Source of the DNA: Anolis carolinensis
Taxonomy: Eukaryota
Assembly: GCF_035594765.1 (NCBI RefSeq)
Contig: NC_085844.1
Coordinates: 37,153,923 to 37,217,922 of the forward strand
Direction: 5' to 3'
DNA: 64,000 nt
A model generated the notes under the pieces. It was not told the origin of the DNA. It made no database searches and saw only the letters and a list, made by a program, of their open reading frames with translations. A program made the position numbers and the translations under genes. Positions 1 to 64,000 of this stretch are shown here, in pieces; within the stretch, counting starts at the first letter, position 1, and each line of letters starts with the position of its first letter.

Positions 1-336
1 AATGGCGACATGTAACTCATGAGCACACTCTGCCCACTCATGATTTAAAAGAATCAGAAAACAAGTGAAAGAAAGGACCATGGCAGGAAGGCCCACTGCT
101 AGTCTAACTGGTTTTCCCCAGCCTCTTATCTTCCATATCTTTTAACTACATCTCTAATGCTCATGGATGATGGGAGTTTTAGTCTACAACATTCAGAGAG
201 CACCAGATTAGGAGATAGTTGAATAAACAACACTGGGTTAAGAGATCTAAAGTAAGGCAGTTTATTTGCATCCTAATTTTGAGATTTTAAAAGTATTTTA
301 ATTCAGAGAAGAGAACATAATAAAAAGACAGTAATA

Positions 337-658
337 CAGTAGAGTCTCACTTACCCAAGCCTCGCTTATCCAAGTTTCTGGATTATCCAAGCCATTTTTG
401 TAGTCAATGTTTTCAATATATCGTGATATTTTGGTGCTAAATTCGTAAATACAGTAATTACAACATAACATTACTGCATATTGAACTGTTTTTCTGTCAA
501 ATTTGTTGTAAAACATGATGTTTTGGTGCTTAATTTGTAAAATCATAACCTAATTTGATGTTTAATAGGCTTTTCCTTAATCCCTCCTTATTATCCAAGA
601 TATTCGCTTATCCAAGCTTCTGCCGGCCCGTTTAGCTTGGATAAGTGAGACTCTACTG
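337..658. mobile_element. Tc1/mariner (Tigger/pogo-like) MITE, copy 1
   Basis: TIR CAGTAGAGTCTCACTTA / TAAGTGAGACTCTACTG with TA on both sides (335-336, 659-660); near-identical copies at 4088 and 25211 in the opposite orientation. Confidence 0.9.
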
Positions 659-942
659 TAATATGAAGAAGTAAGAATTTATAATATATAATGCTAAAAC
701 TACATGGTGACATTTTAAGTACTATAGCTAAGTACAAAACTACATCAAAAATATAAACAAGAACAAAACATATACGTACACACACAAACAAAACTATCAC
801 ACAAACATGCAAACCATTCTGTGAATGTACACTCACTACCTGATGGTTTTTTTTAATCCCTTATTATTCTGTTTTCTTTCAATAATATTATACAACCACA
901 CTTTAAACTCATAAGTCCTACAATTGCCCCCATCATTGTTGC

Positions 943-1085
943 AAAAAGGGAATAAATAAGTCCCAATCTTTCTTGTTGATCAAAGATTTCTCTTTAATCA
1001 GTGTTGTTTTCCATCTCAGCTCGTTCATAGACCTCTATCAGCCATTCTTCTTGGGTTGGGATAACCCATTCCTTCCAGTTCTGAG
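943..1085 (-). mobile_element. Degraded L1-type LINE ORF2 C-terminal fragment
   Basis: Minus strand reads QNWKEWVIPTQEEWLIEVYERAEME..LIKEKSLINKKDWDLFIPF (one frameshift), resembling the W-K-x-x-x-I-P-T-x-E-E-W end of squamate L1 ORF2. Confidence 0.55.
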
Positions 1086-1747
1086 ATTTTTTTACTTTAA
1101 AAAATTAATTTCATGGCGCAATAAAATAATTCAATGTCTCCTCCGCCCTGCCCCACCTTTTGTGGTGAATTCCTCATACTTCACAGGAAGTTGCAATGCA
1201 AAATAATCATTAAATACAATGCGCAGAAACCATAGGATTAGAATAATCTATCAACAATCAGTTGACAGACAACTATTATTTATTAGTGTGAGTTTGTGGG
1301 TCTTCTTTATTTGTCCCTGCTGTCCTCAATGTCTTCTTCAACAGTGCCTTGTTCTTGTATACTTCCTTTCTTGTGTGTTTATTTCTCCAGGCAGCCCCCA
1401 GGCCTCTGACACTCTGGAATCTTCTCTCTTTTTTCCTGATGTGCACACATTCAGTCCAATCTCTTTCTTCCCTTATTTGTTTTTATTATTGCTACTTTTC
1501 CAGTTTATTTTTGTCTTTCTGTCCTCATTGCTACCTCCATTTCTCATGTGCCCCTCTCTCTCAAAATATTATTGTTCTGGATACTGCAAATAAAAAGATT
1601 ACTAAAGTCAATGAAAGGAAAACAGCTTCAACAGCATCAGCACTTTGCTTGAACTAGCCTAAAACTTACAGGATTTAAGTCAATCCTATTGGGGACAGCA
1701 CATGCTGCCTTTTCGTCTGTCTTTTAAACTGTAACCTTAAAGAAATC

Positions 1748-1830
1748 ACAGTTGTCCCTCCATATCCATGGATTCTGCACCCACAAATTCAACCATCTAT
1801 GGCTTGAAAATATTTTTAAAAAAATAATTT
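1748..1830. mobile_element. Tigger-like MITE terminal fragment
   Basis: CAGTTGTCCCTCCATATCCATGGATTCTGCA...CAACCATCTATGGCTTGAAAAT matches the reverse complement of the right end of the element at 63461-63676. Confidence 0.6.
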
Positions 1831-1977
1831 GCATTTGTTGATTTGTAGTAAATGTTTATTATATGAGTTATTCAAATCACATTTTATACTTATTTCTTTA
1901 AAATAAATTATATCTGGTGGTGTCAACCAGTATGGTTTGCACCTGCATACTCCCCTAGTGACACCACTAAAGTATTA

Positions 1978-1980
<3 letters not shown>

Positions 1981-2030
<50 letters not shown>
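1981..2030. repeat. Compound microsatellite (TG)16(TA)9
   Basis: Read directly. Confidence 0.95.
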
Positions 2031-2031
<1 letters not shown>

Positions 2032-2040
2032 CTCATTACT

Positions 2041-2440
2041 CCAGGCTATCTGAAATACTCTACCCTCGCCTGAACACTAAGATGCCCTGCTTTTGGTCCT
2101 ATCATCTTCACATATACAATTAATAAGAACACAAGATAGGATCTTTTCAATGACTGCCCTTGGACTCTGGAACACCTCCCTGCTGTTTTTCAAGGGAGGA
2201 CTTCTAAAAAAAATCAGATAGGCATTTTGAGCAGAAGTCTTTCATGCAAAAAGCCTATTAAAGGGTTTTTTTAAAAAAATGTATTGTTTTAAATGCTTTT
2301 TATCTTTTTAACGTGTGTTATTTTAATATTTGTAATAGTTTAATTCTATTTTAATGTCAATGTTTGGTATGTTTTTAACTGTATTATAATCATTTTAATT
2401 TGTAAGCCAGCCTGTGTCCAAATTTAGAAGAAAAGGCACA
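2041..2440 (+). mobile_element. Old L2 LINE 3' fragment
   Basis: Degenerate ORF2 end (CTCTGGAACACCTCCC, LWN-like), AT-rich 3' UTR, then TGTAAGCCAGCCTGTGTCC...AGAAAAGGCA terminal motif of L2 type. Confidence 0.55.
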
Positions 2441-2713
2441 TCAGCAGCAGCCAGACATTGTTCTCCGTTCCAGGAGAATTTAATAAGCTTGGCCTCCTGA
2501 TTTGCTGGTAATAATTTGCATTTCTCTGCTGTGGAAAGGTATTGAGGAATGGGGCTGCATTTTTCTGTTTCTAGTGGCACATTATATTCCCAGAGTGCCC
2601 TGTCATAAGCATAGTTTACAAATGGTGGGGAAAGCTAACCAATCCAGCCCGAAGCAGGAGTTCCAGTGGAAAAAATAGAAAACTTTACTCCCAACTATCT
2701 GAAGAGCATATGT

Positions 2714-3583
2714 CAGGTATGGGTAAACCCAGGCGCGGGGGCCGGATGTAGCCCCTTGGGCTCTTTTCTCGGGCCGTCCTCTCTCTCACCATCCTATCCT
2801 TCCTTTTCTCTTTCCTCCCTCCTTCCTTCTCTCTCTTTCTCCTTCCTTCCTTCACTTTTGTCTTTACTCCCTTCTCTCTTTCCTCCCTCCCTCCCTTCCT
2901 CCCCTCCCCTCCATTCCTTCCCTTCCACCCTTCCTTCCTTCTCTTTTTCCTTCCTCCTGCGGGATACTTATCTAGGAGAAGAGAAGGTAGAGAGAGGGAA
3001 CATACAAACCATGTTTCAAGGTTTAAAAGGGTGTCCCATTGAGGAGGAGGGGGAAAACTGACTTTATGCTGCTCTAGAGACCAGGGCATAAGGGAGCAAT
3101 GGTTTCAAATGGCAGGGAAAGAAAGTTGACTGAAAAGATTAGGAAGAACTTCCTGAGAGTAAGAGTTGTTGGAGAGTGGCATAGGCTGCCTCGAGTATGG
3201 TGGAGTCTTCTTCTTCTGGAGGATTTTCCACAGAGGATGTCTACCAGGAGTGCTTTGAATGTGCCTTCTTGCATGGCAGGGGGTTGGACTGGATGGCTCT
3301 TGGGGGTCTTTTACATCTCTAGGATTCTAGGATTATCTATCAGGAGTAGGCAATCTGGGGTCTCATGAATACACTTTTTCTCTGCTGTCCACCATCTCAT
3401 TCTGACGAAGGCTAACTCTTTTGAGATCCAAACATTTCCTGTCTTTCCTTCACTTTCTGCCTCCAAAAGAGAAGAGGAAAGGGCAGGGAGGGTACTTGGG
3501 AAGTAACCCCCCTCCCTCCTGGCTTGCCCACCCCACTCCAGCCCACCATGCGGCCCTCAAGTTAGAATGCTTGCCCATGCCTG
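2714..3583. mobile_element. Composite non-autonomous hAT (Charlie-like) element containing a CT-rich tract and a CR1 3' end
   Basis: TIR CAGGTATGGGTAA / TTGCCCATGCCTG; subterminal GGGCCGGATGTAGCCC and GCGGCCC motifs; degenerate 8-bp flanks GCATATGT / ATATAAGT (5/8 match, central TA). Confidence 0.7.
2960..3336 (+). mobile_element. CR1 LINE 3' fragment inside the hAT element
   Basis: IRKNFLRVRVVGEWHRLPR motif (compare IRKNFLTVRAVWQWNSLPR at 35529-35927); 3' UTR GGGGGTTGGACTGGATG; CTCTAGGATTCTAGGATT tail. Confidence 0.85.
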
Positions 3584-4087
3584 ATATAAGTGCTCCCTGG
3601 TTGGAAAACATGGTCATTCATTTTTTCCTTTACCTTTGCAAGACCCTATTTTTTAACTTTCCACTTATCTACATTGGGCAGTATAAATGTGTCCCAGAGC
3701 ATCCCCATGTGACCAGGAAGAAGGAGGAAAGATCAGCTGGTTGTGCAAGCACGTCTGCTGATATCAGAATGGGACATCCATGTGATCAGGAAGAAAAGGT
3801 GGAGAGTAATTGCATATTACTTCCATGAGGTTACTGAAGAACCTACCTGTAAATTACATGATGTGAGGGGGGAGGCTCATTGTTGCCAGGTCCGCCACTG
3901 AGTCCATGAACATTTGTATTTCTCAATTAAATTATGACAACATTTTTTTATGTGAAAGATGTTCATAGGATCTTGTCAACCTTTGAGCAACATCTTATGT
4001 AATCTGTGTTTTCAGATGTTACTGTAATCAGTAACATCTCTGTAATCTGAGTTTTTCATCTAATAGGACTGTTGTTATTTCTAGGTA

Positions 4088-4426
4088 CAGTAGAGTCACG
4101 CTTATCCAACGAATGGGCTGGCAGAACGTTGGATAAGCAAAAATGTTGGATAATAAGGAGGAATAAAGGAAAAGCCTATTAAATGTCAAATTACGTTATG
4201 ATTTTACAAATCATACCAAAACATCATGTTTTACAATAAATCAACAGAAAAAGCAGTTCAATACACAATAATGTTATGTAGTAATTACCGTATTTACGAA
4301 TTTAGCACCAAAACATTGCAATGTACTGAAAACATTGACTACAAAACACTGACTACTAAAAGGCAGGCTGCATTGGATAATACAGAACATTGGATAAGCG
4401 AAGGTTGGATAAGCGAGACTCTATTG
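4088..4426. mobile_element. Tc1/mariner MITE, copy 2
   Basis: TIR CAGTAGAGTCACGCTTATCC / GGATAAGCGAGACTCTATTG, TA flanks, internal similarity to 337-658. Confidence 0.88.
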
Positions 4427-5550
4427 TATTCGCACGTTATCTAGAACAATCCAGTTTCTGGGCCTTTATTCTGAATTTACGGGTTTTATCTAATGATGTT
4501 GTGAATGTAAAATAAAAGAAAGAAAATATAATCTTAAGTGGTCCATCTGCCTCCTTAGACTCTACATGCATAGACTAGGCCCAATATTGATGTATACACA
4601 TTTAGGGAGAATGATCTCTGGAGCTAGTTAACCTACCCAGACAGTCTTTAAATATGAATTTTAAGTGTCCTTTGTTTGATCTCTGTTTAGTGTGTTTTTG
4701 TATGTATTTTGTAGAGATACATTTTGATTTGTAACTTTTATGTACGTTTTAGTGTGAGTATTTGTAGTATTTTTGCGTGCTTATGTGTTTTAATTGTTTT
4801 GTAAACCACCTCAAGCCATGAAGAGAGGTGGGTAAGAAATAAAAAATTGTTGTTGTTATTGTTATTATTATTTACATGACCACATTGGAGAAAAAAATGC
4901 AAATTTCTTTGTAACCAAGTAAATGCCATTTTTCCATTCCAGATTTTTGGCATATCAAACAGTGGATCCATGATGTAACTAGGAAAGAGGAACAGATTAT
5001 TTGATTCACTCTGAATGTGAACTTATTTAGACCATTGTTATCGAAGCCTGATTTAGCCATAAATCATGAAGCACAATTTTTTCACTGTTTTGGACATGTT
5101 CCCTTGCAACACCAAGATGGAGAGGTTAAAGATGGTTGGCTGTAAAGAAGGGTGGCATTCATTCACATTGAGTTCATGTGTATTGCATTAAACACTTACT
5201 TTGTTTGAGCCACCTGGATTTAATAAAATGATATGTCCAAGTACTTACAAGAGAGAAGAGGAAAAAGCTGTTAATATGGTACCAGCTCAGAGTTCTACTA
5301 ATAATCATTTCATCTATTGGCAATAATTCCCCATGTCCCTTTTAGTAGCTTATTTATCTACCTAATCCTCATATTTTGCAAAATTTTCAATAACACAATA
5401 AGGTCAATTTTGTATTTGTGTTGACAATTGTTATTTCTCATTCCACATTCAAGTGTTCACAATGGGAGTGGTGTCTAAAATGTGTTAATCATAAAATATA
5501 ACATGCATAGTACTATGCCAAAATTAATACCTATGGCATCTTATATAAGT

Positions 5551-5699
5551 AAAAGGTAAAAGTTTTCCCCTGACGTTAAGTCCAGTCATGTCTGACTCTG
5601 GGGTTGGTGCTCATCTCCATTTCTAAGTTGAAGAGCCGGCGTTGTCTGTAGACACCACGAAGGTCATGTGGCCGGCATGACTGCATGGAGCGCCGTTAC
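5551..5699 (-). mobile_element. Sauria SINE, 5'-truncated
   Basis: Reverse complement of the 3' part of the copy at 5739-6058, including the (ACCTTT) tail. Confidence 0.9.
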
Positions 5700-5738
5700 A
5701 TACATTGACTAATTAATTCAACTAATATTCCTGTTTTT

Positions 5739-6058
5739 CCCCGGTGACGAAGTGCGTTAAAGCATTGAGCTGGAGACTGAAAGGCCCGAGGTTCAAACCC
5801 CGGGAGCGGTGTGAGCGGCCGCTGTTAGCTCCAGCTCCTGCCAACCTAGCAGTTCGAAAACATGCCAATGTGAGTAGATCAATAGGTACCGCTCCGGCGG
5901 GAAGGTAACAGCACTCCATGCAGTCATACCGGCCACATGACCTTGGAGGTGTCTATGGACAACGCCGGCTCTTCGGCTTAGAAATGGAGATGAGCACCAA
6001 CCCCCAGAGTCGGTCATGACTGGACTTAACATCAGGGGAAACCTTTACCTTTACCTTA
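5739..6058 (+). mobile_element. Sauria SINE, near full length
   Basis: tRNA-derived head (CCGGTGACGAAGTGCG, B-box GGTTCAAACC), body, (ACCTTT)n tail; copies at 14461 and 48921. Confidence 0.92.
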
Positions 6059-9000
6059 CTTCACTGTGCAGGATCTTTTGCTTCTTGCATTTGCTTTTGA
6101 GATTGTGTCAGTCCTTGAGATTTTCATGTTCAGGCACCTTGCAAGTAAAACTATCTTAGTTTAAAGAGTTTCTCTTCTTTGCAGAAAGGCCTATGTTCTG
6201 TTTCACTGACCAAAATATGTATTGTAATACCTCATAATATTATATATTTATGAAATTCTTTGAGAATTTGAGCAGCATGGTGTTGAGAGACAGGCTGTGG
6301 CTAAAACCAACAAAAAGGAAATGATATGTATACACGCTGTGCTTGAACTTCAAGAGATGCAAATGAGCAACTTCTGAATATGGGTATACTGACACTGCTA
6401 TCTGTAACATTAATTTCCATTTAAACATTTTGCTTATCTTATTTTTTAATCGTGACTTCTACTGTCCTGTTGACCAGTCTATGTCAGTAATAAATGTATC
6501 TGCAGATGATAAATTCTAAGGTCCCTCTGTTCTTGAACTTCACACTTTTCACATAATAGATAGTTTCAAACAGAAAATAGCTGTCTGGAAAGCCTTCAAA
6601 CACAGAGCTCTCCTGAGTATGGTAGGACACTTGCCCTGCAATTGAAGTCGGTCTTAGGTCAAGTTGACCAGCTGCAATAAGTGTCTACATCAAAGAGGAT
6701 TTGAGCAGTTACAAATAGATATTGGCACCATAGATCTGCGTTGATTAGGAAAGGTAGATGTGGAGAAATGTCTACTTGTGCATGACTATGAAAGAAAAAA
6801 AAACTCTTCTTTCTATGTGGTGACCTCAATTGCGTGCATCAGGAGCTATTTCTGCTTTATAAAGGCTTCATGTCCTCTCTTTTTGTCTCTCTGTAGATCA
6901 TAGTGACTAGAAATAATCTCCGCTGGAGATCCTGTTTTTCCAATAATTATAAATTAATTTATAGCAGTAACATCAGGGCTATCTATGACAAAGACAGACT
7001 CCCTTACTCCACCCCTACTTCAGTACTCCCATCTTGTCAACAACTACCCTGGATTACAAAAGTAATCAGCACCTCTTTAGTTATTAGTGGGCCTTATTTT
7101 TCTCTAACACTCTAAAACACATAGCAAGGGGAAAGCTAAAGCTAAAAGGGAGTACAGAAAAATAAGCGGAGCCTAAAAAGAAACTGTGATATAGGGAGGA
7201 AAAGTAAAGGCTGTACTTAATAGGCATGTTCCCTATGGATTTCTTCCTCCTCCTCTTCTTCTTTCCCCCCTTTTACAAATGTCTTTGTTGTTACAAGTGG
7301 AAATCAACTACTTGAACATTTCATCTAAGAATTTTAAAATACATATCTAGATATCTTTAAGTAGGTTACCTGTGAACTAAAAATCAAAAAAATACATTAT
7401 CTATAGAACTGTGACATTAAAAATATGGACTAGAGTTCAGATCTTGCAGGTCTGAGCTGCAGTCTTGTTATGAGTGTAGGGAAAAAAGGAGCACACATAA
7501 AAGAAATTGAGCCATGATTAAGAGAATGCATGGATCCAGAGAGTGTAGTATTTTGAAGAGTAAAAAAAAGGTGCTCATTTGATCAAAGAGGTTAGGCTAG
7601 GCAAATGAAACTATCTCAGAGATTTCATTTTGACATTAAAACTCTGTAACCTCTAGAAACAGAAAATAATGAGGACCTGCCATTCAGGATATCAGAAGCA
7701 GAATCTGCAAACATTTATTTAAAAAGATTGAGAGAGAGAGATTGATAGTGTATGACATTCATTTGGATCACAATGTTCAGCATTATCCAGTTTTTAGGGG
7801 GAAATATTTTTTTAAAGCGTCTCTACTGAACAAATTTGGATTGGAGGGGATGGCCTTTTAGACTTGCAGTATACTGTTTGAACGCAATTAAAATCCCCGA
7901 ATGTGATGGCACAGTGGATCCTTGTCAGCTGCCCAGATATCACTCTGACAGTTCAGATATCTCTCTATGGTCACACTGTTTGAAAGACCATAAAAAAGTC
8001 CAAACAATTATTTTGAATCCATGGCCAGGAACAAGAAATCACTGCAAATAAAATGCCTCAGATAGGAATGTTTTGCTTGCTGTTCCATAATAACGTGCCC
8101 CTTGATGTGTATCTTGAAACATTCCCTCCTTTATGAAATTACCTGCTAAATAGAAGAAGCTCTGCAGCTCATAAAACAGCAAGGTAAGCTTAAGCTGCAT
8201 TCAAAATGGGGAGGGGGTGACAAAAATAACTTGGATGTCAGAAAAATGATGTGTTGTGCCAAAGTCATTTTCAAACTAATGTTATCTGGTCCAAAGAAGT
8301 TCGTGATACATCATTGGCTACCAGAAAAAAACCTAGCAATTCCTTGCCAGTGATTTCAGTGTAAAAAGTTACTCATCCACTCTATAATTCTATGTGTATA
8401 TATATTGCAAGGTAAATTTCATCGAGCCCGATAGAACTGACTTTCAGGTGAGTATATGTTGAATTGCACCTTAAATGTCATAAAATTAGGAATGTCACGT
8501 GTTTGTGTCTATATATATATATCAACCAACACCTAACAGCAATGGCTGTTTGCATTGCATAGGGCAATTGCTAAACAAAATAATTAAGTCCTTTACTGCG
8601 AGAAAGATATGATATCAAACAAACAAATATACACCTCTAAAATTAGCTAATTCAGGGAGGTATTCCCCTGGGGTTTATATTTCCACCTATAAAAATATAG
8701 AAGACAGAACTACAGAAGAATATGATGAAATAAACATATAGTAAAATAAGAAGAGCCTTTCGAGATCAAATAAAGGCTTATGGGAAATTCAGAACCACAG
8801 AACAATCTAAAAAGAACTATTAACTTTCAGTGCTGAGAAAGGTAAGTTGACCTGGATAGCTTTGGGTTTGGGACATACATTATATTCATTGCATGGAACT
8901 CTCTTTAAATGAATGTCATCACATGTAACCTGCTTGTGCATTCATCATACTGATTAGGCATGTTCTTTTTCATGCCAAAGGAGACTTTTTCTTAGCCATT

Positions 9001-9254
9001 TGTTGTGATTCATGCCCATGCATATATGCACATACAATTTCTTTCTCCCACACAGAGTCTCTATCTTTGTATAAGCTACTGCACACAAAGAGCATATGCT
9101 ACAGTGACAGGATTCAGTGATGGGCAATTTAACAGTCTTCTTGTGGTGACTGTACTGCCTTCACTAAGATAAAAGCTCTATTACATTCTGCTTTAATACC
9201 AAAGAGTTAGCAGGATGATTTCCTACATGCCATCAGAAAATTGTTTGACTAGAT

Positions 9255-9376
9255 GTATAGGAAGCTGCCCTTTGGTCAATAGCTCTCCAGAGTTGTAGAC
9301 AAAGGTTTTACTCACCTGAAGAAGTGGGAAACAGCCTGAGATTGTCTCAATGCACATATGTGCTCTACCTCTGCCC
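9255..9376 (-). mobile_element. Degraded old tRNA-derived squamate SINE
   Basis: GGAAGCTGCC...GCTCTCCAG...ATGTGCTCTACC resembles the reverse complement of an old squamate SINE; heavily diverged. Confidence 0.35.
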
Positions 9377-10722
9377 TTTTGGTGCATTTAGTATCAGCGA
9401 TTAAAAAAAATCTTTATTGGAGAACCTCAAAACTACAAACAAGGATACATATAGAAAAGAACTGTACTTCAATTATTAAAGGCATGCATGTATCAATAGG
9501 ATCATAATACAGTACCCTGTAGACAACTCTGTTCCCATTACATCTCAAATAAAGCACACATCATATATGTGAAAATTAGAATGCCATGGCTTTTAGTCTC
9601 TCGCCACTAGCAATTTGCACTGATATTGCAACTGTAATGCAGAGACCATTAGAACACAAGCATCCCAAGGCTTAGTTTCATGTGTTCATTCTTCTCTTAA
9701 ATAAAGATTTTTTTTCTTTAAAAAAAATAAACGAAGGAAGTGCTACTGCATCAAGGGGAAGAATAGACCATAAAATTAGAATTTAAAAATGATCAAGAGC
9801 TCGGATTAAATTTCTTTCAGTCCTATTCCCCTTCCTCTTTTTCTCCCCCCTGTAATCTTTGTCACTGAAATACAAATGTCATGAATGTGAGAATAAAGCA
9901 TCTCGGGCATTAGGCTTCAATGATAGCTCATTCACATGACAATGGCTGTGCTGAGAACAGAACATTTCACAGAATGGAGCTATTCTTGTGGCAAAGATTA
10001 TAATGACAGGGAGAAACGGTGCAAAATTAACCAATTCTTGCATCTTCAGAGAGTAATCTTACAAGCCTCCTTGTGTGCTGTATAATGAGAGGAGAGGAAA
10101 TATAGCATGCCTTCCATAACAATGGGAGACAGCAGCTCAGCTAAGTGATGGGGGGCCTATAGTGGATGGAGTTACCACCTCTAGATGCCACTGTCATCTC
10201 CCCCCCTCCCAATGCACAAGGGGTCTTCTTCAAAGAAGAACTTGGATAATGCTACAACAACATGACAGAAATTAGGAAAAAAGAGGAAAGGGCAATGTTA
10301 TCCATTTCAAGTACCTACTTTGTTATAGTCAACAGATCTTGCTGTTTCCCTACTCAGGTTTGGAAGAACTCTATTCGGGATGGGTGGCAGGATTTTTTTG
10401 AAGCATTTCATCTATGTATGTAGAGAGGTAAAACTCTAAGGAAAGCTAAGAAAGAAGAGATTGTCACAAATGGAGGTGAAGATAGGATGATCAAAGCTTT
10501 GTCCTTACCTAACTCAGCCCATGGCTTCATGCTCTTGAGAAATCGAAATAAATAATTTTGGTAGAATCAGATCTGAAATTTTCAATACTCAGGTCTATAA
10601 CATGTTCCTGTTTCTGTAGAACTTCCTTGATATCTCAGGCGAGCCTATAACATGGGTAGCATTAGCTTGTTTTCAGTATTATTGGTTCCAATGATTTTAT
10701 ATGTTTATTTCCATTTATTATA

Positions 10723-11374
10723 CAGGCAGTCCCTAAGTTACAAGCATCCAATTTACATGCAACTCCTAGTTACCAATGAGCCTGTCCCCTCCCTCCCTGC
10801 CATGAAATCTTAGTTATGAGCTGAAGCGTGTCTATATTGCACCACCACCCTCTTCTGTGTCCATTTGTAGCTATATCTCTCCACCCCTTTTCCTTTTTCT
10901 TTCCTGTCAGACATCTCTTTAATTACCATGGCTCAATGCTATGCAACCATGAAATTTGTAGTTTGGTGAGGCAGCAGCATTCTTTGGCAGAGAAAGCTAA
11001 AAACCTTGTAAAACTACAGCCTCCAAAATTCCATAGCATTGAACCAGGGCAGTTACAGTGATGTCAAGTTTCATTCATTCTACAGCATAGATGCACCCCA
11101 AGGTGAGGCTCCTTGAGAGAAGGGTTACTTTTTTCTCTGGTTTTCCTTTCTATTGCTGAAAGTTTTCATGTTCTACCACTTTTGTTTTTAAAAATGGAAT
11201 TCTAAGCACACAGCAACTTTAATACACACCTTTTTTGGCCAAAGAACAAAGAGTGCACTTTTGCCATTGTGTGGCACACCTGCCTGAGTGCACTCGGGCC
11301 TATTCCAGTGCACATACAAATTCAACTTAAGAACAAACTTGACAAACCTAATTTTTTAACTCGGGGACTGCCTG
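10723..11374. mobile_element. Tigger-like non-autonomous DNA transposon carrying part of another MITE
   Basis: TIR CAGGCAGTCCC / GGGACTGCCTG with TA flanks; 10918-11098 matches the MITE at 53167-53380. Confidence 0.8.
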
Positions 11375-11689
11375 TATTTTATTTATATCCTGCTTTCCTC
11401 TCTATATGGGGTCCAGGACAGCTTCCAGGAAGGCTGAAACAAGGGAAAGAGATGGGGGGGGGGGGGGAGTTTAAACCCTGTTAAACAAAACAGCATATTA
11501 AAATGCTTTTAATGATAATATCTGGAAAATCGTTTAGCACATATGTACTTGCAACCAATTAATCGTCAAATGGCTGTTTTAATGAAAAAGCCTTCACTTG
11601 CTGATAAAAGGTTAAAAAAACTAAATAAATAAGAAATACATTTATATTCACTGATTAGGCAGGGAGAAAGCTTAGCTACTAGTCTTGTG

Positions 11690-11756
11690 TATTTGTATAA
11701 AATCACTACCCATTTCTATATTTGTATAAAATCGCTACCCATTGTTCCATTTGTAT
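11690..11756. repeat. 29-bp tandem repeat, about 2.3 copies
   Basis: TATTTGTATAAAATC(A/G)CTACCCATT at 11690 and 11719; partial third copy at 11748. Confidence 0.8.
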
Positions 11757-12050
11757 GGCCCCGTTTCTGTGTCTTTCCGAATGAGCTCTTTTGTTTCACC
11801 ATCTGAATATACAAATGCGTTTGTCCCATTGGGGGCAATGGGCGGGCTGCCCAGGCTTCCCTTCCGCTCAGTTTTAGAGTTAGAGGGGTGAAAATCACCA
11901 CACATGGAGGGCATATCTACCAGTTTTAGTCCTCCATCTCTCACAAGGTTTGTGTCATCCCCTGAATTTTAAAGATTTTTTTCTTTCTATAAATAAAATC
12001 TCTTTAAAAAAAATTCCCTCTTTCCCCACTGGTCCTGCCTTCTAACATAA

Positions 12051-12232
12051 GGGCTTAAAATACCAATGATTCTGAGACATTTTACGCTCAATCTGCAGAG
12101 GAGACCTGAGGTTAAAGTCAGGGCTTAAGGTACCATGCCTTGACTTGGTACCTGAGGTTAAAGACGGGGTTTAAGATACTACTGATTCTGAGAGGTTTCC
12201 CTCTTGATATGCAGAAGAGACCTGAGATTAAA
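12051..12232. repeat. Degenerate minisatellite with units of unequal length
   Basis: Recurrent block ACCTGAGGTTAAAG..GGG(C/T)TTAAG.TAC; units of about 70, 46 and 67 bp. Confidence 0.7.
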
Positions 12233-14460
12233 GAAAATGCATGCTGCAAGGCAGGAGGCCCCTTTAGAGGATTCTCTGGGTAAAGAATATGGGATCACAC
12301 CCAACTTGGGAGCCAGGGACTCACTTCAGCCTCATCAAGGTGACAGAGGATCTTCACAGTGGTTTATGCCCACATGGCATCCCATTTCAGTCACTTCATT
12401 TTGATCCATGTGTATAGGCTGAGATTTCATTGATTATTGGATAGCAAGCAGGTTGTCTGATTGCTGGACCAGATCCTATGCATACTAAGTCTTCTACTAA
12501 ACCTTCTACAATGTGACAGCTACGCAAAGCAGGCTGTCTTATGCCCTCCCCATTTAATTTAACCATCATCTCTCTCAATAAATGTTCTTCCCTAAGCATT
12601 AACAACAAAAGCAGTTGACAAAACTGAACAGGAGATGTAGTACATTTTAACAGTCTGAATTTTTAATTTGCACCCCCTGATGTTTATGCAAATACTGTGA
12701 AGTTTCAATGCTTAGCTCCATTAATACAGCCTAATTAAATTCAAGATGGATTGTCTTCCGTATTCCTAAAAGAAATGGCTGGTACTACTGTATAAGTAAC
12801 TATTCAAAAGTATCTTAACAATTTTGCATTAAATAAAGTGATATGATGTTGAGCTTGTCCTGAGAGCATAACATTTTCCCCTTTTCTCCCTTGAAGTACT
12901 TGGCAAAAGAGACAGGCTGACAGTTTTCTTTGTTATAATTCAAAAATTTGACATACTACTGTTGGTTCTTCAAATTTCCCCCCCTCGCGCCATTTAGCGT
13001 TCCCTTTCCTACTTAAGACAAAGCATCAGTTGGTTTAATTTATGGATGAATATATAATTGGGCTTCCCTGCTAAACTTCTGCACAGTGGTCTCATGCACA
13101 CAAAATAGTGCATGTGAAAATGAATGTGGTTCCTATATATTTAGTTACACGTATCAACGTGCAGCACCAAGTAAAAGTACATGAGATCTGTCAGTCAAAG
13201 ACCTTAGTAAAATGTAAATGAACATCCATTAGCTTTTATTTGGATTTCCATATTTAGGATCAGGTTGAAAAGCAGATAAAAGAAACCTGCTTTTCCAGTA
13301 CAATGTAAAGCACCTCAACAAGGGATGATAGGAGATGTAGTCCAGCAACATCTGGTGTGCTATGCATTCCTGACCTCTGCTGTAAAATTTTACAAAGCCA
13401 GTGCACACAACCACAATTCTTTCATAATCAAATATCTCAGTAAAGATATTGTGTATGAGTACTACATATCTATATCCCTGGGGCATATTACTTAGGATGC
13501 TTTGGGTTAAACCTTGGGGAAAATCTTATTGCTCCCACCCCTCTCTGTCTATGGCACAGAACCATTCTTCTGTCACTTTCTTTCCATAAATAATAAAAAA
13601 AAAACAGTGGAGAAACTTGGTGATAGCAATAGTGGAGTTGAAAATGTAATGCTGGCATCACTTGAAATAAGAATAGTCTCTGGAAGTAAATATTCTGACA
13701 TTGCAAATGTTAAAATTAATTCCCACTTCAAACAGAGCTCTTTAATTGGGGAGCATCTCAAGCACAGACCACATATCCCAACTAACACAACGATTATGTT
13801 AATTGCCATGGCCCCCTTACAAGTCTTGGGTGGATCTGAAGTAAGTAGTTTGTTATTCTGGCCTGCTTTTCCAACCACACTCATTTTGCTAAATTGCATT
13901 TCTTTAAGAGAGTGGGCTGATATACTGCAAGTGTTACTAATTCCATCGAAACCCCCTCCCCCTTTGCTTCCTTTGAAACAGAAGATCAAAACCTCAAGCC
14001 ACTTTTTTATTTTTAAATGATGTGTTTCCATAAACAAAACTAGACATTTGAAATAACCACTTTATTAAGATTAGGTGTCCCTGAAAAGGGCCTCTGTTTT
14101 TCTACCAACCGCAACACAAAATTATATGCAAATTGTTAAGATATGTTTTTTAAAGTCTACACAAGAGTTTGAAAAAGGACAGTTGGGGAGACATCTTAGC
14201 AGGACGGATTTTGCTAGCACTCCTACTCCTGCCAAAGTCTGCTAGAACACTGCAATCCATGAACAGCTAGTTCTTCAACAGTACAGCAAAATGAAGAGTA
14301 TTGTTCTAGAGGAAGGGGACTGCAAGCCACTTTTAAATTTTATTGCAAGATAAGAACATTACTCAGTTATTTTATACCACATTATTATATATCTATCCCA
14401 TTAGCTGGATGAACATGTGTTCCATTGTGTGGCTCTGTGGATCTCCTATTAAAAAAGAGA

Positions 14461-14786
14461 GGTAAAGGTAAAGGTAAAGGTTTTCCCCTGACGTTAAGTC
14501 CAGTCGTGACCGACTCTGGGGGTTGGTGCTCATCTCCATTTCTAAGCCGAAGAGCTGGCGTTGTCTGTAGACACCTCCAAGGTCATGTGGCCAGCATGAC
14601 TGCATGGAGCGCTGTTACCTTCCCGCCGGAGCGGTACCTATTGATCTACTCACATTTGAATGTTTTTGAACTGATAGGTTGGCAGGAGCTGGAGCTAACA
14701 GCGGGTGCTCACTCCGCTTCTGGGGTTTGAACCTGGGACCTTTCGGTCTGCAAGTTCAGCAGCTCAGTGTGCCACCACCAGGGGCC
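14461..14786 (-). mobile_element. Sauria SINE, full length
   Basis: (GGTAAA)3 tail at left, tRNA-like head at right; ATTAAAAAA on both flanks as a probable TSD. Confidence 0.92.
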
Positions 14787-16900
14787 AATTAAAAAAAAAG
14801 AACTGAACATTAAAAACCTTTCAATATCCTATGTAGCTGATTCCTCTCAATGGGATTGTTAGTCACCTTGCGTCCCTTTATCGGGAGAAAGGTGAGATAA
14901 AACTAAGCAGATAAATAAAAACTCAATGGACATTCAAGTACTTTTAGATTAGATGATATCTAATTAATACACAAGGAGTGAGTCTACATTGTTTGATAAA
15001 TCTTTGGCCAGTTCCAAGTATAAATGGTCTGTTTCCATAAACAGAAATGTTCCAGACTGGCCCAGGGGTGGCCAGATGTATCTGTCTGAACTTGCTGCAG
15101 TGCCATATGGGTGTTAATATGGTCCAGCAAGGCTGAAACTGCTCCAGCTCCACTGGATCATCACTTCACCCTCCATGTAGCTAGCTATTGGTCATTTTAA
15201 TTCAGGGATGCTTGTGGGATTGAACACCATATGTACTAACATAGCTTGGTTTCGTTTGAATTATATGCAACTCTACTTAGGTGAATGGTGAGTACTATGG
15301 TATTTATCTCTACTTGTGTGGATGGTGAGTTGAGTACTACAAATACAGATATTCTCATATTTGCATGTCTCAAGCTGCAAAATGTCTTGGGCCATTCAAC
15401 TATTTGAATGGAAATGGTTGGTATTTTGACTTGTAACACAGAATAGTAGCTTCAGTTGCACAGATTTTGAATTTCTGATGCAGTCCATCACTCTGCCCCC
15501 TTAAGCCATTCAATTTAGTCAGCCTTGATGTTGGAATTAATCATAGCACTGGATGGCATACATAGAAACTATGTTTTATCCATATCACATGAATGACAAT
15601 TTCTTAAGGCAGAGATGGAAACAATGCCACATTCTTGTACTGCAGCTCTCATCATTCTTTATCATAGGTCATCCTAGCTGGAGTTACTGAGATGTGCAGT
15701 CCAACAATATCTGGAGAGCTCTATGACTTCCCACTACTCTGTTAAGGATTTGGCCCTCTTTGGAAGCTATTTACTAACTGGTATTTTGGAGCACTTGAGA
15801 ACACTGAAAGGCTGAAACACAACATGTTAAACAGATTTTTTGTTGTTAATTTAATATATATCAAGGACACTTTGAACACATGGACAACGTCCCGTATGAA
15901 GGTTAAGACAAACTGAGGATGTGCTGTTCTGCTATTCCTTTAAAATTAGATTACAGCATTTGTTTTTTGTTTTTTAAAAAATAAGTTTAAATTGTTTTGG
16001 CACTAACACACCACATAGAAAGAACATCAAAAAGCCCTAACAATGAAGAAAACAAAGCAAAAGACACCACATCCACAATATTTTTCTAGACTTGCTTTGT
16101 ACTATATGAGTGGTCATTGTAAATTTGTAATGCGTCTCCTTTTCAGTATCTACTTATCTTTTTAGTTTTCCATACCACTATAATATTCTTTTTTAGTTAT
16201 TGCCAATAGTTCCCTTTTGCTTTACTGGCCACTGTTCATTTTTCAGCTGTAAACTATTTTAAATCAACAATACACATTTTAAGTCTCATGAATGTACAAT
16301 ATGGCTTATAGGGAAATGAGAAGCCAATCAATTTCTTTAATATCTCTGATCAGTTCAGAGGAGAAGATCCAACATGTATATTAAATACAATAGAGAAAAA
16401 CGGATGCCCGCCCAACAGTATCCCCAGGTGTGTTTGAGTTTCTGATTATATTTTTATTAATTAAAATTTATATTTATTATACTTATATTTATTCCTTAGC
16501 TTTCTGGCAAAATGGCATTTTCGCACCTAATCGTGATAGAAAAAAAATCCAATGAAAAGATTAAAGGGCAATCAAAATACATAAAGCAGATTTAAACATA
16601 TGTTAAATGTACATTAGTAAAAGAAAACAATAACACCCAACTGGCCAATCAAATTGTGATCATTTTGAATTTCATGTTTGTAACTGCTTTGCTTCTGTAA
16701 CAGATTTTATAATGTCAAGAACTATCTACCAGCTTGTCACCAAAACAAAAAACATTCAGGGTCAAAATGAAATGTATCAGTATCTATACATTTATTTGCA
16801 CCTTGCAACCTAAGAAATGAAATATAAATGCGAGCTGATACACACATACAAGTGTGTGTGTTGTGTTTTAAAACATTTTTATCATGGCTTATGATCTTGT

Positions 16901-18850
16901 TATTACTTACTTACTTACTTACTTACTTAGGCAATCCCTCGTAGGCCGAGTTTTCCAGTTGTGGGGTCTTGGGGGTGGGTCCGTAGGTGGCTGAAGAGAC
17001 CTATTCTTGATCTGCATGTTCTCCTGCAGTGAGGACATCGGTTTCCAGGTGGAAGGCGGTCCCGGTCAAGGTTGGCTTGACGTTCCTTCCTCTTGGCACG
17101 TTTCTCCCTTAAGACCTCTATTTGTGCCTCTTTGAATTCCGCAGCACTGCTAGTCACAGCTGACCTCCAGTTAGAGCACTCAAGGGCCAGGGCTTCCCAG
17201 TTCTCAGTGTCTATGCCACAGTTTTTAAGGTTGGCTTTAAGCCCATCTTTAAATCTCTTTTCCTGCCCACCAACATTCTGTTTTCCATTCTTGAGTTGGG
17301 AGTAGAGTAACTGCTTTGGGAGACGGTGATTGGGCATTCAGACAATGTGGCCAGTCCAGCGGAGTTGATGGCGTAGGAGCATTGCTTCAATGCTGGTGGT
17401 CTTTACTTCTTCCAGCACACTGACATTTGTCCGCCTGTCTTCCCAAGATATTTGCAGGATTTTTCTGAGGCAACGCTGATGGAAACGCTTCAGGAGTTGA
17501 GTGTGACATCTGTAGACAGTCCACGTTTCACAGGCATAGAGCAGGGTTGGGAGGACAATGGCTTTATAAACAAGCACCTTGGTATCTCTACGGATGTCCT
17601 GATCCTCAAACATTCTCTGCTTCATTCGGAAAAATGCTGCACTCATAGACCTCAAGCGGTGTTTTATTTCAGTGTCAATGTTGACTTTTGTGGAGAGGTC
17701 GCTGCCAAAGTAGTGGAAATGGTCAACTTTTTCTAATGTTGCACCATTAAGCTGTATTCCTGGCATTGCAGAGGGGTTAGCTGGTGCCTGCTGGAACAGC
17801 ACTTAAGTTTTCTTGATGTTCAATTAGAGGCCGAGCTTCTCATATGCTTCTGCGAAGCTGTTTAGAGTGGCTTGTAGGTCTTCTTTTGAATGTGCACAGA
17901 CTACGTTGTCATTGGCATATTGGAGTTCTATAATAGATGTTGTGGTGACCTTGGTTTTGGCTTTCAGTCTGCTGAGGTTAAATAGCTTGCCATCTGTCCG
18001 ATGCATGATTTCCACTCCGGTGGGAAGCTTCCCATCAACAAGGTGAAGTATCATAGCGATGAAGATGGAAAATAAGGTGGGGGCAATAACACATCCCTGC
18101 TTGACACCTGATTCCACCTTAAATGGGTCACTTTGGGAGCCGTTGCTGTCCAAGACTGTTGCCATCATGTCATCATGGAGGAGTCGAAGGATGTTCACAA
18201 ATTTGTCAGGGCACTCGATTTTTTGGAGGATGGTCCAGGGAGTGCTGCGATTCACTGTGTCGAATGCCTTTGCAAGGTCAATGAATGCCATGTGGCCTCT
18301 TCGGCCACATTGGAGCTGCGATTCAGCAGGTTCTGGTAGTGCTCTTTCCAACGTAGTACAATTGATGTTTTGTCCTTCAGAAGTTTGGTTTCATCTGATG
18401 AGCGTAGAGGCTGTATGCCATGGTTTCTTGGTCCGTAGATGATCTTTGTGGCTTTGAAAAATCCCTGAGCATCATGGGTGTCTGCAAAGTGTTGGATTTC
18501 TTCAGTTTTCTTTGTCCACCAGATGTTCTTGAGTTCTCTGGTCCTTCTTTGGACCTCAGATTTTTCACTAGCATAGGTCTTTTTCTTAGCAGAACAGCTG
18601 GTGTCTCTCTGCCATGTTTGGAAGGCTTTTGTTATCAATTAACTGTTGAATCTCTTTGTCATTATCGTCAAACCAGTCTTGATGTTTCTTAGTTTGATAT
18701 CCAATGGTTTCTTCACAGGCTGTGATGATGGAGGTCTTCAGTTTGTTCCAGTGTTCCTCAACATTTTTGGGATGTTCTATGAGTAGATGATCCTTGAGTG
18801 TTGTTTGGAAAAGGGCTCGTTTGGAGGGTTCCTGAAAAGCTTGGGTGTCA
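16901..18850 (-). mobile_element. RTE-clade LINE, 5'-truncated, internally deleted, with (TAAG)n tail
   Basis: ORF pieces with RT motifs AFIDLAKAFDTV, GVKQGCVIAPTLF, LQYAND, LLYACETW, QLRWTGH and C-terminal CPHC..C....GLFSH; stops and frameshifts; (TTAC)n at 16901-16929. Confidence 0.95.
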
Positions 18851-19193
18851 CAGCACATATTAGCTGTGGATAGAAAAAACTTGTTTTCTCTCATTAGTTT
18901 CTTTTGTTTACATAGTCTGTTCCGGTTGATCATAGTATATGAAAGGAAAATGATTGAAATTGAACTATTTGTACTTTGGTTTCCATAGTACTGAAGGACA
19001 ACATCTGTTCACTTTTAATTTTCAACACATCACATGCACTTATATGACTAAACAATGTGCACTGCAAATATGGATGGCCATGACAAAGCCACTTTTGGCC
19101 TCATCAATAACATATGCACAAGCACATACAGTAGAACAAATCCACATCCCTCGAATGCACAGTAGCAACACCACTTTCTACTGTAGTAGTTAT

Positions 19194-19332
19194 GCTTCTT
19201 TGGACGCTTTTAAGCAGAGGCTGGATGGCCATCTGTCGGGGGTGCTTTGAATGTAATTTTCCTGCTTCTTGACAGGGGGTTGGACTGGATGACCCAGGAG
19301 GTCTCTTTTAATTCTATGATTCTATGATTATG
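19194..19332 (+). mobile_element. CR1 LINE extreme 3' end
   Basis: SLDAFKQRLDGHLSGVL*, same terminus as the CR1 at 35441; (ATTCTATG)n tail. Confidence 0.9.
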
Positions 19333-19343
19333 CATTTTTAATT

Positions 19344-20691
19344 GCATTCATTGACCTTGCAAGGGCATTTGACACAATGAATCGCAGTACTCTCTGGACC
19401 ATTCTCCAAAAAATCAGATGCTCTCAGAAACTTGTGAATATCCTGCAGCTCCTCCATGATGATATGATGGCAAGAGTCTTGGACAACAATGGCTCCTAAA
19501 ATGATCAATTCAAGGTGGAATCGGGTGTGAAACAGGGATGTGTTATTGCTGCAACCTTATTCTCCATCTTCATTGCTGTGATACTGCATCTTGTTGATGT
19601 GAAGCTACCCACCAGCATGGAAATCATCTATCGGACAGATGGCAAACAGACTGTAAGCCAAAACCAAGGTCACAACAACATCTGTTATAGAACTCCAATA
19701 TGCTGATGATAATGTTGTCTGTGCTCCTTCAGAAGAAGACCTATAAGCCACTCTAAACACTTTTGCAGAAGCATATGAAAAGCTTGGCCTCTCACTGAAC
19801 TTCGAGAAAACCAAAGTGTTTTTTCAGCAGGCACCATCCAATACCTCTGCAATGTCAGAAGTACAGCTTAATGGTGTAATGCTAGAAACTGTTGACCATT
19901 TCCACTACCTTGGCAGCTACCTCTCCACAAAAGTCAACATTGACACTGAAATACAACACTGCCTGAGCTTTGCAAGTGCAGCATATTCTCAAATGAAGCA
20001 GGGAGTGTTTGGGGATCTGGACATTCATAGGGATAGCAAGATGCTTGTTTATAAAGCTATTGTCCTCCCAACCTAGTTATACGCCTGTAAACATTGATCG
20101 TCTACAGACGTCACACTCAACTTCTCAAACGATTCCATCAGTGTTGCCTCCGAAAAATACTGCAAATCTCTTGGGAAGATCAGCGGATAAATGTCAGCAT
20201 GCTGTAAGAAGCAAAGACTACCAGCACTGAAGCAATGATCCTTCACCATCAACTTCGCTGGACTGATCACGTTGTTTGAATGCCCAAAGCAGTTACCATA
20301 CTCTCAACTCAAGAACAGAAAACAGAAGGTTGGTGGACAGGAAAAGAGATTTAAAGATGGGCCAAAAGCCAACCTTAAAATCTGTGGCATAGAATAGGGA
20401 AACTCTGACCCTTGAGCATTTTAACTGACAGTCAGCTGTTACCAGCAGTTCTGTGGAATTGAGACAAGCACAAATGGAGGGCGAAAGGGAGAACTGTGTC
20501 AAGAGAAAGGTGCATCAAGCCAACCCTGACCAGGACCACCTTCAAACTGGAAACTGATGTTCTCACTGCAAAAGAACATGCAGGTCAAGAATACGTCTCT
20601 ACAGTCACCTATAGACTCACCGCCAAGACTCTGCTCTTGGAAGGCAATCATACTCAGACACAAGTGATCACTGATGATGATGATGATGATA
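19344..20691 (+). mobile_element. RTE-clade LINE, second more diverged copy, with (GAT)n tail
   Basis: AFIDLARAFDT, ESGVKQGCVIAATLF, QYADD, HFHYLGSYLS, VYKAIVLPT with several stops and frameshifts; homologous to 16930-18290. Confidence 0.93.
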
Positions 20692-23169
20692 GCATTTTGC
20701 AAACTCAGAATATGATATTGAGATGACGAAGATGTTACACTGTATCCATTCTGATGAGAATAATCCGTATCATAAATACAATATATTTTAATTGTTTCAT
20801 ATCTTCAGGGACATGATGCTCAAGGATGCTAGATTGTTGGAAAGAAAGATAGGATTGAAAGAATGGATGCATAAGTGTCAGCCCGTCACTTGGCAGACAA
20901 AAAATCAGAGCATCTATCAGACATAAAGACAATTGCTCTCTTATGATGCATTACGTCAACATGAATTTAGAACACTTCACAATTCGGAGGGAGGGAAGGA
21001 GGGAAAATCCAAAAACCTTTTTGTGTCTTATACAGGGAATTGATGTTTGCATTCCATTCAAGGTTGGAGAACCTTTATTCCACATGTATTGCATATGAAT
21101 GGGCATTGGGTTGTACATTCAATTGCTCAACACTAAAATTCAACACAAGGGTTGTGCAACATAATCGATGTGTAAATTCACATTCAGAGATTTATGCTAC
21201 ACAATCCCAAATGTAGTATCTTGGCCAACATTTGTAGTCGTTTTAATCATGATATGAAATTATTTGCCAGTATTAAAAAAGAGAAACATGAAAATTGTTG
21301 ACAGAGAGCAAGAAATGCATGCAAAAGAGTTTTTTAAGTGAGCTGATCCTATCTATTAAGTTACAAAATTAAACCTAGTAAGGAATTAAACAATTTGAAA
21401 ATCCTATCACATTGTCTTCAATTTTGTATGCATAAAATATAGCATATTTTTGTCATTCCCAGACAATAGCCTCTCTTACTCACTTTCCCCCATACATATT
21501 TACTCTGTGGAATATTGACACTTAAAGTACTTCTAACAGATGGTCACCCATCCTCTATTTTAATCTTTCAGAGAGGAAGAATCCACCACACTCCAAGGCA
21601 GTGTGTTCCACTGCTTGCCCATTCAAAATTTTACAAACTTAAATGTGCCGCTAAAGACTTTTTGCTACCTAGGACAAAGAAAAAGATGGATTCCTCCGCA
21701 CTCCAATTCCATGTCCTGTGCATGCCAAATGCAATGGCAGTTGAATTTTACTTCAGCACTAGCAATGGGAGTATGTTATTAATCCCATGTGAAGCCAGGT
21801 TAGAGAGTGAAGGATGGGCTGTGTTCTGTCCTCCAGGAAATGGAAAGTTGGATCAGGAGCAATAGCTGGTGTTCTGTTACTATTGCTCTCCTCTTCTTGT
21901 TTGCCATGTGAGATTGGTTTACTTTGTGAACACATAGTCTCAAACAATGAATTTGTAAATCACACAGCCAGACACTAGCATGGGGAAGCCTAAGCCTCAA
22001 GACAGCAGTACAACAAAATACATTTCTCAGATTATACAAGCATAGTCCATATTAAACTCATGCATAAAAATCAGCTGACATGTGGCCAAGCTATATCAAG
22101 ATGGTCAAGATGGCTCCTGGAGGCTGTGGTCAAGATGAGGAACAACAGGCAAACTCAGAGGGGTTGTCAGTTTTGCTTTTGTCCAAGTCTACAGGGATGA
22201 GCAAGATTCTTTTCTACCTTTTCTCTCACCCACCTTGAATTAATTGAATGTAAATTAGTGTGTGCTCACTTTGCAGCAGTTGAAGTAGACTGAGGACAAA
22301 GAGGGAAAGTGGGAGAGAGTGAGGGAGAGGGAAACTGCACAATTTAAAGCCAGAGGAAAAGTGGGGTGCCAAAGGAAAATTCAAGGAAAATTATTTTTTT
22401 TAGAAATGGTGTAAAAAAAAAATCCTAGGCATGCAGGGAACTGGGATATTTCTTTTATTCTGAAAAAGAAGGCAAGTGACACACCCCCTAAACTACTTTT
22501 CTGGTTGTTTGCTAGTTGTTTGGCTACTCTTTAAAAGTTGAAGAAGAGCAGGGCTTAGACATTATTTCTGTATCAGCGCATGACCTTTGGAGTTTCCTCT
22601 AGCAAATTTTATGAGAAGCTTTGCAAAAGACTGCGCCTCTTCCATTTGCGGCTTAAAACCTTTGGTTACTCTTTCAGTTGGAGTTGTTTGCTTCAAAAAG
22701 GGATGGTTTGTTTTTGGAAGAGCTCCTTAAAGTTCACCAAGTTCCCTCGGCTCAGCTAACTGCAGCGTCTTAAATTTGTGGTGATGGTGGTGAGCCAGAT
22801 AATACCTCTTGAAGACATTTACTACATTCTTACAAATTACTCATGTTTCAGTAAGCTTGCTTGCTTCTAGCTTTTACTTTCTTCAGTCTGTGCAATAAAA
22901 ATGTTCTGTAATGCTTCTTCACCCCAGCTTTCCTAGACAAAGAACCGGGCCCTAGTTCAAAAAACTGGCCAGGCAGGAGGAAACACACATTTTTTTATTA
23001 TGGGCCCTTTTTACATGGCACCTTTTTAGAAATGAATGTTTTGAAATGTGCTTTAATAGCTTCCTTTATTTGCAAGGGTAGACATGACAACATAGATTAT
23101 GTTTACATACAACTTTTCCCATGCCCCTTTGAAAGCTGAGAGCCGGATGTTGGAAACTCTTTCTTTTAT

Positions 23170-23280
23170 TAGGGTATGAATACCAGGGATTGCTAAAAAG
23201 ACAAATGAGTGTGTGTTAGAGCAAATAAAGTCTGGACTCTCCCTAGAAGTAAAAAATGACGAAGGTGAGATGATTATTTT
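23170..23280 (+). mobile_element. Old BovB-like RTE fragment
   Basis: AKKTNECVLEQIKSGLSLEVK; homologous to 30291-30350. Confidence 0.55.
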
Positions 23281-23435
23281 TTGACAGGCAAACTTTCCAA
23301 GCTTGCGCAGAGCTAGAATGCATGTGGACAGAGTGTGGTCAAGATGGCAAAAGGTATTACTGTGGAAGAACACATAAGTTAGTATAAGCTGCAGCAATTT
23401 GTCTTTTCCTAAGTTTCTATAGCTCTGTTAATAAT

Positions 23436-23992
23436 GGGCCCTTCCACACTGGCCCAAATCCCACAACGAGTCACTGGTTTACCTGAGGCATCCAAATGAT
23501 GTCTCACGTATACCCAGATTAATCCAGAACAAATTGGATTTCCCAGTTAACTCTGATTAATTTAACACCTGGAAAGATCTGAAAGGTCCGGATCTTTCCA
23601 GGTGTGATCCTGTGGGGATTGACTCCCGGAAGTCAATCCCCTTTGCCATTCTGGTTCTTCAGGCTTTAAAAGTCTGAAAAGGCAGGATGGCACCACCCAC
23701 CTTCACCTCCCAGCCCCCTGTTTTCCCCCAAAACTTACCTGAGAGGCCTGGCTCAAAATGACATTTCAGGAGCTTTCGCTGAGGGGCCAGAGTATGCAGC
23801 TAGGCCCCTCAGGTAGGTTTTGGGGGAAAACAGTGGGCTGGCGGCAGGCTGGATGTCCTCCCAGGTCAATCTCTGGTTGATTCCAGGAGGGCATGTAGTC
23901 ACCACCCCAGCTGGTGTGGAGCCTGAATCCCATGAGGAACTGGGATTAAATATCCCAGTTCCTCCCAGGATTTGGCCCTGTTTGGAGGGTCC
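23436..23992. mobile_element. PIF/Harbinger-like MITE
   Basis: Ends GGGCCCTTCCACACTGGCC / GGCCCTGTTTGGAGGGTCC followed by TAA; several internal palindromes. Confidence 0.7.
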
Positions 23993-24942
23993 TAAAATAT
24001 TATCAATAGAACAGGTGTAAAATCTGGAATATATGCTTTGTAATTTTAATTTTTGTTACTTCTGGGTGCATGTGGTGTCATTTACCATAGTAACAAAGGA
24101 ATACATTGCCTGGGGGGGAGGAGAGGAGGAAGTGGTGGTGATGGTGGAGGAAAAGGAGGAGGAAAATGATGAATATTTCAAAATATGAAGATTAACCAAG
24201 TAGTTTTTGAAATGAACTTTCCCCAAGCTCCAAAAACCATCTACTTCAACCTCTCTGAAACAGAAAGTGTTGAAGAGCAGTTTGATCACCTGGAATACAT
24301 CAGGAATCAGACCTTGGCACAAATTGAACAGTTACCAAGAAATGGAAATCAAAGGAGCTGAGCAGGGACATAATAAGCACCTAGGATGACTAGATTGCTG
24401 AGACATCTTCATTGGTATCAAACAATGGGACATTGCATACAGGCCTTCTTCTCTCATCTTATATATGCTGTCTTTCTCATGTATTGGCTATGTAAGGTTT
24501 AAGTTAAGCAAACAAGTTCTTTGTGTGACTGTATCCATGCAAGCAGCAAGGGTTACATCTTGCTAAGAAGCTTGCTATCCTAAGCCAAAGTTATTTCTCT
24601 TACTAACCCTCTCTGTTCTTCAGTTCTGATTTCAGGGAAGGTTTATGCTTTCTCAAATGGTTTGGCCCTTCCATCATGTTTTAACTATAATTTTCCACTT
24701 AGACTTTGGGCCCTTCCACACTAGCCCAAATGTGAATGAAATCAGCATGTCCATGGGGATCGTGCATGGTGATCCCAGAAAGTAGTCCCCAGCTCCCCAC
24801 ACACCCCATATCTGCAAAGATCCAGACCTTATTAAAATACCAGATCTTTCCAGGCATTTTTTTAACCAGGAATAAACCTGTATTTATACTGGGTTAAACC
24901 ACATTATCCTGGAGCATTGTTCAGACACTCCAGGCTAATGCA

Positions 24943-25146
24943 CCCCCTATACTGCATCAAAGGACATTGTAGATGGGACCTTTAACTGCCATGGCTCTAT
25001 GCTAAGGAACACAAAGAGGGTGAGCCACAACCTTCTTTGTCAGAGAAGACTAAAGACCTTGTAAAACTCTAATAATTTCATAACATTGAGCAGTTAGCAG
25101 TTAAAGAGGAATCAAACAACATTAATTCTACAATGTTGATGCACCT
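24943..25146. mobile_element. Harbinger-like short MITE (family also at 10918, 51420 and 53167)
   Basis: TTTAACTGCCATGGCTC...AAAGACCTTGTAAAACT...ATTAATTCTACAATGTTGATGCACC shared with the other copies. Confidence 0.6.
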
Positions 25147-25210
25147 TATGATTCCATTTTAACAGCCATGGACCATTCCATTGAATCCAGGGAAATGCAA
25201 TTTAAGAGTA

Positions 25211-25534
25211 CAGTAGAGTCTCACTTATCCAAGCTAAACGGGCCGGCAGAAGCTTGGATAAGTGAATATCTTGGATAATAAGGAGGGATTAAGGAAAAGC
25301 CTATTAAACATCAAATTAGGTTATGATTTTACAAATTAAGCACCAAAACTTCATGTTATACAACAAATTTGACAGAAAAAGTAGTTCAATACGCAGTAAT
25401 GTTATGTTGTAATTACTGTATTTATGAATTTAGCACCAAAATATCATGATATATTGAAAAACATTGACTACAAAAATGGCTTGGATTATCCAGAGGCTTG
25501 GATAAGCGAGGCTTGGATAAGTGAGACTCTACTG
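25211..25534. mobile_element. Tc1/mariner MITE, copy 3, nested in an older MITE
   Basis: Perfect TIR CAGTAGAGTCTCACTTATCCAAGC, TA flanks; both flanks continue a degraded MITE (about 25150-25635). Confidence 0.92.
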
Positions 25535-27091
25535 TATTTAGAATTGTCAGCCAGATATCTCACCAATCTATAAAACCTAGAATTCCACAGAATGCAACAA
25601 TATAATTAAAGGGGACTCAAAGTGATATAATTTTACATCATCAAAGAGCTCTGGTAAAAGAAGAATATATTAATTATGTTGCGATGAGTTTTATTTTCAG
25701 TGAAGTTAGAGATTGATATCTCTGTTGATATGCTGCAGCTGATATTACTAGAAGCTGCTAATAAATCAGAGTCTTCTCACAGATCTTTGGGTAGTTTGCA
25801 GTATTTTGCAGGAAAGATCAGCAAGGATTTTTGATTCTAATTTATTTAAAAATAGCTACCAGCCCCCTCCCTCTTTTAAGAATGAGGCTGCTGAATTCAA
25901 GAAAGACTGCGGGGGAAAAGGAGTAATTTTGTCTTAGGCATTTTGTTTTATAATTCTCTGTCTGCTTTCTTGAGCCACTGTTTTCTATCAAGATTTGGTT
26001 GATGGACCTTGGCACTGTAGCAAGAAAGAAAGTAGATCCCAGAAGCCTTAAGTCTGCCACCTTGATTCAACCCACTGGTTTAAAATTAACTTCTATCTTG
26101 CTAGGGTTGACTTCTGATAAAAGGGTGTTTTCAGATTTCCTAGGGAGATATGAATTGCATCATGTCCAGTGACATACTATTGGCACATAGCAGACAGTAT
26201 TCTGTGTCTAAAATGGAAAGAAGCTTGTTGAAAGCATGCTAATATCCACATACATCTCTGCTGCTTGCTGCTTTAGGAATGCAGTGGAAAGGGAAGCATA
26301 TGTAGTTTACAAAAACTGAATTTATTCCAGATGTTAACTATGCAACCAAGATTTGTATATACAAAAAGTGTTTTCCCATTGCCTATATTTAATTTCCACT
26401 TGAAAATGGGGACTTTCTAAAAGCATTCTCCCATGTGTGCCAAAATAAATCAGATGTTTTAAATCAAGAATCACATGTCTAGAAAATGAGCTCCACCCAC
26501 ATATGCTTGCATTCATTTATAAATGTTTATTTGTTAAGGTAGAAGGAAGCACTCAAATTTTGTTAGCTGAAGCAGTTCCTACACATTTAAGTCTGCCTTA
26601 CTCAAATAGTGGACACACTGAACATACTTTGAGCAAGTAGAATACTATATTGGGAAACAGCTTTTCCTAGAAGTGTGCCTAAAGTCAAATCCAATATGTG
26701 AGATAGTCAACTAATACAAACCTCAGTATATATGGAGGCTCACTTTCCCTGGTATAAGGTATGTTTTCCCATTTGTGGTCTAACAAAGCAGACAGCAGCA
26801 CAGTGCTGGAGAAAAGCCCTGGTCCATCCTTATCAGAGTTTGCAGAAACAGACAGGAGAACCTGGGGGAGCAGCAGTGAAAGCCCACTGATTTCTCACTT
26901 TCAGCTTCCCTGGAGATCCCCCTCTTTTCATCAAGACCCCTTCCTTGAAATGTCAGAGTCAAATCAGAAACTTAGCGACCATCCATACTTTAGAATTATA
27001 ACAGTTTGATACTCCATGGCTCCATCCTAAGGAATCCTGGTGTTTGTACTTTTCTGTGGTATCAGAGCTCTCTGACAGAGAAGAACAAATA

Positions 27092-27359
27092 CTGTATTTC
27101 ACTATGTGATAATTGCTCTTTTTATCCCCTTTTCTGCCAAAAAAGGGTGTGTGATACTACTATGCGGTGAAAAAAAATCCAGCTGGCTCCCAGGGGTCAG
27201 GCATATGGGCAAATTGCACTCTTCATTCACTCACCCAGCCAGGTGCGTGGGTGAGTGAATGAAGGGTGTGACTATTATACAGTATATACCAATTTTGCCT
27301 CCCAAAAATTGGGGTGTGAGACTATGACTCAGTGGCAACTATTATGCAAGGAAATGTGG
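27092..27359. mobile_element. Tc1/pogo-like MITE with internal perfect hairpin
   Basis: TA-CTGTATTTC ... CTATTATGCAAGGAAATGTGG-TA; ends related to 36182-36810. Confidence 0.7.
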
Positions 27360-30195
27360 TATAATAAGATATAAATTTACTATAATTCTGCAGTGTGGAT
27401 TCATCTCAAGGTCACATCCACCATGATTTCTTAATCCAAGGCCAGTCCAGTCCAGAGCATTATAGTCCAGACTGACCCCAGATTGACTGTGATCATTGCC
27501 ACACACAACAGGTGTTTTGTCCACGATGTTGTACCAGTCCAGATTATCCAGTTGGACTCAGACCACATGGGTCCCATGGCCTATCATCTTGTCCTCTATG
27601 TCAGCTATGGGGTCACTCCACCCCTTCTTTATTGATCTCACTATAATGATCTCAGCAGATGCACTCATGTTGACCAGGCAGGGAGCTATGTGGTTGGCAA
27701 GGCGTGATGGTGGTGACCTGAGAATGGCCCTTAGCCTTCCAATCACTGATCAGGACAGGGAAAATATAAGAGTGGTATGCATGTGGACAATGACTTAGAT
27801 TAAAATGGACCCAATCCCATTGTCCAGATCTGGAGTTTAATGAAAACTTTGGATTATTCTCCAATTTAGATTTAGGCAAACTGAAACTGCTGAAACCTCT
27901 TCTATCTTGGGTGGTTTCCTTCATTAACAACACTAGCCATCTTCATCACACTTCATTGACACATGGCCCATTTTCCCTTTGTGAAATGAACATAAGCCGA
28001 AGTGCACTTCCATTTTTGAAAAAATAAGCTTTAAAATATAAAGGGGTGGGATTAGAAGGACAATCCTTGAGGCTTTCAGAAATTAACCCTTTTTTGATAG
28101 AGGAGTCTGCCACACTCTGGCCTATTTATTCTACTATGTGAAAACTAATAGAGGGAATTAGGAATGAATGTCAGCTCCTCCATCACATGCCCAGTTGCTT
28201 GTTAGGCCAGCCTCTACTCTTCCTGAGGTGACTGTCTCCTTGAGTGAACAGGACAGCTTTGAGAGTGACTTGGGAACAAAGCCAAGATGGTGGAGAAGTA
28301 AGCCTCCTCCCTATATCACCACTGGCAGCATTCAGATGGCTATTTTGTATTTAAAAATAAATCCTAGCAATCTGTAGTTCAAAGGAGGGAATGCAAGCCC
28401 TCTAGCATTGCTTTCAAAGCTCAGTGACTGAAAACAGGAGGGTGGGGGGAGAGAGGAAGGATGGGAGTTTGAAGCATGTCTTAAAACAGAAAGGTGCAAA
28501 ATAAGAAGTTAGTGATTTCTAATCCCTCAGTCGCAAAGAAGTCGAAGTCTAAGAAGCACAGAAACTAAAAAGCCTGAGAGCAAAAGGCTTTCCTTTAAAA
28601 AAAAAAAGAGAGAAGAGGTTGACAGGAGACCAGCAGGGTAGGACCTGAGGGAACAACTAAGCAAATAGTTAGATAGGAGGTCTGCAAGTTAAGCAGGACT
28701 AAACCGGAGCATTGCTTTGAAGGTCAGCCATGCAATTTCATATGTAATACTAGATTTAATGGGCATCCAGGGCAGAAACCAAAGTGTAAGAGTGATGTGC
28801 TAAGAAAACCTAATACTGAGACAATTGAGAGCACTGGCTGCAGCACTCTGAACTGAGGGAAATTGATACAGAAACCTATCCGAGAAGCAGCTTTAGAAAA
28901 TTAGATTCTGTAGCATAATATCCTATTGGTAAGTACAGGCAGCTAGCACGTTATCAGTCTTCAGGGGCCAGGAGCATTTAAAAACAAACAGCATTTCCTT
29001 GCCTGTTACGGTGCATACGTACTTAGTATCCCATTCATGTCTGCATCATAGGGCTTTGAATTCGCCATACTGAATACCACAGTCAGGAGCAGGTTTTTGA
29101 GATGTTAAACTTCAATAAATGTCTTTCACTTATTAGGATGGTCTGTCTAATTAAACATAGTAGGTCATTTCAGTTTATGACACTTTGCACCTTCCAGTGT
29201 TTCTAGGTTGAATTCCCAAATATTGATTTGATGTGTACCACCCTGAAATCCCAAGACATTGGGTGAGGTATAAATATTTAATAAATAATACAAATTATAT
29301 TTATTCACCATCAGAATAATAATGTGCATTTGGAAATCATTAGTATATGCCCCAAGCATTTGACCTACACCTAGCTCCAAATCCTGATTTTGTCCTGTCT
29401 GGAAAATGGTGATAGTTATAACAGAATGTCTATCTGTTCAAGTCATATCCTAATGGGTTTCTTTCTGTGTCAGTTTTTCCTCTGATGAGATTATTTTGTG
29501 TCTAGATATAAATAAATACATCTGCTTGAGATCCCATCTTCCCTTTCATTAACATCACTGATAATAATGTATTTGTCCTTCAAAATTGTTCAAATAGGAT
29601 CATCCAGCTTCAGATATTAAATGCTGGCTACTCTGATTATTTTCTTTCAATCATAAATGAAATTACTCCCAGCTCTTTCTGTCTTGACACCCTTTGTAAA
29701 ATTCCTGGCAGTGAAAGGGATGATGGATTAAGAGATACTTGAATCACTTGCATACCCTGTAATTAGCACATGGAGTAAAGAACTTACTGAAAACAATAAT
29801 TCCTTGGTCATTTGTCTTTATTTTTGCTTCCAAGCCAACATATTTTCCTTATGATTTCATTAGCAGTTTCTGTAAATGAGCTTTGAGCTTGTCAGAACCA
29901 GGTTCAAGTATTTTAGAAAATTACTTATTCTCTGATTTGTTACAGTTTGTTAAAACAAAGAGATCTTTTGTTTGAAAAGAAAAAGAAAAAAACCCTTAAA
30001 TTCATAGGCACCTCTTTGTTTCAAGACAATGGTTTGATTGTTTATGGGGAAGATACGAACATTTTATATTTTTGGGAAACAGTAAAACTCTATTTGGGAA
30101 TTGGAAAAGTAGCTATGAAGGAATCAGGTAAAACCGTGGATTGTGAAAATATATTATTAAATATCTAAGTCAGAGTCATACATGGCATCTTATTT

Positions 30196-30440
30196 CTAGT
30201 TTTCATGCATGGTTCTGAAAGTTGGACAGTGGAAAAAATTAACTAATCTGAATTGTGGTGCTGGAAGAGAGTTCTGTGGATGCTATGGACTGCCAAAAAA
30301 GACAAATAAGTGGTTCTGAGAATAACCCAACCTGAACTCTCCTTAGAAGCCAAAACGACTAGACTAAGATTGTACTTTGGACACATCAAAAGATGACATG
30401 ATTAATTAGAAAACACAATGTCTAGTAAAGTGGAAAAGAA
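30196..30440 (+). mobile_element. Old BovB-like RTE fragment
   Basis: HGSESWTV..ELWCWKRVLWMLWTAKK..PELSLEAKTTRLRL.YFGHI with frameshifts. Confidence 0.75.
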
Positions 30441-30539
30441 CTAGCCCACATTGCCAACCACAGAATAAAAGAACTGGAAGTGGCCTCATGGACTATTGGG
30501 TCTAAACTCCTGCTCAGTGCAATATCTCTAGCTAAAGCA

Positions 30540-31440
30540 TCTCAGCAGACTCCTGTCTGGCCTATTTTTGAAAACATCCAGGGAAGGAGACTCCATTACT
30601 TTTCCAGGCAATGGGTTCTCTCAACATCAGAAGTTCCTTCAAATGTTCAATTGAAATGTATCCTCCTGTAACTTAAAACCTTTACATTTGTTTCTACCAC
30701 TTGGGCCTTGTGATTTGAAGGGTGGGTTGCTGACCTGAAGGCTGCCAGGTTTGAATCCAACCCAGGGAGAGCGTGGATGAGTTCCCTCTATCTGCTCCAG
30801 CTCCATGAGGGGACATGAGAGAAGCCTCCCACAAGGATGGTAAAAACATAAAAACATCTGAGCATCCCCTGGGCAATGTCCTTCCAGACGGCTAATTCTC
30901 TCACACCAGAAGCAACTTGCAGTTTCTTAAGTCGTGCCTGACATGAAACAGAGAATAGGCCTGCCACCTTCTCTCTATAACAGCCCTTCAGTCATTTAGA
31001 GTAAAAACATGTCATATCCCATCTTTTCTTCACCAAGTTGAAAGACCTCAGGTCTTTCAATATTTAGTCATATGTTTTGCTCTCCATACGTCTTACAATC
31101 CTTGCTGCCCTTCTTTTAACCTTCTTCAACTTGTCTGTCCTTCTTAAAATGAAACCCCACAAAACAGAATACAGTACTTCAGGTGAGGCCTGGCCAGAGC
31201 AGAATATATTGGGACTATTACTTCTCTTGACTTGGAAACAATGTTTTTATTAATGCAAGAGAATTAACATTCTTTGCTACAGCATTACATTGCTGGCTCG
31301 TATTCAGATCCTGTTCATATATACTGTCACTGAGCAATATGTGCCCCATCTTATATCTTCGCATTTGATGCCTATAGCCTAAATGTAGAATTTTGCATGT
31401 CCTATTCAATTTCATGTTCTTAGTATATCCCAATGTTGTA
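30540..31440 (-). mobile_element. Old CR1 LINE 3' fragment interrupted by a SINE
   Basis: Collinear with the young CR1 at 35441-36078; minus ORF KLNRTCKILHLG...SQQCNAVAKN; interrupted at 30703-30948. Confidence 0.75.
30703..30948 (+). mobile_element. tRNA-derived lizard SINE (not Sauria-type 3' end)
   Basis: B-box-like GGTTTGAATCC; body ...CCAGAAGCAACTTGCAGTTTCTTAAGTCGTGCCTGACATGAAA; sits inside the CR1. Confidence 0.7.
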
Positions 31441-31538
31441 GTGTATTGGTTCTTTTGGATTATGTTGCTATCTTCCAATGTGTTTATAATCTACAAACTT
31501 GATAGGGAGTCAGTCCTTCCACTCCATCTTTTAAGTCT

Positions 31539-31661
31539 GGCTGGATGTACACTGCCATATAATCCACTTTCAGAATCTAGATTCTCTGATTAACTGGATT
31601 ATATGAGTCTAAGCCATTTCTGGATTCAGAAACTGGGTTATATGGCAGTGTAGATGGGGCC
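31539..31661. mobile_element. Short palindromic Harbinger-like MITE
   Basis: GGCTGGATGTACACTGCCATATAA ... TTATATGGCAGTGTAGATGGGGCC; relatives at 38981-39067 and 59596-59803. Confidence 0.7.
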
Positions 31662-32046
31662 TCTGTTTATACCTTTCTGGATAATTTGTGATAAAGCACT
31701 CCAGATCTGCTCTGATGCAGCCTGGGAGTATCCCTGGAGCACTTTTGCTATCCACATAACAGGCCAGGCTGAAGGTACATTGGAGCTGCCACTTCTACCA
31801 CAACATTGCTGCCAGCAACCAGTGCCCTCCTAGAGGCTTGCTGGTGATGTCTCAGTTCCGATCAGATGGGTGGGTACCTAGGTGTGACATAATCAGAAAT
31901 GTGTTACCACCAGTACACCTCTGCCAGGGAGCTGGTTGCTGGCAGCTACATAGCTGCTGGTCTGTTGGTCTTCGGTAGAGTAGATTGGGCCAATTTGACC
32001 CCCATTTGGCTAGCCACATCTCTGAAACCTTGGAATCTCTCCAGAG

Positions 32047-32180
32047 CAGTGGTTCTCAACCCGTGGGGTCCCAGGTGTTTTGGCCTACAACTCCTGAAAT
32101 ACCGGCCAATCTACCAGCTGTTAGGATTTCTGGAAGTTGAAGGCCAAAATATTGGGGGACCCACAGGTTGAGAACTACTG
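32047..32180. mobile_element. hAT (Charlie-like) MITE
   Basis: TIR CAGTGGTTCTCAACC / GGTTGAGAACTACTG; 8-bp TSD CTCCAGAG / CTCCAGAC. Confidence 0.9.
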
Positions 32181-32984
32181 CTCCAGACCTTCCACAAAGC
32201 TCTGGAGTAAATCTCATGTTCCCTTGCCCATTATTAACATGGATGTAGTGCTTCTGCTGTGAATCCAACAGTGCATTGTGTGGACTCTCCACACCAGCTG
32301 AGCCATGAGTCCACTTTAAACATGGCCTAAGTAATTGATTAAAATATTGAAGAGGAATGGTTATTGAACAGAACCCCAAGGCACACTGTTTCTTACAGTG
32401 TAATTGCTGATGCTTGATGATGATTCTAGAATTTCTTTGACTATATCTTTTTATATAACAACAAAAGCATAATTTGATCTCTAGAGAGAAACACAGGACT
32501 ATATCTTTCCTTATCTTCTGAATGTATGATGTCATTCATATATTTGTATTTCCCTGTGCTGCCTTTGCAAATAAAAATATAATAAACACAATGTGTGATG
32601 CACTGGCCATTTTTCGGGGTTTGTCATAATCAATTACCCTTCAGTTCATCTTGGCTCCAGATTGTGGACTTATAACACAAAGCCTATTCCCTTTGCTTAA
32701 AAAAGAAATCAAAAACTGCACTTTTTAGTCAAACAAACACCAACACATGGGTAGGGTTTGAGCCTGTATGCACCCTCTTATATTTTTGTAAGCAACAGAG
32801 GAATCTGGTGCCATAGAGGTGCTGCAGTGGTTCCTAGCAAGATACAAGCCATACCAAGGCATATGAATTGCCTATGTTTTAAAAAGAAAACTCATGGCTG
32901 CATGGTCTTTTTACTGTAATTGAGAGGAAGTGGATTTTGTAATATTAATATTGAAAAATGAATCTACTTCATCACTGTTGTTGC

Positions 32985-33960
32985 TGATGTCTATTTATAT
33001 CCCATTTCCCCCAGAACTAGAAGGTGATTTACAGCAGTTAGAACAAGTATAAATGAAAACACAAAAGCAGGCAAACTATTATTTGAAATGTAATTAAACT
33101 ACATAATCAAAACCATTAAAAACATTGAGAGACAAGAACAATAAAACAGCATGTTATTAAAGCCCTGGCAGCCAGCTTTTAAAAGCGTTTTGGTTGATGA
33201 ACAGAAAGCAAGGAGTCCAAAACCTTGGGAGCAAAGGCCATCTCTTGAAGTCTCAGAAGACCTATCTGTAAAGATGGCAGCATGCAAAGGTCTTCTCCAA
33301 AGATGGGATTAGGCAGGTTCATATAGGAAAATATGGTTCTTCAATTAACCCACAGCTGGTTATTGCACGTATGTTGAGGTATGTCTGGATTGATAACCAT
33401 CAGAGCAGTTATAACAAGGAACTTGTGTGTTCTCTGCAAACAGACCCAGTTAACAGTCTTGACTGCAGCCTTCAGAACTAGATGAAATGCCAAGCATCCA
33501 TTGAAGTCAGAGCCACAAAGGACAAATTACAATACTTGAAACAGTATGCAATTAAAGTGTGTATCATAGTGTAAAGATCCGACAATTTCAGGAACAGTTA
33601 TACTTGTGACACACTAATTTTAACTGTGCAAATTCATGTTTGGCCAGCCATGAAACTTGTGCATCCAGGTTGAGTTCCAGGTTCAGGAGCGTACCCAAAA
33701 CACAACATGGTGTCTTCATAGTGAGTTTAACTAGATAAAACATAGTTTGCTCCTATTCCCTGACCTGCCCAGGAGCACCTTCTGTAATATTGGAATTAAG
33801 CTTTAATTTGGGATCCTACATATATTCTATTGCTGATGCCAGGTTTTGGTTTGGAGCTAATAGCTTTCTTGGATTTAGGAAGGAAGAAATAAGAGTTCTT
33901 GAACATGAACCAAACAAAATTCTCACCCATCTCCCCTTTTGACAACATTCCTTGTTGTCA
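32985..33960 (-). mobile_element. Very old L2 LINE fragment
   Basis: L2-type terminus TATTTATATCCCA...GGTGATTTACA followed by patchy ORF2-like sequence. Confidence 0.4.
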
Positions 33961-35073
33961 GTAAAGGTTTCAAGTAGACTGTAGCATTTAGGTTCAAATA
34001 AAAACAATCTGACTTTATTAGTTACATTACCAGTTTAACAATTTAATGCCCATGAACTATAAAAATTCAAATTATACTGATTTGACTGTGTGTGGGTATA
34101 AGCATGACCATCCATAAATGGCTTAATGAATGCTTGTTATTTTTAAACATAATTAAGTACAAGAAAACAATTTGGCATGACAATAAAATCATAATTGGCT
34201 CATTACTTGTAACCCTTTCATTCTTTTCCAATTATGAGGGATTAATTGGTCAATGACAAAAATATGGCCCAGTGTATAAAGGTATGCTGAATGCAGTTAT
34301 ATACCCTGTATATGTGTTCATGCTTTCACCTTAATAAGGTTTCGGATTGACTATTAGAGAAGGAGAGACACTCTAATGAACAGTCTCATGGGCTGACAAG
34401 CTATAAAAGGGAAAATGATAGACAAGTTGATACAAAATGCTGGTTGAAATGGGATGATATCAAATTTGTGAGATTGGCAGCTTTAAAAGCAGAATCTAAT
34501 GCAAAGACCAGGCAGAAAGGAATAAAAATATTGATGGTACCATTTATAGTTTATTCCAGTTTATTCCTGACTGAGGTAAAGTCTCTTATTGGCACTTCTT
34601 TCTGCAAAAAGGCAAAGTCCCTCAGATGTAATGGGTAGACCTTTACAGAACGTCAAATAGCTTCACACAACATTTTTCAAACGCTTATCTTTAAAGTTTT
34701 TGCTGGATCTTGGAAGACTGATGAAGGGGATTGTTTCACAGAAGGATGCCTAGTTTGTACTGACGTCAAACCTGGCCTCCTCACAAGGTTACAACATTTG
34801 ATGAAAAAGATTTCATAAACCTCTTTTCTGTGGAAATAAATGCCATTGTTGGTCTGTAGATTCTAGCTTGCCTTTTTCTGACATTATATAAAGAAAAAAA
34901 GATGTAGATCTCATTGAAAGATATTTTAAAATTTTACAAAATAAATTGCAGAGTATAATATAAGTTGATTGTGGTGGGAGGAATGGTTCATTGACATTGC
35001 ATTCATTAAGTTAAGAGTTCCCTTTCAGTACTAATAATATCTAGTAATTATAATGTGTTCCCTTCCCTTCATA

Positions 35074-35150
35074 TTTATTTATTTGTTTATTTATTGCATC
35101 ATTTATATCCCGCCCTTCTCAACCATCAGGGGACTCAGGGCGGCTTACAA
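35074..35150 (-). mobile_element. L2 3' terminal fragment
   Basis: (TTTA)n then TTTATATCCCGCCCTTCTC...GGGGACTCAGGGCGGCTTACA. Confidence 0.75.
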
Positions 35151-35392
35151 TATAAATTACATATATCAGACAGGTGGGATTGTTTCATATGTCACCTTTT
35201 CTATGTTGATGGGAATGAAGCAGAGGTTATCCTAAATGCCATACTGGATAATCTGGTGGTCCCACACCATCTTTGGCAAGTATGGCCTAAGCCATGATGA
35301 GTGGGAGAAAGCAAAAAACATATTCAGATATAACTTTTCATCTATTTCCCTACTCACACACACAAATGCTATACATACCAACATACAGTCTG

Positions 35393-35421
<29 letters not shown>
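35393..35421. repeat. (AC)n microsatellite
   Basis: Read directly. Confidence 0.95.
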
Positions 35422-35423
<2 letters not shown>

Positions 35424-35440
35424 CAAATTACCCTACATGT

Positions 35441-36078
35441 AGAATCATAGAATCATAGAATAGTAGAGTTGGAAGAGACCTCATGGGCCATCTAGTCCAA
35501 CCCCCCGCTAAGAAGCAGGAAATCGCATTCAAAGCACCCCCGACAGATGGCCATCCAGCCTCTGCTTAAAAGCCTCCAAAGAAGGAGCCACCACCACGGC
35601 CCGGGGGAGAGAGTTCCACTGCCAAACAGCTCTCACAGTGAGGAAGTTCTTCCTGATGTTCAGGTGGAATCTCCTTTCCTGTAGTTTGAAGCCATTGTTC
35701 CGTGTCCTAGTCTGCAGGGCAGCAGAAAATAAGCTTGCTCCCTCCTCCCTATGACTTCCCCTCACGTATTTGTACATGGCTATCATGTCTCCTCTCAGCC
35801 TTCTCTTCTGCAGGCTAAACATGCCCAGCTCTTTAAGCCGCTCCTCATAGGGCTTGTTCTCCAGACCCTTAATCATTTTAGTCGCCCTCCTCTGGACGCT
35901 TTCCAGCTTGTCAACATCTCCCTTCATCTGTGGTGCTCAAAATTGGACACAGTATTCCAGGTGTGGTCTGACCAAGGCAGAATAGAGGGGGAGCATGACT
36001 TCCCTGGATCTAGACGCTATTCCCCTATTGATGCAGGCCAAAATCCCATTGGCTTTTTTAGCTGCCGCATCACATTGT
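35441..36078 (-). mobile_element. Young CR1 LINE, 5'-truncated
   Basis: Open C-terminal ORF2 segment LESVQRRATKMIKGLE...FKQRLDGHLSGVL (35529-35927); (ATTCTATG)n tail. Confidence 0.95.
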
Positions 36079-36181
36079 GGAGGAGGTGGGAACAATGCTC
36101 AGAACATCTTGGGCAAAGGTATAAAACTTTTTGGATTACCAGTCACACTGGTTGATTCTTAGAACTACAAATTAAAAAGTA

Positions 36182-36810
36182 CCATATTTCATTGCATAAT
36201 AGCTACACACACCCTTTTTCAAAAGAAAAGAAAAAGGGGGGGGGGGCTTGCGACTATTACATGAGGAAAAACTGCCTTTATTCTCTGGTTTCTGTTGTTG
36301 TTTTCAAATAAAATGCCATACCTCTGAAAGGGGAGGAGGAGGAGAGATGATCCAGCCCCAGACAAACAACTCTGTTTCTGTTTGTGAGCCATTTGGACTG
36401 ATATCCCCGTCTTTCCTTCATTCTTGAAGGCAAGAATGCTCAAGAACTATAAAATGAAGGTCTCTGATGCTCCATTGTGCTCTCCTTTCTTCTTCCTCCA
36501 TGGCAGTTTCTGAAACCTGTAATAGAAGTCTCTGGAACTTGGAATGTCCCTCCTTTCACCAAAGAACTCCAGGTTTTGTAGACTGCCTTGTTTTGGAAGA
36601 GAGAAAAGGGAGGAGATAAGAGTAAAGCTTCAGAGACCTCAATTTTATAGTTTTTAAATTGCCTTGCCTTTGGAGAAAGAAGAAAGAAAGGGGAAATCAG
36701 CCTGAAATAAGGGTGCAACTATTATGCAAGGAAAACAAAAATTCGAATTTTGCACCCGAAAATGGGGTGTGACTGATATGTGGTGGCAACTATTATGTGA
36801 TGAAATACAG
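36182..36810. mobile_element. Tc1/pogo-like non-autonomous element
   Basis: TIR CCATATTTCATTGCATAATAG / CTATTATGTGATGAAATACAG with TA on both sides. Confidence 0.7.
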
Positions 36811-37639
36811 TACCTTTTCCCACCCCTGCACTACCAATAGCTGCAAAATAGATGTGACAACCTTTTGAAAGGGAGAGTTAATCCTTCCATGGTCCATCTC
36901 AATCCTTTCTGTACTACAATTAGGAATTTAAAATAAAACTTATATTGGCTTCTATAGGAAACTTAATTTAAGCCCCAGTGCTCTGAGGAGGCAGAAAGAA
37001 GGAGGCTGCAACCCAGTTCCTCACAATGCACCAGTTCTCCAACTCTGGAGTAAAATGATGTATCCGAAAATTGTATGTAATGTCTTACTGTTCCTAAGCC
37101 ATATATGTTCTGAAAGCTTGTAGGAGACTTTCAAATATAGGTAATTATGATAAAATAGGTCAACAGATTTTCGTGCATAGGAGTTTGTATGTTTTTGCAT
37201 CTATGCAGTAACACGTGAAGAGTCTCTCAAGTAGATTAATACAATGGTTCATTGCACTGTGTGATTTAATCCTGTAATTACTATTGACCATATGGTAACA
37301 AACCCTGTTCTTGTTAATGTTTGGGCTTGCATCTTGCAGATTAATTGTGTGATCACAGCAACAGTTTAACTGGCATTCAGCAGCTCAACTGCAATGTTGA
37401 ACTTTAAAATAAGCAAATGTTCAGATACATTGGAAACTACCTTAACCCATGGGTCCACCTATCCCTATCTTATCTATTCTGCCTGGCAGAAATGTTTTTG
37501 GATTTGAATTTAGAAATCTTTCTATCACCTGGTGCCTAGAAATGAATGTAGAACATTTTATGTGGTGCATGTATACCCTACTGAACACTGGAAAATCCAA
37601 ATTTGGATTGAAGGTATATTGCACAGCTGAGCACCCATC

Positions 37640-37935
37640 AAATTGCTTACTGCCCCAAATCTTGGTCCCATAACCAGGTTTTTACTTTTTTTCCCTAAAG
37701 GCCAGGAAGGAGGGGATGATCTAATTTTGTTGGGCAGGGAGTTCCATAGCCGAGGAGCCACCACTGAGAAGGTCCTGTCTCTTGTCCCCACCAGTCGCGC
37801 TTGTGAAGGGGCTGGGGTCGAGAGCAGGGCCTCCCCAGATGATCTTAAACTCCGATATGTTTCAAAGAGGGAGATACGTTCAGATAGGTAAGCTGTGCTG
37901 GAACAGTTTAGGGCTTTGTAGGCTAAAACAGCACT
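37640..37935 (-). mobile_element. L2 LINE ORF2 C-terminal fragment
   Basis: VLAYKALN...RSLRSSGEALL...GTRDRTFSVVAPRLWNSLP. Confidence 0.9.
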
Positions 37936-38290
37936 AATGGGAGCACCATACAGGGAGAGATCAACTCCCATGCTGTGGCAACTTCACTGGCTTTCACTTT
38001 GCTACCAGGAGAAATTTAAAGTGCTGGTTGTCATCTTTAAAGCCCTAAATGGTTTGGTTTCAAACTACCTGGTTAAAAGCATCTCCTTATATGAGCTTGC
38101 CTGAGCATTGCATACATCAGGGGAGGCCCTCCTCTCAGTCCCACCCCCATCTCAAATCCGGCTGGTGGGAACAAGAGAGAGGGCCTTCTCTGTAGTTGCC
38201 CACCACCTCTGGAATTCTCTCCCAAGAATGGCGCCATCACTGTCCTCCTTTAGGAAGTGAATAAAAACTTTCCTATGTAAGGCATATGGA
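37934..38290 (+). mobile_element. L2 LINE ORF2 C-terminal fragment (second, inverted)
   Basis: TPMLWQLHWL..FKVLVVIFKALNG..SGEALLSVP..GTRERAFSVVAHHLWNSLP with stops. Confidence 0.88.
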
Positions 38291-38980
38291 GATATGAATG
38301 TTAAAAGATTTGGCACTATGAAATAAGGAATGGACACTGACAATTCTTAATGGCAAATTTGAGGATCTCTAGGATATTCCCATAACAACTAACATAGAAG
38401 CATAGTGCTATAATTGTGTGGTTGAAAGGTCTCTAAGGAACAACCTTCACAGGCCACATACCTTGGAGCTAATCTGGAGTGAGAAACTCCAGATCTATGG
38501 CAAGGGGTCCTCACAGCCAGCTATAGTACCAGGTCGGCAGCCGTCCATATTGTGTTACACCAAAGTGACCCAGAAGCTGAAGGAGCCCGCATGGCCCCAT
38601 GGTTTTTAATCCTTACAATTCCCTTCATGTCCTCACTAAGCAGTGACCACCAGGCATGAAATTTCTTATAGTCATTTGATTGACACTTCTACGGAGACTG
38701 GTTGGAGTTCCAGAGCAACACAGGGGAGGAGAGAAGTAAAAAGAATGATAACGATCCTCCCTTCTGTTATTGTTCTGACAGTTCTGACTCAGAAACAGCT
38801 CAATTGTTTGCACTGCCACAAATCATGGGCAAGTTCTGGAGCTTCTTTAAAGGTCACATTAAATAGCCTTAGGTGAATGGTTGCTATGCATCATGTGGAT
38901 ACCATGGAGTCCATTCACTAATGCTCTTCCTCATTTGACCTGTGCAGAAGGACCCTAAATGTCCTTGACTCCCCTTTTTT

Positions 38981-39067
38981 AGGATGGATCTAGATTTCCA
39001 TACAATCCAGTTCAATGCAGTTAATCTGCATTCTGAAACTGCATTATATGGCAGTCTAGATCCAGCT
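38981..39067. mobile_element. Short palindromic MITE
   Basis: GGATCTAGATTTCCATACAATCCAGTT / AACTGCATTATATGGCAGTCTAGATCC. Confidence 0.65.
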
Positions 39068-53166: not shown

Positions 53167-53380
53167 GATGCATTTACACAGCACAATTAATGTAATATAA
53201 CACCATTTTAATTGCCATGGCTCAATACTATGTAATCCTAGAGCTGAGTTGGTGAAGCACCAGCATTCTTTGGCAAAGAAGGATAAAGACCTTGTAAACT
53301 ACTGTCCCCATGAATTCATAGCATCGAGCCATAGCAATGAAAGTAGTGTCAGACTGCATTAATTCCAGTGTAGATTCACC
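53167..53380. mobile_element. Harbinger-like short MITE
   Basis: GGATGCATTTACAC..ATTAATG / CATTAATTCCAGTGTAGATTCACC ends; same family as 10918 and 24943. Confidence 0.65.
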
Positions 53381-53682
53381 TAAGGACTTTGGAATCACCT
53401 AGGCTGCTCCTATACTGTAAGAATTTATGTTGTTTGATAACACTTAGAATACAATTATATTCAGTCTATGGAAACTTAGGATTTTTAGTTTGGGGAGGTA
53501 CCAGCAAAAGCCAAAGCCGCTAGATTGGTTAAGGGCTCTTTTATCAGTCGAAACAGCAGGTTCAATCTGTGCCAGGTCTGTGAAGCAAGCTATCATTGTG
53601 TTGTCGAAGGCTTTCATGGCCGGGATCACAGGGTTGTTGTATGTCTTTCGGGCTGTGTGGCCATGTTCCAGAAGCATTCTCT

Positions 53683-53723
53683 CCTGACGTTTCGCCCACA
53701 TCTATGGCAGGCATCCTCAGAGG
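53683..53723 (-). ncRNA. Minimal type I hammerhead ribozyme (PLE-associated)
   Basis: Minus strand reads CCU-CUGAGGA-U-GCCUGC(CAUAGAU)GUGGGC-GAAA-CG-UC-AGG: conserved core, 6-bp stem II, palindromic ACGU stem III, GUC site. Confidence 0.85.
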
Positions 53724-53778
53724 TTGTGAGGTATGGAGAAAACTAAGAAAAGAGGTTAATATATATCTGTGGAAAGAC

Positions 53779-53874
53779 TAGGGTGACCTCTCTCACCCTA
53801 GTCTTTCCACTAGGGTGACCTCTCTCACCCTAGTCTTTCCACTAGGGTGACCTCTCTCACCCTAGTCTTTCCAC
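53779..53874. repeat. Three perfect tandem copies of a 32-bp hairpin unit
   Basis: TAGGGTGA-CCTCTC-TCACCCTA-GTCTTTCCAC at 53779, 53811 and 53843. Confidence 0.95.
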
Positions 53875-53919
53875 AGATATATATTAACCTCTTTTCTTAG
53901 TTTTCTCCATACCTCACAA

Positions 53920-53960
53920 CCTCTGAGGATGCCTGCCATAGATGTGGGTGAAACGTCAGG
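53920..53960 (+). ncRNA. Minimal type I hammerhead ribozyme, second copy
   Basis: CCT CTGAGGA T GCCTGC CATAGAT GTGGGT GAAA CG TC AGG; basal stem II pair is G-U instead of G-C. Confidence 0.8.
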
Positions 53961-54806
53961 AGAGAATGCTTCTGGAACATGGCCACACAGCCCGAAAGAC
54001 ATACAACAACCCAAGCTATCATTCTTCAACCAGGAGAGGGAGGTCTCATCCATCACTATTTCCAAAACGCTGTCAGTCTTCAGTTGCTTTACTTCTAATA
54101 GTTACAATGTTCCAACACTCAACTTCTCCTGTCTTCTTTCTTCACCCTGATCAAGGAGTGCCTCCATAGTTTGCATTCCACACCAGTGCCCTTTGCAGTT
54201 ACAGCATGGCGATTCTCTACTAACGTTGCTCATGTCTTCCTTTTCACCCTTTAGCTGCTTTGAGTGTCCTGTGTGAGAGGAAAGCTGGATAATAACAACA
54301 ATAATAGGAGATAACCCATGTTGGCTGCTTTTCACTGTGCATGTGTGGTGCTCTCATTTTGCTAGAATAGAAGCCATCACCACAAAGAAAAAAGGAAAAT
54401 AGGGGATCTGTATTGCAAAAGGCAAAGATTGGGTCTTGGATCAGTGACTACCAAAAGATGGGAATCACAGAATTCTGCTTGAGGGCCTTATCACACTTAT
54501 AGCTGATCTGTCCTGCTTCATCTCAAATTGGTGGGGCTGTGGGGCAAATCTGGTGCATTGCCTGCATTGCAAGTAGCAAGGAGGGGGAAAGGAAGCAGAG
54601 AGGAGGATTTGGTTGGGAGGAGACAGGCAGCTCAAAGTTTCAAATTCCTAATTTAAATCTATCTGGAAGAGGGGGAAGAAATCAATCCAGGAAAGACCCT
54701 CCTTCTTGGACCCTGAGCACCTTCAAATGGAGAAAGAGAGAAGCCAAAGGAGGAGGAGGAGGAAGAGAAGAGAGTAAGAGAGTGATTGGCAGGGAATGGG
54801 GAGGGA

Positions 54807-54807
<1 letters not shown>

Positions 54808-54845
<38 letters not shown>
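54808..54845. repeat. (AG)n microsatellite in a purine-rich tract
   Basis: Read directly. Confidence 0.9.
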
Positions 54846-57121
54846 TTTGAGGAGGAGGGTTGGGGAAAAGGGGAAGACTCAAGAGCATGGGATCAGGGTA
54901 AGGAAGGCACTCGGCAAAGCCTCCAGACCCCAAAAAGTCCAGAAAAGGGAGATCAGACAATTCTGGGAGGATGGATTTCTCCCCTGCTTGAACACTTCCT
55001 CCACAGTTTAAACAGGGAGTCCCACCAGAAGTTGCGCTGCATCATATGACAGGCAACGTGGGGTTCCATGCCTGAACTGCATTGGAAGTATCCTAGGACA
55101 CTTCCAGCGGTAAGTAGTATGCTGAAGTTTTGAATATGATTGGCAAAGGTGCCCAGAGTAAAACAGCCAGCAATTGCTGTAACACCAGTAGCAGCAGTAA
55201 ATTTCAAAACAACACAGCTATCCAGTGTTCCTGGAGAAGATATCAGTCACTTACATCAGCTGGGTTCTCAACAGCAACCATGACACAAGTAGCTAACAGA
55301 AGTTTTCCCCTGGTTCTTTTCAGATTTAACACTATCATTTTTTCTTTTATAAGTATATTGCTCCATTTGAATGTGTAGATTTATGCAAACAAACAACTAG
55401 GTTGCACCTGAGTAAGACTATCCTACCCAGATCATGTGATCAGATTTTTCCAAGTATACTGCACCTAGCTTAATTGCCAGCCTACCAAGAGAGTCCAGAA
55501 AAAAATAACTTGAGTGCAGCCTTTCCAGAACTGATGCAATTTACATATCCTACCCTAGAAATTAAGGCAAGCACCATCCACCAAACTGAACTCGTTTTAT
55601 TCAATCATGATGGGCAGACTGCCAGTAGATTAGCGTTCTTTACTGGTGTGCTCAAGGTCACTGCTCCCCTGTCATGTTTGATACACAAGGAGCCACCAAG
55701 ATATTTACTACAGAGATTTAGAACAAGTCTTTTGTATAGATGGGATAAGCATAGACCCTAGTAATTATATTTGGAATGCTTTCCAGTTTGGCTGTTTTAT
55801 AGTGTAGTTAGCATAATTGATAATCCAGCCCTCATTGGAACACAGTGGCTTTCCTGCTTTTGGCCTAGAGATATCCAGGAAGTGATATAAAGCCCAACAG
55901 GGCTTAATAGCAGCTTTTGTGTTCTGTCCCACCCTAGGTCAAAAACCCTGGAATTTCAGTGTATGTGAGCGACCATGTGTATAAATGCTGCATTTAATTA
56001 GAGAGGGGGGAAGCGAATCCCACTAAAACTTCACATTTTTATGTAAGTGGATCATCTAGTCAGGAAAGAGTATTCTTTTTTCCTTCCCTTTTTTAAAGTG
56101 TGGTATTTATGTACTCTCCCAAGGGCAACCACACTATAAAGGGACTGGTGTCTCCATATAATAAACACAAATCAATGTGCTTAAGGCACTAACTGGCAAT
56201 TATGTATAGTTTTGATTATGGGCATTAACATTTCCACAAAGGAAATATAATTACAAGGAAAGCAACATTTTTAATGCTTAGTTTGTACTTTTTGACCTAG
56301 GTTTCAATGTAGGAAAGATCCAGGAAAATTTGATTGGTATATATGAGTGTGTCTGTGTGTGTGCTTGTGCATAGTATTTGGCTGGCAACAAAAATTACAT
56401 CAAAGATTCACCACTCTCGCATGAAACTAATTACTAGTTGGTGAAGCTTGTGAAAAAGAAGTAAATTCAAGGGCGGGGCTTCCTCTTTATGACTTCATAT
56501 AGCATGTGCTATGCATCACTCACCAGTAATATGTGTAATATGTTCTTGCAGCCTGACAAGCATTCAGTGGTGGTAGTGGTGGTGATTATGATGACGATTT
56601 TGTTTCGGTGATGGGCTTTCATGTTATATGTTTAGTTTTCATAAAATTTAGATAACTGAGGATGGCAGTTAATCTTGGGTTGTTCCCATTAAAATATTTA
56701 TATCATGCCCTCTATCTAGACAGCAGCATACAATAAAAGGAATCTGATGAATATCGGTAAATACTAAAAATAATTTTAAAAGGCTAAACACACATTAAGC
56801 AGTTTTTTTAATAAATTAAAACAGAGATTGGAACTAGTTACAAAAGTTTAAAATGATTTAAAACATGTACATGAAATAATTTATGTAAAAGCAATTACGC
56901 CTCAAATATTTAGTACACAACAATGTTTTCCCTTGACATTGGAATAACAACACCTTTGGTGCCAATCAGATGAGTAATAAGAGGATGTTCCATAACTGAG
57001 GTTACCCATATGTTGGTACATAGAGGACTCTCTCTCAAGGAGACCTTAACACTCTGGAGAAGAATTCTTTCACATTTCAAAGTCCAAGACCATTTGAAAC
57101 ATTAAATGTCATCATCTATAC

Positions 57122-57256
57122 CAGTGGTAACCAACCTTTGGTCCTCTAGGTGTTTTGGACTTTAATTCCCCAAAATCCCAGCCAGTTTACCAACCGTTAG
57201 GAATGGTGGGAGCTGAAGTCCAAAACACCTGGAAGACCAAAGGTTGGGAACCACTG
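57122..57256. mobile_element. hAT (Charlie-like) MITE
   Basis: TIR CAGTGGTAACCAACC / GGTTGGGAACCACTG; same family as 32047-32180; degenerate TSD ATCTATAC / ATCTTGAA. Confidence 0.85.
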
Positions 57257-59595
57257 ATCTTGAATTCAGATCTGAAATATATTGGCAGCCACTGAAATTC
57301 TATTAACGGGAAACTATTCTTCCTCAGTGATAGCTTCATTTTTGGATCCAGTTGTTAAATGCTTCTAATCATTTGTCATCCCAGCACTAATATATTTAAA
57401 ACTTCACTGGTCTTTAGAATGTGGAGGAGAGGGACCATGGATGACTTCGCCATCTCAATCCAAACTGGATTATCTGCCCTTTGGATTTCTGCTTTGACTA
57501 AGCACTCGTGTTCGCCTCAAGCTCCACTTAATTCATGAGAAGAAAGACTTGGAAAAGTAGTATGTGGGCCACTGAAAGAAACATCTACTGTAGGATGTCT
57601 TCAGTGATAGTGGATTTACTTTGGCCAGTCCCTCTTTCCCATGTAAGTATCCAATCAGGAAGCTCATGCAGTTTGGACAAAATACTGCTTTGAGAAAATG
57701 CATGCACTGAAAAGTTGTATTTTGATTTAGCACTCATGAGAAATCCGGGGTTCTCTCTTTATGGTCATTCAAAAAGAAATTCAAGCAGAGGCGGTTCACA
57801 TTTACTAGGAAAATTTTCTATTCTACAGTGTGTTTTGTGATGTATTCCCAAATGATGGTTTAATCATCTCATAGGTTTTCCATTTAAAGTAGCTAGAATG
57901 TACATCACATTTTAATATGGATCTCTTCTAACTAATTTACTACATTAATGGCATTTACAAGTAATACATTTTTAGACTGAGAAGCCATCACTTGTGGAAA
58001 CATCCTGGAACAGATATTTCTATGGTATTCTGCCTTGATCAGACCTGGGCTACAGTCCAAATATGGCTCATTATAGTTACTGGATGAAGATAAGGAGTGG
58101 TCAATTATGGGAGTGCTAAAAATTTGTCCCTCTACCAAAGACAATTGAGCTAAACTGCAATAAGCTGATGCAGAAAAAGAAAACAGATGGTTGAACTTTG
58201 TAACATACTCATAAAAGGGAAGCAAAACCCATCAGGAGTTTTGTGCCTTGACATAAATAAGAAACTTTTTAAGATCCAGGATTTGTTCTGATGTGAGATT
58301 TGAAGTCCATGAGAGAATCCTGTTGCAGTGATTCCCATGAATGCAACTGCATATAGAGATTTCATGCTGCAATGGAAGAACAGTTTTGCTTGCTTATAGA
58401 TGATCTTATGAACCACAGCTGTCCAAAAATTAATTCTATGAATATGGATGGACAGTGAATTAGTCACTATGAAACTAATTTCATACAAAAAACATACACA
58501 TTAAGACTCAAGTCAGAACTGTAAACAATTACAACACAAATGGAATCTAGTGAGGGCAATCGAACTACAGTGTTTCCCTAATGCATTGCTTTCAATACAC
58601 ACAAGGCTCATTTAGCAAATCTTCCAGAGTGGGCCTATGTTTTGTTTTGTTTGCATGTATGTAGTGGGAAATTCCTATTTTGAAATATTTCCTTTCTTTT
58701 GTCCTCTCTTCCCCTGTAGTTTTATAGATATTAAACACACCAAAAGCCCATGCAGGGCCTCTCCGTTCTTTTTTCATTGACAAACTTGAAACAAAAATAA
58801 ATCTGAAAACTAACATGCTTTATTTTGTCTTGCTTCCACTTGGGGAGGCTCAAACCATTTATTTCTTGACTTGAGTAAAAATCAATCATATTTCCAACAT
58901 TCTTTACCTTGATTCTAGAAGCAGGAGCCTTTGTTATACTTCAAGCCCAACTAAAGTTTCAATGAAAATCTAAATCCTATCCAAATAGAAATTATTAGAA
59001 TGGCAGCACATCATATATCACACATACAGCAGTAATACACTATTCAGTAAATGTCATGTGATTTTAATGCTGCATGTCAGATCTTCTAATTTATTAAGTA
59101 TTACATTTTTAAAAAATTCAATTCCTCTTTCCTGTTTTATATTAAAATATATTCATTTTATTCTCCTTATCTATTATTTCTTGACAATATTCACTTTTTT
59201 GTCCCTTTTAAAAATTATCCCTGCTACCCTTTCTTAAGTTTCCCCCCTCATACCCAGGGTGTTCACTGTCATTAACAATCACAATAATTAGTACCATATG
59301 TTCCTTCTCTCTCCATTATGCTTTTTGTGAGACTTGCATAGTTATGATTTGTTTCTGGTTTTTTGCCAATATTCTCTGAGTCCAATCCACTATTCACTCT
59401 TATGAGTACATGAGACCTCTCTATAGTATTCACATCTTCTTCTTGTATTAATCTCTTACACATATACACAGATAAAGATTATCAAGGTATAATAGTTTAG
59501 TCTTTCTAATTAACAATTGTGTCACCTCCTTCCTTCTTTTCATGTCAACTACTAATCTCCTGTGTGCAAAACTGGAACCCCGTTGGCCCACGATA

Positions 59596-59803
59596 ACCCC
59601 ATTTGCACTGACCATTTAATGCAAAGCTAGTTTCTAATTGTAGCAGTCAGACAACAAACTCCACAAAAGTGTGTGAACAAAAAGGCTTAATGTACATCAG
59701 TGCTCTGTGGTTTGTGTAATCACCCTCCATACCTCTAATTGGTTCCAGAATTTCCTATATCATCTGTTTTGAAACTGCATTAAATGGTCAGTGTAGATGG
59801 GGC
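59596..59803. mobile_element. Harbinger-like MITE
   Basis: CCCCATTTGCACTGACCATTTAATGCA / TGCATTAAATGGTCAGTGTAGATGGGG. Confidence 0.75.
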
Positions 59804-62800
59804 ATATGCTAAGAGTTGGACTTCCCCCCATAATTATTCCCCCTTGGGAAAGGGCTCAATGACTCTAAGTACAATGGATTTTCCATAGAAACAAAGAGAA
59901 TATTTTAGAGCCTAAATGTGATTGGATTTAATACTTTAAGTGTGCCATTGCTATTTCATATTGATTATCACACTAGTCCAGTAGGGCATGCACAAAGTAA
60001 ATGGTTTGCATGTTTTTTAAAAAATATATTTCACAAATTATATTTGGAATGGAGAGGTGAAAAGAACTACATTGAAGTTCTGACCCTAGAAAACAATTGA
60101 AACCTGATGCTGACAGTTCATATTCCCAGTAGAAGGAGGAATGTAGGTATGTGTTAAGGCTGGCACTCATAATCACATACTATTTATAAACATTTGAATC
60201 TTTATCATTATAACTGATTAATAAGTCATGACTGTATAATCCTGTGTACAAACCATACAAGATTACAGCCTGGAATAAGGAAAGGTTCAGTTCACAGTTG
60301 AATGCAAACCTACCCAATACTGCATTTTCAAACTGATCCATCGATCAAAACATAGTTCTGCTTCAACATTTTGCACTTTTTCAAAAATATTTACAAAATT
60401 ATGCATATTATACAAAAACTCATGTTAGGAAAAAAGGTTTAACATATATTAAGAAGATAGTTTGCAAAAAATAAAAATATTTGCTACATACAGAAGTGCA
60501 GCAAAGGATATCTCATGGATAATGAACATATCTCATGAGGACGGCTCCTATTGGATTATAAATATAAACCTTCATAAATGTTGTTCTTGCAGGCCAAATG
60601 GAATCATTTTACCATTTGTATCCTTGCTGCAAGGTCATTCAAAGCTGTCCAGGTTTTGAAAATTATTCATAGCTCAGGATTTATTCTGTAACAAAACAAA
60701 TTGCACGTGGATAAAACTCTGTTTCTGGATAAAACAGGATTTTCTGCAATAAAATACTATTCTACCTAGAAAAAAAATCTGAATGAAAAAAACATTTCTG
60801 AATACAAATTTTCTATATTTTTACATAGAATTGTTTTTAATGGAGAAATGTCATTTTCACTCAGAAATATTATTTTCTGAAATCTGTTTAGTTTCCACTT
60901 TAATGCAAATAAAACTAATTTCACATTTTCAAACCAACACATATATAAAAGAAAAGTGTGCAGAAATGTTATATGTGCATTCTCATCACAAAATGTCTCA
61001 AACTGCAAAAGTTATTATTTGTATGTTTTGCTTGATCAGGATTTTGAGCATTTTTATGCCAAATATATTTGATTATTCTTTTCATTCTAATAGCAGACTG
61101 CAACTGAATCGGGGTGAAGCTCTTGCATTTCCTGCATGGAAACATTACTGTAGTTTAACGTTGAAGAAAGAGCGTTGCATCTCTTTACCAGAGTTTATAG
61201 GCTGCTGGTTCCTGAGATTCTTGGACTCGTGTCATGTTTTTCTTTATTTGCATCTGACCCTAGGCTTTTCTCAGATTTGTGTGTTGATTCCCTGCACTTG
61301 GCTTTCCTGATTCTCCAGTGAGACTTTTCTTATTTGGACCCTGGCTCTGTTTCCTGGCTTCTCTCTATCTGTTCTGTCTTCTAACTCTGCAAGTCTTTGT
61401 TGGTGTTAACTTTAAACTACTTGACCCTACTACTAGAATTGACCTGCCTTAAAAACAGGGCAAATTTTATTATTTTTAATCATAAAGTTCATGGTGAATA
61501 GAATATTAAATCTCAAAGTGTGGGCGCAAAATCCTCCAAGAATTTAAAACTGACTGGACCAGCAAACAGAAGAAATTGAGTAGTTCATCCTACTTTCATT
61601 TTCCTTTTCAAATCTTTCCTCTTAACTGAAAGGTTATCTGCTCCTTCCTACCTTCATATTCCTCACATATCCCTCTGAGCCTCTTCTTTTGCAGCCAAAT
61701 TTCATCTGTCTGGTTTTATGTTTTAGGAATCCTGATTCTACAAACTGATAGTTTATTTGCCAGCTAAAAAGGATTTTACTTATATGTTTGGATAGACCAT
61801 GCATATGCTGTACTCCTTATAGTGAACTAATTATCTGGAACTGAAAAGGGGATGTGGGAGGAATCATTTTTTCCTTTCCACTGACAAAACCAAATTCATT
61901 TGCAAAAATTTTGTTGCACCCTGTCAAGTATTTCTTTCCATTATGCATATGTTATTTCTGTGATAAAAGTAGTGAACACTGATACACTTCCATTCTGTTC
62001 AGTGTGAACATCAATGAGGCACTTCTAACCTGAATCCTTTCTCTCTGCATCATATGGCAGGATTTACAAAAACTGAAGTGGCTTCAGCACATGTTTAATC
62101 CATGCTGCATTATACCTTTCTTTAAGGGAGAAGGCGAAGATTTCAATACTACCAACCATAACAAACAGAAGTGAATTTGGCAGGAGGGCTTATATAAATA
62201 GAAAACGGCTTTGTATACATAATGTTTCTATTCTCCCAATTACAACATGATTGTGGATATACATATTAAATGAATAACACTTTTAAAGTTGAGTTATAAT
62301 AAAGATATACATTCTGACTCTGTATAGCTCTCCCTGTTCCAAATTGTAAGAGTTCTGTTTACTCCAGGTTGCCTTTATGACAGAGGAATTCCATATCGAG
62401 CTGTTCTTGGCTTTTAAATCTGATACAAATATATCCAAAACTTTTAAAATGAGGATTTTTTAATTTTAAAAAGACATAGACTACATAAGTAGGCATTTAA
62501 CAAGCAGAGGCATTTCAAGTCTTTCTAGTAATCAAAGAAGACTGGATTCATCAGTGGCCCCATCTAATGGTAAGGTAAAATAATAAATTATCCTAGAAAC
62601 ACAGGTAATCAACTACAAAAAAGATTATGTTGACAAAATGTAATGTGACTGAGGTCAGGGCCTGCTGATTAGACCTCAAGTAAGAGAATAGGAGGGCAGA
62701 CAAGCCCTGTCACTCCCACCATATCCAAATCTCTAGACAGCAATAGAGACTGTTCCACAGCTGTTTTAAGGGCCCAAAGCCAAGGGAAAAACTATAGCAC

Positions 62801-63460
62801 TGTCTAGAGATCCAGATGTTGCTGCTGCTGTTGAAAATAGCCAAGCCAGAGGTTGTCATGTGGGTACTGCAGTTGCCAAACTTGACAGCCTGGAGCCACA
62901 GCTGTTGCCTTTGTTGCGGGAAATGTGTGGAGCATAAGATGAATAATAACATTGCCAGCATGGTGGGAGGTAGCTCCCAAGTTAAGACGCAAGTGGTATG
63001 GGAAGGGAGCTCTTGAATGACTGTGTAACTGTCATGCTCAATTAGAAGAAACAGTGGCACTAATAAAACATACGTTTGCAACTGTGTAACCCCCGAGATA
63101 CATGTGCAAGTCAGTAGAACTGCCATTCTTAGACATAAGATGCATGATGCCATTGTCTCTCATTTGCAGCAATAAACTCAAGGGAAACACACAATAATAA
63201 TTGAATTTGTTACACTTATATACAGCCTTTCTATAACAGCTGCACACTTAGTGAAAAGATGTAATCAAGAACTGCACTCCTAAGTATATGCACATAGCAG
63301 ATATATGTCTTTATTTTTGCCTATGTGTGTGTATAGATGTGTATATAATTTATATGTTTTTTGTTTATGTAAGGGGTACTGTTCCCTACTACTTATGTAA
63401 TGAGTTACAGGGAATGTAGTTACAGCAGCAGCAATGAGGTGGTGCATAGAAAAAAAAATA

Positions 63461-63676
63461 CAGTTGGACCATAGCATCTACTAGGAGTTTACTCCAGGAC
63501 GCCCCCACCCCCATGGATACCCAAGTCCCATGATATAGAATGACATGGTAAAATGGTGTTTCTTATATAAAATGGTGAAAACTAAATTTGCCTTTCTGAA
63601 TTAAAAAAAAAACATTTTCAAGCCATGGATCATTGAATCCATGGATGCATAATTTGTGGGTATGGAGGGCCAACTG
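63461..63676. mobile_element. Tigger-like MITE
   Basis: TA-CAGTTGGACC ... GGGCCAACTG-TA. Confidence 0.75.
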
Positions 63677-64000
63677 TATACTGAGACAGCAGCAAAGTAT
63701 GTGAAGATGGTAAGATATCAAAATCAGTTGTACCACACTGTACTGACATCTGCTCTGAAACATATTTCATATAGGGTAACTATTCTCTTGCTAATTTCTA
63801 TTGGTCCCACTATCATCTAGTGAGGATATAGGAAAGAATCTTCTTGGTGGTTATTCCCAGATTGTTATGAAGCAAGTATGGATCCCCACTGAAGGCACTG
63901 CTCAAATAATTCTGAATTCTGTTTGGGGTAACCTTTATCATCTTCTGGCCTGATCTCACCATCACCCTGGACTACGTCATTGCAGGCAATAGCCAACAGG

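What the first reader, a model, noticed from the sequence alone, without database searches (positions are those of the whole stretch)
53761..53880. Triplicated 32-bp hairpin at the turn-around of a fresh Penelope-like insertion: possible iterative re-copying by the RT
Seen: the top strand reads antisense PLE from the 3' end up to TAGGGTGA, then flips to sense (CCTCTCTCACCCTAGTCTTTCCAC). It flips back to antisense TAGGGTGA through an AC microhomology, repeats this cycle until three perfect units are present, and only then runs out as the full sense arm. Established: PLE reverse transcriptases are close relatives of telomerase RT, and inverted pLTR insertions are known for PLEs. Inference: the three units record repeated fold-back and template re-engagement during one integration event, reminiscent of telomerase repeat addition, rather than later slippage. 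The arms differ by only one CpG transition, so little time has passed for secondary duplication.
Basis: partly seen in the sequence, partly recalled or inferred. Interest (0 to 1): 0.7.

Follow-up and report, generated by a model that had tools for sequence, protein, structure and literature searches.

The report
Triple-copied seam in lizard retrotransposon
A young, back-to-back jumping-gene insertion carries a 32-base piece copied three times at its central seam; such stutters recur at a few percent of this family's seams and are likely scars of repeated re-priming while the two halves were joined, probably by host repair rather than by a telomerase-like action of the element's own enzyme.

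Summary
Three perfect 32-bp units (53777-53874) lie at the turn-around of a 414-bp head-to-head Poseidon_Ac (PAc)-type Penelope insertion with a 12-bp target duplication. Contigs of runs from two studies hold all 32 phases of the tandem (at least two units; three cannot be counted), and two other studies hold the empty site. The stutter is not unique: about 69 loci carry 16-42-bp reiterations at the family's main junction hotspot (against 1,571 hairpin junctions), 5 of 68 with three or more units and one grown to a 56-copy minisatellite. The enzyme is not shown. The unit spans a non-native fold-back joint, so it was likely copied from DNA; it does not start at the RT initiation sites; and junctions of the family also carry telomeric tracts and foreign DNA. 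This fits iterated templated insertion by end-joining (Pol theta type) better than RT repeat addition. Later slippage of one unit is not excluded. The scan noted a similar stutter before in another genome.

The parts
53586..53597 (+). Left copy of the 12-bp target site duplication, ending in ATT
   Evidence: Exact 12-nt direct repeat with 54012-54023. Empty-site contigs in X2 and X6 join 53585 to 54012 with one copy. ATT is the preferred cut motif of PAc in vitro (PMC11167929).
53598..53786 (-). Left arm: PAc-type pLTR fragment in antisense on the top strand, including the tail
   Evidence: 98.9% to relative L113. The 88 nt at 53598-53685 are identical to the PAc template RNA printed in supplement 1 of PMC11167929 (compared by eye).
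53598..53630 (-). 33-nt 'tail', present on the left arm only
   Evidence: The tail is the stretch between the two RT start sites (PMC11167929). 55 of 57 resolved relatives end their sense arm 29-37 nt from the tail end.
53777..53874 (+). Three perfect 32-bp units plus 2 nt (AC); each unit = 10-bp stem, loop CCTCTC, 10-bp stem, CTTTCC
   Evidence: Parsed as antisense arm, then 27 nt sense + TAGGG twice, then the sense arm. At least two units in raw-data contigs of X1 and X15.
53784..53795 (+). First flip, at the native 3-bp quasi-palindrome TGA-(6 nt)-TCA
   Evidence: The native sense context in the closest relative L002 holds this quasi-palindrome.
53801..53810 (+). Back-flip at the native 2-bp quasi-palindrome GT-(6 nt)-AC; AC/GT microhomology, repeated at 53833-53842
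   Evidence: Sequence directly.
53848..54012 (+). Right arm: sense pLTR fragment ending at the inner RT start site (no tail); last base shared with the TSD
   Evidence: 98.2% to L113 over 165 nt; one C-to-T difference from the left arm at 53949.
54012..54023 (+). Right copy of the target site duplication

Best explanation
This is a young, polymorphic head-to-head PAc-type Penelope insertion whose central seam holds three exact copies of a 32-bp piece, likely laid down by repeated microhomology re-priming on a DNA hairpin while the two cDNA ends were being joined, probably by a host end-joining polymerase of the Pol theta type. Shown: structure, TSD, empty alleles, at least two units in raw data, recurrence and junction bias of such reiterations in the family. 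Inferred steps: (1) both nicked target strands prime cDNA, one at each RT start site (twin priming), which explains the tail on one arm only. (2) The right cDNA stops at the native TGA/TCA quasi-palindrome, snaps back and is extended by about 7 nt, ending in GT. (3) The left cDNA, ending in AC, primes on that terminal GT and copies through the hairpin; after 32 nt it ends in AC again. (4) Product and template each refold as hairpins (-8.4 and -9.2 kcal/mol), the primer lets go and re-primes in the same register. Two aborted rounds and one productive round give 3 x 32 + 2 nt. The logic resembles realign-and-copy repeat addition, but on DNA and by accident of local sequence.
For: Sequence: the tandem is exactly 3 x 32 + AC and both flips sit on native mini-palindromes. 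Survey: 57 of 90 young relatives (the first 90 of 2,400 matches, all on C1) resolve as inverted, and 5 of these 57 carry extra element-derived pieces at the seam by my reading (L040, L054, L074, L086, L119). Genome-wide, 81 matches (69 loci) of a doubled hotspot motif against 1,571 hairpin junctions; 45 of the 68 analysed loci score as inverted, the rest mostly simple 5' junctions, so a palindrome centre is not required. Control: a mid-arm motif in at least 15,165 arms is doubled at only 10 loci, 7 of them at a junction. 12 of 25 young reiterations are inexact (7 with two or more mismatches), and in 14 of 68 the last unit reaches at least 3 nt further 5' than the first unit and the other arm; slippage of a finished insertion would not give either. 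L132 and L074 have the same antisense-sense-antisense-sense layout with two units; L128, L165, L204, L208 have three unequal units. Nine junctions carry short TTAGGG-type tracts and L122, L140, L200 carry non-element DNA. Stem-loop-primed nascent microhomology and iterative dissociation/re-annealing are the described route to Pol theta templated insertions (PMC12426944, passages); cDNA snap-back at 5' junctions is described for R2 (PMC11371274, passages).
Against: No result here identifies the polymerase. The three units are identical, like 13 of 25 young reiterations, which slippage also produces; L190 (56 copies, 88% matches) shows that such seams can expand later. The review gives templated insertions as generally under 25 bp; the extra sequence here is 64 bp. 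The hotspot motif lies close to the usual 5' boundary, so its junction proximity (66 of 68 by script; L134, L135 and L172 look internal by eye) is partly built in; the mid-arm control carries the argument. No doubling was found for two other tight patterns. I did not test junctions of other retroelement families.
Confidence: 0.5

Rival explanations
1. The PLE reverse transcriptase itself re-primes and re-copies at the seam during integration, either on the cDNA hairpin or by alternating snap-back and return to the RNA.
For: Reiterations are tied to junctions and arise at integration. PAc starts RT without homology and extends both strands in vitro (PMC11167929). Self-priming by Penelope was proposed from palindromes at inverted junctions (PMC3846280, passages). 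R2 proteins jump templates. Many hotspot units share nearly the same 5' boundary, as realignment at an RNA 5' end would give.
Against: An RNA template would need the same snap-back and the same 7-nt extension three times. Arrays that look RT-made (L212, L213: 220- and 173-bp units) end each unit at the RT start site, unlike this unit. Some units include flank or joint sequence that is not in the RNA (L150, L164, L171, L173). Patchwork units and telomeric tracts point to host access.
Confidence: 0.2
2. The insertion arose with one or two units, and the rest were added later by hairpin-assisted replication slippage or rearrangement at the palindrome centre.
For: All three units are identical. 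After a first duplication a 34-nt perfect repeat is available for slippage. L190 (56 copies), L181 (4 copies) and L197 (3 copies) show identical or expanding units.
Against: Mid-arm duplications are at most 3 loci in at least 15,165 arms. The insertion is young enough to be polymorphic. 4 of the 7 other loci with three or more units have unequal units. Reiterations also occur without a palindrome.
Confidence: 0.25
3. The assembly miscounts the units (two real, three assembled).
For: Contigs built from 31-mers cannot count units; depths of 34.3 (X1) and 4.5 (X15) do not decide between two and three.
Against: A one-unit allele cannot give the 62-nt contigs seen in two studies. The genome is chromosome-scale, and the window has no N.
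Confidence: 0.05

Closest known systems
PAc / Poseidon_Ac, endonuclease-bearing Penelope-like element of Anolis carolinensis (PMC11167929; main text parts 1-2 of 4 and supplement 1 read)
   Same: 88 of 88 nt identical to the printed template RNA; arm ends offset by a 33-nt tail as expected from two RT start sites; TSD ends in ATT.
   Different: The parts read do not describe inversion junctions or reiterated units.
Inverted-pLTR Penelope insertions with tail and junction palindromes, e.g. Pen2a_Av of Adineta vaga (PMC3846280; passages)
   Same: Head-to-head pLTRs, TSD, optional tail on one arm, palindrome at the junction read as self-priming.
   Different: Single palindromes are described; no repeated hairpin unit in the passages seen.
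Templated insertions of Pol theta-mediated end joining / synthesis-dependent MMEJ (PMC12426944; passages)
   Same: Minimal microhomology priming, stem-loop snap-back creating new microhomology, dissociation and iteration, patchwork inserts copied from next to the break.
   Different: Usually under 25 bp and complex; here two extra exact 32-bp rounds between two cDNA ends. Pol theta dependence is untested.
Snap-back 5' junctions of R2 insertions (PMC11371274; passages) and twin priming of L1 (bioRxiv 10.1101/2024.12.14.628481; passages)
   Same: A cDNA 3' end primes on itself before joining; a second primer gives an inverted copy.
   Different: One snap-back round described; different element classes.
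Telomerase repeat addition (recalled)
   Same: Formal logic: the product of one round ends in the bases that re-prime the next round.
   Different: No dedicated RNA template or alignment region, 2-nt redundancy only, template likely DNA, unit differs at every locus.

Membership tests
PAc / Poseidon-type Penelope-like element | pLTR sequence matching PAc | tested here: met
   88 of 88 nt identical to the RNA in supplement 1 of PMC11167929 (by eye).
PAc / Poseidon-type Penelope-like element | Family ORF with RT and GIY-YIG endonuclease | tested here: inconclusive
   The window copy has no ORF. Relative L088 has an open frame of 386 aa with Pfam RVT_1 (E 1.5e-07); Pfam gave no GIY-YIG hit, though a GVY...YIG motif is visible in the translation.
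PAc / Poseidon-type Penelope-like element | 30-40-nt tail on one of two inverted pLTRs | tested here: met
   33 nt on the left arm only; 55 of 57 relatives similar.
PAc / Poseidon-type Penelope-like element | Target site duplication at an AT-rich (ATT) cut | tested here: met
   12-bp TSD ending in ATT; single copy in empty alleles of X2 and X6.
Pol theta-type templated insertion | Insert copied from sequence next to the joined ends | tested here: met
   All 64 extra bases map to the 32 nt at the seam.
Pol theta-type templated insertion | Priming by 1-6-nt microhomology or stem-loop snap-back | tested here: met
   3-nt TGA/TCA and 2-nt AC/GT at the flips.
Pol theta-type templated insertion | Confined to junctions; iterative, often patchwork | tested here: met
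   Family level. The window's own units are exact, not patchwork.
Pol theta-type templated insertion | Genetic dependence on POLQ | not testable with these tools
   Needs a transposition assay in POLQ-null cells.
Telomerase-like repeat addition by the element's RT | A fixed RNA template region copied repeatedly | tested here: not met
   The unit contains a non-native joint; the 26-nt hairpin occurs at this locus only; units differ from locus to locus (16-42 bp).
Telomerase-like repeat addition by the element's RT | Reiteration catalysed by the RT | not testable with these tools
   Needs sequencing of in vitro products.

The most novel reading that the evidence does not exclude
The PAc reverse transcriptase, a telomerase relative, realigns and re-copies a short template at the seam of its own insertions in a few percent of events, and these stutters seed new minisatellites (up to 56 copies at L190), while host telomerase competes for the same free cDNA ends. 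This would be a natural record of primitive repeat-addition behaviour in a Penelope RT.
Probability: 0.2. Interest if true: 0.65.

Novelty: new member of a known kind. Interest (0 to 1): 0.33.

Why it matters
How Penelope-like elements finish integration is stated to be unvalidated (PMC11167929). A genome with thousands of young inverted insertions gives a large natural record of that step. Reiterated seams at roughly 3% of hotspot junctions, telomeric tracts at nine and a minisatellite born at one seam give countable signatures to test against the existing in vitro PAc system and against POLQ-null cells. The single locus alone is an ordinary joining scar of unusual neatness. It would matter more if the RT proved to be the enzyme, because that would link Penelope RTs to telomerase-like realignment.

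Tried and rejected
One-unit assembly artefact: rejected by 62-nt contigs in X1 and X15. Family-wide triplication: rejected. Counting units from contig depth: not possible (34.3 in X1 against flank contigs of 24.2 and 43.8). X16 and X17 showed no contig over the centre, neither tandem nor one-unit; a hole proves nothing. Contigs of X1 and X16 cross the flank-element borders with only 22-27 letters inside the element, below the tool's 31-letter bar for bridging. Pattern for a doubled GAGGTACCTC hairpin: 0 matches, 3 per strand for the reversed control. Pattern for doubling just 3' of the unit: 0 matches. The polarity test on telomeric tracts was uninformative: the C-rich pattern returned 3 of the same inverted loci, a further inverted one (L218) and one non-inverted locus (L221) where the tract extends the target end. 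Rolling-circle copying of a closed 32-nt dumbbell was considered; it fits the period but needs a ligated circle and nothing else supports it. Literature searches for reiterated units at Penelope junctions and for telomeric tracts at retrotransposon inversion junctions listed no paper on it; the library lacks most subscription papers, and supplements 2-4 of PMC11167929 were not read. The first parse was too noisy in flanks and was condensed; 33 of 90 copies were left unresolved (no inversion, or arms beyond 1,300 nt). Gene context of the insertion was not examined.

Full report
Observation. Tandem Repeats Finder reports period 32, 3.1 copies, 100% matches at 53777-53874; the repeat finder gives three identical 34-nt copies spaced 32 apart. 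Each unit folds as a 10-bp stem with a 6-nt loop followed by 6 unpaired bases. The flanking arms are perfect inverted copies except for one C-to-T change at a CpG (53694/53949). The 26-nt hairpin occurs three times in the 1.85-Gb genome, all at this place.

The insertion. A 12-nt direct repeat (53586-53597, 54012-54023) bounds a 414-bp insert. Contigs of runs X2 (study P2) and X6 (study P3) join 53585 directly to 54012 with 107-289 letters on each side, so the empty site exists and the repeat is a target site duplication. The left arm is antisense and 33 nt longer than the right. Its outer 88 nt are identical, by eye, to the PAc template RNA in supplement 1 of PMC11167929. That paper (main text parts 1-2 of 4 read) shows cleavage at ATT, extension of both strands and two RT start sites that bound the tail. 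A long relative has an open frame with an RVT_1 hit. In 55 of 57 resolved relatives the sense arm ends 29-37 nt from the tail end. Twin priming from the two start sites is the natural reading (inference). Inverted pLTRs with tail, TSD and junction palindrome are known (PMC3846280, passages).

Is the tandem real? Contigs of 62 nt in X1 (P1, possibly the assembly's source) and X15 (P7) match 53813-53874 and 53809-53870 without differences. Each contains all 32 phases of 31-mers, which a one-unit allele (34 nt of tandem) cannot give. Two versus three units cannot be told. Of the four runs, X16 and X17 had no contig over the centre.

Anatomy of the unit. The closest relative L002 shows that the native sense strand holds two small quasi-palindromes 10 nt apart: TGA-6-TCA and GT-6-AC. 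These are exactly the two flip points. A parse against a natural copy gives antisense arm, then 27 nt sense plus TAGGG twice, then the sense arm. None of 28 other fetched loci with the native 27-mer has it in tandem. The native cDNA does not fold there (0 kcal/mol); after snap-back and 7 nt of extension it does (-9.2).

Survey. A 58-nt tail pattern has 2,400 exact matches; I fetched the first 90. 57 of 90 resolve as inverted within 1,300 nt. By my reading 5 of the 57 carry extra element-derived pieces at the seam (L040, L054, L074, L086, L119). Turn-arounds cluster near 126-140 nt from the tail end, where 1,571 hairpin junctions with gaps up to 30 nt are counted genome-wide. A doubled 12-nt motif from that hotspot has 81 matches at 69 loci; 68 were analysed and the last viewed (L215). 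Periods are 16-42 nt; 45 of 68 score as inverted, which puts the rate near 3% of hotspot hairpins (rough, exact-match patterns). Five of 68 have three or more units: L128 and L165 (unequal), L197, L181 (four) and L190, a 26-bp unit in 56 copies inside an inverted insertion. L132 and L074 repeat the window's alternating layout with two units.

When were the units made? A mid-arm motif present in at least 15,165 arms is doubled in 11 matches at 10 loci; 7 of the 10 lie at a junction, two mid-arm, one in an old tandem. Among 25 young reiterations (at most 3 mismatches in 95 nt of arm) 13 are exact, 5 have one mismatch and 7 have two or more. In 14 of 68 the last unit reaches at least 3 nt further into the element than the first unit and the opposite arm (older copies may be misjudged). 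These results favour synthesis during integration for the class. For this locus the units are exact, so slippage of one unit stays possible, and L190 shows that later expansion happens.

Which enzyme? Not shown. Points against RNA-templated re-copying: the unit includes a non-native joint; some units elsewhere include flank or joint DNA (L150, L164, L171, L173); arrays that look RT-made (L212, L213) end every unit at the RT start site. Points for host access: nine junctions carry short telomeric tracts, most continuing the cDNA end in register with GG or GGT, as described for interstitial telomeric insertions at breaks (PMC7215372, passages), and some seams hold non-element DNA (L122, L140, L200). 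Stem-loop priming and iteration are the described route to Pol theta templated insertions (PMC12426944, passages). Snap-back is also seen at R2 5' junctions (PMC11371274, passages). DNA-templated re-priming by the RT itself remains open.

Model (inferred). The right cDNA snaps back and ends in GT. The left cDNA ends in AC, primes on that GT, copies 32 nt and ends in AC again. Both strands refold as hairpins, the primer is released and re-primes in the same register. Two aborted rounds and one productive round give 3 x 32 + 2 nt, which is what the sequence shows.

Novelty. The insertion type is known. Searches listed no paper on reiterated units or telomeric tracts at Penelope inversion junctions, within a library that lacks most subscription papers. 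Earlier notes of this scan describe a similar stutter in another genome and patched seams in this one. I file it as a new member of a known kind (templated insertion at a retrotransposon junction), interest 0.33.

Noticed in passing
L154-L160, L218, L221 (G000 C1, C3, C4, C6, C9): Nine PAc 5' or inversion junctions carry 2-4 TTAGGG-type repeats, mostly continuing a cDNA 3' end in register; likely host telomerase acting on free ends during integration.
   Followed up: partly
L190 (G000:C11, about 11,945,500-11,947,000): A 26-bp minisatellite of 56 copies (88% matches) fills the seam of an inverted Penelope insertion with a TSD: a minisatellite apparently born from a junction stutter.
   Followed up: partly
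L212 and L213 (G000:C1 1,063,2xx and 2,664,3xx): Head-to-tail arrays of 220-bp and 173-bp pLTR pieces, each unit ending at the inner RT start site; candidates for RT re-initiation or copying of a circular hammerhead RNA.
   Followed up: no
L130/L131 (G000:C1:148,354,0xx): Both arms of one inverted insertion carry the same 42-nt duplication, suggesting that one arm was copied from the other or from a template that already had it.
   Followed up: no
L034-L123: Turn-arounds and 5' ends cluster about 126-140 nt from the tail end, just upstream of the hammerhead region, with identical hairpin junctions at independent loci.
   Followed up: partly
window 53848-53876: The repeated native piece looks like a spliceosomal acceptor (branch-like motif, pyrimidine tract, CAG; motif recalled, not tested); the triplication creates two extra tract-plus-TAG sites.
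   Followed up: no
L122, L140, L200: Non-element DNA of about 50-90 nt captured between the inverted arms.
   Followed up: no
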